DNA of 64,000 nt from positions 1 to 64,000 of IMG/VR virus record IMGVR_UViG_3300020576_002141; one strand, 5' to 3'. The stretch comes from a virus. Its lineage: Duplodnaviria; Caudoviricetes. Below, piece by piece: positions 1-64,000 of this stretch. A program made the position numbers and the translations under genes. Numbering within the stretch: the first letter of the stretch is position 1; every line of letters starts with the position of its first letter. The notes beneath the pieces were generated by a model. It worked only from the letters and a program-made list of their open reading frames with translations. It did no database searches and had not been told where the DNA came from.

Positions 1-681
1 GATAAGGATATAAACGAAGGTTCCCGTTCGCCAGCCAGAAAGATTCGTCAGCAAAAGGGAATCGATAAAGCCAATGGCGGCGATCCATTTTTAGATGCTC
101 CTATAAAGACAGCCAAAGGAAAAACTGGATCCGGTGGTACTTATCCATATGCTAGTCAGAGTGCAAAGGTTAGAGATTCTTTGAGTAGATATTCTGCTAG
201 GTTAGCTAAGGAAGCCTATAACCAGAAGTATCCTGGATGGGATAGAATCACTTCCACGGTTACTCCTCGTGACGAGAAGCAAGCCAAAATAGACGCCAAG
301 AATGCGGAAGACAAGAAGGCTTCAGCAAAGAAGACTTATTCCAAAGCCGTCATAAACTATATGAAAGCTCAAGGAAAGAACCCAGATGGGACTCCTATAA
401 AAGAAACAAGTGACGATACAGTAAAGAACTATGCTGCTCAAGCCAAAAAACCAACTCCTGCTCTTTTAAGCAGAGACAAATTTCTAAAGAAAACGTCTTC
501 CTTGCTGTCCCGTTCTGATATAGACGATGTACCAGAAGAACCAAAAGCTTCAAAGAAAATTAAAACCCGTGCTTATGGGCATACGGTAACTCAAAGAAGA
601 GAAGGTGAAGGAGTTACGCAAGACATGATAAAAGCTGCTCAGGCCAGATTCCAAGCCAGACTTGCCGCCAAGAAGAAATGA
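1..681 (+). CDS. Lys/Arg-rich hypothetical protein, 5'-truncated (frame is open from base 1); possible internal head protein
   Basis: Frame 1 has no stop from base 1 to TGA at 679-681. The protein is basic and low-complexity, and the stop overlaps the next ATG (ATGA). Confidence 0.7.
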   Translation, partial: DKDINEGSRSPARKIRQQKGIDKANGGDPFLDAPIKTAKGKTGSGGTYPYASQSAKVRDSLSRYSARLAKEAYNQKYPGWDRITSTVTPRDEKQAKIDAKNAEDKKASAKKTYSKAVINYMKAQGKNPDGTPIKETSDDTVKNYAAQAKKPTPALLSRDKFLKKTSSLLSRSDIDDVPEEPKASKKIKTRAYGHTVTQRREGEGVTQDMIKAAQARFQARLAAKKK

Positions 682-1823
682 AAAAGAGTAAAAGAAACAA
701 GAAGGTAATCTCTAGAGAAAATTTTCCGCCAACTTATCCTTTCACACGATTGGATCCTATGGCCGAAAGGATGGTACATTTGCTTTCATTCAAAGATTTT
801 ATACAAGAATCAACAGCCAAAACATATAGAGGGTCCTTTTCCAAGAAAATTTCTCCAGAAAAAAGAAATATATTAAACGCCAAGCTTAAGCATAAAATAG
901 CCAACGGAGAATATAGAGCCGTTGTTGGTTCGGGGGAAATGCCTCATACTCTAGCAATGCGAGGATGGAAGAAATCGCATCCAAATTGGCACTACAAGGA
1001 AGCCTGGAGTCCTTTGATTCCATCTGGACCAAATGCTCCAAAATCTCAATACAGCAAGCTTCCATCTGTTCCTGTGAAAAAACCAAGAGAAACTAAACTA
1101 GGAACATACGGAAAAGCAATAAACAAAACTTCTGTAGATCCTGTAAAAGTAAACCTCGGTATGGAAGCAGAAAAGAAAAGGGATGCTGAAAGAAATGCGG
1201 CTCGTTTGAAAGCTGCTGGTGGACTAGGAAGATTGTTTACTAAAGAAGATACTACACTCAAGACAAGAGAAGACCAATATAAGTCTTATCAAAGAAAGCT
1301 GGACAAAGAAACCAATAGATTCTTGGTCAGAACCGGGCAAGAAGCCGAGAAGATGGGATTGTCAAAGAAAGGTGTTCGTAAAGTATTAACCAAGTTTAGC
1401 CAAGAACGCGACATGGAAAACCATGATGCTCCTAAGTCTGATAGTCCTAGAGTAAATCGGATACACAAATGGGGAAGAAAGACTGCTTCTAAAGCTAACG
1501 CGTTCCGGGCACAGCACCACGATCAAGTCAAGAAAATGTTGAAGGTTCCTGGATATGGACAACAAGCAGAAGGATTTAATCTAAAGGCCAAGCATAAGAA
1601 TCCTAAGGGTGGTTTGAATGCTGCTGGTCGTAGTGCTTATAATAAAGCAACTGGATCTAATTTGAAACCACCGGCTCCGCATCCGAAGACAAAGAAAGAT
1701 GCTGGAAGAAGAAAATCTTTCTGTGCCAGAATGTCTGGAATGAAAAAGAGACTTACTTCTGCTAAGACTGCCAGAGATCCAGATAGTCGTATAAATAAAT
1801 CGCTTAGAGCTTGGAATTGCTAA
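678..1823 (+). CDS. Basic virion-associated hypothetical protein with a C-terminal DUF6321-like domain
   Basis: The C-terminus KNPKGGLNAAGR...RRKSFCARMSGMKKRLTSAKTARDPDSRINKSLRAWNC matches a motif I recognise from T4-like environmental phages. It also has an internal LSFKDFIQES motif. Confidence 0.7.
   Translation: MKKSKRNKKVISRENFPPTYPFTRLDPMAERMVHLLSFKDFIQESTAKTYRGSFSKKISPEKRNILNAKLKHKIANGEYRAVVGSGEMPHTLAMRGWKKSHPNWHYKEAWSPLIPSGPNAPKSQYSKLPSVPVKKPRETKLGTYGKAINKTSVDPVKVNLGMEAEKKRDAERNAARLKAAGGLGRLFTKEDTTLKTREDQYKSYQRKLDKETNRFLVRTGQEAEKMGLSKKGVRKVLTKFSQERDMENHDAPKSDSPRVNRIHKWGRKTASKANAFRAQHHDQVKKMLKVPGYGQQAEGFNLKAKHKNPKGGLNAAGRSAYNKATGSNLKPPAPHPKTKKDAGRRKSFCARMSGMKKRLTSAKTARDPDSRINKSLRAWNC
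1790..1797 (+). promoter_or_regulatory. T4-type late promoter TATAAATA
   Basis: Exact T4 gp55 consensus about 40 nt upstream of the small ORF at 1839. Confidence 0.6.
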
Positions 1824-1838
1824 CAAAGGAGATTTTGA

Positions 1839-2003
1839 ATGTTTTTACTAGGATTTGCTTCTGGATTTGCCACAGGCGCTTTGCTTGTTGTTTTCTTTGC
1901 TCGTAGAAATCTAAACACCCTAAAGAAGGGTTCTGATACTCTACATACAGCTACGGATAATATTGCTACAAAAATCAAGCAAGAAGTTGACAAACGCAAG
2001 TAA
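1839..2003 (+). CDS. Small membrane-anchored protein, 54 aa (absent from the supplied ORF track)
   Basis: AGGAG RBS, then ATG. Translation MFLLGFASGFATGALLVVFFARRNLNTLKKG...VDKRK* gives an N-terminal hydrophobic helix and a basic tail. Confidence 0.7.
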   Translation: MFLLGFASGFATGALLVVFFARRNLNTLKKGSDTLHTATDNIATKIKQEVDKRK

Positions 2004-2015
2004 GCGTGCTATACT
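1987..2015 (+). promoter_or_regulatory. Sigma70-type early promoter for the gp45 operon
   Basis: TTGACA (1987-1992), 17-nt spacer, TATACT (2010-2015), with a TG extended -10. Confidence 0.8.
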
Positions 2016-2054
2016 TACATGATTGAATATATTATTTACTTTTGAGGAGTTATT

Positions 2055-2735
2055 ATGAAGATTAGTGCGAACACGTTGGCTATTTTAAAGAACTTTAGCA
2101 AGATAAACTCAAACTTCATTGTGAAGCCAGGAAATGTTCTCAAGACGATTTCCGGAAGTCAGTCTATCTATGCTGAGGCTACAGTAGCCGAGAATTTTCC
2201 GGTTGAGTTTTCTATCTTTGATTTGAATAGGTTCTTGGCTTCCATTAGCTTATTCAAGGGGAAAGACCCGGATTTGAATTTTGATACCAAGATGGTGGAT
2301 ATTTCTTCTGGTGGGTCTTCTATCAGATATTGCTATTCTGATCCTGTCTTGACGAAAGATTTCGCAAAGAATCTTCCCAAGACAATAAACGCACCACAAC
2401 CAGATTATGAGTTTATTCTGAGCGACAAGGACTTTGCTTCCTTGTCAGATGCTGCTTCGGTGATGAGCCTTCCTGACTTAATCCTGGAAGCCACGACTGA
2501 TGGTGTATTCCTTCGGTTGGTAGATAAGAAGGATAAAAACTCTAACATGTATACCATCAGAGTTGGTGATAATACTAAGAATTTTACATTCAAGATGATT
2601 TTCAAGATGGAAAATATCTGTATTATGCCAGGCTCGTATACTGTAAGAATCAGCAAGAAGAAGGTCAGCGAGTTCCTAAATAAAGATGGGTCTATCAAAT
2701 ACTTCATCTCTATGGAACACGACAGCACTTGGTAA
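2055..2735 (+). CDS. gp45: Sliding clamp, T4 gp45 family
   Basis: MKISANTLAILKNFSKINSNFIVKPGN...EFSIFDLNRFL; sits in gp45-gp44-gp62-regA synteny. Confidence 0.95.
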   Translation: MKISANTLAILKNFSKINSNFIVKPGNVLKTISGSQSIYAEATVAENFPVEFSIFDLNRFLASISLFKGKDPDLNFDTKMVDISSGGSSIRYCYSDPVLTKDFAKNLPKTINAPQPDYEFILSDKDFASLSDAASVMSLPDLILEATTDGVFLRLVDKKDKNSNMYTIRVGDNTKNFTFKMIFKMENICIMPGSYTVRISKKKVSEFLNKDGSIKYFISMEHDSTW

Positions 2736-2762
2736 ATATTTCTTTTAAGACGGGAGCTTTAA

Positions 2763-3710
2763 ATGAGTGAACGAGAGTTTCTGTTCGTGGAGAAATATAG
2801 GCCCTCTTCGGTCGATGATTGTATTCTTCCTAGTACACTAAAGAAAACTTTCAAGGATATACTTAAGAATGGCGACCTCCCTAATATGATTTTTGCTGGA
2901 GGTCCTGGATGTGGAAAAACTACGGTTGCTAGAGCTATTGCTTCTGAGCTTGGAATAGATGTATTGTTTATCAATGCTTCAGAACATGGCAACATAGATA
3001 CTCTTAGAACCACTATCAGAAACTTCGCAAGTACTATTTCTTTGTCTGGCGAAAAGCCATACAAACTAGTAATACTTGACGAAGGCGATAATCTAAATCC
3101 ACAATCTTTCCAGCCAGCTTTGAGAGGATTCATTGAAGAGTTTGCTAAGAACTGCCGTTTTATTATTACTTGTAACTTCAAGAACAAGATTATTGAGGCT
3201 ATTCAATCTAGATGTCCTGTCATAGATTTTGTTATTCCGGTAAAGGAAAGAAGTAGATTAGCTTCTCAGATGTTAAAGAGAGTCATATCTATTCTGGATA
3301 ACGAAAGTATTAAATACGACGAACAGGTTCTGGTTGAGTTAATAAAGCGTCATTTTCCAGATTATCGAAGAATACTCGGAGAGATTCAGACCTATTCTCT
3401 TTCCGGTGAAATCGACAGCGGAATACTAGCAAAGCATAGCGATGTACAGGTAAAAGACTTGGTTGACCACATGAAAGCCAAGAATTTTACGGAAGTTAGA
3501 AAATGGGTTGCGCTGCACGTTGACATGGATCCAGCCCTGTTTTTCAGAAAGCTCTACGAGGGTCTAAACGAGTACGTTGACAAATCCAGTATTCCACAGA
3601 TGGTATTGATACTAGCTGAATATCAATATAAACTTTCTTTCTCTGCTGACGCTGAAATTTGTTTAGCAGCTTGCATGGTAGAGATAATGTTGAGCGTCAG
3701 TTTCAAATAA
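2763..3710 (+). CDS. gp44: Clamp loader large subunit (AAA+)
   Basis: FVEKYRP, Walker A GGPGCGKTT, VILDEGD and SRC motifs. Confidence 0.97.
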   Translation: MSEREFLFVEKYRPSSVDDCILPSTLKKTFKDILKNGDLPNMIFAGGPGCGKTTVARAIASELGIDVLFINASEHGNIDTLRTTIRNFASTISLSGEKPYKLVILDEGDNLNPQSFQPALRGFIEEFAKNCRFIITCNFKNKIIEAIQSRCPVIDFVIPVKERSRLASQMLKRVISILDNESIKYDEQVLVELIKRHFPDYRRILGEIQTYSLSGEIDSGILAKHSDVQVKDLVDHMKAKNFTEVRKWVALHVDMDPALFFRKLYEGLNEYVDKSSIPQMVLILAEYQYKLSFSADAEICLAACMVEIMLSVSFK

Positions 3711-3721
3711 ATACCATTACT

Positions 3722-4486
3722 ATGAATAATAAAACTTCAGCAAACGACCTATCTTTAAGTATTCATAAAATATACAAGAAGTATAATATGAAGGAGTACT
3801 ATAAAGAATATTGTACATTGATGTCGGAATATGCTTCTAAAGAAGTAAGTGACAAACTGCACGCTTGCATGGTTGAAAATAACAACTTAATGGGAATCCA
3901 TAGTATTGTTAAAGATTTCATAAATGGTACAACCTTGTCTGATGAGCTGGCTCAAGAGTTTATAGACAGGGCCGCGTTGATACAAACTCGTTATCCTTTT
4001 TTGGATTACTGTAAGGAATGTATTGTACTTAGAAGAAAATTCCTGAACGAGAGATCTGATTACTTCTACAATACCATACAATCTCTAAAGATAGTCAAGG
4101 AATCCCCAAATGAGGAAGCAAACGATGCCTATTCTTTTCAAGATGCCCTCCTTGCTAAATGGATAGATAACTCTATAAAAAAGACCTATCCAAAAGGAAT
4201 GCAAATCAAATATGAAGATTTGACTGGAAAGATAAACACAATATATGCTATTCATAAAGAATCTACATTTGACACAGAATTTTCAGAAGCTCAACTTATA
4301 GACAGATATTCTGGAATATGTTTATTCGATTCGTTTCTTCTTCATTCTTTTTACGACACGCTGACCCATAAGTGGGTATATGTACCACTGGCTCTAATAA
4401 TCGATATGAAATCGGATTATATTACGGAGTTATTGGAAAGCATGAAAGAAGAAACAACAGAAGAAGAAGATGAAGGAACAGTATGA
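3722..4486 (+). CDS. Hypothetical protein inserted between gp44 and gp62; C-terminus weakly WYL/SH3-like
   Basis: Long ORF; likely ATG at 3722, 8 nt after TAAATA (3708-3713). Its stop overlaps the gp62 start. Confidence 0.75.
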   Translation: MNNKTSANDLSLSIHKIYKKYNMKEYYKEYCTLMSEYASKEVSDKLHACMVENNNLMGIHSIVKDFINGTTLSDELAQEFIDRAALIQTRYPFLDYCKECIVLRRKFLNERSDYFYNTIQSLKIVKESPNEEANDAYSFQDALLAKWIDNSIKKTYPKGMQIKYEDLTGKINTIYAIHKESTFDTEFSEAQLIDRYSGICLFDSFLLHSFYDTLTHKWVYVPLALIIDMKSDYITELLESMKEETTEEEDEGTV

Positions 4487-4875
4487 ATCCATTTGATTTT
4501 GTAAATAGTGTTAATGTCTCTAAAGAAAATGTTATAGAAAGAAATCCTGAATGTGAGAAAGATTACATACCATATTTAATAAATAAAGCTATGTCTTATT
4601 TTCCTGATACGGTATTCTATTCTCAACAAATGAATGAAAATTCTCATATAGATAAGAGACTACAGTATGAGTATTTTCTAAATTCGGTTTCAAAGAAACC
4701 AAGATTCAGTAAATGGGCAAAGGTAGAAAAACAAGAAATACTGGAATGTATTAAACGAAGATACCATTATAGTGACACCAAAGCCAGAGAAGCCATAAAG
4801 TGCCTTACTGAAGATCAGATAAAAGAGATACTAGCTGCGGAAATGACTGCGGATGGTAGTTTCGAAATGGCATAA
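4483..4875 (+). CDS. gp62: Clamp loader small subunit
   Basis: MNPFDFVNSVN...DYIPYLINKAMSYFPDTVFY...KKPRFSKWAK. Confidence 0.93.
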   Translation: MNPFDFVNSVNVSKENVIERNPECEKDYIPYLINKAMSYFPDTVFYSQQMNENSHIDKRLQYEYFLNSVSKKPRFSKWAKVEKQEILECIKRRYHYSDTKAREAIKCLTEDQIKEILAAEMTADGSFEMA

Positions 4876-4906
4876 ATAATCTTATATATTTTATAGGATT
4901 ACTATT

Positions 4907-5335
4907 ATGCCTAATGATGAAATAAAGTTTGGAGGCTTAGAAAGCCTCGTCGAAGTGCTTCTGACAGATCCTCAAAATTTTCTAAAGATAAAAGAAACTC
5001 TTACAAGAATAGGTATAGCGTCCAAGAAGGAAAAAAAGTTATATCAGTCTTGCCATATCCTGCATAAAAAGGGTAAGTTTTATATAGTTCATTTTAAGGA
5101 GTTGTTCGGGTTAGACGGGCACGCTATTACGTTTGATGAAGACGATTTAGCTAGAAGAAATACTATTGCTAACTTACTGGAAGATTGGGGTCTTGTTTCC
5201 ATTGTGGATCAAACCAAGACAGATGAACCAGTATGCCTGATGTCTGAAATAAAAGTTATTAAACATGCGGAGAAATCCGAATGGATATTAGAGCAAAAGT
5301 ATGCTATAGGTAAAAACTTCAAGAAATCTACGTAA
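4907..5335 (+). CDS. regA: Translational repressor RegA
   Basis: FLKIKETLTRIGIASKKEKKLYQSCHILHKKGKFYIVHFKELFGLDG. Confidence 0.97.
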   Translation: MPNDEIKFGGLESLVEVLLTDPQNFLKIKETLTRIGIASKKEKKLYQSCHILHKKGKFYIVHFKELFGLDGHAITFDEDDLARRNTIANLLEDWGLVSIVDQTKTDEPVCLMSEIKVIKHAEKSEWILEQKYAIGKNFKKST

Positions 5336-5347
5336 TAGGACTACAAC

Positions 5348-6070
5348 ATGCTAAATGATTTTACTTTGGGTGATAGTGTTGAGTTGATGAAAAATGTAGT
5401 TGATAATAGCGTGAACCTTATTTGGTCGGATCCACCATTTAATACTGGAACTGTTCAAAAGCATTCGGCTGGTAACTCTTACTCCGATAAGCACACAGAT
5501 TATGCCTCGCTGATGGATAATATAGCAAGAGAATCATATAGAGTTTTATCACCTACTGGTTCTCTTGTTATGTTATTGGATTATAGAGCCGTGCATGATG
5601 TTAAGGTTATACTAGATAAACATTTTACTTCAGAAAACTTCAGAGGAGAAATAATATGGCTGAGCGAGTTAGGAAATATTTCAAAGAAATCATGGACCGT
5701 AAAACACTGTACTATGTTGTGGTATACGAAGACTGATAAGTATAAGTTTCATGCGGACAAAGTTCCTACAGTTATTAGGAAGGCAAAGAAAAAGGGATAC
5801 CCAGACACGAAGCCAATAACTTCCGTTTGGGATTTTACTTTATCCAACACAGACCCCGAACGAGTAGATTATCCAAACCAGAAACCACTTACTATAATAG
5901 AGCCATTCATTGATGTACATACTGATGTCGGCGATTGTGTTCTGGATTATTTTTCAGGATCTGGATCTACAGCAGTGGCGGCGAAAAAACTAGGAAGAAA
6001 CTTTATTGCTTTTGATAAAAACCCTCAAGCAATCGAAATAGGAAAACTTAGAATAAAGGATATATTATGA
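5348..6070 (+). CDS. Orphan N6-adenine/N4-cytosine DNA methyltransferase (beta-class order)
   Basis: N-terminal catalytic DPPF motif, YPNQKP, and C-terminal SAM-binding VLDYFSGSGST. Confidence 0.92.
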   Translation: MLNDFTLGDSVELMKNVVDNSVNLIWSDPPFNTGTVQKHSAGNSYSDKHTDYASLMDNIARESYRVLSPTGSLVMLLDYRAVHDVKVILDKHFTSENFRGEIIWLSELGNISKKSWTVKHCTMLWYTKTDKYKFHADKVPTVIRKAKKKGYPDTKPITSVWDFTLSNTDPERVDYPNQKPLTIIEPFIDVHTDVGDCVLDYFSGSGSTAVAAKKLGRNFIAFDKNPQAIEIGKLRIKDIL

Positions 6071-6603
6071 CATTGAGTTTGAAGTATTATAAGATGTTTG
6101 GTGATGTTCGAGATTTGGAGTTTGCTACACCCGGATCAGCTTGCTTTGATGTAAGAGCCTATTTCGGGCATAGTAAATCACATATAGTTACTGTGTATAC
6201 CAAGGACAATGTAGAAGTAAACTACATGGCAACGAAAAGAACCCATACAGATACTCATAATCAGTTGATTCTTTCTCCTGGTGATAGAGCTTTGGTTCCA
6301 ACTGGTATTATACTGGATATTCCAGAAGGTTACTCCGTGAGAGGGCATCCAAGATCCGGATTATCTCTAAAGCAAGGTCTTACCCTAGCAAATTGCGAAG
6401 CTGTTATAGATTGGGATTACACTAAGCAGTTGTATATTCTAATAATGAACACCTCTTCTGTTCCAGTGACAATTTCACACGAAGATCGTATCGCTCAGCT
6501 TGAAATGAGTAAAGTACTGTGCTATAATATAGAAGCAAGAGATTCGGCCCCTGATGTAAAAACATCAAGAGTCGGAGGACTTGGTAGCACAGGAGTAAAA
6601 TAA
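6067..6603 (+). CDS. dut: Trimeric dUTPase
   Basis: ATPGSACFD, PRSGLS, VIDWDY, DRIAQL and RVGGLGSTG motifs. Confidence 0.95.
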   Translation: MTLSLKYYKMFGDVRDLEFATPGSACFDVRAYFGHSKSHIVTVYTKDNVEVNYMATKRTHTDTHNQLILSPGDRALVPTGIILDIPEGYSVRGHPRSGLSLKQGLTLANCEAVIDWDYTKQLYILIMNTSSVPVTISHEDRIAQLEMSKVLCYNIEARDSAPDVKTSRVGGLGSTGVK

Positions 6604-7242
6604 ATGAACAAGTTGGTGATTCTGACAGGTAAAGCCAGGGCTGGCAAAGATACTTCATTGATACATCTACAGTATTTGCTTCATCTCAAGTATAATAGGA
6701 TAGTACAATCCTTGCACTTCGCAGCTCCTCTTAAGAAATTTTGTATGGAAGTCCTGGGATTATCCTACAATCATTGTTACGGTGATACGCATGAAAAGAA
6801 TGCGGAAACCCATATACTCTGGGATAACGTGCCTATTCCTAATGAAGTCAAAGAGAAGTATCGAAGAGAAAATAACAGCATAGGAAAATACTTGACTGGC
6901 AGAGAAGTCATGGAGATCTTTGGGTCTTATATTTGCCGTCAAATGTTTTCTGAATGTTGGGCAAAGGCTGCTGAAATAGAATACATCAAGAACATGAGCG
7001 TTTCTAATCTCCAATTTTTTATAACCGATTGTAGATTTCCAAACGAAATCGAAGTGTTCAAAAAATATGATCCTCTGATCATACGTCTTTCTAGAAACAC
7101 CGAAAATAGACAAGCCGTTTCAGAGACTTCACTTGACACCTTCGATTGGTCGAGCTATAATACTATACATATAGATAATCAAAATATGACTCTAGAAGAA
7201 AGAAATAAAGTCCTAGAGGAAATAGTATTACCAAGGTTGTAA
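6604..7242 (+). CDS. dNMP kinase (T4 gp1-like)
   Basis: P-loop LTGKARAGKDT, HFAAPLK, and ITDCRFPNE. Confidence 0.9.
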   Translation: MNKLVILTGKARAGKDTSLIHLQYLLHLKYNRIVQSLHFAAPLKKFCMEVLGLSYNHCYGDTHEKNAETHILWDNVPIPNEVKEKYRRENNSIGKYLTGREVMEIFGSYICRQMFSECWAKAAEIEYIKNMSVSNLQFFITDCRFPNEIEVFKKYDPLIIRLSRNTENRQAVSETSLDTFDWSSYNTIHIDNQNMTLEERNKVLEEIVLPRL

Positions 7243-7243
7243 A

Positions 7244-7504
7244 ATGAGATTTTCACATATCAGCGAAATGGTTGCCTCTTTAGGTATTTTCCAATACATA
7301 AAGAATAGGTACTATGAGTTATCCCCTACGACTAAGAAAATAGCCAAGTATATCCTATATACTTCGGCTATATTTCTTGGAGTAATTTGGCTCATATGGA
7401 ATCTCTTTGAGATAATTTTAGAACTGCTAGGAATGTTAGCTAGAAACATCTTTGTTGTTTTGTTTGTTATATTGTTGATCGTGTTATTTGTGAACAATCT
7501 ATGA
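7244..7504 (+). CDS. Small hydrophobic membrane protein
   Basis: Two hydrophobic segments; fills the gap and is coupled to the gp43 start. Confidence 0.6.
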   Translation: MRFSHISEMVASLGIFQYIKNRYYELSPTTKKIAKYILYTSAIFLGVIWLIWNLFEIILELLGMLARNIFVVLFVILLIVLFVNNL

Positions 7505-10011
7505 AAACATTTTATACTAACGTCCTTGCTTATGGAAATTCTATTCTGTATAGGGGTGTCAGGGGCGGAGAAAGAGAGCAAGTCAAGATTACTGACTTCT
7601 CCCCTACGCTATTTGTAAAATCCGATAAGCCATCGGAGTGGAGAACAATCAAGAATGAATCGGTTCATCCTGTTTTACCAGGAAGTATTAAGGAATGTAA
7701 AGAGTTTATTGAAACCTATTCTGATGTTTCTGGATTTGATATATACGGAAATACGTATTATAACTATCAATATATTTCGGAATCATTCAAAGAAGACGTA
7801 GATTACGACTCGTCTTTGATTAAGATGGCCTTCATAGATATCGAAACCGAATCCGAAAAAGGATTTGCTTCACCAGAAAGCCCAACAGAAAAAATTAATG
7901 CTATTACCGTAAGAATAGGTAATAAAAAGTGGGTATTTGGTATTCATGAGTTCCATATAGACGAAGAAAATGTGGAAAGTGTAGTTTGTGAAGACGAAGA
8001 ACATCTCATAGAAGCCTTTCTGACTATGTGGGAAACAGAAAGCCCAGATGTTCTTACCGGCTGGAACGTAGAAGTATTCGATGTTCCTTACCTAGTCACT
8101 CGTATAACTTTGATTTGCGGAGAGAAGCAAGCTAAAAGACTTTCTCCTTGGAAGATAATCAAACCAAGAGAAGTTATTAGATGGGGTAAAGATACTACCA
8201 TTTATTCTATTTGTGGTATATCTATTTTGGATTACTATGTCCTTTATAGAAAGTATACCTTCGTTACCCAAGAAAAGTATACCTTAGATCATATAGCCGA
8301 AGTCGAGCTTGGTAAAAAGAAGGTTGAATATAAAGAATATGGTAGTTTAAAGGAATTTTATACCAAGAATTTTCAAAGATTCATGGAATATAACATTCAT
8401 GACGTTGATCTGGTAAAGGAAATGGATGAGAAACTCAATCTTCTTGATTTACATATCTCGGTTGCTTACACAGCCAAGATCAACTATGACGATGCTTTCG
8501 GTCAGGTAAGAACCTGGGAAAGTATTATCTATAACCATTTACTACATGGCAAGATTGTTCCTCCTATGAGGAAGCACACTTCTAAAGACGAAAAGTATGA
8601 AGGTGCTTATGTCAAAGATCCTCAAATAGGATTTCATGACTGGGTGGTTAGCTTCGACTTGACAAGTCTTTATCCTATGTTAATATGTGGATATAATATC
8701 AGTCCAGATACAATCGTGGATGATATTAGTCAAGTACCTTCTTTTACAGTTGATGACGTATTACACAAGAAACTGGATACATCTTTCTTGAAGAGAGATG
8801 ATTTGTCGATGGCAGCCAATGGTCAACTGTTCAAGAAGGACAAGCAAGGATTTCTTCCAGCACTTATGGAAAAGTTCTTCGAAGGAAGAAAGATAGCTAA
8901 GAAGAAAGCCATCGAATATAAGAAGCAGTTAGAGACAGCTAACGAAGAAGATAAGAAAAATATCAAGAATCTGATTGCTAAGTACAATACTCAACAAATG
9001 GCAGCCAAGATCGCCCTAAACTCTGCTTACGGTGCCCTTGGTCAACAAAACTTCATTTACCACGACACCAGACAAGCAGAAGCTATTACCCTCTCTGGGC
9101 AGTTGGCTATTCGCTGGATCGAACGGTGTATGAACGAGTATATGAATAAGATGCTTGGTACTACAAATATAGATTATGTCATTGCTGTGGATACTGACTC
9201 TACTTATCTTAACATGCGCCCTATTGTAGAAAAGTTCTTCAAGGATCAAAGCGATAAAGTCAAGATAGTTAATTTTCTTGATAAGTTTTGTAATGATGTC
9301 ATGCAGCCCTTTATAAACAAGAAGTATAAAGAGTTAGCAGAATACATGAATGCTTATAAGCAAAAGATGGACATGAAACGAGAAGTTATCGCTGATCGTG
9401 GTATATGGACAGCCAAGAAGAGATATTGCTTAAATGTTCATGATTCAGAAGGCGTCCGCTATAAATCAGCAGAGTTAAAGATCATGGGTATTGAAGTTCA
9501 GAGATCTTCTACTCCTAAGGTATGCCGAGAGAAGCTCAAAGAATCTATCAAGATTATTCTTACCGGAAATGAAGAATCTCTTATTGATTATATTGACACT
9601 TTCAAGGAAGAGTTTCTTAGTATGTCTCCAGAAGAGATATCTTGCCCCAGAAGCGTAAAGGGAATGAAGAAGTACGCAGATAAAAATACTGTGTTCTCTA
9701 AAGGAACTCCGATTGCGGTAAAGGGCGCTTTGATGTACAATACTCTTCTGTCCGATTTGGGTTTACATGAAACATATCCCACAATCGGAGAAGGTGACAA
9801 GATAAAGTTTCTTTACTTGAAGAAAGAGAATCCCGTTAGAATAAACGTGATATCTTTCTCTTCCAAGTTGCCTCCAGAATTCAATCTGCTAAGCTATATA
9901 GATTACCACTTACAGTTTGAGAAGACGTTCCTAGATCCACTTAAGCATATTACTGAGTGCGTCGGGTGGAAGTTTGAACGAGTAAACAATCTTTCTGGAT
10001 TCTTTGGATGA
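7501..10011 (+). CDS. gp43: Family B DNA polymerase, uninterrupted
   Basis: Exo DIETE and YNIHDVD; pol SFDLTSLYP, KIALNSAYG, DTDS. Confidence 0.98.
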   Translation: MKTFYTNVLAYGNSILYRGVRGGEREQVKITDFSPTLFVKSDKPSEWRTIKNESVHPVLPGSIKECKEFIETYSDVSGFDIYGNTYYNYQYISESFKEDVDYDSSLIKMAFIDIETESEKGFASPESPTEKINAITVRIGNKKWVFGIHEFHIDEENVESVVCEDEEHLIEAFLTMWETESPDVLTGWNVEVFDVPYLVTRITLICGEKQAKRLSPWKIIKPREVIRWGKDTTIYSICGISILDYYVLYRKYTFVTQEKYTLDHIAEVELGKKKVEYKEYGSLKEFYTKNFQRFMEYNIHDVDLVKEMDEKLNLLDLHISVAYTAKINYDDAFGQVRTWESIIYNHLLHGKIVPPMRKHTSKDEKYEGAYVKDPQIGFHDWVVSFDLTSLYPMLICGYNISPDTIVDDISQVPSFTVDDVLHKKLDTSFLKRDDLSMAANGQLFKKDKQGFLPALMEKFFEGRKIAKKKAIEYKKQLETANEEDKKNIKNLIAKYNTQQMAAKIALNSAYGALGQQNFIYHDTRQAEAITLSGQLAIRWIERCMNEYMNKMLGTTNIDYVIAVDTDSTYLNMRPIVEKFFKDQSDKVKIVNFLDKFCNDVMQPFINKKYKELAEYMNAYKQKMDMKREVIADRGIWTAKKRYCLNVHDSEGVRYKSAELKIMGIEVQRSSTPKVCREKLKESIKIILTGNEESLIDYIDTFKEEFLSMSPEEISCPRSVKGMKKYADKNTVFSKGTPIAVKGALMYNTLLSDLGLHETYPTIGEGDKIKFLYLKKENPVRINVISFSSKLPPEFNLLSYIDYHLQFEKTFLDPLKHITECVGWKFERVNNLSGFFG

Positions 10012-11030
10012 GTACTTACATAGACGAAAAGTATATAAATCTAGTTTCAAGAAAGTTAGACAAGTTTTCTTGGAAGACTAAAACTTTGGCTTGTGCTAGA
10101 TGTCCTATTTGCGGAGATTCCAGAAGAGACAAATCCAAGAAGAGATTCTATTTCTTCGTAGAAAAGGGATGCTATTTTGTCAAGTGCCATAACTGTGGCT
10201 ATACTACAACATTCTCTAAATTCCTAGAAGAGATGGATTCCAATCTTTACAGAGAATACGTATTCGAGAGATTCGCAAACAACAATGATAAGAAAAGTAA
10301 TGCTAAGTTACTAGAAGAGAAAATATTAAACGATTTCTCTACAGATACTTCTAGATTGAAAAATTCTTGTTTAGTTGGACTCAAATCGATAGAAGATTTG
10401 GACGATACTCATTACGCAAAACAATATATTGTATCAAGAAAGATACCAGAAAAGTATCATTCTATTCTGTTCTTTACAGAAAACTTCAAAGAAGTTGCTT
10501 CGTCTTTAGATGAAGAAAAGCATGTTCGAGAAGAACCTCGCCTTATTATACCATTTTATGATACTACTGGACGTGTGTTTGCCGTTCAAGGAAGATCATT
10601 TGATAAAACCGATGCCCTTAGATATATAACAATCAAAGACAAGACATATTCTGGACCAAAGATTTATGGTCTTGAACGATACGAACCCTCTATGAAAGGT
10701 TATATTGTAGAAGGTCCTCTTGATTCCTTGTTTATACCGAATACAATAGCTTCAGCCGGATCAGATCTAGCTACAATAACAAACAAAGAGATAAACACAG
10801 AAAACATGGTATTTGTTTTCGACAACGAACCGCGTAACCCTGAGTTATGTAAACAGATACTCAAATGTATAAACAAGGGTAATAAAATCTGTATATGGCC
10901 TAGTTCCATAACAAAGAAGGATATAAATGATATGGTTTTGGTTGGTTTAAACCCTCATACCATAATAGATAGTAACACATATAATGGTCTTGAAGCATTG
11001 ATTAGATTCAATGAATGGAAAAAAGTATGA
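10008..11030 (+). CDS. gp61: DNA primase
   Basis: Zn finger CPICGDS...CHNC; TOPRIM VEGPLDSLF, FDNEPRN, KDINDM. Confidence 0.96.
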   Translation: MSTYIDEKYINLVSRKLDKFSWKTKTLACARCPICGDSRRDKSKKRFYFFVEKGCYFVKCHNCGYTTTFSKFLEEMDSNLYREYVFERFANNNDKKSNAKLLEEKILNDFSTDTSRLKNSCLVGLKSIEDLDDTHYAKQYIVSRKIPEKYHSILFFTENFKEVASSLDEEKHVREEPRLIIPFYDTTGRVFAVQGRSFDKTDALRYITIKDKTYSGPKIYGLERYEPSMKGYIVEGPLDSLFIPNTIASAGSDLATITNKEINTENMVFVFDNEPRNPELCKQILKCINKGNKICIWPSSITKKDINDMVLVGLNPHTIIDSNTYNGLEALIRFNEWKKV

Positions 11031-11878
11031 CTAAGCAACAAGAAATATTGAATGATCCCAGATATACACCGATTCATAACGCCGGCTTTGTTGGTCTTAT
11101 AGACTCTATGGGAACAGACCAAAGTATCGAACAGGCTGCACGGGTATCTTATTCTAAAGGTACTCGTCAAACTTCTGATACCAGAAATCTTATTAGATAC
11201 CTTATAAGGCACAAGCATACTAGTCCACTAGAAATGGGTCAGACATTATGGCATGTTCGTTTGCCTATTTTTGTAGCTAGACAATGGATCAGACACCGCA
11301 CCGGGTCCTGTAATGAAACTTCCCTCAGATACTCCGAAGCCGACGACGAGTTCTACATTCCTTCTCCAGATTACGTAAAAGCTCAATCTAAAAATAACAA
11401 ACAAGGGAGAGATGGTGAAATAGATTCCGATACGGTGTCTAAGTATATTGCTGATTTGGAGTTTCAATCCAACCAATCATTTCATCGATATCAGAATCAC
11501 TTAAAAACAGGAATAGCAAGAGAATTGTGTAGAATGGAATTACCGGTAAACCTCTATACAGAATGGTACTGGAGATTCGATCTGCATAATCTACTACATT
11601 TCTTGAAGTTGAGAATGGATCCACATGCTCAACAAGAAATACAAGATTATGCTAAGACAATGTTCTCTCTTGTAAAAACTAAGTTTCCGATAATAATGGA
11701 AGCATTCGAGGATTATACGTTAAATGCTAAGTGCTTTTCTTATCATGAAATGAATCTACTGAAGAAAATGGTAAACACAGGTAATATTACTTTACCAGCG
11801 GATCCTAAAGAGTTACAACAAGAAACCGGATTAAGCAAGAGAGAAATAGAAGAGTTTTGGGCTAAGATTAAAAACTAA
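11027..11878 (+). CDS. thyX: Flavin-dependent thymidylate synthase
   Basis: AARVSY, KHTSPLE, ARQWIRHRTGSCNETSLRY; likely ATG at 11027. Confidence 0.96.
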   Translation: MTKQQEILNDPRYTPIHNAGFVGLIDSMGTDQSIEQAARVSYSKGTRQTSDTRNLIRYLIRHKHTSPLEMGQTLWHVRLPIFVARQWIRHRTGSCNETSLRYSEADDEFYIPSPDYVKAQSKNNKQGRDGEIDSDTVSKYIADLEFQSNQSFHRYQNHLKTGIARELCRMELPVNLYTEWYWRFDLHNLLHFLKLRMDPHAQQEIQDYAKTMFSLVKTKFPIIMEAFEDYTLNAKCFSYHEMNLLKKMVNTGNITLPADPKELQQETGLSKREIEEFWAKIKN

Positions 11879-11887
11879 AGGAGCAGT

Positions 11888-14491
11888 ATGTATACGTATC
11901 AGGAAGCACTAGAAGAATCTACAAAGTACTTTAATGGAAACGAATACGCAGCTAGAATATTTGTAGATAAGTATGCGTTAAAGAATGGCAACATCATCAT
12001 GGAGAAGACTCCTGATGCCATGCACCACCGTTTAGCTAAGGAGTTTGCTAGAATACAAAAAAAGAAATACGGTAATAAAGCTCTATCTGAAGAAGAGATA
12101 TATTCTTACCTAAAAGATTTCAGCAAGATTATTCCGCAAGGATCTCCTTGCTTTGCTATAGGCAACCCTTATCAGATTGCCAGTATTTCTAACTGTTTCG
12201 TCGTTGAATCTCCTATTGATAGCTACGGTGGTATTTGTAAGACAGACGAAGAGTTAGCTCAAATCTCAAAGAGACGCGGTGGTGTTGGAGCTGATATAAC
12301 AAATATTCGCCCCAGAAATACACCTACTAAAAACTCTTCTCGGTACTCTACTGGTATTCTTCTATTCATGAATAGGTATTCAAACACTATTAGAGAAGTT
12401 GGTCAAGATGGTCGACGCGGTGCTCTGATGCTTTCTTGCGATATTCATCACCCAGAATCTGTGATTCCTTGGGACCCTGCGATACATGGTGAAGAGTTTG
12501 AAACAGAGATTAATAACAAGGAACTTGGTAAATATAAGATTTCGTCTAAGTGGTATAATCCAAAGGTATTGGATTTCGCTACTTCCAAGTACGACTCTTC
12601 GAAAGTAACGGGGGCTAATATCTCTCTTCGTCTATCTGATGAATTTTTGAATGCCGTAGAAAATGATACTACATTCGAGAAGAGATGGCCGCCAGAAAAT
12701 CCAACGTATAGAGAGAATATTTCAGCTAGAGCTGTGTGGGATAAGATTATCTATTCTGCTTGGAGAACAGCAGAACCCGGTATTCTTTTCTGGGATAACA
12801 TCATTCGAGAAAGCCCGGCTGATTGTTATTCGGATGTAGGATTTAAAACTATAAGCACAAACCCGTGTTCCGAAATCCCGCTTTCTGCCAATGATTCGTG
12901 CCGATTGTTGGTTATCAATTTGTTTGCCTTTGTGAGGAATCCTTATACCAAAGATGCTTACTTTGACTACGAAGAGTTTTATAAAGTTTCAGAAATAGCG
13001 CAGAGACTAATGGATGATATTGTAGATCTCGAAGAAGAGTGTATCGAAAGAATCATAAGCAAGATTCAATCAGATCCAGAATCTGTGGATATTAAGTCTC
13101 GCGAGCTATCTTTGTGGAAGAAGATGTTAATAGCTTGTCAAAATGGTAGAAGAACCGGAACGGGCATTACGGCTCTCGGTGACACTTTAGCTGCTATAAA
13201 CGTTAACTATGGTAGCAAAGAAGGAGTAGATTGTGTTGGCAACATATACAAAGTCATGAAATTCGGTTGCTTCTCTGCTTCTGTAGATATGGCAGAAGAG
13301 CTTGGTGCTTTTCCTGTCTGGGATAGGAATAAAGAAGTTGGTAATCCATTCCTTAATAGAATACGAGAGGAAACAGTTGATCTTCGCCCGCACGAAACAG
13401 CCAAAGGAAACGAATCTTTGTTTATTTCCGGCGCAGCTATATGGGAGAAGATGCAGCGAGTCGGAAGAAGAAATATTGCTTGTTTAACAACCGCTCCCGT
13501 TGGAACTATATCATCTTTGACTAAGTTACTAAAGAGGTTTGGATCTACATCTGGCGTTGAACCTCATTATTCTTGGTCTCCGTATACCAGAAAAAAGAAG
13601 GGCAATCCAACAGATCAAGACTTCAGAACAGATTCCGTTGATCAAAATGGAGATCATTGGATGCATTTTAAGATCTATCCTACTGGTATACAAGAATGGA
13701 TAGAAGCTACTGGAAACGAAAACATAAAGGAATCTCCGTTTTACGGTAATACTGCTGAAGAAATAGACTGGGAGCTTAGAGTGGAGTTACAATCTGCTGC
13801 TCAAAAACACATCGATCATGCTATATCAAGTACGGTAAACTTGCCTAACTCGGCTACTGTTGAAGATGTCGCGAAAGTATATAACGCAGCTTGGAAAAAA
13901 GGATGCAAGGGAATCACTGTCTATAGAGACAAGTGTAGAACGGGAGTTCTTGTAAAAGATGAGACCCCTGGTATCCCTGTATCGATTACAAAGACTACTG
14001 CTCCAAAGAGACTGAAATCTATGACATGCGAAGTTTATCATAGTACAGTAAAGGGAGAAGTATATTTCGTTGTAATAGGTTTACTGGATGGTCAACCTTA
14101 CGAAGTGTTCGCCGGTCAGGGAGATAATATCAAATCTGGAAAAGGAACCCTTCACAAGGTAAGCAGAGGTCATTACCGACTTACTACTGAACACGGCGAA
14201 TCGATTGAAAACATATGCGATTTACTTACAGACGAACAAGCTGTAATAACCAGAATGATTAGTCTTTCTTTGAGACACGGATCTGATATCCAGTTTATTG
14301 TTGACCAGATAGAGAAGTCTCCCGGAGACATGTATGGCTTCGGAAAAGCTGTCGGAAGAATACTAAAGAAGTACATTCCAGACGGCGCCAAAGTGTCTGG
14401 ACAGACGTGCGAAACCTGCGGAGGAACTAATCTAGTACGCCAAGAAGGGTGTATTTCTTGTAAGGATTGTGGAAACAGCAAGTGCGGATAA
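11888..14491 (+). CDS. nrdJ: Class II (B12-dependent) ribonucleotide reductase with C-terminal TSCPD/Zn-ribbon region
   Basis: SNCFV, TNPCSEIPL, TTAPVGT, KGITVYRD, C-terminal CxxC...CxxC; no nrdB nearby. Confidence 0.88.
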   Translation: MYTYQEALEESTKYFNGNEYAARIFVDKYALKNGNIIMEKTPDAMHHRLAKEFARIQKKKYGNKALSEEEIYSYLKDFSKIIPQGSPCFAIGNPYQIASISNCFVVESPIDSYGGICKTDEELAQISKRRGGVGADITNIRPRNTPTKNSSRYSTGILLFMNRYSNTIREVGQDGRRGALMLSCDIHHPESVIPWDPAIHGEEFETEINNKELGKYKISSKWYNPKVLDFATSKYDSSKVTGANISLRLSDEFLNAVENDTTFEKRWPPENPTYRENISARAVWDKIIYSAWRTAEPGILFWDNIIRESPADCYSDVGFKTISTNPCSEIPLSANDSCRLLVINLFAFVRNPYTKDAYFDYEEFYKVSEIAQRLMDDIVDLEEECIERIISKIQSDPESVDIKSRELSLWKKMLIACQNGRRTGTGITALGDTLAAINVNYGSKEGVDCVGNIYKVMKFGCFSASVDMAEELGAFPVWDRNKEVGNPFLNRIREETVDLRPHETAKGNESLFISGAAIWEKMQRVGRRNIACLTTAPVGTISSLTKLLKRFGSTSGVEPHYSWSPYTRKKKGNPTDQDFRTDSVDQNGDHWMHFKIYPTGIQEWIEATGNENIKESPFYGNTAEEIDWELRVELQSAAQKHIDHAISSTVNLPNSATVEDVAKVYNAAWKKGCKGITVYRDKCRTGVLVKDETPGIPVSITKTTAPKRLKSMTCEVYHSTVKGEVYFVVIGLLDGQPYEVFAGQGDNIKSGKGTLHKVSRGHYRLTTEHGESIENICDLLTDEQAVITRMISLSLRHGSDIQFIVDQIEKSPGDMYGFGKAVGRILKKYIPDGAKVSGQTCETCGGTNLVRQEGCISCKDCGNSKCG

Positions 14492-14495
14492 TGTG

Positions 14496-14527
14496 TGGGC
14501 AGCGAGAAAGACGCTGCCCATATTTTT
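14496..14527 (+). terminator. Intrinsic terminator after nrdJ
   Basis: TGGGCAGCG-AGAAAGA-CGCTGCCCA followed by TATTTTT. Confidence 0.75.
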
Positions 14528-14542
14528 CTAAATACCTGTACA

Positions 14543-15235
14543 ATGGCAATCATATATTTGGTAACAAACAACATAAATGGTAAAAAATACGTAGGATTTA
14601 CCGTTGATTCTTTAGCAAAACGATGGGCTCGACATTTACGCGACGCAAGTAGAGGATCTAATTATGTTTTTCATATGGCATTACAGAAATATGGTCCCGA
14701 AAATTTTACCATTAAAGAATTGATTTCTTGTGAAGATGCCAAATATGCTCTTGAATTTTTAGAACCTCACTACATTTTACTTGAAAATAGTTTTATCAGA
14801 GCACCAAATGGTGGTGGGTATAACATGACCCTTGGTGGAAAAGGCAGTCTAGGCCTCACGCATTCGGAAGAAACAAAGCAAAAAATGAGTGAAATTAAAT
14901 CGGGCGAAAAAAGTCCGTGGTTTGGTAAAAGACACACAGAAGAAACAAAGCAAAAAATGAAAACCTCTGCAATAGGCAGGACGCATACCGAGGAATCAAA
15001 GAAGAAAATGAGCCTGAAACAAACAGGGCGTATATGCTCCGACGAAACTCGAAAAAAAATGAGTCTATCTAGACAGAATGTTTCCCAAGAAACCCGAGAA
15101 AAAATAGGGAAATCTTCTAAAGGTCGTATTGTTTCAGAAGAAACTAGAAAAAAACTAAGCAAAGCCCTAACAGGAAGATCATCAAGTCAAATAAAAAGAA
15201 ATAAAGAGGCATCTAATGAAAATAGCTGCCATTGA
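14543..15235 (+). mobile_element. Free-standing GIY-YIG homing endonuclease (Seg-like) with NUMOD3 repeats
   Basis: AIIYLVTNNINGKKYVGFT, NGGGYNMTLGG, and repeated HSEETKQKMS-like units; likely ATG at 14543. Confidence 0.9.
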
Positions 15236-15755
15236 CTATTCGATGACATGTCCTTCTGTTACTACCTTCTCAGGCGGTCCTTTCACATTCGAAAATACCA
15301 AGTCGTATTTCCGCACTAGTACAAATAAGTATGTAGGACAATTTGGAAATATAAAGGGCACAGAAATACAAGAGTATAAATCAGAAATGGAAAGATATAT
15401 CAACCACGCACAATGGGTATTATCCATTGTACGAGGATGTGATATGGTTGCTATAGAAGGGTATTCTATGGGCAGCAGAGGTAAAGTTTTTCACATAGCC
15501 GAAAATACTGCTATATTGAAGTATATTCTTTTCCAGAATAATATTCCATTCATAACAGTCCCACCAACAAGAGTCAAAAAGCACGCCTGTAAAGGCAACG
15601 CATCAAAGGAGGAAATGTATGAAGCATTTGTAAAGTTAACTAAATCTGACTTGAAAAAAACTATAGAATACAATGCTAAGAAAATAGCAAGTCCTATAGG
15701 AGATATCGTAGATAGTTTTTTTATATGTAAGTATCTTCACGATAAGGGAGAATAG
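15216..15755 (+). CDS. RuvC-like Holliday junction resolvase
   Basis: AAIDYS, VAIEGY, VPPTRVKK, GNASKEEM, DIVDS acidic motifs. Confidence 0.8.
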   Translation: MKIAAIDYSMTCPSVTTFSGGPFTFENTKSYFRTSTNKYVGQFGNIKGTEIQEYKSEMERYINHAQWVLSIVRGCDMVAIEGYSMGSRGKVFHIAENTAILKYILFQNNIPFITVPPTRVKKHACKGNASKEEMYEAFVKLTKSDLKKTIEYNAKKIASPIGDIVDSFFICKYLHDKGE

Positions 15756-15756
15756 A

Positions 15757-17496
15757 ATGTCCAAAAAGAAGGGTTCCAAGGCGGATGCCTTAGTTGGCGA
15801 TAATATGATGCCAGTTGAACCTGTACTACAGAAAGCCAGCTTTCCAGGTGTAATCGTTTCTGCTAAAAATGAAGGACAGAAGGAAGCCATACGAACAATA
15901 GAAACACATGAAGTTTCTATTCTATCAGGCGTTCCGGGAACAGGCAAAGCACAACCTCTCGATTCTACAATTTATACCCCAAACGGTAAAATGAGGTTTG
16001 GTGATATCAGGGTAGGAGACGATGTTTGTACCCCCGATGGAAAAACTGCTAAAGTAATAGGTATATACCCACAAGGAAAAAAAGAAGTATATAAAATTAC
16101 ATTTAAGGACGGCAGTACAGTAGAATGTTGCCTGGAACACCTGTGGAAAATATACTTTAAAAACAACAAACATAAATCCCGGATAGTAGATACCAAGTAT
16201 ATTTTAGAAAATTTTAATAGAAGAACAATATCTATAGAGGCTACCAGACCTGTAGATTTTGCCGAAAGTTCAGTATTAATTCCCCCTTATTTGTTGGGTT
16301 TACTATTAGGAGATGGTGGATTTTCTAACTCTAACATAACACTCACAACAGCCGACGAATCTATTGTTGTTGGTGTTCGATCTATCTTGTCTGAAAAATA
16401 TCAGTTAAAAATCAAGAAAAATTCGGAAATAGATTATAGGATAGTAAAAACAGAAAAAACTTCTAGTAAAAACGAATATAAAGATGCGCTACGCATATAT
16501 GGTCTTTGGGGATTAAAATCCAACGAAAAACACATACCTCATCCATATCTTTATGGTTCAATAGATCAACGCAAAGATTTATTGCGGGGATTGATGGATA
16601 GTGATGGCTGGGTGGAGAAGAACGGGCAGGTTTGCTATTGTTCTACATCAAAGCAACTTATAGAAGACTTTACAGAATTAATAAACTCGCTTGGTGGAAG
16701 AGTATACCTGCATTCTTCTATACCCTCATACAGATATAAGGGCGAAAAGAAATATGGAAAATTGTGCTATACCGCATCCATTGTAATAGATAACCCCGAA
16801 GATTTATTTACTCTCGAAAGGGAAAAAATCCGAATAAAGCCAAGGAGAAAGTACTTTTCTAAAAATATTATTAGGAGTATAGAGAAAATTGGTGAAAAAG
16901 AATGCCAATGTATTATGATTGATTCGCCGGATCATCTATATTTAACAAACCATTTCATACCTACACACAACACCCACCTCGCAGTAGGTTTGGCTCTAAA
17001 AGATCTCTTTGCTCGAAAATATGAAAGAGTCATCTTGACTCGTCCGTATGTGGAAGCAGGAGAGCACCTTGGCTTTTTGCCGGGTGGTTATAATAATAAA
17101 ATCGCACCCTTTATGTATCCCATCGTAGAGATTATGTCTCAATATATAAAAAGCAAAGATTTGATTACGAAACTTATAGATAACGGAAATATCTCTGTTG
17201 TTCCTTTGGCTTATATGAGAGGGTGTACATTCAAGAACTCTTTTGTAGTAGCAGACGAATGTCAGAATACAACTGTATCTCAAATGCGAATGCTTCTTAC
17301 TAGAATAGGTGACAACTCAAAGTTAGTCATCACCGGTGATGTGGAACAATCAGATATTGGATATAAAAACGGTCTTATGGATGCCATAGACCGTCTTCAA
17401 GATATCAAGGAGATTGGATTTCACAACATGGGAGAAGAATGTTGCGTAAGATCTGGCATAGTAGCCAAGATCGAAATGAAGTATAGAAATAAGTAA
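15757..17496 (+). CDS. phoH: PhoH-family ATPase interrupted by an intein
   Basis: Spliced extein reads GVPGTGK/THLAVG...ILTRP...PLAYMRGCTF...DECQN...TRIG...GDVEQSD. Confidence 0.95.
   Translation: MSKKKGSKADALVGDNMMPVEPVLQKASFPGVIVSAKNEGQKEAIRTIETHEVSILSGVPGTGKAQPLDSTIYTPNGKMRFGDIRVGDDVCTPDGKTAKVIGIYPQGKKEVYKITFKDGSTVECCLEHLWKIYFKNNKHKSRIVDTKYILENFNRRTISIEATRPVDFAESSVLIPPYLLGLLLGDGGFSNSNITLTTADESIVVGVRSILSEKYQLKIKKNSEIDYRIVKTEKTSSKNEYKDALRIYGLWGLKSNEKHIPHPYLYGSIDQRKDLLRGLMDSDGWVEKNGQVCYCSTSKQLIEDFTELINSLGGRVYLHSSIPSYRYKGEKKYGKLCYTASIVIDNPEDLFTLEREKIRIKPRRKYFSKNIIRSIEKIGEKECQCIMIDSPDHLYLTNHFIPTHNTHLAVGLALKDLFARKYERVILTRPYVEAGEHLGFLPGGYNNKIAPFMYPIVEIMSQYIKSKDLITKLIDNGNISVVPLAYMRGCTFKNSFVVADECQNTTVSQMRMLLTRIGDNSKLVITGDVEQSDIGYKNGLMDAIDRLQDIKEIGFHNMGEECCVRSGIVAKIEMKYRNK
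15949..16971 (+). mobile_element. 341-aa intein with LAGLIDADG (DOD) endonuclease; Ala1 start and class 3 W-C-T signature
   Basis: Starts AQPLD directly after the Walker A Lys and ends PTHN before Thr+1. Block B CCLEHLW, block F CQCIMI; endonuclease motifs LLGLLLGDG and LRGLMDSDG. Confidence 0.93.
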
Positions 17497-17501
17497 AAAT
17501 G

Positions 17502-17534
17502 AAAACAGGGTTTGAAGAAACCCTGTTTTTTTTT
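17502..17534. terminator. Bidirectional intrinsic terminator between convergent operons
   Basis: AAAACAGGGTTT-GAAG-AAACCCTGTTTT followed by a T run. Confidence 0.88.
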
Positions 17535-17543
17535 GTTGTTTTG

Positions 17544-17711
17544 TTATCTGTGCGCGTCGTCTTCTAGATCTTCCCAGAATTCTTCCCACGACTCAGGAAG
17601 ATCAACTTGTTTACTTTCGTTACGTTCTATCAAGTCAGACATATTCCAATCAAACTCAAGTTGAGCATCATTTCTTGCGGAATTTTTCTCTAGATTCGAA
17701 TCCTGGGTCAT
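17544..17711 (-). CDS. Small acidic protein, 55 aa (absent from the supplied ORF track)
   Basis: AGGAG 6 nt upstream of ATG. Translation MTQDSNLEKNSARNDAQLEFDWNMSDLIERNESKQVDLPESWEEFWEDLEDDAHR*. Confidence 0.6.
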   Translation of the reverse strand: MTQDSNLEKNSARNDAQLEFDWNMSDLIERNESKQVDLPESWEEFWEDLEDDAHR

Positions 17712-17850
17712 CTATTTCTCCTTCTTGGAAAGTGTCAATGTTTCTGATCTTTTGATTGATTTTCTGCTTCTCTTTAATACGTTGTATCTTCTTATATGAT
17801 TTTCTTCCATCGTATTTATCAAAAGCATCAAATCTATTATCCTTGTTCAT
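17668..17850 (-). CDS. Small basic hypothetical protein, 60 aa
   Basis: Start overlaps the upstream stop within the operon; K/R-rich. Confidence 0.6.
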   Translation of the reverse strand: MNKDNRFDAFDKYDGRKSYKKIQRIKEKQKINQKIRNIDTFQEGEIDDPGFESREKFRKK

Positions 17851-18254
17851 GGTATAAGTCCGGGAAACGCATCATTTATAATTTTCTTGTTAAGTCTTAG
17901 TAATAGTTTTCCAGAGAAACGCTGATGAAGAAGACTTGCTTCTCCTGTATCGATTGATTCCAGAATCTCAGTAAGAAGTTGGTCCTTCTTTTCTTTCTTT
18001 AAAGAATAGTTTTCCGTAAAGATATAGAACTTTCTGTATACGTTATACAGCGTTTGGTAACTATATCCTACGGGGGCTGGGTCTTTCTTGTATTCTGGCG
18101 GGGTCGATGTATAAAGTTTTACATCAGGGTGAAACAGAAACTTCAATACTTCTCGCAAGGCAGGACTGTCGTTTTCTTTTAGAATCTTTACTTTGTGTCT
18201 TGCTTCCTTGGCGTTCGATGCTTCATTAATAACTTCCGAAATAAGCTTAGTCAT
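17847..18254 (-). CDS. Conserved T4-like hypothetical protein
   Basis: LISEV...KILKENDSPALREVLKFLFHP resembles the ORF commonly found downstream of rnh in T4-like phages. Confidence 0.75.
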   Translation of the reverse strand: MTKLISEVINEASNAKEARHKVKILKENDSPALREVLKFLFHPDVKLYTSTPPEYKKDPAPVGYSYQTLYNVYRKFYIFTENYSLKKEKKDQLLTEILESIDTGEASLLHQRFSGKLLLRLNKKIINDAFPGLIP

Positions 18255-19109
18255 TTAATACTCTCCAATATGCTCCATCAAATACTTCATTCCATATTTG
18301 ATAAAATAGTCAATCATTCTACTTCTGTCCTTCGATTCAGAAGATTCATACATATTTATAATTTTCTCTTGTATGTCTTGCGGAATACACTCAAAATCAA
18401 TCAAAGTCCTATTCCGAGCATAATTTTCTGGATTTTCAAGGTTTCTTGTCCAATCCGAGTCGTTTAAGAATGACTGGTAGAGCATGTCTACCTTCTTGGA
18501 GCTAAGAGATCTTTGACGCTTTCCTTCTACTTCAAAGGTATCGTCATCTGATAATATGTTAGGAATACCATCGGATGTATCACCGCGCAGCACATGCTCA
18601 AAGAGGTACTTTGCTGGATCATCGCTGGATATCTGCTTCTTTAGAATAGGACTATATTGATGTACATTTCTGTATTTCTGAAGCTGTACGAAATCTGTAT
18701 CAGAGCTTATAATCTGTATTGCTTCGCCACCTGCGTAGTTTTTACAAATAACAGCTATCAAATCATCAGCTTCGCAATTTTCTAAGTGAAGTACCTTATA
18801 TGGCATAAACTCTTTCATTTCCTCTCTTACTTTAGAAAGGAAATCAAACAGCTTCTTCCAATCAAAATCCGATGTTTCTCGATTCTTTTTACGGTTGGAC
18901 TTATAGTACTTATAGACACTCTTTCTCCAAGAGTTATGTCCATCGTAGCACAAAACAATCTCCCCATAGGTTTTTGATTGCTTTTGCTTTATTGTTCTTA
19001 ACGTATTCAAAATAATATGTCTAATCAGATTTTCATCATAGACTGGGCTGCCTTTTGATTCGGCCATGATCCCGGCTATGGTTATCTGATTCATGTCAAC
19101 AAGTATCAT
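18255..19109 (-). CDS. rnh: RNase H / 5'-3' exonuclease (T4 rnh, FEN-like)
   Basis: MILVDMNQI, LCYDG, CEADDLIA, ISSDTDFVQL, LRGDTSDGIPNILS. Likely start is MILVD at about 19109, overlapping the upstream stop. Confidence 0.94.
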   Translation of the reverse strand: MILVDMNQITIAGIMAESKGSPVYDENLIRHIILNTLRTIKQKQSKTYGEIVLCYDGHNSWRKSVYKYYKSNRKKNRETSDFDWKKLFDFLSKVREEMKEFMPYKVLHLENCEADDLIAVICKNYAGGEAIQIISSDTDFVQLQKYRNVHQYSPILKKQISSDDPAKYLFEHVLRGDTSDGIPNILSDDDTFEVEGKRQRSLSSKKVDMLYQSFLNDSDWTRNLENPENYARNRTLIDFECIPQDIQEKIINMYESSESKDRSRMIDYFIKYGMKYLMEHIGEY

Positions 19110-20302
19110 CAATATACTCCAAGAATGATCGTATCTTCGTTTATTCTTCCAGAACATTCATAGGAAGATGTTTTTATAGAGTCCAGAGAACTTTTAACAG
19201 CTCTGATACCCTTGTCTTTGATCTCTTTCATAAACTCTGCGGGTTTTCTTATTTTCTTTGTGTAGGATTTAGAGATAGATGAATCAAAGTCGATAATAGT
19301 GCTTCCCTTGATGGATAGCCCGTGCGAGCTGTTGGCTTCTATAATAGTAGCCTTTGCTGACTGGGTGTTATACAAAAGTACTTTTTCTGCTCCTATTATC
19401 TTAGTAGGAGAAAGAGACTTAATCCCAAGAGTCTTATCTTCTTGTTGATACTTGACTTTCTTGCACATATCGACAGGAGACTTCTTTCTCTTCTTACGTA
19501 TGGTTATAGTCTTATTGGCTTCACCATACTGCTTACATGAAAGAATAATCTCATTGAGAAAATCTTTGTACTCCTTGATTCCTGCTTTAGAATAGCAGGA
19601 ATAGGCATTTTCTTTCATGTCTTCCTCGAACAAAGATAAAACACCAGTAAACCAAGATGCGATTTTGTCACATTGGTTTGGCTTTACGTTCTTTGTATGT
19701 AAGATATCTTTTACAGTTATAGTTTTTTCTTGCTTCTTTTGAACCTTTTTGCTAGCTATCTCTTCTTTCTTTTGTTCAAATATAGCTATACTGGATATAC
19801 CAGAACTGACTGTTTCTAGCTTGGTGTCAGCCATTTTCTCTAGATCACCTATGACTCCATATATTTTCTCGTTCGTTCTTTCTCTTATGGAGATAACAGG
19901 TTCGGTAGTTTCTACTGCTTCCTTTGGTTTACTCTTTTCTTTGTTTATTAAATGAGTTAAGCACTTATTCAAAGAATCTATATCTTCTTTTCTAACAGGT
20001 GCTCCCAGTGAAAGCATTCGGCACATCATGCCTACATTAAATCCATACAAACCAGGAATATCCCCATATTTAATGGAGATATCCATATTTTGAATAGATT
20101 GAATATCTTCCTTTGAAAACTTATTGGACTTCATGTATTCTATAGTCCACTTTTTACATTCAGAATCACTGGACATATAGTTATACCAAGAGAATGCTCT
20201 TGCTAAAGCACAATCTCTATCTACATCGGTTTCGAATTTTTCAGTCCAAGTGGGTTCGGTGCCATAATGGACTACTTCAGTATTTATTGCTTTTTTAGCC
20301 AT
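19109..20302 (-). CDS. Conserved hypothetical early protein of T4-like environmental phages
   Basis: 397-aa ORF behind a sigma70 promoter; N-terminal GTEP-W...AFSWYNY and C-terminal KKIRKP...GRINEDTIIL. Confidence 0.8.
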   Translation of the reverse strand: MAKKAINTEVVHYGTEPTWTEKFETDVDRDCALARAFSWYNYMSSDSECKKWTIEYMKSNKFSKEDIQSIQNMDISIKYGDIPGLYGFNVGMMCRMLSLGAPVRKEDIDSLNKCLTHLINKEKSKPKEAVETTEPVISIRERTNEKIYGVIGDLEKMADTKLETVSSGISSIAIFEQKKEEIASKKVQKKQEKTITVKDILHTKNVKPNQCDKIASWFTGVLSLFEEDMKENAYSCYSKAGIKEYKDFLNEIILSCKQYGEANKTITIRKKRKKSPVDMCKKVKYQQEDKTLGIKSLSPTKIIGAEKVLLYNTQSAKATIIEANSSHGLSIKGSTIIDFDSSISKSYTKKIRKPAEFMKEIKDKGIRAVKSSLDSIKTSSYECSGRINEDTIILGVY

Positions 20303-20335
20303 ATTTCTCGATCTTTACTAAAACTATACATATAT

Positions 20336-20363
20336 AGTATATGTTCAAATAATGTAAAGTCAA
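20336..20363 (-). promoter_or_regulatory. Sigma70-type promoter (leftward)
   Basis: Minus strand TTGACT-N16-TATACT. Confidence 0.65.
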
Positions 20364-20386
20364 GTGAAAAAGAACTATAGTTTCAG

Positions 20387-20414
20387 TTGACTTAAGATTT
20401 CTGTTGACTATACT
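20387..20414 (+). promoter_or_regulatory. Sigma70-type promoter for the tRNA cluster
   Basis: TTGACT-N16-TATACT. Confidence 0.65.
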
Positions 20415-20452
20415 ACTATGTTCGTGTTTGATAAATCGAACACAGAATGCTT

Positions 20453-20521
20453 TGCGAGAAGTCTTGGTAGACAAGTGGCCTCATAAGCCACCCAAAGAAG
20501 GTTCAACTCCTTCTCTCGCTA
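20453..20521 (+). tRNA. tRNA with CAT anticodon (Met or Ile2), short D arm, T1:T72 mismatch
   Basis: Acceptor (T)GCGAGA/TCTCGC(T); anticodon stem GTGGC/GCCAC with loop CTCATAA; T arm GAAGG-TTCAACT-CCTTC. Confidence 0.75.
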
Positions 20522-20532
20522 TTCGATATTTA

Positions 20533-20603
20533 CATGGTATAGCATAAACAATGCATGTTCTCTTATGAAGAATACGATGTGGGTGTAACTCCCGACTACC
20601 ACC
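20533..20603 (+). pseudogene. Degenerate tRNA-like element with TAT (Ile) anticodon
   Basis: D stem GCAT/ATGC; anticodon stem GTTCT/AGAAT with loop CTTATGA; T loop TGTAACT; only a 5-bp acceptor. Confidence 0.45.
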
Positions 20604-20627
20604 GGACTCAGTCCGGTATAAGTATCT

Positions 20628-20660
20628 GAGTTTATAGTCAGGCCAACGCCGTATAAACTT
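20628..20660 (+). ncRNA. Hairpin RNA motif, copy 1 (core GTCAGGCCAACGCCG)
   Basis: Outer stem AGTTTATA/TATAAACT encloses GTCA-GGC-CAAC-GCC-G; 21 nt identical to copy 2. Confidence 0.55.
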
Positions 20661-20675
20661 ATTATAAAATACTAT

Positions 20676-20746
20676 GCGCTCATCGTCTAAGGGCAAGGCA
20701 TACCCCACGGAGGGGTAAAATATAGGTTCGAATCCTGTTGGGCGTA
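20676..20746 (+). tRNA. tRNA with atypical anticodon loop CACGGAG (nominal CGG, Pro; A33)
   Basis: Acceptor GCGCTCA/TGGGCGT; D stem GTC/GGC; anticodon stem TACCC/GGGTA; T arm ATAGG-TTCGAAT-CCTGT. Confidence 0.65.
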
Positions 20747-20762
20747 GCAACAATAGTATAAA

Positions 20763-20795
20763 GAAGTTATAGTCAGGCCAACGCCGTGTAGCTTC
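20763..20795 (+). ncRNA. Hairpin RNA motif, copy 2
   Basis: Outer stem GAAGTTATA/TGTAGCTTC has a different sequence but keeps its pairing around the same 15-nt core. Confidence 0.55.
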
Positions 20796-20801
20796 ATTAT
20801 T

Positions 20802-20833
20802 GCCCCCATAGTTTAGTTGGCTAGAACATCCGT
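20802..20833 (+). pseudogene. 5' half of a tRNA (acceptor 5' strand, D arm, anticodon-stem 5' strand); no 3' half found
   Basis: GCCCCCA-TA-GTTT-AGTTGGCTA-GAAC-A-TCCGT parallels the 5' half of the downstream tRNA-Asp. Confidence 0.65.
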
Positions 20834-20849
20834 AAAACTGAACAACGTA

Positions 20850-20900
20850 TTTATACCCTAAATAGTATATATCGAGTTCGATTATTTAGGAGCGTATAAA
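20850..20900 (+). promoter_or_regulatory. RBS-sequestering hairpin with a late promoter core (CTAAATA) in its 5' arm
   Basis: CCTAAATAGT (20857-66) pairs with ATTATTTAGG (20881-90); TTTATAC pairs with GTATAAA. AGGAG lies at 20888-92. Confidence 0.65.
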
Positions 20901-20901
20901 G

Positions 20902-21585
20902 ATGAAGTATCAGGAAATGATTGAAGCCAAAAAGCTTCGAAAAGAAGAAGGTATGTCTATCACCGAAATAGCAAAAAGACTCAATGTTGCTAAAAGCAGC
21001 GTTAGTCTTTGGGTGCGAGATGTTCCTTTAACACCAAAACAGCAACGAGCCTTATTAGATAAAAATCCCATTCACAATAGACAATTAAATGGATCAAGAG
21101 TCAGAAAAGAAAATGCGAAAAAATGCAGAGTTACGTATCAGGAGGAGGGTAAAGAAAAGGCTAAAGAAAAATCTTGGTTACATATGACGGGCTGTATGCT
21201 TTATTGGGCGGAAGGTTCAAAGGGGCGAAATGGTGTAGGATTTTGCAATACCGATGTACAAATGATGAAGCTTTTTATGAGATTTCTTCGAGAAGAAATG
21301 AAGATAAATGAAGATAAATTTTGTTTTAGTATTAATATGTACGAAAACAATGGAATAACAGTCGAAAATGTCGAAAATTTCTGGTTAGATCAACTATCTC
21401 TTGATAAAAAATGCTTACGAAAATCTAGAGTTAATAAGTTACCGAAATCCAGCAAAGGATATAAAAAGAATAAGCATATTTATGGAGTTGGAAACATAAC
21501 AGTTAATGATACACACTTAGTTCAACATATTTATGGTGCTATACAAGAGTATGGTGGTTTCATAAATGAAATTTGGATAAAATAA
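20902..21585 (+). mobile_element. N-terminal HTH plus LAGLIDADG-like (LYWAEG) putative homing endonuclease
   Basis: HTH GMSITEIAKRLNVAKSSVSLW; GCMLYWAEGSK...FCNTD...LFMRFL resembles a single LAGLIDADG helix; located among tRNAs. Confidence 0.65.
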
Positions 21586-21590
21586 TTTTC

Positions 21591-21665
21591 GGGGCAGAAT
21601 ACAAAGCGGATCGAGTAACATGACTTTCAATCATGTCATAATGGGTTCAAGTCCCATCTGCCTCA
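21591..21665 (+). tRNA. tRNA-Glu(TTC)
   Basis: Acceptor GGGGCAG/CTGCCTC; anticodon stem CATGA/TCATG with loop CTTTCAA; T arm ATGGG-TTCAAGT-CCCAT. Confidence 0.88.
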
Positions 21666-21693
21666 TTTACAGTTTGAATAGGGAAAAAATATT

Positions 21694-21882
21694 ATGAAAA
21701 ATACTTCTTATCGTACCCGTGTTAGTATCCGTAGCAGTCAAACTCCGAGATTCTCGGGTGAGCTTATTCGTATGGAATATGATCACCGCTTTGGTGAGCA
21801 ATATTTAATCAAAACGTATCATCCAGATTGGGGCGAGGAATATTTCTGGATGAGAGAGAACGAAGTTAGATTTCAACGCTAA
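21694..21882 (+). CDS. Small hypothetical protein, 62 aa
   Basis: ORF fills the gap between two tRNAs; purine-rich leader. Confidence 0.6.
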   Translation: MKNTSYRTRVSIRSSQTPRFSGELIRMEYDHRFGEQYLIKTYHPDWGEEYFWMRENEVRFQR

Positions 21883-21888
21883 CTTATT

Positions 21889-21960
21889 GGCTTCATAGTT
21901 TAAATGGTAAAACATCTGTCTGTCTAACAGAAATCAGGAGTTCAATTCTCCTTGGAGCCG
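21889..21960 (+). tRNA. tRNA-Asp(GTC)
   Basis: Acceptor GGCTTCA/TGGAGCC, G73; anticodon stem TCTGT/ACAGA with loop CTGTCTA; T arm AGGAG-TTCAATT-CTCCT. Confidence 0.92.
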
Positions 21961-21975
21961 TTTGAGGAAAATATT

Positions 21976-22365
21976 ATGACGAACTATATTACAAAAGATT
22001 TGAGTCCAAGAATAAGAAGATGTAATCTAGAACACGAAGAGAAATGGGCCGAATGGCTCAACAAGATACCATCCTTTTCTTTCTCGAATAAAGTATTCGT
22101 TACTATTATACCACCCTTTGGTGGTGCTCTTGCTCGCTTCCGAGTTACATTAAAATCAGACCAGAGCGTATCTGTATCTGTTTATTTGGATGTAAATGAA
22201 TCTCTTGGATATTACGATGGAAAGCCATATTGGGAGATTTACCCAGACATCACCAATGATGCTCAAAGATTTGATTTCAAAGACACAGATGGAGTAATAA
22301 AATCTGTGATGAAATCTCTAAATAAGCAACATAGGGAAAACACAAAAGGAAAGTGTTCGCCGTAA
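21976..22365 (+). CDS. Hypothetical protein
   Basis: ATG at 21976 after GAGGA. The track's TTG start lies inside tRNA-Asp and is not used. Confidence 0.7.
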   Translation: MTNYITKDLSPRIRRCNLEHEEKWAEWLNKIPSFSFSNKVFVTIIPPFGGALARFRVTLKSDQSVSVSVYLDVNESLGYYDGKPYWEIYPDITNDAQRFDFKDTDGVIKSVMKSLNKQHRENTKGKCSP

Positions 22366-22371
22366 ATCAAT

Positions 22372-22401
22372 GAGCATGGGCGTAAATCCCATGCTTGTTT
22401 T
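22372..22401 (+). terminator. Hairpin, possible terminator or processing site
   Basis: GAGCATGGG-CGTAAAT-CCCATGCTT followed by GTTTT. Confidence 0.5.
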
Positions 22402-22932
22402 ATGAATATATTTGTGCTAGATAAAGATATACACAAATCTATAATGTCTTATAATGATAAACACATTGTCAAAATGCAGCTAGAATCCGCTCAGATGTTA
22501 TGCACCGCTGTTGTGCTGTCTGGCGATGTTGCTCCATATAAACCAACTCACAAAAATCATCCTTGCTCTATTTGGGCAAGAGAATCTTTGTCAAATTGGC
22601 TTTACTTGAGAGAAATGGCGTATATAATGGAAGACGAATGGCGCTATCGATATGATAAGCCAAAGTCTCATACCCACAAAGCCGTAGATGCTATTAGGAC
22701 ACTTATAATACCAAACATAGAAGACAAAGGATTAACTCCTTTTGCTATGGCCATGTCCGATAAGTATAAATCCGAAGATCCAATTATGTCTTATAGAGCT
22801 TACTATACTCTAGAAAAGCAGACATATTATCGGAAAGGCAAGGTAATAGATCATACTTGGACGAGAAGAGAACGACCAGAGTGGATGGACTTTAATATAT
22901 ACTTAAAAGGATCTAATAATGCCAATGTATGA
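22402..22932 (+). CDS. Pyrimidine-dimer DNA glycosylase / endonuclease V family protein
   Basis: MNIFVLD, DKHIVKMQLESAQMLCTA, YKPTHKNHPCSIWARES. Confidence 0.85.
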   Translation: MNIFVLDKDIHKSIMSYNDKHIVKMQLESAQMLCTAVVLSGDVAPYKPTHKNHPCSIWARESLSNWLYLREMAYIMEDEWRYRYDKPKSHTHKAVDAIRTLIIPNIEDKGLTPFAMAMSDKYKSEDPIMSYRAYYTLEKQTYYRKGKVIDHTWTRRERPEWMDFNIYLKGSNNANV

Positions 22933-23182
22933 CTATTTGTGTAAAGAATGCGGACATAAATTTGAGCAGATGGAAAAAATCGATAATCGTAAGGATCCAG
23001 AAAAATCTCCATGCCCATCTTGCGGTAAAAATGGAATAGAATTCCAAATCGGTGCTCCTGCTATAGGAGATTCTGTTAGAATGGGACTTACTAAACCAGA
23101 TGGTGGATTCAGAGAAGTAATGGCTAAAGTTAAACAAAAGCACAAAGTAAATCAACTTAAAGATAGAAGATGGGGAAACTAA
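22919..23182 (+). CDS. FmdB-family zinc-ribbon protein
   Basis: MPMYDYLCKECGHKFE...CPSCG, GGFREVM. Confidence 0.85.
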   Translation: MPMYDYLCKECGHKFEQMEKIDNRKDPEKSPCPSCGKNGIEFQIGAPAIGDSVRMGLTKPDGGFREVMAKVKQKHKVNQLKDRRWGN

Positions 23183-23899
23183 ATGAAATATGCTATAGGT
23201 GATATTCACGGTAATATAACAAAGTTAAAGATGCTTATATCTTCAATAGAAGGCAGAGGAGATATTACCAAATTGATATTTCTAGGAGATTACATTGATA
23301 GAGGAGATTATTCAGCAGAAACTATTTCGTTCCTCATTGAACTTTCTAAGAAATACGATTGTACATTCCTCAGAGGAAACCATGATGATGTGTTTTGCTT
23401 CCTTCTTGATATTCCATGGTTTACTGAAATAGAGTATTTTGTGTCGAGAAAGAACCTATCTAAAACATTCTTGTATACTTGGTTCGCTCAGCATGGAATA
23501 AATGATACTCTTGAATCTTATAAGGTATTCGATAAGTATAGTATCGAACAAGTAACTGCTAATCCAAGCTTAATCAAAGAATGTATTCCAGCAGATCATA
23601 TAGAGTTCTTCAAGAATACTGTTGTTCAATACGAAGACGATGATGTATATTGTTTCCATGCATTTCCTGGATCAGATTCTCACTTGAAAATGTGGGGTCG
23701 ATTTGAGAACCTAGAGATAGCAAAAGGACTAAAGTGTTCAAAACCACTATGCGTCGGGCATACTCCGGTTCAAGTTTATGGAGAACATGAACCTCTTATT
23801 ATGAATAATGTTGTACTTCTAGATGGCTTATCATGGAAGCCAGAAGGATTCATAGCAGCTTATTGTGTGACTGATAAATCTTTGACATACGTAACATGA
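23183..23899 (+). CDS. Metallophosphoesterase (lambda NinI-like Ser/Thr phosphatase)
   Basis: AIGDIHG, FLGDYIDRG, LRGNHD, GHTP. Confidence 0.9.
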   Translation: MKYAIGDIHGNITKLKMLISSIEGRGDITKLIFLGDYIDRGDYSAETISFLIELSKKYDCTFLRGNHDDVFCFLLDIPWFTEIEYFVSRKNLSKTFLYTWFAQHGINDTLESYKVFDKYSIEQVTANPSLIKECIPADHIEFFKNTVVQYEDDDVYCFHAFPGSDSHLKMWGRFENLEIAKGLKCSKPLCVGHTPVQVYGEHEPLIMNNVVLLDGLSWKPEGFIAAYCVTDKSLTYVT

Positions 23900-24570
23900 A
23901 TATTATAGACCTCGATAAAATAGAGATTCCTGGAGCTGGTAGATTTTACCGATCTCCGACTACAAAATTATGGTATCCTTCTATTACCACAGTTACTGGG
24001 CACGCTAAAGCCCAGTTCTTCAATGAATGGAGAAAAAAACCCGGCAATGATAAGGTTCTTTCTCAGGCTGCCAAAACTGGAACAGCAGTCCATAGTATTA
24101 TAGAAAAATACTTAAATAAAGACGAAAGCTTTGATTCTAAGAAGTTTACTTTAATGGATAAGTTACTATTTCATCAGATAAAACCAGAAATAGATAAGAT
24201 AACTGATATTGTACTTCAAGAAAAAAGTCTATTCTCTGATTTAGCAAAGGTAGCCGGACGAGTAGACTGTATAGGTATGTACGATGGAAAGTTATCGGTA
24301 ATCGACTTCAAGACATCCAGAAAGCAGAAGAAAGCAGAATGGATTTCTAACTACTTTCAGCAAGCTACTGGTTACGCAATAATGTATGAAGAAATGACAG
24401 GTCAGAAAATAGATGATATAGTTATTCTTATGACCTGCGATGATGGTGAAATACAAGTATTTAAAGAAAAATCAAAGGATCACGTAGAACCTTTGTTTCA
24501 AACCATAAAATCATATTGGTCATCTAGAAGTTTCAGAAAATTACAGGAGTCGATCAATGAGGGAAACTAA
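23896..24570 (+). CDS. PD-(D/E)XK exonuclease
   Basis: YPSITTV, GTAVH, AGRVDCIG, VIDFKTS, YFQQATGYA. Confidence 0.9.
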   Translation: MNIIDLDKIEIPGAGRFYRSPTTKLWYPSITTVTGHAKAQFFNEWRKKPGNDKVLSQAAKTGTAVHSIIEKYLNKDESFDSKKFTLMDKLLFHQIKPEIDKITDIVLQEKSLFSDLAKVAGRVDCIGMYDGKLSVIDFKTSRKQKKAEWISNYFQQATGYAIMYEEMTGQKIDDIVILMTCDDGEIQVFKEKSKDHVEPLFQTIKSYWSSRSFRKLQESINEGN

Positions 24571-25564
24571 GTTAGATTTTTGTGACGTATTGATGGTTCC
24601 CCAGCAGTCTGACTTGGACTCTAGATCTAAAGTAACTTTGGAGCGCACATTTACATTCAAAAATGGGCATAGCTTTACTGCTTTACCTATAGTTGCTTCT
24701 AATATGGATACAGTAGGCACCGTTAGTATGGCAAAAGCCTTTAGACCATTTAAGGCCCTTGTGGCTTTACATAAGCACTATAAAGATTACGTTTATGTAG
24801 AATCTATATTTGGCGAACAAATCAATAACGTTTTCTTTACTGTGGGTGTTCAGGATACCGAAAGAGATAGGGTAAAGAAGTGTGTTAGACTACCCGGTTC
24901 TCATCCTTTGTTAATGATAGATGCTGCGAATGGATATATTCCAGCTATGAGGGAGAGTATTAGATATTATAAGGATATCTATCCATGGATGGTTATTTGC
25001 GCCGGCAACGTAGCATCGCCGGAAGGCGTGGAGTTATTAGCCGATGCTGGAGCTGATATTATTAAAATAGGTATTGGTTCTGGTAAGTTATGTAACACCA
25101 GACTAAAAACTGGAATAGGATACCCTCAGTTTTCTTTGATTCAAGATTGTAGACTAGCAGCTAACGAAAAGAAAGTATACTTGATGTCTGATGGAGGCAT
25201 TGAGAATCCCGGGGATATAGCCAAAGCCTTTGGTATCGGTGCTGATTTTGTTATGCTAGGAAGTATGCTGGCTGGGCACGAAGAATGTGAAGTCGCGTTT
25301 CACAAAGAAGAAGATGAAGAATACATGACATGTTATGGTATGAGTTCTTCTACAGCAATGGGCAAATATCACGGTGGAGTCGCATCTCATAGGACATGCG
25401 AAGGTCGAACGTTATCTATAAAGAAAAAAGGACTAGTTGCGAATACCATCAAAGATATATGTGGGGGATTGCGCTCTGCTGGTACATACTTAAACGCAAG
25501 CAACTTAGAAGAGTTTTCAAAGAAAGCTTGGTTTATTCAAGTAAATAGACAAGTTAATCATTAA
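24557..25564 (+). CDS. guaC: GMP reductase (IMPDH/GMPR family)
   Basis: LDFCDVLMVP, SNMDTVGT, IDAANGY, KIGIGSGKLCNTR, SDGG, VMLGSMLAGHEE, YGMSS. Confidence 0.9.
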   Translation: MRETKLDFCDVLMVPQQSDLDSRSKVTLERTFTFKNGHSFTALPIVASNMDTVGTVSMAKAFRPFKALVALHKHYKDYVYVESIFGEQINNVFFTVGVQDTERDRVKKCVRLPGSHPLLMIDAANGYIPAMRESIRYYKDIYPWMVICAGNVASPEGVELLADAGADIIKIGIGSGKLCNTRLKTGIGYPQFSLIQDCRLAANEKKVYLMSDGGIENPGDIAKAFGIGADFVMLGSMLAGHEECEVAFHKEEDEEYMTCYGMSSSTAMGKYHGGVASHRTCEGRTLSIKKKGLVANTIKDICGGLRSAGTYLNASNLEEFSKKAWFIQVNRQVNH

Positions 25565-25573
25565 GGAAATATT

Positions 25574-25807
25574 ATGAGTTCTATTTTGAAGTTTACAGAA
25601 AACAGTTTTTCGACTCTCGTAGAAGAAATGGTTATCAAGAGAGGTATGTCATATATTGAATCCGTTTTATTCATATGCGAGAGAGAAAATCTAGAGCCTG
25701 ATTCCGTTGGAAGTTTATTATCAACTCCTATTAAAGAAAAGTTGAAGATAGAAGGACAAGAGATTAACATAATCAAGAAATCCACACCTCCTCTGAGTTT
25801 CTTATGA
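25574..25807 (+). CDS. gp33: Late-promoter transcription co-activator
   Basis: MSYIESVLFICERENLEPDSVGSLLSTPIKEKL; sits in gp33-gp59-gp32 synteny. Confidence 0.88.
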   Translation: MSSILKFTENSFSTLVEEMVIKRGMSYIESVLFICERENLEPDSVGSLLSTPIKEKLKIEGQEINIIKKSTPPLSFL

Positions 25808-26436
25808 ATATGACACCGTTCGATGCTTATAGAACATATCTTGGAATTAAACGATATTTTATGAGCGAAAAAACAACGGTTGTTTCTGCTCCTAGAAATG
25901 TCAAGTATGAAACCTTCGAGAGAAGGAATGACGCTAAGTTATTCCACTCTTTGTGTAAAAAGTATCATAGTGACAAGGATATCGTTAACTTATATGTTTC
26001 AAATATGTTGGTTTACACTGACTGCTGGGTTGGGGATTTGTTAAGTGAGGAATGTGAAGCAAACTATAAAGAATGGAAAAGAAGATCAGAGAGTTTGGAT
26101 TACATGTTCGAAATAGATCTCGGAGTTATTGCCGAGTTTCTGAGTAACAATAATCTCAAGTTCAAAGATTTGTTTACCCCTAGTGAATCTTCTATTCCTC
26201 ATATAACTAAGTTGCTTTTGAAAAAGATGATTATTCCAGAGACTTATACCATATTGGATATTTTGATAAATTTTAGCAAGCCACTTGACTCCTATTATTC
26301 GACGAATATAGTATGGAAGACTCTTACTAATCGCTTCAATAAATACAAAGCTTTCATGACTATTTCAACAGAACAGGAAAAAAAGTATAGAAAGATCGTG
26401 TTTATGAAAATGAAGCAGGCTAGGATAGATATATAA
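25804..26436 (+). CDS. gp59: Helicase loader, gp59-like
   Basis: MTPFDAYRTYLGIKRYF...FERRNDAKLF; synteny. Confidence 0.8.
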   Translation: MNMTPFDAYRTYLGIKRYFMSEKTTVVSAPRNVKYETFERRNDAKLFHSLCKKYHSDKDIVNLYVSNMLVYTDCWVGDLLSEECEANYKEWKRRSESLDYMFEIDLGVIAEFLSNNNLKFKDLFTPSESSIPHITKLLLKKMIIPETYTILDILINFSKPLDSYYSTNIVWKTLTNRFNKYKAFMTISTEQEKKYRKIVFMKMKQARIDI

Positions 26437-26517
26437 TAGTAAAAGGAGATATATTCAAAAAAAAAAACAGTAGACAGAAAAGTAAAATAAAACATACACA
26501 AACAAAGGAAATAACAA

Positions 26518-27450
26518 ATGGGTAATTTTTCAGATTTCAAGAAAAAGTCAAAGGATTCGGTAACGTTCTTAACTTCTAAGGTGGAAGAGTTAAACTCTAA
26601 AACATCTTATGCTACGGATGATAGATTCTGGTCTCTCACCCGCGATGAAAAAACAGGCAACGGACTAGCTATCATACGCTTCCTTCCTGCTCCAGAAAAC
26701 GAAGATCTTCCCTTCTCTCGCTTCTATAGCCACGGTTTCAAAGGACCCGAGGGTAAGTGGTATTATGAAAATTGTCCTACGACCATTGGTGGTAAGTGCC
26801 CCGTATGCGAAGAGAACAATAAGCTTTGGAACTCTGGGTTAGATTCTGACAAGAAGATCGCCAGAGGACGCAAGAGAAAGCTGACTTACGTTTCTAACAT
26901 TTACATTATCAAGGATCCAAAGAATCCTGATAATGAAGGTAAGTGCTTCCTTTACAGATACGGTGCTAAGATTTGGGAGAAGATCAACAACTCCATGAAT
27001 CCTACCGAAGAGGAACTAGCAACCGATATCGAACCATGTAATCCGTTCGATTTCTGGACTGGTAGAACGTTTACTCTTAAGAGCAAGCTAGTAAAGACCG
27101 GAAGCGAATCATATCCTAACTATGATGATTCTGGATTCCTGGTTGCGTCTCCATTGCTAAACGGCGATGATAAGCAACTAGAAGCATTATGGAAGAAGCA
27201 ATATCCATTGGTTCCATTTACCGATGCTTCTATGTTCAAGTCATATGATGAGCTTAGAGCTAGATATAACGAAGTACTGGAGATTCCAGCTAACTTCACA
27301 CCTGCTCCTCCTGCTGCGTCTCAGCCTGCTAGACAAGCTAGCAAGCCTGCTCCGGCTCCGTCTGTTAAGAAGGAGAGCGCACCGTTTGATACAGCTGACG
27401 ATATTGATAGCGCGTTGGCTAGATTTAAGAGCTTGAGCGAAGAAGAATAA
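26518..27450 (+). CDS. gp32: Single-stranded DNA-binding protein
   Basis: DDRFW, IIRFLPA, ENCPTT...CPVCE, acidic C-terminus ARFKSLSEEE. Confidence 0.97.
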   Translation: MGNFSDFKKKSKDSVTFLTSKVEELNSKTSYATDDRFWSLTRDEKTGNGLAIIRFLPAPENEDLPFSRFYSHGFKGPEGKWYYENCPTTIGGKCPVCEENNKLWNSGLDSDKKIARGRKRKLTYVSNIYIIKDPKNPDNEGKCFLYRYGAKIWEKINNSMNPTEEELATDIEPCNPFDFWTGRTFTLKSKLVKTGSESYPNYDDSGFLVASPLLNGDDKQLEALWKKQYPLVPFTDASMFKSYDELRARYNEVLEIPANFTPAPPAASQPARQASKPAPAPSVKKESAPFDTADDIDSALARFKSLSEEE

Positions 27451-27471
27451 TTCGCAATAGAATACTAAATC

Positions 27472-27504
27472 AAAACACCAGAGAGAAATCTCTGGTGTTT
27501 TTTT
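27472..27504. terminator. Bidirectional intrinsic terminator
   Basis: AAAACACCAGAGA-GAAA-TCTCTGGTGTTTT between convergent genes. Confidence 0.9.
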
Positions 27505-29830
27505 ATTTGTTGGCTATTCTTCCAAACATATCTCTTTCGTAACCAAAATCTGGAGTTGTTGAAAGGTGGGTTGGATAAGACATATTAGAAATATTAGTAG
27601 TTGTGGTAGGAGCATTTACTACTGTTGTAGATTCTTTATCTGTTGCTCTGTTAGCTGCTTCTAATAAAGTTGATGCTTCGTATTTTCTATCTTGCATACC
27701 ACTAGTAGGAAATATTTTAATAGGCTCTTGCCTTGTATTGATTGGTGCTGAAGAAGGAGGGTTGATCTTTACTGGAGTTGGATTCAATGCTTTATCCAGT
27801 CTTTCTGGAATCCTGTCTTTTATGTTCTTGTTACCAAAATTTTGTAATTCCGAAACGAGATCCAATAATCCAGGGTTTCTCATCATAATCAATGTTCTTT
27901 TGTTTACATCGTTTACAATACCAGAAACATCCGATCTTAACTTATTAACTTCGCCTATATCCACTCCAGCCTGCTTCCCGTTTTGATCCACAACAGTTTC
28001 AACCACGCCAACCGGAGTAGCTACCGATTTTATGCTATACTTACTAAAGAATTTTATATACTCAACCAAAGTATCTTTCATTGATGTATATTCGTCCTCT
28101 TGTTTTTTCTTCAAAGAATCTTTAATAGTATCTTCGACAGCAGTCTTTATGTCTGGATGATCTTTCTCCATAACAGCCATTCTGGACTTACGATCATTGA
28201 TTTCCAGCTGTGTTTTGTAGTATTCCTTTAGAGATTGATTATTGTTTAGAGTATCCTTTTCTATCTTAGACATTCTTGGATCATTTTCTATGAGGCTGGC
28301 ATAGGTTTCTTCGAAATTTTCTGGTGTCAAATTCTCAACGGAATGAAGTTTTTCTTCTAAACCAGATACTAAACTGGTGTTAGAATTTTTAAACTCTTGG
28401 TACTTCTTTGTTTTTTCTCCTATAGAAATACGTGAAGCTTCTTCTTCAGCTCTGAGGGTTGCGTAATCGGCCTTGGTCTTATCGCCTTCTGATCCAGTAG
28501 ATGCTGCGGTTTTAGCGAAAGACTCTGCTATTGCAGCTACATTAGAAGCACTGTCCACCACTCTTTTCATTTCTTCGGATATAGTTTTGCTTTCTCTAAT
28601 AATATCTCTTGTTACTATAACACCATCCGTTACTATGGATGCCATTGTTCCCAAACCAGGAATCAGAGAGAAAATACCAGATAGAACTTCTAATCCAGCT
28701 CCTGTATAATCTCCTTCGTTAGCCCGTTGCATGGCGAAAGCTGCACCTATACCAAGTCCCATGACAGGAATAGCTTTTCCTACTGTCTTACCAGCTGCTT
28801 TGCCAGCAAATTTTCCTGCCTTAGCAGCACCCTTCAAAGTTCCTTCTGCCATTTCCTTCGAAATGCTTTTTATCCAAGATTTTGAAGTAACTTCGGCCGC
28901 TTCCTTTGCTGCTTCTTTAGCCACTACTTCCGTGGTTTCTGCGGTAACTTTCTTAGGAATCATACTCTCTATCATAGAATATGGTTTCTTTATTCCGCCT
29001 GGTTGAAGTAAGCTTGTGGCTAATTTAGCTCCCCTTAGTCCTTCGTCACTATAACCACTTGTATAATCGTTTATATGGTTGAAAGCTGACAAACCAAGAA
29101 ACCCTGGTATCAAAATATCAAATATGCTACGTACTCCACTTTCTACCGCTTTTTCATTATTGGTTTTTCTTCCTCTGCGTCTATCTGGTTTCCTTTCACT
29201 CAATAAGTCTTCCATTAGGGCTTTGTAGTCTTCTTTACCTTCTCTGTCTCTTAGAGGATTAGAAATAAGAGACTCAGACAGAACCTTCATATATTGAGCT
29301 ATTGCTTCGATATTATGATCGATTCTGGTTAGAGGAGCTATATCGGTTGCGGATGTAGTTAGACCAGAGCCGCTTAGATTAACCACCACAGGAGCTTGCG
29401 TTTTTGTATTCTTCTGAACTGTTCTTATACCTCTGGTTGTATATCCTAGATTTACTATTTTTTCGTTTATATCCTTGATACCCAAATAGATTTCTCTAAC
29501 CAGAGCCTTATCTGATTTTAGAGTTTCCTTAAGGTTCTTCGGTATCTTTTCTACGCTTTCTTGTACTAGTTTTTCGTATTTTTTATTCAGAGCTTTGAGA
29601 TTTTTGTTCAAAGAAGATTGTAGCTTCTTCTCGTTCTTTAGATTATTTGTATACTTTTCATGGAACTTAGCTAAGAGTTTGCCGTGCTTAGAAGTAGTAC
29701 TGAATATTTCTCCTATTTTAGGAGTCATTTTATCCAGAGTATTTTTCTGGGAATCTATTTTTTCAGAACTTTCAGATACGGTTTTATCTGTATCTGTTAC
29801 CTTCTCCAACACTTTCTTTAGAATGTCCAT
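27503..29830 (-). CDS. Baseplate hub / tail length determinant (gp29-like tape measure)
   Basis: Long helical protein with Gly/Ala-rich GKAIPVMGLGIG...GDYTGAGLE...IPGLGT segment; follows gp26-gp51. Confidence 0.65.
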   Translation of the reverse strand: MDILKKVLEKVTDTDKTVSESSEKIDSQKNTLDKMTPKIGEIFSTTSKHGKLLAKFHEKYTNNLKNEKKLQSSLNKNLKALNKKYEKLVQESVEKIPKNLKETLKSDKALVREIYLGIKDINEKIVNLGYTTRGIRTVQKNTKTQAPVVVNLSGSGLTTSATDIAPLTRIDHNIEAIAQYMKVLSESLISNPLRDREGKEDYKALMEDLLSERKPDRRRGRKTNNEKAVESGVRSIFDILIPGFLGLSAFNHINDYTSGYSDEGLRGAKLATSLLQPGGIKKPYSMIESMIPKKVTAETTEVVAKEAAKEAAEVTSKSWIKSISKEMAEGTLKGAAKAGKFAGKAAGKTVGKAIPVMGLGIGAAFAMQRANEGDYTGAGLEVLSGIFSLIPGLGTMASIVTDGVIVTRDIIRESKTISEEMKRVVDSASNVAAIAESFAKTAASTGSEGDKTKADYATLRAEEEASRISIGEKTKKYQEFKNSNTSLVSGLEEKLHSVENLTPENFEETYASLIENDPRMSKIEKDTLNNNQSLKEYYKTQLEINDRKSRMAVMEKDHPDIKTAVEDTIKDSLKKKQEDEYTSMKDTLVEYIKFFSKYSIKSVATPVGVVETVVDQNGKQAGVDIGEVNKLRSDVSGIVNDVNKRTLIMMRNPGLLDLVSELQNFGNKNIKDRIPERLDKALNPTPVKINPPSSAPINTRQEPIKIFPTSGMQDRKYEASTLLEAANRATDKESTTVVNAPTTTTNISNMSYPTHLSTTPDFGYERDMFGRIANK

Positions 29831-29833
29831 ATG

Positions 29834-30019
29834 TTATCCGTTGTTTTTGCTACGTTTTTCTTCTTCCATATGCTGTCGCAACAACTCGATATATATTTCT
29901 CGTTCCCATGGCATCATATTTTCTAAATCTACTAACGTATATCCATGGAGCTGCATTAGCTGAAAATTAAGTTTGTAGTATATCGATAGCGATTCGTGGC
30001 AACAGCTTATCCTAAAAAA
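29834..30019 (-). CDS. gp51: gp51-like baseplate hub assembly frame, probably expressed by -1 frameshift from gp26
   Basis: Frame encodes ISCCHESLSIYYKLNFQLMQLHGYTLVDLENMMPWEREIYIELL; the first in-frame ATG (29956) lies inside the conserved region. Confidence 0.75.
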   Translation of the reverse strand, partial: FFRISCCHESLSIYYKLNFQLMQLHGYTLVDLENMMPWEREIYIELLRQHMEEEKRSKNNG

Positions 30020-30705
30020 TCTGGCAAACCTTGTAGTGTAATAGTTGAGTTATAACCGCACACACATTTAATATCTACAGTAGTTTCTACTTTAGGCTGA
30101 TTAGCAAAGAAGTCTAATATCTTCTCAAATTGACTAGAGTTCAAGTTCTCGATGAATTCCGCAAACTCTTGTACTGTGAAATCTTTCTTTGTATAAACCT
30201 GATTTTCATCATACATCTTTTCTATACAACTATAAAGAAGCTCATATTCAGATGGTAGCGTAGAGCTAGAAGTTTGAATTTTTATTTCTTCTTCTAGAGT
30301 TGGGTATTTGAAGATTATTCCAACATTTTTAGCTAGTTCTATCTTATTTGATTGCTTTGGTTTACTTACCTCGATTGTATTTAAATCTATTCTTAACTTA
30401 ATTGGTTTCTTACAAGACGGGCATTCGGTAGTCGGCTCACATATTTCCCCGACTGATTTGCTTCTTATTTTCAAGAAAATATACTCAATATCAAATTGAG
30501 GCAGTGTACTTACATCCACTGTATTATATGTACAGTTTTCTATTATTTGCTTTACAGCGGATGTCATATCTTTCAAGTCTTCTGATATTACAGCCATCAG
30601 CAAAATCTTCTGTTCCTTGACCAAGTAAGGTCTGTACTTTATTTTCTTTCCATTCGATGGCAAAATCAACTCATAATATGGTACATTTAGCACTGGTAAA
30701 CTCAT
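30007..30705 (-). CDS. gp26: Baseplate hub subunit / assembly chaperone
   Basis: MSLPVLNVPYYELILPS...YRPYLVKEQKILL...FDIEYIFLKIRSKSVGE. Confidence 0.88.
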   Translation of the reverse strand: MSLPVLNVPYYELILPSNGKKIKYRPYLVKEQKILLMAVISEDLKDMTSAVKQIIENCTYNTVDVSTLPQFDIEYIFLKIRSKSVGEICEPTTECPSCKKPIKLRIDLNTIEVSKPKQSNKIELAKNVGIIFKYPTLEEEIKIQTSSSTLPSEYELLYSCIEKMYDENQVYTKKDFTVQEFAEFIENLNSSQFEKILDFFANQPKVETTVDIKCVCGYNSTITLQGLPDFLG

Positions 30706-30714
30706 AGTAACTCC

Positions 30715-31875
30715 TTATAAACCAAATCCTTCTCTAAAGCCAAATCCACGTGTATTTATCGTGGTTTCTGGATTTCCAATATTTGATAGAGGTTGCAACA
30801 GACGAGAACGAAGATTCTGATAAGAATAGTCTGGACTTCTTCTGAAGACATCGATTATCTGACCTGCTTGAGCCGCAGACTCTACATTTTCTATACCAAA
30901 TTCACTACCCAAGATTTCTACTCCCTTATCAACAACTAACTGTTTCAATTCCTTGGGGTTGGAATATCTTATAATATCTCTAGCTACTCTCCTGAATTTA
31001 GTCCATGGAGAATCTACTTCCTCTACTGGACCAACTCTATCTTCAGTCAAGTCTCTCTTACGTTCGTTCAAGACATTTCCTCTATCAGCATACGGTGTTT
31101 CAAAACTATCTACGAGCAAACTATCTGGATCTTGCGTTAGAATAGACCTAGACATTTCTGACATATCATTTTGTTCTTTTACTGTATGGAACTGTTCAAT
31201 AGGATCTACCCACTTTCTAAACGCCATGGTCACTTTCATTTCTAGAATACCAGAATTATTTGATGCCAACGGTATTTCTGTTATTTCTGTCGGGTAGCAT
31301 TCCAAGCACTTGATGAAGTATATACCAGATGTGTCAGGTGTTTGATCATCAAATGGTTTCGGATTAATCGATGTGCTACTGCTGTCATATCCTACTGCTA
31401 ACGGGTTTCCTAGCTGAGTGAACGAATTGACATAATCAGGAAGAACCATGATAGTTATAGTAAACGGTTTAGCGTAGGAGTCATATAACTTTGGGCTGTG
31501 GGTTCTAGGATTCATTACTCCATCTTGCCAATTCTTGAAATACATACGTTCAAACATATCGGTGCTACAGAGGAAATTTAGTGAAAGTGTTTGCGAATAT
31601 GTTTCAAAATTTGGCATCTTGGTGCCTAAGTTATAATACTTTACGTCTTCTGTAGATATCAGTCTTCCTGGTAGATTAACTCCAGTACATGTCAAAGCCA
31701 ATCTCTGTAAAGTTATTATATTTACAAAGTTAATTGGATTTAACGGAGAACCACTATTCAGTCTTTTTTCTGTTCCGGGGCCATTTATAAAAACTATGAA
31801 CCTATTGGATTTTTGAAAGCCATATTGTCCGGCGTGAGTTATAAGATCAGTAATAAATGATGGTTTATTAGCCAT
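30715..31875 (-). CDS. Baseplate-tail tube initiator (gp54-like) with C-terminal extension
   Basis: KSNRFIVFI, VNLPGRLIST, FKNWQD, ECYPTEI, VTMAFRKW; gp19/gp54-fold pattern; synteny. Confidence 0.65.
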   Translation of the reverse strand: MANKPSFITDLITHAGQYGFQKSNRFIVFINGPGTEKRLNSGSPLNPINFVNIITLQRLALTCTGVNLPGRLISTEDVKYYNLGTKMPNFETYSQTLSLNFLCSTDMFERMYFKNWQDGVMNPRTHSPKLYDSYAKPFTITIMVLPDYVNSFTQLGNPLAVGYDSSSTSINPKPFDDQTPDTSGIYFIKCLECYPTEITEIPLASNNSGILEMKVTMAFRKWVDPIEQFHTVKEQNDMSEMSRSILTQDPDSLLVDSFETPYADRGNVLNERKRDLTEDRVGPVEEVDSPWTKFRRVARDIIRYSNPKELKQLVVDKGVEILGSEFGIENVESAAQAGQIIDVFRRSPDYSYQNLRSRLLQPLSNIGNPETTINTRGFGFREGFGL

Positions 31876-32467
31876 TACGTTCCTTTATTTTATCAACCGA
31901 TTCTTTCCAAACTGTATTCTTTGAGAAATGCTTAGACTTGCGTCTGAATCCTTCTAGCGGCAGAAACGTGGTATGAATCCACTCGTCAGCCGGTATCAGT
32001 CCTATAGTCTCAACATTAGAGTACAGATATTTCTTTATACAAACTCTGGCTCGCCTGCTTTCAGCAAATGACTTCATGGTCTTGTAAGAAAGCTTAAGTC
32101 TAGTACTTTCGTCCATTTTATCATTGTTTGATTGAATATGAAGCAAAGCTTTCATCAATACAGCTCTTTCGCTTGGAGGTAGATAATGAAGGTTTATACC
32201 CAAAAATCCATCGGATTGTATGTTTAAGATAAATACCAAAGGAAATCTGTCAAAATATGGTAGCTTCTGTATAGTCTTTGGAGTGTAAGACAACAGGAAC
32301 ATCTTTCCAATACCAGGCGTAGACATCTTCTTTAGTCTAGATTTGGTGTTTCTGGCTTCCATCAATCTCTGAATATTCTTAGTAAACCAGCGAATAGAGC
32401 TATAGTTTCTTATAGCAGAGCCTACTTGAAGCATTTCGTTTGTTATTTTTTGATAGAGATTAATCAT
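31868..32467 (-). CDS. gp2: DNA end protector
   Basis: YTPKT...LPYFDRFPLV...FLGINLHYLPP...IKKYL. Confidence 0.9.
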   Translation of the reverse strand: MINLYQKITNEMLQVGSAIRNYSSIRWFTKNIQRLMEARNTKSRLKKMSTPGIGKMFLLSYTPKTIQKLPYFDRFPLVFILNIQSDGFLGINLHYLPPSERAVLMKALLHIQSNNDKMDESTRLKLSYKTMKSFAESRRARVCIKKYLYSNVETIGLIPADEWIHTTFLPLEGFRRKSKHFSKNTVWKESVDKIKERNG

Positions 32468-32918
32468 TTTTGAATAAGTTCTTTTCTGTTATAATGACAA
32501 AATCCCATTTTTTTGTTTCACAGAGAGTCTTCGCTGCACCCCATTTGCTGCTATTCTTGACCCATAACTCCATCTCTTGAAGATACTTTTTCTTCTTTCT
32601 TTCGTTGCTAGGTTTCTTGGGTGGTTGAGTCAGTTTGAATGGTTTTACTTCGATTAGTTTCTCAGAAACGACCCCACGCTTATCTCGTACCTTTATCCAG
32701 AAGTCTATCCAATAGTTATGCTGCTTTCCATCCATGGGATTATAGTATGGAATAGAAAAGGGCTCTATAGCCCACTCCAGAATGTTTGGGTTCATATCAA
32801 AGTACTTACATAGCTTTCGTTCCCAAAGGGATCTATAAACTACGTTTTCTTTGTCGCCGACGTACTTCTGGGGGTTTTTTAGACTGTACTTGCCTTTGTA
32901 TGACCTATCAAAGCTCAT
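32460..32918 (-). CDS. gp4: Head completion nuclease (TnsA-like)
   Basis: YKGKY...NPQKYVGD...YRSLWERK...IEVKP...NSSKWGAA. Confidence 0.93.
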   Translation of the reverse strand: MSFDRSYKGKYSLKNPQKYVGDKENVVYRSLWERKLCKYFDMNPNILEWAIEPFSIPYYNPMDGKQHNYWIDFWIKVRDKRGVVSEKLIEVKPFKLTQPPKKPSNERKKKKYLQEMELWVKNSSKWGAAKTLCETKKWDFVIITEKNLFKND

Positions 32919-32923
32919 ATTAC

Positions 32924-32938
32924 TATTTAGTATAAATA
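32924..32938. promoter_or_regulatory. Back-to-back late promoters
   Basis: TATAAATA on + (32931-38) and CTAAATA on - (32924-30) at the divergence point of the two structural operons. Confidence 0.8.
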
Positions 32939-32966
32939 CTTACAATCCATATAAGGACAATAAAAC

Positions 32967-34217
32967 ATGCCAACAATTCCGGGCGCAGGGTTTAACGCAG
33001 ACGGCAAGTACGTCAACCCGATTATGAATGGGGCAGATTATTATGACCCCACGTTGTCTAGGTTAGATGCTAATAACCAATTGCGTTCTGACTTTTATAC
33101 GCATTTGACTTTTCCATCAGAATTGTCTACTCTTGACATAAAGTATTCTGAAATACGAGATTTTATGGAAATAGAAGTTCTCAAAATCATAGGACAGAAG
33201 TTTGAGCATTTTATGGACAATACGGGTAACGACAATTTCACTAAAACTCAGATTTTAGAGCAACTTAATGATTCTCAAGCACAAGCTTTAAACCTATCAG
33301 AATCCCAGGCTGCCGGGGGAGCTTTGGACTTCAATAACATAAAAAATACAATAGAAAAGACATCTAAACAAATTGGAGCAAACCAGCTATTCACAGATAA
33401 TACAAAGCTCAGAGATCAAACATTGGATAAAATAGCTAAGATTTGGTTGTATGAACCAGCTTCTATTCAATCTCAATACGGAATAAAGTATTCTGATGAA
33501 GATTTGTCTGCTACTAAGAAAGCATTTGAGCTTATTCCATTAGCATCCGATGGAAAGATTCCAGGACAGATATTAAAGCAGGGTATAACCAATATCGTTG
33601 CTACAGCAGTAGAAGGCGCTGCTAAAGTAGGAAAAATAATCAATGCTGAAAAAGCCTTGGGTGGGCAAATAAATGTACGAGATTATGTAAACTATAAGTC
33701 TAGATCTATCTCGACTCCCCTTATGGAATACCTATTCAACGGTATATCCAGAAGAAAGTTCTCGTTTGCGTGGAAGTTCTATCCAAAAAATCATCAAGAT
33801 GTAATGAACGTATATCAGATTATACGAACTTTAAAGAAAAATGCTCACCCTAGCAGGTTGGGAGCTGGCTTTTATTTGAAATACCCAAATATATTTAAGA
33901 TTCGACATTTGTTCTACAATACCGAAGGGAAAATAGCAGAGAACGTTTATCTCAACAGAATAAAACCATGCGTATTGGAAAATATAACCGTAAACTATAC
34001 TGACTCCAATGGATACGTAGTATTCGATAAAGAGTTTGATATGGACTTCTTTGAAACAGATAATAAGCAAAGTAAGCTCTATAAAAACGGCAAAGGCAAA
34101 TCTCCAATAGGCATTCAGCTTCAACTCGAATTTGCTGAACTAGAACTTCTTCTATCCGAAGACTTTGAAGCAATCGAGCCATCCGAAACCAATCCGTACT
34201 TGGGTGGAGGATATTAA
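32967..34217 (+). CDS. gp48: Baseplate tail-tube cap
   Basis: EYLFNGISRRKFSFAWKFYPKN...KYPNIFKI...CVLENITVNY. Confidence 0.85.
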   Translation: MPTIPGAGFNADGKYVNPIMNGADYYDPTLSRLDANNQLRSDFYTHLTFPSELSTLDIKYSEIRDFMEIEVLKIIGQKFEHFMDNTGNDNFTKTQILEQLNDSQAQALNLSESQAAGGALDFNNIKNTIEKTSKQIGANQLFTDNTKLRDQTLDKIAKIWLYEPASIQSQYGIKYSDEDLSATKKAFELIPLASDGKIPGQILKQGITNIVATAVEGAAKVGKIINAEKALGGQINVRDYVNYKSRSISTPLMEYLFNGISRRKFSFAWKFYPKNHQDVMNVYQIIRTLKKNAHPSRLGAGFYLKYPNIFKIRHLFYNTEGKIAENVYLNRIKPCVLENITVNYTDSNGYVVFDKEFDMDFFETDNKQSKLYKNGKGKSPIGIQLQLEFAELELLLSEDFEAIEPSETNPYLGGGY

Positions 34218-35080
34218 TGTATTTTAAGAATATGCCTGTCATAAACTATGATATCGGAAATATAAAGAAAGTCTGTCGAAATATAATGGTGTGCGCTAAG
34301 TTTAGCGACTTATTCAGAGGAGCTGATCAAGAACAACTTTTCGTAGAATACCTAGTTAAAGATGGCGAAACTCCAGAAGAGATAGCTCATAGAGTCTATG
34401 GATCTGCTTCTTTACATTGGGTTCTGTTGTTATTCAACAATATAATAAATCCTTACTTCGAATGGCCTCTTTCTCAATCTGATTTGGATGAGTTAATATA
34501 CAAAAGTTATCCTGGATCTGCCATCTTTGTAGATATTTCTTCGACATTCAATAGAACAAATGGCGTAACTTTGCCTTCGAAAAAGTCTAACTTTGTTGTA
34601 GGCGAAGCTGTTGCTCACGAAGACGGAACGTGGGCGGCTATAATCAAACGCTGGGATCCTACATTAAGAAAATTAGAAATAGATAGCATCGATGGAACAT
34701 TTGACGCCAATATCTCTGATACATATACTGGTAAAATAATATCGGTGAACTCTGACGGTCATGAGTTTGAGGCTAACATGAAGCGCGTGGTATTCGACAA
34801 TACATACGCGCTTCATCATTTTGAGGATTCAAACGGCGAATACATAGATCCGTATCAAGATTTTGCTGGAAGAACCAACAACAGAACAAGTCTTACCGAT
34901 GATGCTTTATCTGGGGATTTCATATTAAAAAGATACATAGAGCAAGGCTACGATACGGATGTTGTAGTTAATCGTCTATACGAAGATAATCTAAACGATA
35001 GCAGAAGACAAATCAAGGTACTCAAAATAGAATACGTACAAAAAGTCATTGACACTTATATAAGTATATTCAATGGATAA
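34217..35080 (+). CDS. gp53: Baseplate wedge subunit
   Basis: MYFKNMPVINY, DGETPEEIAHRVYG, HWVLLLFNNIINPYFEWP. Confidence 0.9.
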   Translation: MYFKNMPVINYDIGNIKKVCRNIMVCAKFSDLFRGADQEQLFVEYLVKDGETPEEIAHRVYGSASLHWVLLLFNNIINPYFEWPLSQSDLDELIYKSYPGSAIFVDISSTFNRTNGVTLPSKKSNFVVGEAVAHEDGTWAAIIKRWDPTLRKLEIDSIDGTFDANISDTYTGKIISVNSDGHEFEANMKRVVFDNTYALHHFEDSNGEYIDPYQDFAGRTNNRTSLTDDALSGDFILKRYIEQGYDTDVVVNRLYEDNLNDSRRQIKVLKIEYVQKVIDTYISIFNG

Positions 35081-36326
35081 CGCAGTAACTAATGTTTCTT
35101 CCCCCGGTCAAGTTATTATAGATAAGGTTCAACTTATCTCGAATAACGGATTTATTATAGACTTGCGCCCATTTATGGTAGATATTACCATAACAGAAAG
35201 CATCAATGATATCTTTGTTTCCGGATTATTGAGTTTGACAGAATCGCTGAACTTGATAAGATTTGCTCCTATCATAGGCAACGAATATGTAAATATAGTT
35301 TTTTATACGCCTGGTAGACGAAAAATCGATTACACTTTTTATGTATCTAGAGTATCGAAGAGAATCTTAGAAAACAAAACAACAACTTACTACCTAGAGC
35401 TTTCCTCTATTGGGGCTATAACATCCACTTATAAAGCCATTTCTACATCATTTTCTAATATGACTTATAGTGAGATGGCTCAATCAATATACTCGGATTT
35501 CTTGAAACAAGAAAATACGAAGTTTTCGTATTATGACACAAAATATAAGAAAAATTATACGTGCGGTTATAAGCTACCGGCTGAAATATTAGCTGACCTT
35601 GCCTCGTTTGCTGCTGATACAGAAGGAAACAAAAATTACGTATTTTTTGAAACATTGAATAATGATTATATCTTTCGACCTCTTTTTGAAATCAACACCC
35701 CTTCTGTATTTCAATACTCTAACTTCTTTGCTGGATTAGCCGGCATCAACACATTGCTGGAATATACGAGAATACGAGAACTAGAAGTTTATGATACCGG
35801 TGATATCAAAAAGAATATTGCGGGTGGTGTGTTTGGATCTTGGTATTTGTCTGTGGACACCACGTACAAGGAAATAACCGAAGTCAATAAATCATATCAT
35901 GATTTGTTTTCTGAAGTAGGTCACGTAAATCAATTTCCTATTTTTCCAAAAGCTAATCAGTTTATTTCGTCGGCTCCTGGTGACATAGACGTTTTTCCAA
36001 AAGCATCTTATAATTATGACAATATCAAAGACAACGAGAATTATGGCGAAGTGATTTCTGGCAGAAACTTTCAGCTGGTTTCTAGTAACTCCTATTCTTT
36101 GGGTATAAACGTTCTAGGAGACTCCGATAGGCATCCTGGTGATAAGGTTACTGTCTTTATACAGTCTCCTCAGGCTACGGATATAGATGACGAAAAGGAT
36201 GATCCATATCTATCAGGATATTACACCATAAGCAAAATAAAACACCTAATAAGACCAGAACAATATCAAACAAATATCCTATTGATCAAAGATTCTAACT
36301 GGAAACCAGTAAAGGAAGAAAATTAA
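35073..36326 (+). CDS. Baseplate hub protein (gp27/late-control-D-like)
   Basis: ITESI...SGLLSL, YVFFETL, LSGYYTISKIKH; lies between gp53 and gp5. Confidence 0.6.
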   Translation: MDNAVTNVSSPGQVIIDKVQLISNNGFIIDLRPFMVDITITESINDIFVSGLLSLTESLNLIRFAPIIGNEYVNIVFYTPGRRKIDYTFYVSRVSKRILENKTTTYYLELSSIGAITSTYKAISTSFSNMTYSEMAQSIYSDFLKQENTKFSYYDTKYKKNYTCGYKLPAEILADLASFAADTEGNKNYVFFETLNNDYIFRPLFEINTPSVFQYSNFFAGLAGINTLLEYTRIRELEVYDTGDIKKNIAGGVFGSWYLSVDTTYKEITEVNKSYHDLFSEVGHVNQFPIFPKANQFISSAPGDIDVFPKASYNYDNIKDNENYGEVISGRNFQLVSSNSYSLGINVLGDSDRHPGDKVTVFIQSPQATDIDDEKDDPYLSGYYTISKIKHLIRPEQYQTNILLIKDSNWKPVKEEN

Positions 36327-37318
36327 TGTCTCCTGATTTTATATGGTGGCAGGGTATTGTAGAGGACGTAAACGACCCCCTAAAGATAGGAAGATGTCGA
36401 GTACGTATTATTGGATGTCATTCTTCAAATAAATCCGATGTTCCGACTTCATCATTGCCTTGGTCTCAACCAATACAGCCCATAACAAGCGCAGCCATCA
36501 GTGGTATAGGACTATCCCCCACCGGTATTGTTCAGGGATCGTGGGTATTTGGATTTTTTCAGGATGGAGAAAGAAAACAAATACCCATTATATTTGGTAC
36601 GTTAGCTGGTATTCCGCAGAAAGAACCATTGCCTTCCAAAGGATTTAATGATCCTGATGGACTATTTCCTAGAGAAAGTTATGTCGGAGAGTCTGATGTC
36701 AATAGGTTGGCTAGAAACGAAAACATAGAAAACACGGTTGTATCTACAAAGAAACAAAACGAAGAAACTGATATCGTATCTGCTCTAGGTGAGGAATGGT
36801 GGAAAGAACCATCTACTCCATATAACGCAGAATATCCAAAGAACAAAGTATTAGAAACGGAAAGCGGGCACATCGAAGAGTTCGATGATACTCCCGGATT
36901 TGAAAGAATTCACCGATACCATAAGTCTGGAACTTTTGAGGAAATTCATCCCGATGGGTCTAAGGTAACGAAGGTTATAGGCTCTTCATATTCTATAGTA
37001 GCTGGTAATAACAAAGTACTAATAAAAACAAATAACAGCACAAATATAGAAAAAGATGGTAATATAAAAATAGGTGAAAATTGTAATGTCGAGATTGAAG
37101 GAAATGTTAACCTCTTTATCAAAGGAAACATTATTTTAGAATGCGACGGGGATGTTAATCAACAGATAGCAGGAACTTATACAGTAGTTTCGAATGGAAA
37201 TATGACATTACTGGCACCAAGAATTGACTTGAATCCAAACGGCTTCTCATCAAGCGACGTAAATGATCCTATAAGCCCATCTATACCACAATACGACTCT
37301 AACGGTAATCCTCAATAA
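36326..37318 (+). CDS. gp5: Baseplate central spike, gp5-like, without lysozyme domain
   Basis: WWQGIVEDVNDPLKIGRCRVR OB fold; YPKNKVLETESGH, HKSGTFEEIHPDG; C-terminal beta-helix repeats. Confidence 0.9.
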   Translation: MSPDFIWWQGIVEDVNDPLKIGRCRVRIIGCHSSNKSDVPTSSLPWSQPIQPITSAAISGIGLSPTGIVQGSWVFGFFQDGERKQIPIIFGTLAGIPQKEPLPSKGFNDPDGLFPRESYVGESDVNRLARNENIENTVVSTKKQNEETDIVSALGEEWWKEPSTPYNAEYPKNKVLETESGHIEEFDDTPGFERIHRYHKSGTFEEIHPDGSKVTKVIGSSYSIVAGNNKVLIKTNNSTNIEKDGNIKIGENCNVEIEGNVNLFIKGNIILECDGDVNQQIAGTYTVVSNGNMTLLAPRIDLNPNGFSSSDVNDPISPSIPQYDSNGNPQ

Positions 37319-38316
37319 TGTCAATAGATATTACACAACTATCTTCTGAAGTGTCTGGACTTATACTCGCTGCGGGTGTGAGCGGAAACCTTATAGCATT
37401 GGTTCAAGGGGAACAAGGCGAACAAGGCGATCAAGGCTTACAGGGAAATGATGGTATAGGAATAACATCTGGCGGGCTATCTGGGCAGTTTCTTATCAAA
37501 GCCGGAACTGCTGATTATGAGACACAATGGGCATCTTTGACTATCACTTCGGGGCTTATCGGTGGCGTTTATGTCGATACTCCTTCTAATGGGCAGGCAT
37601 TGGTTTGGGATGACGCAAACCAATATTTCACTAATCGAGATGTTAGTGGAAGCTCGTCCTCTTCTTCCGCAGCATCCACGTCTATTACCGTAACGCAAGC
37701 AGCTCACGGATTAACAACCGGACAAGTAGTATATTACAACGGATCTATCTGGAGAAAAGCTCAGGCTGATTCTACATCGACATTAGGAATCGGTATAGTA
37801 CAATACTTAACCCCGAATACGTTTAACGTAGTATTCTCTGGGCAGGTATCTGGATTTTCTGGATTATCAGCTGGCAACTATTATTTCGTATCTGATAGTT
37901 TGAGCGGCGGGCTAACTTACAACGAACCAACTATAAGCAACCCACTTGTATTTGCGGTAAGTACCACAGCCGGAATTGTCATTCCTTGGAGACCAGTTGA
38001 TAATAGCGCATTTCAATCAGATTATGTTAGCGTTACTGCTGGAGTTTTCACGGTATCTCAGCTAGTAGATTATATTTACTGCGATTGCTCTTTAGGAGGA
38101 ATAACTGCTTCTCTCCTTTCGGTAGCAGATATTCCCGGGAAAGCGTATACTTTCAAAAAGCTGGATTCTTCTTCTGTCAATAACATAAAAATACAACCAG
38201 ATGGCTCAGAGCTATTAGAATCTGGATCGAACTATACACTAACAGGCCAGTATAGCTCTATAACAATAGGAAACAACGGCGTTCAGTGGTATATCCATAA
38301 TATTTACAGAGCATGA
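37318..38316 (+). CDS. Virion structural/fibre protein (short collagen, 'HGL' domain, C-terminal KKxD domain)
   Basis: GEQGEQGDQGLQGNDG; shares domains with the ORFs at 51300 and 56237. Confidence 0.7.
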   Translation: MSIDITQLSSEVSGLILAAGVSGNLIALVQGEQGEQGDQGLQGNDGIGITSGGLSGQFLIKAGTADYETQWASLTITSGLIGGVYVDTPSNGQALVWDDANQYFTNRDVSGSSSSSSAASTSITVTQAAHGLTTGQVVYYNGSIWRKAQADSTSTLGIGIVQYLTPNTFNVVFSGQVSGFSGLSAGNYYFVSDSLSGGLTYNEPTISNPLVFAVSTTAGIVIPWRPVDNSAFQSDYVSVTAGVFTVSQLVDYIYCDCSLGGITASLLSVADIPGKAYTFKKLDSSSVNNIKIQPDGSELLESGSNYTLTGQYSSITIGNNGVQWYIHNIYRA

Positions 38317-38978
38317 CAACTACTCCATTATCAACGTTTCAATTTACTGATTTCGTTACAGGAGAACCGAAGACCTTCTCCTATAATGACCGAGGTGGCA
38401 GCACCCTCAGTATGTTTACGAATAACAGGATAAACACGTCTTTGGGAGTTGCTCCGGTATATCTAGGAACGATAAATCATTATAATACGGTGTCAGATAT
38501 GAGGCGCGGAGTATGGACTTCTATTTCTCTGGGAGCCACAATCAGGAGAACGGCTCCGGGTGGACCAATAGGAGAACTTACTTATGGAAGCTATCGGATT
38601 AGTATTCTTGATGGTTTACCGACAGGACTATCCTATCGCGTAGAAAATGATGAAGTTGTGTTTTATGGCAATGATATTCAGTCTATTCCACCAGAAATCC
38701 AACAAGTTATAGATAATCCAACAACCGATAATTATCCAGTAAATATGGTTATAAATAATCTAAGGTGCTATTTCAGAATACGAGCGGAAAGAATATCTTT
38801 TCCTGATACATTATATAGTACATGGCTATACTATTTCATAGTCAGGACCAACTGGTCAACTATACGTGATGCGTTTATAGGAAATATGCCCTGTAATAAC
38901 TTTTCGTTCGATCAAATACATACAGTTTCTAATCAAGAGTTTATAGATACTCAAAAAGCCGACGGGTACTACTTATAG
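38313..38978 (+). CDS. Hypothetical protein
   Basis: 221-aa ORF coupled to the upstream gene. Confidence 0.7.
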   Translation: MTTTPLSTFQFTDFVTGEPKTFSYNDRGGSTLSMFTNNRINTSLGVAPVYLGTINHYNTVSDMRRGVWTSISLGATIRRTAPGGPIGELTYGSYRISILDGLPTGLSYRVENDEVVFYGNDIQSIPPEIQQVIDNPTTDNYPVNMVINNLRCYFRIRAERISFPDTLYSTWLYYFIVRTNWSTIRDAFIGNMPCNNFSFDQIHTVSNQEFIDTQKADGYYL

Positions 38979-38988
38979 AAAGGGCAAT

Positions 38989-39594
38989 ATGTTTGTAAGC
39001 TTACTATTACTATTATCTGATACATTTTCTATATTTAAGAATATTGAAGTTTATTTGGGTATTGTAGCAGGAATGCTCACAGCTGGTGCGACCATCTGGA
39101 AGTTTGTAGTGATACCGGCTAGAAGAAATCTAAAGAAAATATCGGACGCTATTTCGTCTATTGGAGAGATTTCTTCTAGTATTAAACCAAACGGTGGTTC
39201 TTCTATAATGGATAGGCTATCCAGAATAGAGAAAACTATACTTTATTCTGAATCTAGACACAAGCTTCTCACATCCGCTGTTAATGTTGCTATGTTCGAA
39301 ACCGACAGTCAAGGAACTTGCCTTTGGGTAGCTCCCTCTTGGACGGAAATAACTGGGATAGATAACGAAGACGCTCATGAAAATGGTTGGCTGAACTCTA
39401 TACATCCCGATGAAAGAGAAGAAGTCTACAAACAATGGCAAGCTGCGGTAGAGCAAAAACGAGAATTTAGAATGACCTATAACATAGTTAATATTAAAAC
39501 AAACGATATTATTCATGTCAGGGGGTTAGCAAGGTCTCTTCGGGACCACAAAGGTAATGTTATAGGATTCGTAGGACTAATAAAGAGGATTTAA
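38989..39594 (+). CDS. Membrane-anchored PAS-domain protein
   Basis: Hydrophobic N-terminus, PNGGSSIMD motif, then a PAS pattern FETDSQG...WTEITG...GWLNSIHPDERE...RDHKGNVIGFVG. Confidence 0.85.
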   Translation: MFVSLLLLLSDTFSIFKNIEVYLGIVAGMLTAGATIWKFVVIPARRNLKKISDAISSIGEISSSIKPNGGSSIMDRLSRIEKTILYSESRHKLLTSAVNVAMFETDSQGTCLWVAPSWTEITGIDNEDAHENGWLNSIHPDEREEVYKQWQAAVEQKREFRMTYNIVNIKTNDIIHVRGLARSLRDHKGNVIGFVGLIKRI

Positions 39595-39596
39595 TA

Positions 39597-39890
39597 ATGC
39601 CATGCATGGGTGCTGCTAGGTTGGGTGATTGGTGTTCTGGCCACGGTTGCTTTCCACCAAGACAAAACAATGAAGGATCTCCTACCGTGTTTGTCAATGG
39701 AAGAGGATGGCACAGGAAAGGCGACAACTGGCAGAGACATTCGTGCGGCGACAACAGACACTCTGGCACTCTAGCAGAAGGCTCCAGCACAGTCTTTATA
39801 AACAGCACACCGGCTGGAAGATTTGGTGATCCAGTTTCTTGCGGATCTGCTGTCATTACCGCTAGCGGAAATGTGATTTGTGGAGGTTAG
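39597..39890 (+). CDS. PAAR spike-tip protein (gp5.4-like)
   Basis: ARLGDWCSGHGCFPP, GSPTVFVNG, HSC...H, GDPVSCG. Confidence 0.93.
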   Translation: MPCMGAARLGDWCSGHGCFPPRQNNEGSPTVFVNGRGWHRKGDNWQRHSCGDNRHSGTLAEGSSTVFINSTPAGRFGDPVSCGSAVITASGNVICGG

Positions 39891-39903
39891 CTAAATATAA
39901 AAT

Positions 39904-40290
39904 ATGGATAACATCAAATATAGAGATCTAGATTTAGACTTTCAACGTCATCCAGTAACGAATGACGTTGTTGTTAAGATAAATGCCGATGCGGTTCGTC
40001 GTTCTGTTAGAAATCTTGTTTTGATGAACTTGTTTGATAAGCCCTTTCATCCAGAAATCAGCACCAACCTCTCGGGTATCTTATTTGAAAATATAACTCC
40101 ACAAACCATTTATATACTAAAACAAAATATTCTCGATATATTGAGAAAATACGAAAAGCGTATCCAGCCAATCATTGTTGAAGTTAATGCTGATTTCAAC
40201 AACAATGCTGTTTATGCTTTAATAGAATTTTATATAGTAAATATTCCAGGTAGATTTTCAGTAAATGTGCCGCTAGTAAGGACCAGATAA
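39904..40290 (+). CDS. gp25: Baseplate wedge subunit
   Basis: YRDLDLDFQRHPVTND...AVRRSVRNL...KPFHPE...YEKR. Confidence 0.93.
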   Translation: MDNIKYRDLDLDFQRHPVTNDVVVKINADAVRRSVRNLVLMNLFDKPFHPEISTNLSGILFENITPQTIYILKQNILDILRKYEKRIQPIIVEVNADFNNNAVYALIEFYIVNIPGRFSVNVPLVRTR

Positions 40291-42215
40291 TGGCAACAAA
40301 TAGATCAAATCTTTCTATTACATCATTAGATTTTGATTCAATCAAGGAAAGCTTAAAAACTTATCTTAAAGCGCAAGATCAGTTCAGAGACTATGACTTC
40401 GAGGGGTCTGGTCTTAATATTCTATTAGATCTTTTATCTGCTAATACACATTATATGGCATTCTATGCCAATATGGTAGCCAATGAAAGCTTTTTGGATA
40501 GCTGTAAGATACCAGAATCTGCTATTTCTATTGCTAAGCATTTAGATTATGTTCCAAAATCATACAGAGCCGCTGTAACCTATGTTAACGTAGAACTGTT
40601 GAATGTTCCAGAAGAGACAAAGATAGCCATACGAAACGGGCGATCATACTACATTGTCCAAGGATCTCAGTTCACAGCCAAGAATCCAGATGGAAGAACA
40701 CTGACTTTTACTTCAACAAAAGATTCAAAAGTAGTCTATGATTCCGGTAAGTACATAGCAAACGATATAGAAATCAAAGAAGGAACTTATAAAACTGTAA
40801 CCTATATTGTTGATGCAAACAATGATACTCAAAAATTTATTATTCCGGAACCAAATGTCGATACTACTACGATAGAGGTAAGAGTACAAAGATCGTTAAC
40901 AGACACCACCGATTCTACTAGATTGTGGTATCTCGTAACAGATCTGAATAAGCTAACTGAAGACTCTTATTCTTACTTTCTTCAATACCACGATGGTGCA
41001 TTTGAAATATATTTCGGAGATGGTATTGTAGGAAAACAACCAGAAACAGGAAACGTTGTAACAATAAAGTATCTTATTACATCTGGTCCGGAAGGAAACG
41101 AAATCGGAAAGAATGAATCCGCCTCGTCTCCTACTTTCACATACCTCGGCGACGCAGATTCGTCTGTCACTATTTCTACGGATACAAATGGAACATACAT
41201 CTACACGTACGGTGGTTCTCTGCTTGAAAGTCTAGAATCTATCAAATACTACGCTCCAAGAAACTATCAAGCACAAGAAAGAGCGGTGACTGCTGAGGAT
41301 TATCGCACCTTATTAGCCAGACAATACAGCGAACAAGCCGATTCCGTATTTGTTTGGGGTGGTGAAGACAATGATCCTCCGATTTATGGAAAGGTATTTG
41401 TTTCCATCAAACCAACAAATGGCAAAAAATTCACTCAAGCCGAAAAATCAGCTATAGCAAAGAATATTCTCAAAGAGAGAAATCTAGTATCAATAACACC
41501 GGAGATAGTAGATCCAGATTATCTGTATGTTCTAGTAACATCTGAAGTTCTATATGATCCAAAGAAAACCTCTTTGTCTCAAACATCACTAGAAAATTTG
41601 GTTACACAAGGAATAATAGACTTCAGTGATACTTACTTGGAAAAGTTTGATAGAAATCTAAGATACTCCCGTTTCAGTTCAGAAATAGACAATATGGAAG
41701 ATTCTATATTAAGTAATATCACCACATTCAGATTACAAAAAAGATTTGAACCAAATCTGGGAGTCACATCTTCGTATAGTATAAAGTTTGATAATGCCTT
41801 ATTTCACCCCGTTGACGGATATTCTTCTATTCTGGAAAGTAACGCCTTCTATTATTACGACCCAGTAACTACAGAAAATAAAGTATGTTACTTAGATGAT
41901 GATGGTTATGGAAACGTAAGAATATACAAAGTGGTCGATCAAGACAAAATCTACATAAATGAAACTGCTGGTACAATAAACTATACCACAGGAAAAGTAA
42001 CTTTAACTTCATTTAAGCCTGTTTCTATCTACGATGCAGCAGAATCAGAAATAAGAATAACAGTAACTCCTAATAAATCAGATTTGTATTCTAGAAGAAA
42101 TCTAATACTTATACTCGACGAAGATTATATTGACGTTACAGCTACAAAAGAAACATTAAGATATGATCCATATAATGCATCTGCTTCGTCATTCCCATAT
42201 AATACAGGAACATAA
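40290..42215 (+). CDS. gp6: Baseplate wedge subunit
   Basis: LDFDSIK...DYDFEGSGLNILLDLL, RAVTAEDY, WGGEDNDPP.YGKVF. Confidence 0.96.
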   Translation: MATNRSNLSITSLDFDSIKESLKTYLKAQDQFRDYDFEGSGLNILLDLLSANTHYMAFYANMVANESFLDSCKIPESAISIAKHLDYVPKSYRAAVTYVNVELLNVPEETKIAIRNGRSYYIVQGSQFTAKNPDGRTLTFTSTKDSKVVYDSGKYIANDIEIKEGTYKTVTYIVDANNDTQKFIIPEPNVDTTTIEVRVQRSLTDTTDSTRLWYLVTDLNKLTEDSYSYFLQYHDGAFEIYFGDGIVGKQPETGNVVTIKYLITSGPEGNEIGKNESASSPTFTYLGDADSSVTISTDTNGTYIYTYGGSLLESLESIKYYAPRNYQAQERAVTAEDYRTLLARQYSEQADSVFVWGGEDNDPPIYGKVFVSIKPTNGKKFTQAEKSAIAKNILKERNLVSITPEIVDPDYLYVLVTSEVLYDPKKTSLSQTSLENLVTQGIIDFSDTYLEKFDRNLRYSRFSSEIDNMEDSILSNITTFRLQKRFEPNLGVTSSYSIKFDNALFHPVDGYSSILESNAFYYYDPVTTENKVCYLDDDGYGNVRIYKVVDQDKIYINETAGTINYTTGKVTLTSFKPVSIYDAAESEIRITVTPNKSDLYSRRNLILILDEDYIDVTATKETLRYDPYNASASSFPYNTGT

Positions 42216-42217
42216 AT

Positions 42218-43945
42218 GTGTCTATAAACGGCGATAACAAAATATCTCCTATAATAAAGAATGATCTTCCTCAATTCGTCAGGTTAGATCATCCTACGTT
42301 TATAGCATTCATGGAAAAGTATTATGAATGGCTTGAAGAACAGGGATCTTATCTCAGATCTCCTCTGGCTCTATCTACAGTAAATGATATCGATAGTACG
42401 TTTGATGATTTTATTGGTAGTTTCAAAGCGCAGTTCTTGCTTGACTTTCCCGAAAATTTGGCTATAAACCAAACAACAGGAAATCCTGTAGACGCTAAAA
42501 AATTATTAAAGCACATCAAACAGTTCTATAGAGCAAAGGGAACAGAGAAGACCTATGAACTTCTATTCAGAATTCTATACGATACAAATGTAGAATTTTA
42601 TTATCCTAAGAATGATATACTTAGATGTTCTGATGGTAAGTGGATATTAAAAAAGACCATAAGAACTACTGTAACATCTGGATCTAAAATATTTCATTCC
42701 CTCGGGCAAACAATAAAGCAATTTTCTTCCTCCGGAGCTGTTACCGCGTCTGGTCAAGTTTCAAACATTTCGAGATATCAGCTCGGTACTTTGGAAATAT
42801 TTGAAATAGAAATAAACAACGTAAACGGAACTTTTCTAGCAAATGTTCCGGTTTATTATCAAGATAACTCCGGAAATACAATAAAAGAGCAGAAAGTTTA
42901 TTCTGTTGTTTCAACTATTTCTATATCTAATGGTGGACAAAAGTATAGAGTGGGAGACAGAGTTGTATTTACAAATGCATCGGGTGACTCTGGTCAGCAA
43001 GCATCTGCTGAGGTATCACAGGTTGATTCAACTGGTAAAATTCTAAAGATAGCTATAACAAACTTTGGAATAAACTACAATGCAGCTCCTACTATAGCCG
43101 TATCGTCTGTCAAGGGAACGGGATTCTCTGGAACAGCAACAATTGGTGGCTTGTGTAATTTCGATGGATACTATCAGAATAATGATGGAAAGTTAAGTTC
43201 TAATAAATTTTTACAGGACAATCATTATTATCAAAACTATTCCTATGTTTTGAAAACAGAAATAGTAGTTGATAGATATAAAGAAATAATCAAGAGATTG
43301 ATTCACCCAGCCGGTCTTGGGTTCTTCGGTCAAGTATTAATAAAACGATGCGCTGAAGCAGATCTTCATAAATCATCTGCTTTGGTAAGATACGAAGTTC
43401 CTATCATCGGTCATTATGCCCCATATACTCCAAGAACATATGATGACCTTTACAATTGGTTTCAATCTGGTTCAACGTTTGCTGGCTATAATCCATCCTT
43501 TCATGATCCAATTATTATAACAGCAGCCGATTGTAACCCACTGACTAATGGTATTGTTTATCTTTCCGGAACTACAGCAGATTGGCAAGGCCTTTCTGGA
43601 TTTGATAGAGCTGATCCTTTCTGGATAATATATCATCACCCAAATACAAGAATAGTAGATCCCGTAGTAGCTAGAATAGATTATGCTGATAAATGGGAGT
43701 TTGCTGGTACTGGCGGTGTGACAGGCTGGACAGAATGGACTATGACATCTCAAGACCAAAGAAATACATGGATAGATGGATTTACATCTGACTACAAGTA
43801 TGCCAAGTTACAATATACAGGAACCAGCGAATTTAGAAAAATATCTATTAGAAGTTTCTTGACAATGCCTTTGGGTGATGAGTTTGATTGTAGAGCAGAT
43901 CCGTCGGGCATAGTTCAATCACATGGCGAAAGTCCAAATTTTTGA
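42218..43945 (+). CDS. Baseplate wedge initiator (gp7-like)
   Basis: LPQFVR.DHPTFIAFMEKYYEWL, YRAKGTE, QNYSYVLK, IHPAG; lies between gp6 and gp8. Confidence 0.8.
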   Translation: MSINGDNKISPIIKNDLPQFVRLDHPTFIAFMEKYYEWLEEQGSYLRSPLALSTVNDIDSTFDDFIGSFKAQFLLDFPENLAINQTTGNPVDAKKLLKHIKQFYRAKGTEKTYELLFRILYDTNVEFYYPKNDILRCSDGKWILKKTIRTTVTSGSKIFHSLGQTIKQFSSSGAVTASGQVSNISRYQLGTLEIFEIEINNVNGTFLANVPVYYQDNSGNTIKEQKVYSVVSTISISNGGQKYRVGDRVVFTNASGDSGQQASAEVSQVDSTGKILKIAITNFGINYNAAPTIAVSSVKGTGFSGTATIGGLCNFDGYYQNNDGKLSSNKFLQDNHYYQNYSYVLKTEIVVDRYKEIIKRLIHPAGLGFFGQVLIKRCAEADLHKSSALVRYEVPIIGHYAPYTPRTYDDLYNWFQSGSTFAGYNPSFHDPIIITAADCNPLTNGIVYLSGTTADWQGLSGFDRADPFWIIYHHPNTRIVDPVVARIDYADKWEFAGTGGVTGWTEWTMTSQDQRNTWIDGFTSDYKYAKLQYTGTSEFRKISIRSFLTMPLGDEFDCRADPSGIVQSHGESPNF

Positions 43946-43969
43946 GATAAATAACTAAAGAGGAAACAT

Positions 43970-46261
43970 ATGGGCGTTTGTGATCCATTTAGACAGCAAC
44001 TAAGACGTAATTTAATACAGAATTTCTATAAAGAGTTTGAGTCAAATCAAACAGATAGATATTTTGTTTCTATCGGTAAGATAGACGAATGGTCAGGAAC
44101 TACCGCATCTACTAATGATGACTTTCCGCCAAGAAATACCGACAGCGTTCAATCAGATACCGATTTCTGGAGAGGTATTCTAGCATATAAGCGAGTATAT
44201 GCCACTGATGTTTCCCTTGTGGTTCCAAGATATGATTGGGAACCAGGAGAGGTATATGATGCGTATAGAGACGATACCGATTTGTTTGACGATGAAAATC
44301 CATCAAAGTTTTATGTTCTGGTCGATGAGGAACGAGTTTATAAATGTATTGATAACAATTTTGATGCTGCATCAACCATAGCTCCAACTCATACCGACTA
44401 TCAAATAAGAACTCTGTCCGATGGATATAGATGGAAGTTCTTATATCAGATTCCAGAATCAAAGAGAAAATTCCTCACTAAAGGATTCTCAAACAAAACC
44501 GGTTACATGCCTGTAGAATATGTCGAACGCTTATTAGAAGACGATGATAGAACTCTTCAATGGGCGACACAGCAAGCCGCGGTGGACGGTTCAATAGATC
44601 ACATCGCAGTAAACGAAACCTTGCGCAATCAGATTATTTCATCTAGAGTTGTTTTTCCGTCTACCGACAATCAGGTGGCTTCTGCTGCTACAGCCGGATC
44701 TTATACTATTATCATTTCTGGACCAAACTTAGTTTATTCCAATGATTACTATAATAACATGGTGATCAAAATAGATTCTGGATCTGGTGAAGGTCAACAA
44801 AGAATAATATCGGACTATCTGGCGGGTTCAAATACAGCAACCGTTACTATAGAAACTCCATTGGACATAGGTGTTACAGGAGGTACGGGATCTGATTTAA
44901 GCATTTATTCCATTTTACCACAAATAAGAATAGATGGAGATGGAAGAGCCTATAATAATGACCTCAACAGCCAGTCTTCTAGAGCAGAAGCAACTGTTAC
45001 TTTTCAAGATGGAGTAACTGGATATAGGTATATTGACACGATAGAAATAATAGACTGTGGGCAAAATTATACATTCGCCGATGTAACGATAGTTTCTGGT
45101 TTAACGAGCGCCCCGGGAATAACAGCAGAACTAGCCAACCTAGCTTCAGCAGTCATTTCTCCTGTTGGAGGGCACGGCTCTAATCCAGTAAAAGAACTAG
45201 GATGCTCTGCGTTGATGATAGTTCTAGATTTCGCTCAAGACGAAAATGGAAAAATATCTGTCGATAATGAATTCAGACAGTTTGGTTTAGTGAAGAATCC
45301 AGAGCTATATTATACCCAGAATAGAATACGCTTATTTCAAACTCCACCAGAATCGACTTATACAGCAGGCGATGGTGTTACGGCTTCTTCTGGAGGATTA
45401 GGCACAGTAGTTAGTTGGTATGGTGGTATAACAGGAGTAACAGGGACTAGTGAACTTGTTGTAGATGTTATTTCTGGATCATTTGCTATAGGAGCAACCG
45501 TCTCTCCAGGGTATACAGTTTATAGCATAGATGAAAGAACCATAGCCGGGACTGAAGGAAGAAACCTCAAACAAGTTTCTTTGGTTCCATCTGGTACAGC
45601 AGGAACAACTTTCAATCCAAGCGGAACAGATTTCAGTCGCGGTAAAGTAGTTGTCGCGTTGGGAAGCACAGCGGATACTGTATATCCAACTTACTCTATC
45701 GGAGAAGTTTACAGTTGGCAACCAGATGACGGCACCAACCTTTCGGGAAAACTATACCTGGAAAACTATCACGGAGAGTTTGCCAACGACGAGTTTGTAT
45801 ATCAAACAGACAGAAACATTTCCAGTATTAGTACATCGATTGGCCAAATAACAGATGCATCAGAGGTCGAGGAAGATAATCTGGATGTATATACTCAAAC
45901 ATTTAGTTTGCGTCTAATCTACAATGGAGTAAACACATTTACTACTTCTAGCTTCACGAATGATGATTTAGTTACATCTATCAGTGGATCCACTGAGGTT
46001 GCTAAGGGGTATGTAGTAGATTGGACTCCTGCAACAGGCGGAACTCAAGGCGATTTGACAGTAAATGGTGTCTGGGGAAGTTATGCTACAGGACATGCTA
46101 TAACATATTTTACTGGTGTTACGGGTGCTATTATAAATACTATACTTGAGGTACCAGATATAAGATATCATTCTGGTGAAATCCTACATATCCAAAATAT
46201 AAGACCAGTAGAACGCTCAATCGAACAAAGAGAAGAAATCAAGCTTATTGTGGAATTTTAA
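43970..46261 (+). CDS. gp8: Baseplate wedge subunit
   Basis: VVPRYDW..G..YD.Y, FYVL..E.RVYKCIDN, DGYRWKFLY, GGHGSNPVKEL, REEIKLIVEF. Confidence 0.9.
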   Translation: MGVCDPFRQQLRRNLIQNFYKEFESNQTDRYFVSIGKIDEWSGTTASTNDDFPPRNTDSVQSDTDFWRGILAYKRVYATDVSLVVPRYDWEPGEVYDAYRDDTDLFDDENPSKFYVLVDEERVYKCIDNNFDAASTIAPTHTDYQIRTLSDGYRWKFLYQIPESKRKFLTKGFSNKTGYMPVEYVERLLEDDDRTLQWATQQAAVDGSIDHIAVNETLRNQIISSRVVFPSTDNQVASAATAGSYTIIISGPNLVYSNDYYNNMVIKIDSGSGEGQQRIISDYLAGSNTATVTIETPLDIGVTGGTGSDLSIYSILPQIRIDGDGRAYNNDLNSQSSRAEATVTFQDGVTGYRYIDTIEIIDCGQNYTFADVTIVSGLTSAPGITAELANLASAVISPVGGHGSNPVKELGCSALMIVLDFAQDENGKISVDNEFRQFGLVKNPELYYTQNRIRLFQTPPESTYTAGDGVTASSGGLGTVVSWYGGITGVTGTSELVVDVISGSFAIGATVSPGYTVYSIDERTIAGTEGRNLKQVSLVPSGTAGTTFNPSGTDFSRGKVVVALGSTADTVYPTYSIGEVYSWQPDDGTNLSGKLYLENYHGEFANDEFVYQTDRNISSISTSIGQITDASEVEEDNLDVYTQTFSLRLIYNGVNTFTTSSFTNDDLVTSISGSTEVAKGYVVDWTPATGGTQGDLTVNGVWGSYATGHAITYFTGVTGAIINTILEVPDIRYHSGEILHIQNIRPVERSIEQREEIKLIVEF

Positions 46262-46273
46262 TCCGGAGAGAAA

Positions 46274-49200
46274 ATGGTTTACGATTCGTCACTTTTCAAC
46301 ATAGACCCTTACTACGACGATTTCGACGAAACGAAGAATTTTCTTCGTATGCTATTTCGCCCTGGTTTTGCGGTTCAAGCAAGAGAACTAACTCAAATAC
46401 AAACCATTCTTCAGAATCAACTGGAGAGATTTGGTAACCATCTTTTTTATGATGGAAGTATGGTTCTCGATGGTCAGATAACAGAAAACAGAGCCTATGT
46501 TGCTAGACTAACTTCTCTTAGTGGATCTACTGATATTTCTGATTACCTTTCATCTGTACTTCAGAAAGGAACAACCGGGCCTAAGATTAGAGTTCTTCAT
46601 ACAGAATCTGGATTAAGTGGATCCAGCGTTGACACCCACTCTTTGATTTATTTCAACTATATTTCTGGATCGTCTCTCACAGCCGGCGATGTCGTTTCTG
46701 GAACAGCCAGTGATACAGCCGTTTCTGCTACTATAATAGGTCTTACTGGAGTAACAGGTAGCGCGGTTGGTTCTTGTATGCTGGTCAGTGTAAATGATGG
46801 TATTCGTTATGTAGACGGTTTCTTCGTAAGACATGATGCACAAAATATCGGATTGTATGATGTAACCGGTCCTGCTGGATCTGAATACAGATACTTCGCA
46901 TCTCCTACAGTAAGAGTTGGCTTTGATACCTCTAGATCATATGTGACTTCGGACGATGACACAAGCCTTCAAGATCCTTCGTTCGGTTCTTATAACTATG
47001 CAGCTCCCGGAGCTGATAGATACAAGATCGATTTGACTATCAATCAATATTCGTTTATTCCTACATCTACAGCAGCCACCGATAACTTTTCTCGGCAAGA
47101 CTTTGTGGAGTTTTTGCGTGTAGTTGATGGAGATGTTGTAAAGAAAGAACTTTATCCAGATTACTCAGTATTAGAAGACACATTAGCAAGAAGAACTTAT
47201 GATGAATCTGGTAACTATACCGTAAGACCTTTTGATCTTTCTACGGAAGTCGGTCCTTCTGATTCTACTTTGTATGCTAAGCTCGAAGCAGGAAAAGCAT
47301 ATATCTTTGGTTACGAGTTCGAAACACAGGGATCTACTAAAGTAAGCGTAAACAAAGCCAGAACTACTAGAGCAGTAACAGAAGAATCTGTAGATAGAAC
47401 AATAGGTCCATATCTTTCTTCTATGCGGTTCAACGGAACAGCAGACAGCATCGGTCTAACATTTGCTACTAATAAGGGTGATACGGTATACCTAGGTAGC
47501 TCTACTGGAAACAGTGCGTTTGCTGAAATTGGAACAGCTAAAATCAGACACGTAAACTTTGCATCTGGTTCCAACTATTATGTTTACCTATATGACGTTT
47601 CGTTTACTGGTGGAAATTCTGAACAAAGCATAAGATCCATTTATAGAGTTGGCCAGACAGCTTCAGGAAAACAAATATTTGAAATAGCAAGTGGTACTAC
47701 GGCTTCGTTCTCCAACGGTAACTATAATAACTTGTTGTTCGAAACAAACTATTCTGGATTGACTTCTGTAACCGATTTGCGTCTATATTATTGGGCTCAT
47801 ACTGCCATAACATTCAATTCAAGCAATGGTTACGGATTCATTCCTATAGGATCTTTCTACGATCAGTTTGTAGCCGACGAAACTCCAGGAGATTTCCCAC
47901 AATCTTCTGTGATGGTATTTTCTCCAGACGGAAGATCTCTGACAGGAACTCTTGATATAACAGGCGCTCCAGAGCAGCTAGACCTTCGGTTGTCTGTGAC
48001 GGGACCAACTTTTGGATACGTATACTACGAAGTAGAGGCTAACGATATAACTGACATCAGAACAAAGACTCTATCTTCTTCTACGTTGAGCTTGACAGCC
48101 GGAAACGCGGTTATCCGTACAGACGAAAACAACAAGAAATACTTGACACTAAGTAACTATTATGATGTAGTTTCTATTAGTCATATTACCGGAGATAACG
48201 GATCTGGTTTGACAGATATGACTTCGTGGTTTACTCTTGACACGGGTCAAAGAGATAACTACTACGATTGGGCTAGAATAGTACTAAATCCATCAATAAC
48301 TTCTTCTGCTTCGTTTACTGGTCCATACTCGGTATCACTAACAAGATACGTACATTCCGGAAACGGACCGTGTATAGTAAATTCTTATCCAACATATTCC
48401 ACTATTCCTGATTACACAAGCACATCAACAGGAAAAGTATATAAGCTAAGAGATGTCATTGACTTCCGTCCTTATAAGGATTCTTCTGGATCTCTAACAG
48501 GATGCGATGTTCCTTCTGATAACGTCTTAGCTACTATTTCCTACAACCACTATCTTCCTAGAACAGACAAGATAGTTCTTACCAGAGACAGACAGTTCAA
48601 TGTTATACAGGGAACTCCTAGCTTAGACGCCATCTCTCCTGCTGATGACGCCGATTCCATGACTCTGTACACAATAACATATAATCCATATACCTACGAC
48701 GAAAACGATGTAACCATAAGATACATCGAGAATAAGCGTTATACAATGCGTGATATAGGAAATCTGGAAAAGAGAGTTGACAATCTAGAATACTATACTT
48801 CTTTGAGTGTCATAGAGCAAGAAGCAAAGAATACTGCTATCTATGACGAGTTTGGGTTGGATAGACCAAAGCTAGGAATACTAGTAGATACATTCAAAGG
48901 GCACAATATAGGTGACGTTCTTGACGAATACTATGCCTGCTCCGTAGATTACGAAAATTCTGCGCTTCGTCCTAAGTTTGCCGTTTCTGCTACACCAGTA
49001 GATTATACGGCTATAGTTCTACAATCTGGAATCACTTATACTTCCGACAACATTCTAATGGCTTCTTGGTCATCTTCTACTCCTACTATCATTCAGACTG
49101 TAGTAACCGATTCTATTCAAGTCAATAATACTGGAGTATTCCCGCTTCTCGGTAAAGTATCTCTTTCTCCATCTACTGATGCGAAATACGATTCAACCAA

Positions 49201-51100
49201 TGAAGTATTGGTAAAGGTAAACGTTGAAGGCGAAAATGACAACTGGGCAGCCCCAGGTGCGTCTGGTAATGGATTTGGAAGTCAGTGGAACGACTGGGAG
49301 CTAAACTGGCTAGGAAAAGAAATCATCGAAGAACAGACTTCTAGAACCAACAGCACAGTTTCTAGATCTGTAGGACTTTATTCTTCTTCGTCTTCTTCAA
49401 ACATTTCTAACAGATCTGTTCCTGAGTCGATTAGAAGATCTAAGCTAAACAGATATGTAAATGAAAATATTGTTCCTTGGATGAGAGCCAGAAACGTTTC
49501 TGTAACAGCAGAAGGACTGAAACCAAACACAACTTACTATCCATATTTTGATGGAGTGGATGTAACCTCTTACTGCACCGGAAGCCTACTGTCTGATAGT
49601 TCGGGAAGAATAACTGGACTTACCTTCGGAATTCCATCTGAAACTTTCAGAACAGGCCAAAGACTATTCAGACTAACTGACAGCCCAACCGATACCGTAG
49701 CAAACACTACTTCGGCCGCTGAATCTGTATACTACGCCAAGGGTTTCATTCAGAACAGAGAAGAAGGAATAGTTTCTGTTCTTCCTCCTGTAATCAGAAG
49801 AGAAAGCGTAAACTCTGAAAACATTATCAACAACATATTGACAAGAAGAAGATCGAGAGATGGTTCTCAGACTATCGGATATATCGATCCTCTTGCTCAA
49901 ACATTCACAGTCGATTCTAATACCTATCCAGATGGCTTCTTCTGCTCGAAGATCGGAATACTGTTCAAGACTAAGGAAACAGAAACCAATGAGCCAATAA
50001 TACTACAGGTTCGCCCACTTCAAAGCGGTTTCCCACATCCATCTAAGATTATTCCATTCTCTGAAGTTTATGTCTACCCATCGGCTATTACAACTAGCAC
50101 GGATGGAAGTGAAATAACTAACTTCAACTTCAGTACTCCTATATACCTACCACCAGGAGATTATGCTATCTGTCTTCTTTCTTCTAGTGAAAACTACGAA
50201 GTATATACAGCTAAGGCTGGAAACTATTCTCTAGTGGATACCGAACAAAGAGCATCTAAGAATGCTCTGAGTGGCTACTTGTTTAGACCACAAAACAGCG
50301 GAATATACACATCTACAGACACAGAAGATCTTTGCTATATCGTTTATCGTTGCGTGTTCAATACTTCTAGCACATATGCTGATATTGGATTCCAAAATGA
50401 TGGATTCTCAGCTCCTTCGAATATAAACGTAGATTATGTTCGTATAGCTTCTGAAGAACTAACACCAAGCAACACTTCTGTTTCCTATGCTTCAACCTCT
50501 ACCAAGGGATTGAATAATGGTTCCTACTCTGCTAATAGAAACATACAAGCCAATAATACTGCTACAAGAGCCATAGCACAAGGTGGAAACACCGAACCAG
50601 AATTCCGTGTAACTTATGTTGCTACAGAATATGTCTCTCCGCAAATAGATTTGAACAGACTCTACATTTACTCCATTTGCCATCTTATCAACTCCAACAC
50701 AACTCCTGGAAACACACTAGAAGGCAACCCAACTCCTCTAAATGCGTCTGCTGGTACTTTAAGCAGATATATTACAAAGAGTGTAGAGCTTGATGATACA
50801 GTAGAAGCTACGAATATTAATGTCTACTTGAATGCTTACAAGCCAATAGAATCAACTATTCAAGTATGGTTCAGATATCTTCCTTATGGTCTAAAAACTG
50901 GTATATCTGATAGAAGTTGGACTCAGCTTCAATCTGTGACTACAGGAAACTCGGCTAACGAAACCGATTACACAGAACTACACTATAACCTAGCAGCAGA
51001 TGTTGAACGGTATGGAATTTTCCAAATCAAGTTAGTATTCTCAACTACAGATTCCAGTAAATCGCCTGTTGTAAGAAACATGAGAGCCATTGTTGTATGA
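46274..51100 (+). CDS. Large virion structural protein (DUF4815/VrlC-like)
   Basis: PYYDDFDE.KNF.R.LFRPG.AVQARELTQ.Q, APGADRYK, LARRTYDESG.Y, PLAQTF. Confidence 0.88.
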   Translation: MVYDSSLFNIDPYYDDFDETKNFLRMLFRPGFAVQARELTQIQTILQNQLERFGNHLFYDGSMVLDGQITENRAYVARLTSLSGSTDISDYLSSVLQKGTTGPKIRVLHTESGLSGSSVDTHSLIYFNYISGSSLTAGDVVSGTASDTAVSATIIGLTGVTGSAVGSCMLVSVNDGIRYVDGFFVRHDAQNIGLYDVTGPAGSEYRYFASPTVRVGFDTSRSYVTSDDDTSLQDPSFGSYNYAAPGADRYKIDLTINQYSFIPTSTAATDNFSRQDFVEFLRVVDGDVVKKELYPDYSVLEDTLARRTYDESGNYTVRPFDLSTEVGPSDSTLYAKLEAGKAYIFGYEFETQGSTKVSVNKARTTRAVTEESVDRTIGPYLSSMRFNGTADSIGLTFATNKGDTVYLGSSTGNSAFAEIGTAKIRHVNFASGSNYYVYLYDVSFTGGNSEQSIRSIYRVGQTASGKQIFEIASGTTASFSNGNYNNLLFETNYSGLTSVTDLRLYYWAHTAITFNSSNGYGFIPIGSFYDQFVADETPGDFPQSSVMVFSPDGRSLTGTLDITGAPEQLDLRLSVTGPTFGYVYYEVEANDITDIRTKTLSSSTLSLTAGNAVIRTDENNKKYLTLSNYYDVVSISHITGDNGSGLTDMTSWFTLDTGQRDNYYDWARIVLNPSITSSASFTGPYSVSLTRYVHSGNGPCIVNSYPTYSTIPDYTSTSTGKVYKLRDVIDFRPYKDSSGSLTGCDVPSDNVLATISYNHYLPRTDKIVLTRDRQFNVIQGTPSLDAISPADDADSMTLYTITYNPYTYDENDVTIRYIENKRYTMRDIGNLEKRVDNLEYYTSLSVIEQEAKNTAIYDEFGLDRPKLGILVDTFKGHNIGDVLDEYYACSVDYENSALRPKFAVSATPVDYTAIVLQSGITYTSDNILMASWSSSTPTIIQTVVTDSIQVNNTGVFPLLGKVSLSPSTDAKYDSTNEVLVKVNVEGENDNWAAPGASGNGFGSQWNDWELNWLGKEIIEEQTSRTNSTVSRSVGLYSSSSSSNISNRSVPESIRRSKLNRYVNENIVPWMRARNVSVTAEGLKPNTTYYPYFDGVDVTSYCTGSLLSDSSGRITGLTFGIPSETFRTGQRLFRLTDSPTDTVANTTSAAESVYYAKGFIQNREEGIVSVLPPVIRRESVNSENIINNILTRRRSRDGSQTIGYIDPLAQTFTVDSNTYPDGFFCSKIGILFKTKETETNEPIILQVRPLQSGFPHPSKIIPFSEVYVYPSAITTSTDGSEITNFNFSTPIYLPPGDYAICLLSSSENYEVYTAKAGNYSLVDTEQRASKNALSGYLFRPQNSGIYTSTDTEDLCYIVYRCVFNTSSTYADIGFQNDGFSAPSNINVDYVRIASEELTPSNTSVSYASTSTKGLNNGSYSANRNIQANNTATRAIAQGGNTEPEFRVTYVATEYVSPQIDLNRLYIYSICHLINSNTTPGNTLEGNPTPLNASAGTLSRYITKSVELDDTVEATNINVYLNAYKPIESTIQVWFRYLPYGLKTGISDRSWTQLQSVTTGNSANETDYTELHYNLAADVERYGIFQIKLVFSTTDSSKSPVVRNMRAIVV

Positions 51101-51300
51101 GAAAGTTTATCAAAGAAACCAAAGAGTTCGTAAGGGATAGTAATAACAATGCTATTTTACGAATATCTACAGCAGAGGTAAACAAGTACAAATCTCAAAG
51201 AGAAGAACTTCTACGACAGAAAAATGAAATAAATAAGTTGAGAGAAGAAATAGAAAATCTACGAGTTATAGTAAATAAACTTGTAAATAGGACTGAATAA
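51097..51300 (+). CDS. Small coiled-coil hypothetical protein
   Basis: FVRDSNNNAIL...EINKLREEIENL; coupled to both neighbours. Confidence 0.75.
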   Translation: MRKFIKETKEFVRDSNNNAILRISTAEVNKYKSQREELLRQKNEINKLREEIENLRVIVNKLVNRTE

Positions 51301-54300
51301 TGCCCCTAACAGCAGATCTAATAAATATCGATTCACTTGTTTTAAGTGATACCTTTCAAACATGGGTAAATAGAACCAATCAAATCATAGATGATTTGAA
51401 TCCTCTTCAAGTTTACGATGTTGAAGTGGGCACCACTGGAGGTTTACTCAAAGAAACAGGGATGAGCGCCGGAAACTATAACGGCGTAGTTACTCTTTCT
51501 TTGAATCCGGGTCCTGGTGTAGGAACATGGACTTTAGGGGGCGCAAGCAGAGCTGTTGTAGATTTTTCTAGATTTGGTACATATAGTCTAGAACTCACGG
51601 GTGGTGCTTCTGGTGCGGCTTCTGCTGTGGCTGGAACAGACGAATTCATCATCAACGATATAAGTGATACACAACAATCTGGATCTGGAACTGCTAAGAA
51701 AGTTCAAGCCAGAAATATGTTGCCATACGAAATAGCAGGCGACCACAGGTTTAGCAGCAACATAACAATTGGTGGTAATCTTATAGTTCAGGGATCTGAT
51801 ACATTTATCGCAGCCAACAATCTTCGTATTGAAGACAAGCAGATCGAACTGGCTTATCAGCAAGCTATTGCGTTAACTCTTACGGGTGTCACGGGTGGTA
51901 CGTTTAGATCGACTTCTTTTGGTGCTACGGCGTATCACTTCGTTACTTCGACAGGGTTGACTCCTGATATGTATGGTCACCTTGATACATACACGGGTGC
52001 AGCCGCAGGTCCTACCGGTAGGTTTACAATAGGCTCTTTGTTCCAAGATCCATATGACGCAGATAACTTTGTAGGTATAACTGGATATATTAGCTTAGGA
52101 TCTACAGGAAACCCAAGATATTTAGTAGTAAGTGCCGGAACTCCATTTAATTCATTCCTAAATGACGAAGAACTATCACAGGGTGGTATTGTTCTAAAGG
52201 GTGCGTCGGGAGACAAGTCTTTTCTTTGGTTAGATTCTGATACATCTCTTGTTTATAATTACGAAAATACATGGGCTGCGTTGACTTCAAATATTGGCGT
52301 GGCTTCTCCATATAACTCAGTAGTATCCAGCAACTATAGATCTGTCTATGTTATAGATGACGATGATGATATTTTCAGATTTATGTCTTATGATAGTGCT
52401 TTCGGAGTCAAGCTACTGCTGGGTTCGGCTCCGTGGTCAATAACGGCAAACTCTCAGTTTGGAAGCTCTATAGGTTTCTATAGACCTGCTACAACATATC
52501 AGCTAGCAATAGTTTCTCATACTGGCGGAAATGCTGCTTATACAACACTTGCTACGCTGATGCCAAATATTTCTCAAGCAGGTGGTGTCACCGGCTCCAC
52601 TTGGAGAGCCCTACAAGGAATAACAGCCACAAACTTCTTCTATCAACTAAACGTAGATCAACTTGACGGTGCTCACGGATCGACCTCAGCCGCTGCGTAT
52701 ACTATTCCTATTGCTAGCGAATATGGAACGATTGATGAAACTTGGCTAGAAGCTTCTTCTATAAGAAGAAGAGTAACACAAGCTTCCCATGGTTTGACTA
52801 TGGGCGATGTTGTAAGAGTTAACTCTTCTGGAAGCTATGTAAAAGCTATCGCAACTTCTCCTCAACTAGGAGAAGCAATAGGTATGGTCTCATCTGTTTC
52901 CGGAAACTCATTTGTCGTTACACTAAAGGGAAAGATTTCTGGACTATCAGGAGCTGTGCAAACAGTCGAAGCTGCGGCATATACTCCTGGCGAAGTTTAC
53001 TTCCTTTCTGGATCTACAGCAGGAAAACTGATATCAGATCCAGATAATGCAGTTCTTACTAGAATACCAGCCGGTGGTGTTCGTAAGCCAATGTTCTTAC
53101 CGACAAGCACCACAGAAGGATATGTATTAGGATATGTTGGATCGGTTGTCACCGAACATACAGATGAGCTTTACTTAGATGGACTAGTTCCTCTCGGCAC
53201 CATTTATCCATACGCAGCAAGTTCTTCTTATATAACTGAAGAATGGCTAATCTGTGACGGATCTAGATATACCCGAGCTGCTTATCCAGATTTGTATACC
53301 ATAACATATAATCTATATTACGCTAACGTTGTTATAGCAAACGCCGGTGATGATTATGGAACTATAGAAGGTGGTATAAGAAACCTTGCTATCGGCGACG
53401 TAGTAACCGTAAGATATAATGGAACAGATTACGACAGAGAAATAACAGATCTAAACGAATCTACAGATTATGTTCAGTTTGATACTGGTCTTCCCTACGC
53501 CGCAACATATGAAATGCGAGTAACCGAAGACAGCAACGGAAATGAAGTATTCTTTATTCCTGATTTGAGATCTAAGTTCATCAGAGGCAAAGGTACTTCG
53601 CAAAATGCTGGAACTATAGGCGGCTCGGATACCGTAACTCTCGATATCGGAAACTTACCATCTCACAGCCACGGTCTGGATATTCAGTCAACCGATGCGC
53701 AAGCTGGTTCTGGTTTGGGACTAGTAAAAGATGGATCAACAAATGATACAACTACTTCTCTAACCGGTGGCGGAGAAGCAGTAGACATAGTGCCTTCTTA
53801 TGTTGCTTTGTATTACATAATCAGGGCTAAGCACAAGACAAAAGCCACCATTCTGACTGGACATGATCATGACAACAGATATATTAGATTTGACGCTACT
53901 CACGATTCTTCTCTTGGTTTAACTGAAGGTGGAAGAGAAAGATTTAGAAGAAACGCAAGCGTCGCTGGATATCCTCTGGGATCCAGTTTGACAGCGTTTG
54001 GTCCTACACACGATCACGATTTGCGTTATGTAAGATTCGATGATACACAAACTCTAACCGATTCGCAAGAATATAAAGCCAGAACAAACATCAATGCTGC
54101 TGCGGCTGGTGAAGGAGATGGATATGCACAAAACTCTTCATCAACAGCTCACAACCATGACTACATTTATCCAAGATTTGATGGGCAAGCTCAGAGCGCA
54201 TTTGATGATTATCCTTCTATCAAGTCTGCTTTCCGCACAAAACTCGGAGTATACTCTACTACCGAAATGGATGACAGATATGTAAATGTCTCCGGTGATA

Positions 54301-55304
54301 CAATGCGCGGTAACCTCACCATGAGCAGCGCCAATATTATTATCACCAACGGTATGCTACAAGCTGATACCTCATTCAAGATGAACGGAAGCGATTCTTC
54401 GAATCCATTTATCGAGGCTAACTCCACATCGAAGTATGCTATATTCGATATAAACAACACATACTCTTCATACTTTATCGTAGAAAGTTCAGACTTAGAC
54501 AACTCCACAAACGGAAGAACACGCAAAGATATACTGTATATTTACAGAGAACCGAACCCCTCTGGAAACAACTCGAACTGCGAAGTTCAAGTATACGGTG
54601 ACTTTACGGTGTGGGGTGATGGACAGACCACTCAGGGGTATGCTGGAATCTCGAATCCTCTTTCTCAAGTAGGAGCCTTTGGTGTTGATCCTCACTTGGG
54701 AAGAATTTTCGTCGGCGGCCGTCAACCAAGAACAGATTCATCCTTAGTTGCTGGACCAGAAATCAATCTGATTGAAGGTAACGATTATATAACACCGAGC
54801 ACTCATGGTAAGATTACCGGTCTAACATTCCCAACAGAGACTCATGCGGCTGCGAACAAAGCTTATGTAGATAAGCAAACCGCTCTATTCAAATATTGGG
54901 CTATAGGTTCTGGATCAGATGGAGTAACTGCGGCAAACGGACTCTATTATCCCGTAAGCAATAATACATCCTTTGGTATTGATGCTGTCAATCCTATAAC
55001 AAGAAACAACATATCTCTTCCAACAGGATACTGGCACTTTACCTTGATTTACTCCTTCATAAATGCTGATAACGCTGATTGTGATATAGTATTTACAGTT
55101 AATGGAGATACTGTAAGAACCCACGTTCAGGGGCCCGGAGCAAACGATAGAACATTATCTGGATCTATAACTCTTCTTACTAACATAACTAGTACATTCG
55201 ATATATCTGTTTCTGTTTCCGGAATTGTTCCAGATGATACTCAGATGGACTGGACTCACGCAGAGATAAACGCAACTAAGGTAGGAGACGTTTACACGGT
55301 ATAA
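51300..55304 (+). CDS. Tail fibre with 'HGL' domain, split tail-collar domain and HxH repeats
   Basis: SDTFQTWVNRTNQ N-terminus; GTIYPYA...WLICDG...YPDL / IPDLRSKFIRG collar; HDHD/HNHD repeats. Confidence 0.85.
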   Translation: MPLTADLINIDSLVLSDTFQTWVNRTNQIIDDLNPLQVYDVEVGTTGGLLKETGMSAGNYNGVVTLSLNPGPGVGTWTLGGASRAVVDFSRFGTYSLELTGGASGAASAVAGTDEFIINDISDTQQSGSGTAKKVQARNMLPYEIAGDHRFSSNITIGGNLIVQGSDTFIAANNLRIEDKQIELAYQQAIALTLTGVTGGTFRSTSFGATAYHFVTSTGLTPDMYGHLDTYTGAAAGPTGRFTIGSLFQDPYDADNFVGITGYISLGSTGNPRYLVVSAGTPFNSFLNDEELSQGGIVLKGASGDKSFLWLDSDTSLVYNYENTWAALTSNIGVASPYNSVVSSNYRSVYVIDDDDDIFRFMSYDSAFGVKLLLGSAPWSITANSQFGSSIGFYRPATTYQLAIVSHTGGNAAYTTLATLMPNISQAGGVTGSTWRALQGITATNFFYQLNVDQLDGAHGSTSAAAYTIPIASEYGTIDETWLEASSIRRRVTQASHGLTMGDVVRVNSSGSYVKAIATSPQLGEAIGMVSSVSGNSFVVTLKGKISGLSGAVQTVEAAAYTPGEVYFLSGSTAGKLISDPDNAVLTRIPAGGVRKPMFLPTSTTEGYVLGYVGSVVTEHTDELYLDGLVPLGTIYPYAASSSYITEEWLICDGSRYTRAAYPDLYTITYNLYYANVVIANAGDDYGTIEGGIRNLAIGDVVTVRYNGTDYDREITDLNESTDYVQFDTGLPYAATYEMRVTEDSNGNEVFFIPDLRSKFIRGKGTSQNAGTIGGSDTVTLDIGNLPSHSHGLDIQSTDAQAGSGLGLVKDGSTNDTTTSLTGGGEAVDIVPSYVALYYIIRAKHKTKATILTGHDHDNRYIRFDATHDSSLGLTEGGRERFRRNASVAGYPLGSSLTAFGPTHDHDLRYVRFDDTQTLTDSQEYKARTNINAAAAGEGDGYAQNSSSTAHNHDYIYPRFDGQAQSAFDDYPSIKSAFRTKLGVYSTTEMDDRYVNVSGDTMRGNLTMSSANIIITNGMLQADTSFKMNGSDSSNPFIEANSTSKYAIFDINNTYSSYFIVESSDLDNSTNGRTRKDILYIYREPNPSGNNSNCEVQVYGDFTVWGDGQTTQGYAGISNPLSQVGAFGVDPHLGRIFVGGRQPRTDSSLVAGPEINLIEGNDYITPSTHGKITGLTFPTETHAAANKAYVDKQTALFKYWAIGSGSDGVTAANGLYYPVSNNTSFGIDAVNPITRNNISLPTGYWHFTLIYSFINADNADCDIVFTVNGDTVRTHVQGPGANDRTLSGSITLLTNITSTFDISVSVSGIVPDDTQMDWTHAEINATKVGDVYTV

Positions 55305-55307
55305 CCT

Positions 55308-55646
55308 ATGGCTATAACAAAAAACATCTTTATAGATCAGGGATCTACTTATAGTGCGTCTTTGACAGCCCAAGATTCATATGGAAATACAATAAATATA
55401 GACGGAGCAACAGGATATTGTCATCTCAGAAGAAGCTATTATTCTTCTTCTTATAATGAAATGACTGTTTCTGTAACTGGTGCATCTGGCTCTGGTTGGT
55501 ATAATCTCTATATGGGAGCTACAGCTACTGCTGAATTAAAACCAGGAGTATATGTTTACGATGTTGAGTTTCACAAGCCGGACGGTACAGTTGTAAGAGT
55601 TCGCCAAGGAAATGCTACAGTAGACCCGGAAGTGACTAAGTTATAA
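55308..55646 (+). CDS. Conserved virion protein (fibre-adaptor-like)
   Basis: NIFIDQGSTY...LKPGVYVYDVE...QGNATVDPEVT. Confidence 0.75.
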   Translation: MAITKNIFIDQGSTYSASLTAQDSYGNTINIDGATGYCHLRRSYYSSSYNEMTVSVTGASGSGWYNLYMGATATAELKPGVYVYDVEFHKPDGTVVRVRQGNATVDPEVTKL

Positions 55647-55659
55647 TGCGGAGAAGTAG

Positions 55660-56232
55660 ATGCTGAATTTTACAAACTTTACTAGACTTGATAATATTTT
55701 CAAGTTTAATACATTCAAAAAATCAGTAGTATCTGAATCCGCTTTTTCTAGAATATGTGGTTCATATAAAAACGTAAGCTTGATTTTCTCAGAAAATCAA
55801 AAAGACTATGTACAAATATTGAATACTATCAAAGAAAATCAAAGATGTTATCCTGTTGTGTGTATGTGTAACAACAGAATAGTTTCGGGTATTCTTATTA
55901 CAGAAAACGTCAACGAATCCAACGATGTGTTTAAAAATAGATTGAATGAAATATATGAAATAAATCCAGATTCCATACTTGTTCTATATAAGCAAGGAGT
56001 TTCATCTAAAATCTTATTTGAAAACTCTATGGTAGAACTAGAGAAATCGCATTTAATAGAAGACTTCAATCAACACATATCTAAAGTTATAGACAAAGAC
56101 TTTAAGATTCTTGGAATTGAAGTACCAACCGAAAAAGAACTAGTAAATGAGTACAGAAAAAACAACTATATAGTATTTGCTTTAAACGAAGACGAGTTTA
56201 ATAACAGCGTTTCCTGGAAAGATATTATCTAA
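55660..56232 (+). CDS. Hypothetical protein
   Basis: 190-aa ORF in the late operon. Confidence 0.7.
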   Translation: MLNFTNFTRLDNIFKFNTFKKSVVSESAFSRICGSYKNVSLIFSENQKDYVQILNTIKENQRCYPVVCMCNNRIVSGILITENVNESNDVFKNRLNEIYEINPDSILVLYKQGVSSKILFENSMVELEKSHLIEDFNQHISKVIDKDFKILGIEVPTEKELVNEYRKNNYIVFALNEDEFNNSVSWKDII

Positions 56233-56236
56233 AAAA

Positions 56237-58240
56237 ATGAATCTTGTACTGAAAAAAGCATTTGGTATTTACAAACAAGGGCATAGCTTTAAGCTGTCCG
56301 AAAATTATCACATGCTGGATGAACATATCTCTGTAGGCAAGAAAAACACTATAAAACTATCTGTTATGGATTCGTTTGGTTCAAAAGTTGGACTATTTTA
56401 TGATACATTCGATCAAATAAAAGAATACTTTGATTTTGATTATTCTCTCTATCTCAAAGAAAATAACTTATTTTATCTAAAGACTCCATTCGGTATATAC
56501 GAACGCGGAGATATCTTTGTAAAGATCCATTCGTGTAATATTGTAGCCGAAACATATGCTATCTCTGGTAGCGATAGCCATTATTTTATAGATCCGTCTA
56601 ATACGTGTATAGAAATAATCTGCGATCAATCTAATCTATCGGAAGTATTCTATACATTCTCGCCTGACACGAAACCCATTTCCAACACCCTGGGATTGAC
56701 GGAAGAGAATATTTCTTCGCTTCAGAGTATACCGGGTATAAAAGGAGACAAGGGCGACAGAGGAGAAATGGGTCCTCGTGGATATGATGGCAAACAAGGC
56801 GAACGAGGACTTCAAGGATTTCCTGGACAAAAAGGAGATCCCGGTGAAAGAGGCCCAAGAGGAGAAAGAGGTCCGAAGGGAGATAAGGGTGATCCTGGGC
56901 GAGACGGTATTGATGGAAGTCCAGGATTAAAGGGTGATGTTGGTCCCAGAGGACCAACAGGCGAATCTGGATTATTAAAGGCTATCTATCCTTTGCGATA
57001 TGATAGCAAATCTAAAATATTAGATATCGATATAACAAAAATATCCGCTGCCTTCGGTGTGCCCGGCGGTGGTATGGATACCGCCTTTAAGCAGATAGTC
57101 GTAGACGGTGTTACATTAAACTCTATTCAGTATACAGATGAAACATTTACGATTAATAGTGGTTCAAATGTTTCTATAGTAACAAATCCTCTTTCAAACT
57201 CAATAACAATCTCTTCTCTTGGTGGTGGTGGAGGTGGAGGGTCTAGTACAAGCACGTCTCTTACTGTAAATCAGGTATCTCATGGTTTAACTACCGGTGA
57301 TGCTATTTATTTTGATGGTTCAACTTGGCAAAAAGCTAAGTCCGATTCGTCTGATACATTGGGAATAGCAGTAGCTAGCATAGTAAACGCAAACTATTTT
57401 AATGCCATATTTTCTGGCTTTATGGAACTAAACGGTCTGTCTGCTGGAAACTACTATTTTGTTTCTAGCACAACAGCGGGTGAACTTACCTTAGAAGATT
57501 CTACGATAAGCAATCCAATTTTGTTTGCTACTGGTATTACTCAGGGTATAGTACTACCTTGGAGACCAACAACAAATATTAGCACAAGCTCATCGTCCGG
57601 TGGTGGCGAATCAACGAGTTTAAGAGTTAATCAAAATTCACATGGTCTTTCCACTGGTGATGCTATTTATTTTGATGGTTCTTTGTGGAGAAAAGCCAAA
57701 TCCGATTCAGCTAGTACTCTGGGTATAGCAATCGCTAGATTCGTGTCATCAAATTCATTTGATGCTATATTTTCTGGGTTTATATCTACTGGTGGGTTGT
57801 CAGCAGGAAACTACTACTTTGTATCTAGTGCTACAGCCGGATTACTAACAACTCAAACAAGCAATATAAGCAATCCAATTTTGTTTGCTACTGGTATTAC
57901 TCAGGGTATAGTACTACCTTGGAGACCAACAACAAACTCCGACGGAGCTTCTCCTAATAGCATCATGACTATAACAGAAAACCAGTATTTTATGAGTAAT
58001 GATGATGATATCATTTTAGGTGATGCTTCTCTCACTACCGTAAACATTTATTTGCCTGATCCATATGTTAATACCGGCAAACAATATAATTTCAAGAAAA
58101 TAGATTCTACTACTGGATATATAAATATATTGCCAAATGTATCTGAAAATATAGAAGGTACATCTTCAAAGTCTTTAACTACACAATATTCTCATTGTAT
58201 TTTATCTAGTGATGGATCTCAATGGTGGGTCGTAGGATGA
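56237..58240 (+). CDS. Collagen-like fibre protein with tandem 'HGL' domains and C-terminal KKxD domain
   Basis: About 27 Gly-X-Y triplets and two 120-aa repeats. Confidence 0.8.
   Translation: MNLVLKKAFGIYKQGHSFKLSENYHMLDEHISVGKKNTIKLSVMDSFGSKVGLFYDTFDQIKEYFDFDYSLYLKENNLFYLKTPFGIYERGDIFVKIHSCNIVAETYAISGSDSHYFIDPSNTCIEIICDQSNLSEVFYTFSPDTKPISNTLGLTEENISSLQSIPGIKGDKGDRGEMGPRGYDGKQGERGLQGFPGQKGDPGERGPRGERGPKGDKGDPGRDGIDGSPGLKGDVGPRGPTGESGLLKAIYPLRYDSKSKILDIDITKISAAFGVPGGGMDTAFKQIVVDGVTLNSIQYTDETFTINSGSNVSIVTNPLSNSITISSLGGGGGGGSSTSTSLTVNQVSHGLTTGDAIYFDGSTWQKAKSDSSDTLGIAVASIVNANYFNAIFSGFMELNGLSAGNYYFVSSTTAGELTLEDSTISNPILFATGITQGIVLPWRPTTNISTSSSSGGGESTSLRVNQNSHGLSTGDAIYFDGSLWRKAKSDSASTLGIAIARFVSSNSFDAIFSGFISTGGLSAGNYYFVSSATAGLLTTQTSNISNPILFATGITQGIVLPWRPTTNSDGASPNSIMTITENQYFMSNDDDIILGDASLTTVNIYLPDPYVNTGKQYNFKKIDSTTGYINILPNVSENIEGTSSKSLTTQYSHCILSSDGSQWWVVG
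57255..57936 (+). repeat. Tandem 360-nt internal duplication
   Basis: Two copies offset by exactly 360 nt; 57506-57576 is identical to 57866-57936. Confidence 0.9.
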
Positions 58241-58243
58241 CAA

Positions 58244-59302
58244 ATGCCCAATAATATTCTTTTCACAGCCAGCGGAAATAGAGGCGCTACAGGCCCAACA
58301 GGTGCTCAAGGACCTACTGGATCTCAGGGTATTCAGGGGCCCACCGGTAGTCAAGGCCCCACAGGACCAACGGGAAATGATGGTTTGCAGGGTATACAGG
58401 GTATTCAAGGTATTCAAGGTCCAACAGGACCAACTGGAAATACTGGTCTACAAGGACCAACTGGCCCAACCGGATCTATAGGAGCAACAGGTTCAACCGG
58501 ACCAACAGGTAATAGCGGTCCAACAGGTAACACTGGACCAACAGGCTCAATAGGACCAACCGGACCACAAGGAACAACGGGTGCTACTGGTCCTCAAGGA
58601 CCAACCGGAGCAACCGGTCCTCTTCCAACTAACTATGTTGTTTCTATCAATGGAACTACTGGACCAATCTCAATAACAGCAGGTTCGAATGTTACCATCT
58701 CCCAGACAGGATTAACATTTACTATCAGTTCTTCTGGTTCCGGTGGCGGGGTTGACTTTACTTATGGAACTGCGGCGCCTCCTTCTCCTACAAGCGGATC
58801 ACAATGGTTTGATAGTGAAAATGCTATACTATTTACCTACATCAATGATGGTTCTTCATGGCAATGGGCACAGCTTGTCAAGAACGGCAATGGACCAACT
58901 GGACCGACAGGACCAACCGGGACAGCTTCTACAAATGTCAAAACATTCTCAGTTGGAGCAGTATTTGATGGTGGTGGAAGTGTTCCTACTGTCAACAGTT
59001 ATACATATGTTCGGTCGGCTATCGATGGAACCATAAGCAGAGCCTCGATCTTTGCGGATATTACAGGATCGGCTGTCGTCGGTGTTTGGAAGTCAACGTG
59101 GACGAACTACCCACCCGTTTCCGGAAACTCAATAACAGGATTGACTTTCCCACCAAGCTTATCCGGACAAATCAAAAATGAGTATACATCCTTAACTGGG
59201 TGGAATACCAGCGTCACAGCCGGTGACGTGTTTGCGTTTAATCTCGATTCAGTTAGCACATCAACAAAGGTGATCGTCCAATTGGACATTATCAAGACTT
59301 AA
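58244..59302 (+). CDS. GPT-type collagen-like fibre protein
   Basis: Long GPTG/GATG triplet run; C-terminal domain paralogous to the ORF at 61919. Confidence 0.85.
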
Positions 59303-59314
59303 GGAGCGGTTTGT

Positions 59315-59641
59315 ATGGATCTAAGAGAAACACCACATTTGAATGTTCACTTTCAAGAAGTTCTTCGTCCAATGGCAGAAAAACTAAGAGCCATTTTATA
59401 CGAAGGTCAAGCCAATCTAAACACTCATATTGAACTTCTTACGGCTTTAAGTATGTTCCCCGATCAGAATGCTTTGGTAATCGATGGGCGAGCCGCCGAA
59501 GGCGTCAGACCAATGACGGTAGAACAACTGAAAGTAGCCTGCCAGTTTCTGGTGGACATGCTTCAGTGGAGCCAAACCGTAGAAAACGAACCAAGAGGAA
59601 CGACAGCACTGAGAATGACCGTGCGTCCATTCAGAGTATAA
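59315..59641 (+). CDS. Hypothetical protein, 108 aa
   Basis: AGGAG RBS; in operon. Confidence 0.7.
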   Translation: MDLRETPHLNVHFQEVLRPMAEKLRAILYEGQANLNTHIELLTALSMFPDQNALVIDGRAAEGVRPMTVEQLKVACQFLVDMLQWSQTVENEPRGTTALRMTVRPFRV

Positions 59642-59647
59642 TAAACT

Positions 59648-60760
59648 ATGACAGAAAGATGGTTCACCACTTCAACCGAAGGAGCACAGGGCGACGGTAG
59701 CGGATCTTCTTGGGCAAACCGAGCAGTTCTAGTTTCCGGTTCGACGTGGTCTACTATTATCACCGGATGGAACTTTCCTTCTAGCGGGACTTTGATTTGT
59801 TATGTCGGACCCGGAACATATAGCGTTAGCGGAAAGTTAGATACAGCAGCAATTACAAATCCTCCGGTTGTTTATGCTCCATTGCTATTCCATGGTTGTG
59901 ACAGCAGCGGCAATCCACTCACTCCACCGGATCCAGACTGGAAATCAAATCAAGAACCATGGGATGACTCTTCATTACCAGTTCTTTCGTCTAGTGGTAA
60001 TATCAATATTTTCAATTTAAGCAGTTTTTCTTGCGCCTGCTTGTTGAAATTTGTTTCTTCTGGAAATACCACAAATTCTACATTTGAAGTTGGAAAAACC
60101 ATTTGGTGTCACGCCGTAAATTCTACTTCGAACGCCAGCACAAGAATTGGTGCTGGCGTTCACCATATGAATTCGGTTTTCAAAATGACTGGAACTGTGT
60201 ATTCTGATATAAGTGCTGGTGTTACAATTTCATACAATTCCAAATATATCGGCAACAGTTCGGCGTCAGCGGGTAATGGAATACTACCGGGAACAAACCA
60301 AGTAAATGTTTTTGGATGCACATTTGTTGATCATCCAAATTATATGATCAAATTTGGTTCTGGCACACTTTCTCAAAATCATAACGTATTGTATAATCTA
60401 TTTTACAACTGCACCACAGCTATTCAACTAGCTAGTGTGGCATCTCAAAGCAATACTCAAAAAATAATACACAACTATTTTGGAAATTGCTCTACAGTAA
60501 TAGATTGCAATACCAACGCTAAACTAAAATTCTACGATAATCGATGTATACAATACACAAATCTTCTTATCAATGAAAACGCTATGGGCACCATTACCCC
60601 ATTTAATGACTTTGACGCTGCAAGCACTGCCTCTGACGAATTGGTAAACGTTGCAACCGGTGATTATCGCATCAAGAATACTGTCGATGTATGGGGGAAA
60701 AACTACGGACCCTCCGACCAACCGAGATCAGGAGGAGGAACTGTAGTTTCTCTACTATAA
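59648..60760 (+). CDS. Putative beta-helix / tailspike-like protein, paralog A
   Basis: Asn/Ser/Thr-rich beta repeats (NLFYNC, NYFGNC); termini shared with the next ORF. Confidence 0.6.
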   Translation: MTERWFTTSTEGAQGDGSGSSWANRAVLVSGSTWSTIITGWNFPSSGTLICYVGPGTYSVSGKLDTAAITNPPVVYAPLLFHGCDSSGNPLTPPDPDWKSNQEPWDDSSLPVLSSSGNINIFNLSSFSCACLLKFVSSGNTTNSTFEVGKTIWCHAVNSTSNASTRIGAGVHHMNSVFKMTGTVYSDISAGVTISYNSKYIGNSSASAGNGILPGTNQVNVFGCTFVDHPNYMIKFGSGTLSQNHNVLYNLFYNCTTAIQLASVASQSNTQKIIHNYFGNCSTVIDCNTNAKLKFYDNRCIQYTNLLINENAMGTITPFNDFDAASTASDELVNVATGDYRIKNTVDVWGKNYGPSDQPRSGGGTVVSLL

Positions 60761-60763
60761 ACC

Positions 60764-61909
60764 ATGGCATATACCACCAGATATTTTGGAACAACCGGAG
60801 GACCCAGCGGAAGCGATGGGTCGGACTGGAACAATCGAGCACCCCTATTGGTTGGAGGTACATCTGGAACATGGAGTGGCTCACTTACGGGTTGGAATTT
60901 TGGTCTTTCTGGGTCTCTTCTTGCTTATATTGGTCCGGGTAGATATACACCAAGCGTAGCATTAAGTCAAACTCTATTTGCATCCCCGTGTGGTGTCAGT
61001 GGGCATCTGTTCATGTGCGGATGTGATGCTTCTGGTAATGCCATACAGCCAGATTTGGGATGGAATTCATGCGAACCGGAATATGACACTTCTTCATATC
61101 CTGTATTTGTTGTAAATACCAATGCCAACTTTGTAAACTTGAGCGCAAATTTTGCTACGATAAGATGCCTTTACGTGGAAGGAAACAATGTAACAACAAA
61201 CTTTATAGTAAGGTTTTGCGATACTAGTTATTGCAAAGTCCATGCCAAAAGTACTTGCACCTACGTAGGCAGCGGTCTGCATGATGCCAACTCAAAAGCG
61301 TTCGATAGCGTATATCAAAATGATTCCACTGTCTTTGGTACTATATTAGGGTCAGACCCTTTTAACTGCCGATCATTTGCTACAGCAACCGGTGCCACAT
61401 GGGGAACCGGCATTGGCAATAACAATGCACCACATATATTATACAAATGTACTTCATATGGCGCTCCGTTGAGTCAAATACGCAGCAGCAGCGTTTCTCA
61501 AAATAATATGACACCATATTGGTTTGATAACACATTTTATGACGCTGGATTGACGATGGCTGCATTTTCTCTGACTGGTAGAAATATCGCTATTGGTATA
61601 ATAGCCAATAACTACTTTGCAGATGCTACTGTTGGCATAGATTATCTTTCTTTCATCAACTGTATCACCATAAATAATAGACTAAGAACATTCACCACCT
61701 CTACTTTTTCTGGAACAGCCGACAACATTTTTCTATTCAATCAGATAACCGGAGGAACCGACGCCGATGAATTTGTGAATGGTACTGGTGGTACCAGCGG
61801 AGATTTGACAATCAAGAGCACTTCTACTATGTGGGGTCGAGATTACGGAGTAGCCGATCAACAACCAACCGGCGGTGGAAATAGAGTCGGTGGATTCTTC
61901 TTTGGATAA
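60764..61909 (+). CDS. Putative beta-helix / tailspike-like protein, paralog B
   Basis: DGSDWNNRA...GWNF...YIGPG and ADEFVN...WG..YG..DQ match the preceding ORF. Confidence 0.6.
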   Translation: MAYTTRYFGTTGGPSGSDGSDWNNRAPLLVGGTSGTWSGSLTGWNFGLSGSLLAYIGPGRYTPSVALSQTLFASPCGVSGHLFMCGCDASGNAIQPDLGWNSCEPEYDTSSYPVFVVNTNANFVNLSANFATIRCLYVEGNNVTTNFIVRFCDTSYCKVHAKSTCTYVGSGLHDANSKAFDSVYQNDSTVFGTILGSDPFNCRSFATATGATWGTGIGNNNAPHILYKCTSYGAPLSQIRSSSVSQNNMTPYWFDNTFYDAGLTMAAFSLTGRNIAIGIIANNYFADATVGIDYLSFINCITINNRLRTFTTSTFSGTADNIFLFNQITGGTDADEFVNGTGGTSGDLTIKSTSTMWGRDYGVADQQPTGGGNRVGGFFFG

Positions 61910-61918
61910 GGAACGCAC

Positions 61919-62401
61919 ATGCCTGTAAACTTTCCATTATCACCAGCAACAAACGATCTGTATTCGTACGGAAATACCGTATGGAAATACAACGGAACGG
62001 CATGGGTAGTACAAAACTACGCCCCGGAGTCTGTAACCACAAACATCAAGACTTTCTCGATTGGTGCCGTTTTCGACGGTGGCGGGGCTTTGCCAACGGT
62101 GGATACAAAGTCATATGTTCTTTGCCCAAACAGCGGAACATTATCAAAATCTTCAATCTTCGCAGATATCACTGGTTCGGCTCAAATTACAGTATATCGC
62201 AATAGTTCCTCTTCCTATCCCCCATCTACTTCTATAGTTGGATCACTTCCACCAAGCTTGTCTGGGCAAAATTTTAATCAATATCCTTCTCTAACGGGTT
62301 GGAGTACAAGCGTCACGGCTGGTGATATTTTTGGATTCAAACTAGATTCCGTAACAGGTTGTACTCGTATCACAGTTCAAATCGAGTGTATAAAATCATG
62401 A
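61919..62401 (+). CDS. Fibre-associated protein, paralog of the C-terminus of 58244..59302
   Basis: [16 protein letters not shown]...IFADITGSA...PPSLSGQ...SLTGW.TSVTAGD.F. Confidence 0.75.
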   Translation: MPVNFPLSPATNDLYSYGNTVWKYNGTAWVVQNYAPESVTTNIKTFSIGAVFDGGGALPTVDTKSYVLCPNSGTLSKSSIFADITGSAQITVYRNSSSSYPPSTSIVGSLPPSLSGQNFNQYPSLTGWSTSVTAGDIFGFKLDSVTGCTRITVQIECIKS

Positions 62402-62412
62402 GGAGTGCGTAA

Positions 62413-62697
62413 ATGCCAGCAGAACCAAGACCATTTCCTATGTTTACTATAATAGACCCATCTATAAAAAGAGTTTCAGTAACTCTTTCTACGTCAGAAG
62501 TTATTGAATTTAATCTTGATCAGATTTTGTATCCCACCGATTTAGTAAATATCGATCATCCTGATTTTGAAACGTTTTATGCTGTTTTGAGATGGCTGCG
62601 ATCAAGAAATACAAATCTTGAAAATGGATTTAATGATCCTCAGGTCATGCAAGCCTATTTTAGTGCATACTTTATACCTATGGAGATTTCACCATGA
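62413..62697 (+). CDS. Hypothetical protein, 94 aa
   Basis: GAGGAG RBS; in operon. Confidence 0.7.
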   Translation: MPAEPRPFPMFTIIDPSIKRVSVTLSTSEVIEFNLDQILYPTDLVNIDHPDFETFYAVLRWLRSRNTNLENGFNDPQVMQAYFSAYFIPMEISP

Positions 62698-63848
62698 GTA
62701 AGTGGCTACAAAATATATCAACAAGTGACGGTAGTATGCCTTCCATGTGGTTTAGAGGTGGCGTAAGTAACACAGAGGCATCATTTACTCTAACTGGTGC
62801 ATCTGGTTATGTGTATGGATCAGCCGGTTCTGCTATATGCATGATGTCATTTTGTCCAATTGACAACGGTAATCTTACCGATATAGTTTTTAGACCAAAG
62901 CGATTTAATGGTACTTGGTCAAACACAGATCAAAAAATCAATTATGAAATACGAGAAGGGTTAGCTGCAGCTCGCAGGCCAGGAAATATTCTAACATGCA
63001 CGGGAGACGTTCAATTAAGTGGCGCAGTTGAATGGGTAAATAAGACAGGAATTTCACAATCACTTACAGCAGGAAAAATATATTCATTAGTATTATATGA
63101 TGCTGATGTTACAAATGGTGCAAATAATGTTTCTGTTGTTTTTCGTTTGGGAACAAGCATATCTACATATCATAGTTGTGTAATTGCAGAAGCGGGCACT
63201 ACTGTTAATGGGTTTTCTACTTCTTATAATGTTTCGGGTGGAAATCCGGCGTGTGCTCTTAAAGTTGGAAATAGATGGTATGCTGGTCAATGTCAAGATT
63301 ATCTAAATACAGAACCAGGAAGTTCAAAGTTACGAGGTAATAGATTTAAAGTAACTGAGAATTGTACTATTATTGGGCATATAGTAGGCTCGTCAGATGG
63401 AGATATGTTATATTTGCCTTATAAGTTCAAATTATTTGACGATTCTACTACAGCCGGAGGCACTCCGCTTTACACATTTACTCCATCCGCAACTTCAAAC
63501 CAAAACGGGTCAACTCAAACCCCCGTCGCCACATATTATACAGAATCCCAGCATTATGATATACAAAAGGATACGTGGTATAGGTTTGTGGTAGATCCTA
63601 ATCCATATGATGTGGCGAATACTAGACCAAGAAAAAGTGCTATCACCATTAGCGGAGATACAAGTACATTGTTGTCTGCTTTTGTTGCTCTATCTGGATC
63701 TTGTTATTGGACAGAATCTACTACAGGGGCAACAAGTTGGACAAATAGTATAACTGCTATGGCTTTAGTCAGCCCTTTGTTTGCTCCAAAAACACAACCC
63801 ACAGGAGGAACTGGTTCTTCAACTCACGCTTTCGGGTTCGTTGGATAA
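62694..63848 (+). CDS. Hypothetical beta-rich virion protein
   Basis: 384 aa, Thr/Ser/Gly-rich; ends QPTGG like the ORF at 60764. Confidence 0.65.
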   Translation: MSKWLQNISTSDGSMPSMWFRGGVSNTEASFTLTGASGYVYGSAGSAICMMSFCPIDNGNLTDIVFRPKRFNGTWSNTDQKINYEIREGLAAARRPGNILTCTGDVQLSGAVEWVNKTGISQSLTAGKIYSLVLYDADVTNGANNVSVVFRLGTSISTYHSCVIAEAGTTVNGFSTSYNVSGGNPACALKVGNRWYAGQCQDYLNTEPGSSKLRGNRFKVTENCTIIGHIVGSSDGDMLYLPYKFKLFDDSTTAGGTPLYTFTPSATSNQNGSTQTPVATYYTESQHYDIQKDTWYRFVVDPNPYDVANTRPRKSAITISGDTSTLLSAFVALSGSCYWTESTTGATSWTNSITAMALVSPLFAPKTQPTGGTGSSTHAFGFVG

Positions 63849-63858
63849 ATAAGAATAT

Positions 63859-64000
63859 ATGTCAAACTCCATAGCAATATCTCCCAGAGGACCAAGAGGC
63901 AATACCGGACCATCCGGCTCCATTGGCCCAACAGGAAATACTGGACCAGCCGGACCGACGGGATCAATAGGAGCAACCGGCTCAACAGGACCAACAGGCT
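63859..64000 (+). CDS. Collagen-like protein, 3'-truncated
   Basis: ATG at 63859, then [20 protein letters not shown]...; TAAATA lies 7 nt upstream. Confidence 0.8.

Follow-up and report, generated by a model that had tools for sequence, protein, structure and literature searches.

A short hairpin recurs in the tRNA cluster of an uncultured T4-like phage and in related metagenomic phage contigs. The sequence comparison makes it clear that the hairpin is a real RNA element of which both the fold and the tip sequence are under selection. The reading that we consider best, with a rough probability of 0.4, is a punctuation hairpin that is recognized by a protein in a polycistronic tRNA transcript and that would guide or protect endonucleolytic processing.

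A repeated hairpin in the tRNA cluster

The stretch of DNA that was analyzed (the window, 64,000 nt) belongs to an uncultured T4-like myovirus and carries genes for gp43 DNA polymerase, a baseplate wedge protein, RNase H, gp59 and gp33. Cyanomyoviruses are the nearest named relatives, with a DNA polymerase identity of 49%. The completeness of the 75-kb virus record to which the window belongs was estimated by CheckV at about 42%.

The 21-mer TTATAGTCAGGCCAACGCCGT was found in exactly two copies on the + strand, at positions 20632-20652 and 20767-20787, spaced by 135 nt. Both the exact count and the comparison with shuffled sequences confirmed this part of the original prediction. When up to 3 mismatches were allowed there was no third match in the window, nor any match in 100 shuffled sequences. 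Elsewhere in the 75-kb record the 15-nt core is absent. Each 21-mer forms the heart of a 33-nt hairpin (Table 1). The outer stem of the hairpin is AU-rich and 9 bp long, an internal loop places GUCA opposite one G, and 3 bp of GGC/GCC carry the CAAC loop. The closing stem had been predicted to be 8-9 bp long and to differ in sequence with its pairing kept, which proved to be correct with the stem now extended to 9 bp. Of the stem pairs that differ between copy 1 and copy 2, two have both bases replaced and three a single base, and pairing is intact. The hairpins are not accounted for by any ORF.

The + strand RNA of copy 1 folds with an energy of −10.1 kcal/mol (z = −3.5) and that of copy 2 with −11.4 kcal/mol (z = −4.2), and for both copies the fold was equalled by 0 of 200 shuffles. 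The two hairpins were also retained when the RNA of the whole 486-nt cluster was folded. Due to the presence of several G-U pairs in the stems the minus strand of the hairpins folds worse, with z = −2.0 for copy 1 and −0.7 for copy 2. The G-U pairs therefore assign the structure to the sense RNA, i.e., that of the transcribed strand. Copy 1 has AUU immediately after the stem, within a 15-nt AU-rich leader that precedes the next tRNA. Copy 2 is located 16 nt past an atypical tRNA and is followed by AUUAUU.

Table 1. Coordinates of the hairpins and of neighboring features of the tRNA cluster in the window.
Feature	Position	Strand	Description
Promoter-like site, sigma-70 type	20387..20414	+	TTGACT-16-TATACT; 10/12 matches
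5' leader hairpin	20424..20443	+	centroid fold; between promoter-like site and tRNA-Met
tRNA-Met (CAU)	20452..20522	+	first in cluster; ARAGORN; Rfam tRNA 33.6 bits
Degenerate tRNA-Ile(UAU)-like stretch	20536..20620	+	ends in hairpin CCGGACUCAGUCCGG (20601-20617); aligns with tRNA-Ile of L148
Motif copy 1	20628..20660	+	9-bp stem GAGUUUAUA/UAUAAACUU; GUCA opposite G; tip GGC-CAAC-GCC; covariance model 64.4 bits
Atypical tRNA between the copies	20676..20746	+	ARAGORN: Pro-CGG; anticodon loop CA-CGG-AG
Motif copy 2	20763..20795	+	9-bp stem GAAGUUAUA/UGUAGCUUC with two G-U pairs; core as copy 1; covariance model 67.4 bits
Second tRNA-Glu	21591-21665	+	past the 227-aa HTH ORF

Copies in related phages

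Relatives of the window phage were reached through the gene for a 397-aa protein that adjoins the tRNA cluster, on metagenomic phage contigs. Six more copies of the motif were found on three of these contigs, three in L148, one in L149 and two in L158, so that the family comprises 8 copies on 4 contigs, in which the paralogs are non-independent samples. L148 encodes a 397-aa protein identical to that of the window, is devoid of the 227-aa ORF, and harbors one copy in each of the three successive spacers of the series Ile, tRNA-like, atypical tRNA and Glu. Window copy 2 differs from its L148 ortholog only in the loop (UAAC in L148), and the L148 copy precedes an intact tRNA-Glu. In L149 the neighbor protein is 76% identical and a single copy precedes an atypical tRNA. 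For L158, which is the same contig as L168, the identity of the neighbor protein is 43%. Here two diverged copies follow a tRNA-Asp and enclose a 52-nt stretch that is not a tRNA, and no tRNA is present 3' of either copy. The proposal that the copies bracket an atypical tRNA thus holds for the window and for L148 and fails for L158. All copies are on the sense strand within the tRNA cluster and are preceded by a sigma-70-like promoter.

The motif was absent from L150-153 (59% identity), where one spacer has a different hairpin, and from L154-161 (apart from L158) and 80 further relatives with an identity of 39% or lower. The covariance model R1 returned its six training copies and weak matches, one of them real (L158/L168); about 130 loci from more distantly related phages were negative. 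No convincing match came from a looser structural scan, and blastn with the region as query yielded none among 50,697 phage records. The exact core GTCAGGCCAACGCCG had >119 single matches without context in IMG/VR. These and the matches of longer or degenerate core patterns (0-1 in IMG/VR, 3 in JGI metagenomes and 47 in GTDB genomes) were rejected as chance matches, as they occur without stems or tRNAs in GC-rich or coding DNA, e.g., in a 290-aa ORF of L198.

The hairpin GGCAAACGCC of L159 and L160 is a plain bidirectional terminator rather than a copy of the motif. Unrelated hairpins were observed in the long spacer preceding tRNA-Ala or tRNA-Asp in L150 (4662-4706 rc), L151 (1984-2031 rc) and L161 (3577-3640 rc). 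This phage group may thus generally carry hairpins in its spacers, their sequences being specific to each clade.

Covariation of the stems and conservation of the tip

In the six close copies, those of the window, L148 and L149, all 72 of 72 cells are paired and four pairs are altered on both sides. A control in which the register was slid lowered pairing to 31-49% of the cells. The covariation score was 0.59 versus 0.26 in shuffles, and this value was reached by 0 of 500 shuffles. With all 8 copies aligned in structural register, which involves a 2-nt shift for the L158-type copies, the 9 outer and 3 tip positions are paired in 96 of 96 cells. Once the L158 copies are included, the first tip pair shows a switch of both sides from G-C to A-U. 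The signature conserved over the 8 copies is CA-RGC-YAAC-GCY-R, and WUU is found directly 3' of the stem in every copy (8/8). The 3' flanks read AUUAUA, AUUAUU or UUUxxG, and the flanking sequences are otherwise variable.

The flanks identify window copy 1 and L148 copy B as orthologs. These copies differ at 6 of the 18 stem bases and at 0 of the 15 core bases, with all pairs kept. Counted on the alignment of the window and L148, about 3% of the positions differ in tRNA-Met and about 10% in the atypical tRNA. In view of the 43% identity of the neighbor protein in L158, neutral intergenic sequence would not have survived at this distance. The six further copies, the 100% pairing and the compensatory changes support the earlier suggestion that an invariant core with covarying stems reflects selection on an RNA structure. 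From the selection on the tip we infer that some protein or RNase may read the hairpin.

Two changes occur together in the L148-type strain, C20779U in the hairpin loop and G20740A in the 3' strand of the acceptor stem of the upstream tRNA. The segments CCAACG and UGUUGG are able to pair in window-type and L148-type strains alike. The co-change is probably a coincidence since G20740A is already compensated in the acceptor stem by C20681U. A pairing of the loop with the upstream acceptor strand was accordingly rejected; it concerns one copy only and the tRNA change is compensated in its own stem.

Organization of the cluster

The promoter-like site at the start of the cluster is kept in L148, and similar promoters are found at the same place in L149, L150 and L151. 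As judged from its sequence, the site probably starts the tRNA-cluster transcript that contains the hairpins. The leader hairpin has equivalents in L148, L149, L150 and L151, and with its position at the predicted transcript start it may serve as a 5' stabilizer. After copy 2 the cluster continues with the 5' half of a truncated tRNA-Glu gene (from 20802), a 227-aa HTH ORF, the second tRNA-Glu, a 62-aa ORF and a tRNA-Asp. None of the tRNA genes of the cluster encodes CCA, and nucleases must therefore remove the spacers.

The degenerate Ile-like stretch was called neither by ARAGORN nor by the Rfam tRNA model. The hairpin at its end, upstream of copy 1, is the remnant of the T-arm of an extra tRNA-like gene that is present in L148, fused to the Ile-like stretch. 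In L148 this extra gene (4553-4623 rc) has an 8-nt anticodon loop and was reported by ARAGORN as 'tRNA-???'.

The tRNA between the two hairpins has A in place of U33. The anticodon loop of this U33-less tRNA is CA-CGG-AG in the window, CA-AGU-AG in L148 (4417-4490 rc) and GC-GCG-GA in the L149 relative (1-44 rc). The anticodon varies between near-identical strains and the remaining body of the molecule is well conserved. These sequence features suggest that the molecule may have no part in decoding.

L148 has an intact tRNA-Glu (4290-4363 rc) straight after its third hairpin, at the place where the window keeps only the 5' half. In this region of the window (20802-21665) the 5' half is followed by the 227-aa HTH ORF, which has weak matches to HNH/homing-endonuclease-like PHROG families. 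The sequence and position of the ORF suggest that a mobile gene displaced the 3' part of tRNA-Glu and came with a different tRNA-Glu of its own.

All relatives examined carry a small ORF of 57-63 aa (21694-21882 in the window) within their tRNA cluster. The ORF has the motif SSQT..R..GE..R.E.D...G.QYL.KTYH.DWG.EYFWMRE and matched no Pfam or PHROG family. A search for extra contigs via this ORF yielded two, both of which begin just past the hairpin region. Outside the cluster, the product of the PhoH-like gene (15757-17496 in the window) has 579 aa in both the window and L148 and 586 aa in L161, compared to about 240 aa in L150, L151, L154 and L159. The long forms carry weak LAGLIDADG matches. 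Minus-strand promoter-like sites are present at 20661-20689 and 20796-20823, in the same relative place after both hairpins. The conserved ATTATA and ATTATT, read as reverse complements, make up their -10 elements, and the sites are probably a by-product of the AU-rich leaders.

Comparison with known RNA families

Searches with Rfam 15 gave no match at gathering score on either hairpin and none at E ≤ 10 in the region 20300-22000, and there was no match on the L158 copies. This agrees with the original statement that the motif was not recognizable as a known family. ARAGORN and the Rfam tRNA model call the neighboring genes and never the hairpins, which argues against a tRNA or tRNA fragment. 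The fold itself (9 bp, 4/1 internal loop, 3 bp and 4-nt loop) is unlike a minihelix of 7 + 5 bp with a 7-nt T-loop. No intrinsic terminator was detected at the hairpins; the stems are AU-rich and a U-tract is absent. The region 20600-20810 contains no + strand promoter-like site and no terminator, which speaks against a PeSL. The Y RNA family YrlA (RF02553) gave no match at E ≤ 10, and no TROVE/Ro60 domain (PF05731) was found in the 75-kb record, which itself covers about 42% of the genome according to CheckV. Neither a CRISPR repeat nor a solitary repeat unit (RNA anti-CRISPR) is indicated since the stems differ between the copies, and the hairpins had no match to a CRISPR direct repeat. A single-stranded A/U-rich segment beside a structure, as in RNase E-type sites, is present in the form of the WUU in 8 of 8 copies and the AU-rich leaders.

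Several other candidates were rejected. The A-rich tail of a preQ1-I riboswitch is present in two copies only and there was no Rfam match. The domain IV of SRP RNA has GUCAGG in common with the motif, but the 3' side is absent and Rfam again gave no match. A kink-turn does not fit because the 3' strand has only one unpaired base. The late or middle promoter sequence TATAAATA is resembled by just one or two copies. By the features tested, the hairpin is outside all of these known families and represents a new, narrowly distributed motif.

A proposed role in processing of the tRNA transcript

Small RNA, processing signal and decoy were the functions originally suggested for the motif, and we rank the processing signal first. 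In the clade of uncultured T4-like phages that carries the motif, the hairpins would be transcribed as part of the polycistronic RNA of the tRNA cluster, in which a hairpin in the spacer between two RNA units would serve as a cis-acting punctuation mark. The tip and the helix would be recognized by a ribonuclease or by a factor that binds the hairpin. The helix could then position or activate an endonucleolytic cut of the RNase E type in the adjacent AU-rich single strand; alternatively it could shield the released ends from exonucleases. The outcome would be separation of the neighboring tRNA or tRNA-like units. In a study on RNase E, processing of tRNA precursors is described as requiring binding of an adjacent structured element, for which simple stem-loops can substitute (PMC9841416).

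Part of the evidence counts against such a role. No hairpin is present at the tRNA-Met/tRNA-Ile junction (8-13 nt) or at those next to the small ORF, and the element is therefore not required at every junction. In L158 neither copy has a tRNA after it. Furthermore the distance from the hairpin to the tRNA ends varies, from 6 to 16 nt downstream and from 13 to 25 nt upstream. Helix recognition of the RNase E type is not known to depend on sequence. A generic reader of helices leaves the invariant tip unexplained, and we therefore infer an additional contact with a specific protein.

Contigs from wastewater 'metatranscriptomes' (RNA-labelled runs, Logan) cover the whole 3 kb, with genes on both strands. 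The RNA-labelled contigs may therefore be DNA and allow no reading of expression, ends or strand. Window-type and L148-type strains coexist in these contigs.

Possible release as a trans-acting RNA

As the main alternative, the motif could be part of an excised small RNA that acts in trans, the tip binding or titrating a specific host or phage protein as a decoy, sponge or partner. From the sequences we consider this second in probability and somewhat unlikely. Release would occur by a cut of the RNase Z/BN type at the 3' end of the upstream tRNA and by RNase P at the 5' end of the downstream tRNA, which would give an RNA of about 55-75 nt, possibly cooperating with the bracketed non-canonical tRNA-like RNAs. 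Protein-binding hairpins typically show such a near-invariant tip on a stem of free sequence. The transcripts would carry 2-3 copies each, and the spacer would be freed automatically by the tRNAs that flank it in the window and L148. Moreover, every unit enclosed by hairpins is atypical: the tRNAs lack U33 and vary in anticodon between strains, a tRNA-like gene has an anticodon loop of 8 nt, and the 52-nt stretch is not a tRNA. However, the L158 copies are not flanked by tRNAs on both sides, and release by tRNA enzymes is thus not general. The phage record contains no antisense target for the core. A partner was not found either: the 75 kb (about 42% of the genome) have no TROVE/Ro60 gene, and neither YrlA nor any other Rfam family matched.

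The 397-aa neighbor was considered as an RNA partner. This protein (19109-20302 in the window, minus strand) is encoded divergently from the tRNA cluster, has >580 relatives in IMG/VR and belongs to no Pfam family. Its AlphaFold model (pLDDT 81.5, pTM 0.37) gave no Foldseek match at E ≤ 0.001 and only generic helical matches with VIA-align, with a best Z of 8.7. An assignment of the C-terminal domain as Sm-like was rejected, as the weak rows with a probability of 0.13-0.23 are not evidence.

A more elaborate version, which we hold to be unlikely, is a phage 'RNA cassette array' in which the hairpins form the repeats. The hairpins would be handles that are cut or bound by a dedicated protein, and the units would be released as decoys against host defences that target tRNAs. 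The units would then be the non-decoding U33-less tRNA look-alikes with their strain-variable anticodon and other small RNAs. If true, this would be a new way of packaging and processing anti-defence RNAs that resembles a CRISPR array.

Less probable signals on the nascent RNA or the DNA

The hairpins could act in cis on the nascent RNA in another way, as a boxB-like antitermination hairpin or as a pause or folding insulator against mispairing of tRNAs. To this we assign a low probability. The motif recurs, on the sense strand only, along a transcript that is not translated, and it combines a conserved tip with a free stem. The YAAC loops closed by C-G presumably resemble the UNAC/GNRA-like tetraloops that are read by proteins in nut-type sites. 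Yet no boxA-like conserved sequence is found beside the hairpins, the flanks being variable except for WUU, no N-like or Q-like gene was recognized nearby, and most relatives with similar clusters do not have the motif. A boxB-like antitermination system is not known from T4-type phages.

An element that works at the level of DNA is very improbable. It could be a recombination or cassette-boundary site of the PeSL or attC type, or a site for a protein or homing endonuclease in the gain and loss of tRNA cassettes. The region is plastic, with an extra hairpin and tRNA-like unit in L148 and the HTH/endonuclease-like ORF just past copy 2 in the window, and the hairpins bracket variable units. We take the tip to be loosely like the RYYYAAC core of attC sites (6/7). 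Nevertheless, due to the G-U pairs the structure works on one strand only, as RNA, which makes a site in duplex DNA unlikely. The indel between the window and L148 ends outside the hairpin cores, with the T-arm remnant kept upstream of copy 1, and the mobile ORF was inserted within the tRNA-Glu gene and not in a hairpin. Furthermore there is no recombinase gene nearby and the hairpins are without a promoter or terminator of the PeSL type (PMC4122927).

Least probable of all, and disfavored by the sequence comparison, is that the copies are functionless leftovers of a tandem duplication of spacer plus tRNA that gene conversion kept alike: the period of about 135 nt of the window units, the occurrence of copies in neighboring spacers and the inner stem bases of window copy 1, which resemble those of copy A although it is at the locus of L148 copy B and hint at conversion, would suit a mere remnant, but the tRNAs beside the copies are unrelated in sequence and thus not from a recent duplication of units, up to a third of the stem bases have diverged with every pair retained, and the tip is conserved with a compensatory change from G-C to A-U in a phage that is 43% identical at the neighbor protein.

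In the usual annotation of phage tRNA clusters the spacers between the tRNAs carry no meaning, whereas the element described here is a spacer element with clear selection on both its fold and its tip sequence. The motif offers a 33-nt handle for studying how multi-tRNA transcripts mature in T4-like phages, and also on the question whether the bracketed tRNA look-alikes are released as separate RNAs. Its narrow distribution limits the general importance unless a partner protein is found.

Comparison with known systems

The general kind of element is familiar, as structured non-tRNA RNA is known from phage tRNA clusters. In T4 the tRNA precursors are dimeric or multimeric and are cut by RNase P and 3' enzymes, and two stable RNAs, species 1 and 2 (rnaC/rnaD), are encoded by single genes of about 120-140 nt. 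The window resembles the T4 operon in being of a T4-type phage with a tRNA cluster (early-transcribed) and an embedded structured non-tRNA RNA, in having tRNAs without encoded CCA, and in a homing endonuclease gene within the cluster, which in the window is a weak candidate. In contrast to the single genes of T4, the 33-nt hairpin is repeated in several spacers. The originally drawn analogy to these stable RNAs is reasonable. Homology to species 1 or 2 is not likely, and the negative blastn result argues only against close homology. T4 has eight tRNA genes, six of which are in dimeric precursors (PMC11143913), and SegB is placed in the T4 tRNA region (PMC2330249).

PeSLs are similar to the motif in being short, repeated intergenic stem-loops in plastic regions of T4-like genomes (PMC2839356; PMC4122927). 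They are units of a terminator and an early promoter with stems such as A3-4G3-loop-C3T3-4 (PMC4122927), whereas the window motif has no U-tract or + strand promoter, has a stem of free sequence and is inside a tRNA transcript. At 33 nt the motif is far shorter than the YrlA Y RNAs (RF02553), and it does not include a tRNA-like module.

The elements closest in the proposed role are signals of RNA processing. As with the tRNA punctuation and t-elements of organelles (PMC1920247), folded elements in polycistronic transcripts would set the 5' and 3' ends that RNases make. In organelles it is tRNAs, or folds resembling them, that serve as the signals and are cut by RNase P and RNase Z, whereas the window hairpin is not tRNA-like. 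The motif shares with tRNA processing by RNase E (PMC9841416) a structured element beside a single-stranded AU-rich segment in tRNA spacers. In E. coli the element is usually the neighboring tRNA or any stem-loop and conservation of the loop is not needed, whereas the tip of the window motif is near-invariant.

What the first reader, a model, noticed from the sequence alone, without database searches (positions are those of the whole stretch)
38989..39594. Membrane-anchored PAS sensor-like protein embedded in the late baseplate operon
Seen: hydrophobic helices (VYLGIVAGMLTAGATIWKFVVI), a coiled segment with PNGGSSIMD, then a complete PAS-type domain (...GWLNSIHPDERE...RDHKGNVIG) and no kinase or output domain. 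Established: PAS domains sense ligands, redox or light, and PNGGSS-type membrane proteins occur in lysis cassettes of other phages (my recollection). Inference: a late-expressed sensor-coupled holin/antiholin-like lysis timer, or a dominant-negative decoy for host PAS histidine kinases. I know of no characterised phage system of this kind.
Basis: partly seen in the sequence, partly recalled or inferred. Interest (0 to 1): 0.78.

Follow-up and report, generated by a model that had tools for sequence, protein, structure and literature searches.

The report
PAS sensor fused to lysis-cassette membrane module
An uncultured freshwater T4-like phage has a 201-residue membrane protein that joins a small module, found beside the cell-bursting genes of many other phages, to a cytoplasmic PAS sensor domain, so the phage may time host lysis by an internal host signal; no experiment has tested this.

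Summary
ORF 38989-39594 (+) encodes 201 aa: one N-terminal membrane helix, a helix-turn-helix around KPNGGSSIMDRLSRIE, and a true PAS domain (Pfam PAS_3 9.8e-13; structural Z 14.6). There is no output domain.

The N-terminal part is not a generic anchor. It belongs to a large phage family (phrog_9869, function unknown) that mostly occurs as stand-alone 63-116 aa proteins. These sit next to endolysin and holin genes in uncultured and cultured phages. One member is Actinomyces phage Av-1 HolA, annotated as enhancing the holin HolB.

The PAS-fused form is itself a family: 87 of 118 representatives are 180-260 aa, and 79 of 88 aligned sequences match PAS_3. In other phages it lies beside an amidase endolysin or Rz-like spanins. 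Charge bias (140 of 143 members) places the motif and PAS domain in the cytoplasm.

In this T4-like lineage the gene is always wedged between gp5 and PAAR/gp25/gp6, and no lysis gene is adjacent.

Best reading (about 0.55): a PAS-gated accessory of the holin system that tunes lysis timing. The ligand, the partner and the lysis role are all untested. The scan has flagged the same kind of protein before on other DNA. I found no paper describing it.

The parts
38980..38984 (+). Ribosome-binding site AAGGG, 4 nt before the ATG. The upstream gene stops at 38976-38978.
   Evidence: Sequence read. Similar AAAGG/AAGGA sites precede the orthologues.
38989..39594 (+). Whole coding sequence, 201 aa plus stop: TM-PNGG-PAS protein.
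   Evidence: Orthologues with conserved synteny.
38989..39045 (+). Residues 1-19: weakly hydrophobic N-terminal segment, predicted to lie outside the cytoplasm or at the membrane surface.
   Evidence: Kyte-Doolittle 19-residue mean 1.5. Hydrophobic character is kept in the orthologues.
39052..39120 (+). Residues 22-44: the transmembrane helix (YLGIVAGMLTAGATIWKFVVI core), followed by PARRNLKK.
   Evidence: Hydropathy maximum about 1.7. Part of one long helix (residues 2-65) in the model. In 140 of 143 family members K+R counts are higher after the helix than before it, which implies N-out/C-in.
39121..39183 (+). Residues 45-65: cytoplasmic continuation of the helix (linker).
   Evidence: Model (pLDDT 93-98).
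39184..39231 (+). Residues 66-81: family signature KPNGGSSIMDRLSRIE. PNGGSS forms the turn between the two helices.
   Evidence: G70 and D75 are invariant, and N68, G69 and S72 are at least 90% conserved, across 88 relatives. Loop 66-72 in the model. The segment matches phrog_9869.
39205..39282 (+). Residues 73-98: second helix, which runs into the PAS core as its N-terminal cap helix.
   Evidence: Model. It aligns with the A' helix of LOV2 (4hhd, model residues 74-201, Z 14.5).
39283..39591 (+). Residues 99-201: PAS core (five-stranded sheet plus helices), containing GWLNSIHPDERE. No domain follows it.
   Evidence: Pfam PAS_3/PAS. PDB sequence match 3mr0 at 4.6e-05. Foldseek and VIA-align matches.
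39597..39890 (+). Downstream neighbour: PAAR spike-tip protein (T4 gp5.4 type), starting 2 nt after the PAS gene stop. This is context, not shown to be a functional partner.
   Evidence: Pfam PAAR_motif 6.5e-16 and phrog_281 8.4e-33. The same adjacency is seen in L001-L006, L010 and L143.
36326..38978 (+). Upstream context: a gp5-type hub protein without a lysozyme domain (36326-37318), a 332-aa collagen-repeat fibre-like protein (37318-38316) and a 221-aa protein of unknown family (38313-38978).
   Evidence: Gp5_OB 1.5e-32 and phrog_430. The 221-aa protein matches no family.

Best explanation
The gene encodes a bitopic inner-membrane protein. Its short N-terminus faces out, and one membrane helix spans the bilayer. 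In the cytoplasm lie a helix-turn-helix hairpin, whose turn is the invariant PNGGSS motif, and a C-terminal PAS sensor domain.

The membrane-plus-hairpin module is the same module that many phages encode as a stand-alone 63-116 aa protein inside their lysis cassettes. Av-1 HolA is one member. I propose that this module works with the phage's hole-forming holin and helps set the moment of lysis. I further propose that the fused PAS domain makes this action depend on a cytoplasmic cue, such as a small ligand, a cofactor's redox state or a partner protein. PAS domains usually signal through their N-terminal cap helix, and here that helix runs straight into the PNGG hairpin. A change in the PAS state could therefore alter the packing or oligomerisation of the membrane module.

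Shown: the domain architecture, the PAS fold, homology of the N-terminal module to lysis-cassette proteins, the family-wide PAS fusion, and the lysis-gene neighbours of relatives. Inferred: the topology (positive-inside rule), late expression (operon position), any effect on lysis, the direction of that effect (helper or inhibitor), and the signal sensed.
For: 1. Architecture and fold are established.

2. A profile of the N-terminal 95 residues, scored against 1.84 billion proteins, found 118 cluster representatives. Of these, 87 are 180-260 aa and 32 are short. In an alignment of the window protein with those 87, 79 of 88 sequences match PAS_3.

3. A back-translated motif pattern hit more than 120 IMG/VR contigs. 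Most of the hits are 63-80 aa stand-alone proteins in 31 clusters.

4. A profile built only from 24 short forms scores the window protein at 40.0 bits. The best of 2000 shuffled sequences scored 11.4. phrog_9869 matches both the short and the PAS forms.

5. Lysis neighbours of the short forms: a CHAP lysin and a small adjacent 59-60 aa hydrophobic protein that I read as a two-helix holin (L057/L038); Phage_r1t_holin (1.3e-23) plus Amidase_2 (2e-13) (L027). In 78 of 120 loci, homologues of three lysin-like families lie within four genes (one of the three, the 168-aa family, is unverified); 88 of 120 have a lysin-like or a holin-like homologue. The PHROG tallies of neighbours show several endolysin families and one holin family.

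6. Cultured members:
- Av-1 has holA-holB-lysA, and the record notes that HolA 'appears to enhance holin activity of HolB'. HolA scores 31.3 bits against the family profile.
- Streptomyces phage mu1/6 has endolysin-holin-gp52.
- In Thermobifida phage P1312 the gene overlaps the start of the amidase gene.
- In Arthrobacter phage Sonali, gp22 precedes the endolysin and holin.
- In Arthrobacter phage LiSara, the member is annotated as a holin.

7. PAS-fused relatives beside lysis genes:
- P0024 lies 4 nt upstream of an Amidase_2 endolysin (phrog_1493, 1.4e-22).
- P0007 lies just after an Rz-like spanin (1.4e-18).
- Weaker cases are L159 (Rz-like, 1.7e-4) and L172 (holin phrog_3427, 1.7e-4).

8. 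Topology: mean K+R is 3.44 after the helix and 0.27 before it, and 140 of 143 members follow this pattern.

9. An experimentally studied analogue exists. LysF1b of F1-cluster mycobacteriophages has one TMD, N-out/C-in topology and a helical cytoplasmic tail, and is required for efficient, properly timed lysis (PMC13056207).
Against: In this window and its four or five orthologous lineages the gene lies in a baseplate operon (gp5 ... PAAR, gp25, gp6). No endolysin, holin or spanin was found nearby. None was found in the 75-kb record either, although that record is only 42% complete.

In many tailed phages the lysis cassette follows the tail-fibre genes. Being near lysis genes and being near tail genes are therefore confounded in part of the survey. 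The 120 surveyed loci are dominated by two clusters (43 and 25 loci), so the count of 78 of 120 overstates the number of independent cases.

The short forms were retrieved with a motif pattern derived from this family, which makes the 40-bit score partly circular. The match to phrog_9869 is weak for the window protein itself (1.9e-4).

The only functional statement for any member is a GenBank note on Av-1 HolA. I could not read the original paper. Some PAS-form contexts show no lysis gene (P0005, P0006). The PAS ligand is unknown.
Confidence: 0.55

Rival explanations
1. It is a tail-tip or infection-stage protein. In this reading it is made with the baseplate and works with the gp5/PAAR spike, for example as an assembly factor at the membrane, or as a protein carried in or near the spike and inserted into the host membrane at infection. 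The PAS-like domain would then act as a protein-binding module.
For: The gene lies immediately upstream of PAAR, with a 2-3 nt gap, in every T4-like lineage found. These lineages range from 96% down to 32% identity: window, L001-L006, L010, L143. The surrounding genes are all baseplate genes. Several relatives follow tail-fibre or minor-tail genes.
Against: The N-terminal module is homologous to proteins placed between or beside endolysin and holin genes. In phage mu1/6 that gene lies at the end of the genome record, after the endolysin and holin genes. PAS-form relatives abut an amidase or a spanin rather than spike genes. The closest cultured T4-like phages, HTVC008M and Melnitz, build baseplates without this gene, and in them the gp5-gp25 slot holds other small accessory genes. 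Nothing suggests that a membrane helix with N-out/C-in charge bias is a virion component.
Confidence: 0.15
2. It is a membrane-anchored sensor or decoy unrelated to lysis. In this reading the TM-PNGG part is only an anchor plus a signalling hairpin. The PAS domain would bind a host PAS protein or metabolite to reprogramme host signalling, exclude superinfecting phage or counter a defence system.
For: The protein is a lone PAS domain with no output domain. PAS domains commonly heterodimerise (established knowledge). Some family contexts show no recognisable lysis gene. Phages also encode similar-sized proteins annotated as GAF-domain proteins, seen among weak fold matches.
Against: The nearly invariant PNGGxSxxDxxxRIE hairpin is kept in stand-alone proteins that have no sensor domain at all, so the module has a function of its own. 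The genomic home of that module is the lysis cassette. The PAS domain is not a close copy of any host kinase domain (21% identity to the best structural match). Expression from a late structural operon suits a late function better than host takeover.
Confidence: 0.12
3. It is itself the holin, that is, the hole-former rather than an accessory. Its single membrane helix would oligomerise into lesions, and the PAS domain would hold it inactive until a cytoplasmic signal arrives.
For: No T4-type holin or any other holin was recognised in the 75-kb record (with the caveat that the control genomes did not match either). To my knowledge, the closest cultured relatives, pelagiphage-like T4-type phages, have no identified holin; I did not check this. 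One-TMD holin classes exist, namely T4 T and phiKZ (PMC13056207). LiSara's family member is annotated as a holin.
Against: In most lysis cassettes the short module co-occurs with a separate protein that is either a confirmed holin family (Phage_r1t_holin in L027) or, in the largest cluster, a small hydrophobic protein I read as holin-like. The annotation for Av-1 HolA is 'enhances HolB', not a hole-former. The record is only 42% complete, so a holin may lie elsewhere.
Confidence: 0.13

Closest known systems
Actinomyces phage Av-1 HolA (holA-holB-lysA cassette; Delisle et al. 2006, cited in PMC9025707; GenBank NC_009643 note)
   Same: It is a member of the same N-terminal family: 31.3 bits against the family profile, spanning the membrane helix to the KPNHGGSS motif. 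It has a single N-terminal TM helix and a helical cytoplasmic part. It is encoded beside a two-TMD holin and the endolysin and is annotated as enhancing holin activity.
   Different: HolA is 101 aa and has no PAS domain. Its motif is a variant (PNHGGSS, and RIE is lost). Its host is Gram-positive and the phage is phi29-like. The pairwise profile comparison with only three query sequences was weak (hhalign probability 45.6%). I could not read the original paper.
LysF1b of F1-cluster mycobacteriophages Girr and NormanBulbieJr (PMC13056207)
   Same: It works in a similar way as far as is known. It has one N-terminal TMD, N-out/C-in topology and an extended helical cytoplasmic domain. It is encoded after a two-TMD holin-like protein and is genetically required for efficient, correctly timed lysis.
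   Different: No sequence homology was shown here. LysF1b has no sensor domain.
T4 lysis inhibition (holin T with antiholins RI and RIII; PMC11413866)
   Same: The concept is the same: a T4-like phage adjusts lysis timing in response to a signal through a protein that acts on the holin. As in T4, the lysis genes are scattered among late genes rather than grouped in a cassette.
   Different: T4 RI senses a periplasmic signal of superinfection and binds the periplasmic domain of T. Here the sensor is a cytoplasmic PAS domain. There is no sequence relation, and Phage_holin_T was not found in the record (uninformative because the control did not match).
Bacterial PAS_3 sensor domains of histidine kinases and diguanylate cyclases (for example PDB 3mr0 and 3h9w)
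   Same: Same fold and Pfam family, including the GW-N-IHPDDR-type signature.
   Different: Those domains feed a kinase or cyclase in the same polypeptide. Here no output domain follows, and the domain is fused to a phage lysis-type membrane module.

Membership tests
PAS fold (Pfam PAS_3 PF08447 / PAS PF00989) | Profile match above the curated gathering score. | tested here: met
   PAS_3 scores 48.6 bits (cut-off 25.6) and PAS scores 45.8 bits (cut-off 22.6).
PAS fold (Pfam PAS_3 PF08447 / PAS PF00989) | Five-stranded antiparallel sheet flanked by helices, superposable on solved PAS domains. | tested here: met
   Model pLDDT 95.7. 3h9w matches at Z 14.6, rmsd 2.0 A over 102 residues, and dozens of PAS/LOV chains score Z 12-14.5. 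Foldseek gives 1.6e-07 to 3mr0.
PAS fold (Pfam PAS_3 PF08447 / PAS PF00989) | A bound cofactor or ligand that defines the signal. | not testable with these tools
   By eye, the LOV-type NCRFLQ motif is absent from the sequence. The pocket was not analysed.
TM-PNGG lysis-cassette module (phrog_9869; Av-1 HolA, mu1/6 gp52) | Single N-terminal membrane helix with N-out/C-in charge bias. | tested here: met
   Hydropathy 1.72. K+R counts are 1 before the helix and 4 after it. The family follows this pattern in 140 of 143 members. This is a prediction only.
TM-PNGG lysis-cassette module (phrog_9869; Av-1 HolA, mu1/6 gp52) | Signature PNGGxSxxDxxxRIE about 25-30 residues after the helix. | tested here: met
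   KPNGGSSIMDRLSRIE lies at residues 66-81.
TM-PNGG lysis-cassette module (phrog_9869; Av-1 HolA, mu1/6 gp52) | Profile similarity to the stand-alone members. | tested here: met
   phrog_9869 matches at 1.9e-4 to 6.7e-4, which is weak. A profile of 24 short forms gives 40.0 bits, against a shuffle maximum of 11.4; this is partly circular because the short forms were selected by the motif.
TM-PNGG lysis-cassette module (phrog_9869; Av-1 HolA, mu1/6 gp52) | Encoded beside endolysin, holin or spanin genes. | tested here: not met
   In this window the neighbours are gp5, a fibre-like protein, an unknown protein, PAAR, gp25 and gp6. The feature is met in relatives.
Holin (functional class) | Forms lethal membrane lesions that release or activate the endolysin; can be triggered early by energy poisons. 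| not testable with these tools
   This needs expression and lysis assays.
DUF2746 (PF10874) / LysF1b-type proteins | Match to the Pfam profile. | tested here: not met
   The N-terminal 95 residues match no Pfam family at E up to 10. PF10874 has no match in the own record at E up to 10, nor in five cultured phages with PNGG genes at E up to 1.
Sensor histidine kinase or other PAS-coupled enzyme | HisKA/HATPase_c, GGDEF, EAL or another output domain in the same protein. | tested here: not met
   Only PAS families were found. The protein ends at residue 201, and the next gene is in another frame.
T4 holin T | Match to Phage_holin_T (PF11031). | tested here: inconclusive
   No match in the 75-kb record, but the family did not match in any control genome, and the record is 42% complete.

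The most novel reading that the evidence does not exclude
This would be a cytoplasmic counterpart of lysis inhibition. Phages of many lineages, including this freshwater T4-like clade, would read an internal host signal (redox or energy state, or a metabolite) through a PAS domain hard-wired to a holin-accessory membrane hairpin, and advance or delay lysis accordingly. Lysis timing would then be a sensed decision, not only a protein-accumulation clock.
Probability: 0.35. Interest if true: 0.8.

Novelty: new variant of a known kind. Interest (0 to 1): 0.62.

Why it matters
Lysis timing sets burst size and phage fitness. In the textbook systems it is fixed by holin accumulation. The only well-studied signal input is T4-type lysis inhibition, which reads a periplasmic cue.

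A family of at least about 90 sequence clusters joins a lysis-cassette membrane module to a cytoplasmic PAS sensor. This would be a ready-made, testable case of phages coupling lysis to the host's internal state. It would also give a first functional handle on the very common PNGG small membrane proteins (phrog_9869), which are currently annotated as hypothetical or loosely as 'holin'.

For uncultured aquatic T4-like phages, whose lysis genes are, as far as I know, largely unidentified, it marks a candidate lysis gene. PAS-gated membrane modules could also serve as switchable lysis parts in laboratory strains.

Tried and rejected
- tblastn of the whole protein against 50,697 phage records found nothing.
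- The word-indexed protein search found only three close orthologues, and no short forms when restricted to the N-terminus.
- The ESM Atlas gave no usable hit.
- The first fold, made with four sequences, was poor in the N-terminal half (pLDDT 65.6). It was replaced by the 88-sequence model.
- The Av-1 lysis paper (PMC1392916) is not held.
- I read the 168-aa protein next to the second-largest short-form cluster as an M15-type peptidase by eye. Neither Pfam nor a PDB sequence search confirmed this. It is only shown to be linked to PNGG genes in several phages, so that cluster's 'lysin' is unverified.
- Amidase_2, Phage_lysozyme and Phage_holin_T were not found in the own record. This is uninformative at 42% completeness.
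- DUF2746 membership was rejected.
- The TATAAATA late-promoter-like motif 239 nt upstream is no commoner in the window than chance predicts (7 found, 7.75 expected). It is only partly conserved in the orthologues, so I make no promoter claim.
- Literature searches for PNGGSS, for PAS plus baseplate, and for PAS plus lysis cassette or holin found nothing relevant.
Full report
**What is there**

The window is part of a 75,383-base IMG/VR virus record estimated to be 42% complete. The region around the finding is a T4-type baseplate block:
- On the minus strand: a tape-measure/hub protein with a peptidase domain, a baseplate hub subunit (phrog_150), a tail-tube-like protein, gp2 and gp4.
- On the plus strand: gp48, gp53, a 417-aa tail protein (phrog_350), and a 330-aa gp5 with an OB domain but no lysozyme domain.
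- Then a 332-aa collagen-repeat fibre-like protein, a 221-aa protein of no known family, and the ORF in question.
- Then a PAAR protein, gp25, gp6, a gp7-like protein and gp8.

By gp6 similarity the nearest cultured phages are Pelagibacter phages HTVC008M and Mosig and Methylophilales phage Melnitz, at about 40% identity. Those phages lack this gene. In Melnitz the slot between gp5 and gp25 holds other small accessory genes.

**The observation**

ORF 38989-39594 (+) encodes 201 aa and has its own AAGGG ribosome-binding site.

Pfam finds PAS_3 (9.8e-13), PAS (7.2e-12) and PAS_4, each above its gathering score, over residues 96-201, and nothing else. With an alignment of 88 relatives AlphaFold2 gives mean pLDDT 95.7. 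The model has:
- one long helix, residues 2-65, which includes the membrane helix;
- a loop at residues 66-72, which is exactly PNGGSS;
- a second helix, residues 73-98;
- a PAS core, residues 99-201.

The core superposes on solved PAS and LOV domains at Z 12-14.6. The best match is 3h9w, rmsd 2.0 A over 102 residues (Foldseek results). The best sequence match in the PDB is the PAS domain of a Burkholderia sensor kinase (3mr0, 4.6e-05).

The protein stops right after the last PAS strand. The PAAR gene begins 2 nt later in another frame, so there is no output domain.

**Conservation**

Orthologues at 96, 80 and 54% identity were found by the word-indexed search. More distant ones, at 37% (P0004) and 32% (P0012), were found by the exhaustive search. 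All lie in the same place, directly upstream of a PAAR gene and, where the contig reaches far enough, within the same T4-like baseplate block. The contigs come mainly from aquatic metagenomes. The gene is therefore a stable feature of this phage clade.

**The N-terminal part is a family of its own**

A profile of residues 1-95 from three orthologues was scored against 1.84 billion representative proteins. It returned 118 hits at E <= 0.001. Of these, 87 are 180-260 aa and 32 are short. When the window protein and the 87 long hits were aligned, 79 of the 88 sequences matched PAS_3. The architecture TM - PNGG - PAS is thus a family with roughly 90 clusters at 50% identity.

Across this alignment G70, D75 and W134 are invariant, and N68, G69 and S72 are at least 90% conserved.

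I back-translated PNGG-x-S-xx-D-xxx-RIE into a degenerate DNA pattern. By my own estimate it should occur by chance about twice in IMG/VR. It also hit 38 stretches in bacterial genomes and MAGs from Actinomycetota, Acidobacteriota, Planctomycetota, Pseudomonadota, Bdellovibrionota and others.

In the viral contigs the motif sits overwhelmingly in stand-alone proteins of 63-116 aa. Each has one N-terminal membrane helix, a basic stretch, the motif and a short helical tail. They fall into 31 clusters at 60% identity, and only six loci are PAS-fused. These short proteins match phrog_9869, a 98-position family of unknown function, at up to 5e-12. The window protein matches the same family weakly, at 1.9e-4. 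A profile built only from 24 short representatives scores the window protein at 40.0 bits over residues 17-89, while the best of 2000 shuffled sequences scored 11.4. That score is partly circular, because the short forms were retrieved through the motif. The exhaustive profile search found short forms without using the pattern.

**Where the module lives**

- The largest short-form cluster (43 loci) has the order: tail fibre, a CHAP-domain protein (8.7e-07), a 59-60 aa hydrophobic protein that I read by eye as a two-helix holin, and then the PNGG gene.
- Another cluster has: tail fibre, the PNGG gene, Phage_r1t_holin (1.3e-23) and Amidase_2 (2e-13).
- Iterated searches seeded with these neighbours found lysin-like homologues within four genes in 78 of 120 loci, and holin-like ones in 54.
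- These counts are inflated by two dominant clusters.
- One of the three 'lysin' families, a 168-aa protein, could not be confirmed as an enzyme.
- PHROG tallies over the neighbours of the 31 cluster representatives list several endolysin families, a holin family and tail-fibre families.

Cultured phages give the clearest picture:
- Streptomyces phage mu1/6 has endolysin gp50, holin gp51 and then gp52, which carries HPNSGSSLRDAVNRIE.
- In Thermobifida phage P1312 the gene overlaps the start of the amidase gene.
- In Arthrobacter phage Sonali, gp22 sits just before the endolysin and holin.
- The Arthrobacter phage LiSara member is annotated as a holin.
- Actinomyces phage Av-1 has holA-holB-lysA.
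- Av-1 HolA carries KPNHGGSS and scores 31.3 bits against the family profile.
- The Av-1 record says HolA has one TM region and 'appears to enhance holin activity of HolB'.

**PAS-fused relatives also sit by lysis genes**

- P0024 (34% identical) lies 4 nt upstream of an Amidase_2 endolysin (phrog_1493, 1.4e-22).
- P0007 (33% identical) follows an Rz-like spanin (phrog_1152, 1.4e-18).
- Weaker cases are L159 (Rz-like, 1.7e-4) and L172 (holin phrog_3427, 1.7e-4).
- Other contexts are uninformative (P0005, P0006, P0011).

**Topology**

Across 143 members the 15 residues after the membrane helix carry on average 3.44 Lys+Arg, and the 15 residues before it carry 0.27. In 140 of 143 members the count is higher after the helix. 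By the positive-inside rule the N-terminus is outside, and the PNGG hairpin and PAS domain are cytoplasmic. This rules out a spanin-like periplasmic role. It matches the topology reported for LysF1b, a one-TMD, N-out/C-in protein that F1-cluster mycobacteriophages need for efficient, correctly timed lysis (PMC13056207).

**Most likely mechanism**

I read the protein as an accessory of the holin system whose action is gated by a PAS domain. The PAS cap helix (residues 73-98) is continuous with the PNGG turn and packs back towards the helix that leaves the membrane. A ligand- or redox-driven change in the PAS domain could therefore alter the packing or oligomerisation of the membrane module, and so the triggering of the holin.

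This is inference. No partner, no ligand and no phenotype is known. T4-like phages scatter their lysis genes among late genes; in T4 the holin gene t follows tail-fibre gene 38 (my own knowledge, not checked here). A baseplate-operon location therefore does not by itself argue against a lysis role. It does leave room for a spike-related function, which the invariant adjacency to PAAR keeps alive as the main rival. The decoy idea has no specific support.

**Comparison with what is known**

- The closest homologue with any functional note is Av-1 HolA.
- The closest studied analogue is LysF1b.
- The closest concept is T4 lysis inhibition.
I tested that and found no match.
- BFVD holds full-length relatives only as 'PAS domain [uncultured Caudovirales phage]'.
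- Full-text searches found no paper linking a PAS domain to a phage lysis protein.

The scan itself has reported the same kind of protein in other genomes, with the same tentative reading. This window therefore adds a T4-like, baseplate-embedded instance rather than a first sighting.

**Verdict**

I class the protein as a new variant (a PAS fusion) of a known but poorly studied kind of lysis-associated membrane protein. Confidence in a lysis-timing role is about 0.55, and interest is 0.62.

Noticed in passing
window 36326-37318 (+): The gp5-type hub protein is only 330 aa. It has an OB domain and a C-terminal beta-helix-like part but no lysozyme domain (Gp5_OB 1.5e-32; phrog_430 matched in two pieces). 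A peptidase/endolysin-like domain sits instead in the 774-aa tape-measure/hub protein at 27503-29830 (-) (phrog_34252, 2.3e-19).
   Followed up: partly
window 37318-38316 (+): A 332-aa protein directly after gp5 carries a short collagen-like run (GEQGEQGDQGLQGNDG) and weak tail-fibre PHROG matches. It and the following 221-aa protein of no known family (38313-38978) are conserved with the PAS gene in all orthologous contigs.
   Followed up: partly
window 38750-38757 (+): A TATAAATA motif (T4 late-promoter type) lies 239 nt upstream of the PAS gene, inside the 221-aa gene. L001 and L005 have CATAAATA at -238. The motif count in the window is at chance level, so this may simply be conserved coding sequence.
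   Followed up: partly
BFVD matches to model m1a0ba8ce8704 (ranks 28, 36, 39): Phage proteins of 205-236 aa annotated as GAF-domain proteins appear as weak full-length fold matches. I did not examine their N-termini. They may be a parallel class of small phage proteins carrying a different sensor domain.
   Followed up: no
L054:2289-2792 (+) and relatives (Glutamicibacter phage BIM BV-113 gene 00610; Actinoplanes phage phiAsp2 Pas65/66): A 168-aa protein family with no Pfam or PDB sequence match is linked to PNGG genes in 32 IMG/VR loci and in cultured actinophages. It is a candidate unrecognised lysin catalytic domain.
   Followed up: partly
L138 (Thermobifida phage P1312 gene 040): The PNGG-family gene of this cultured phage is deposited as 'sensory protein kinase CreC'. 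This looks like an annotation artefact for a 147-aa membrane protein that overlaps the amidase gene.
   Followed up: no
window 39560-39856 (-): A 98-aa antisense ORF overlaps the PAAR gene and the end of the PAS gene. It matches nothing and is most likely spurious.
   Followed up: no
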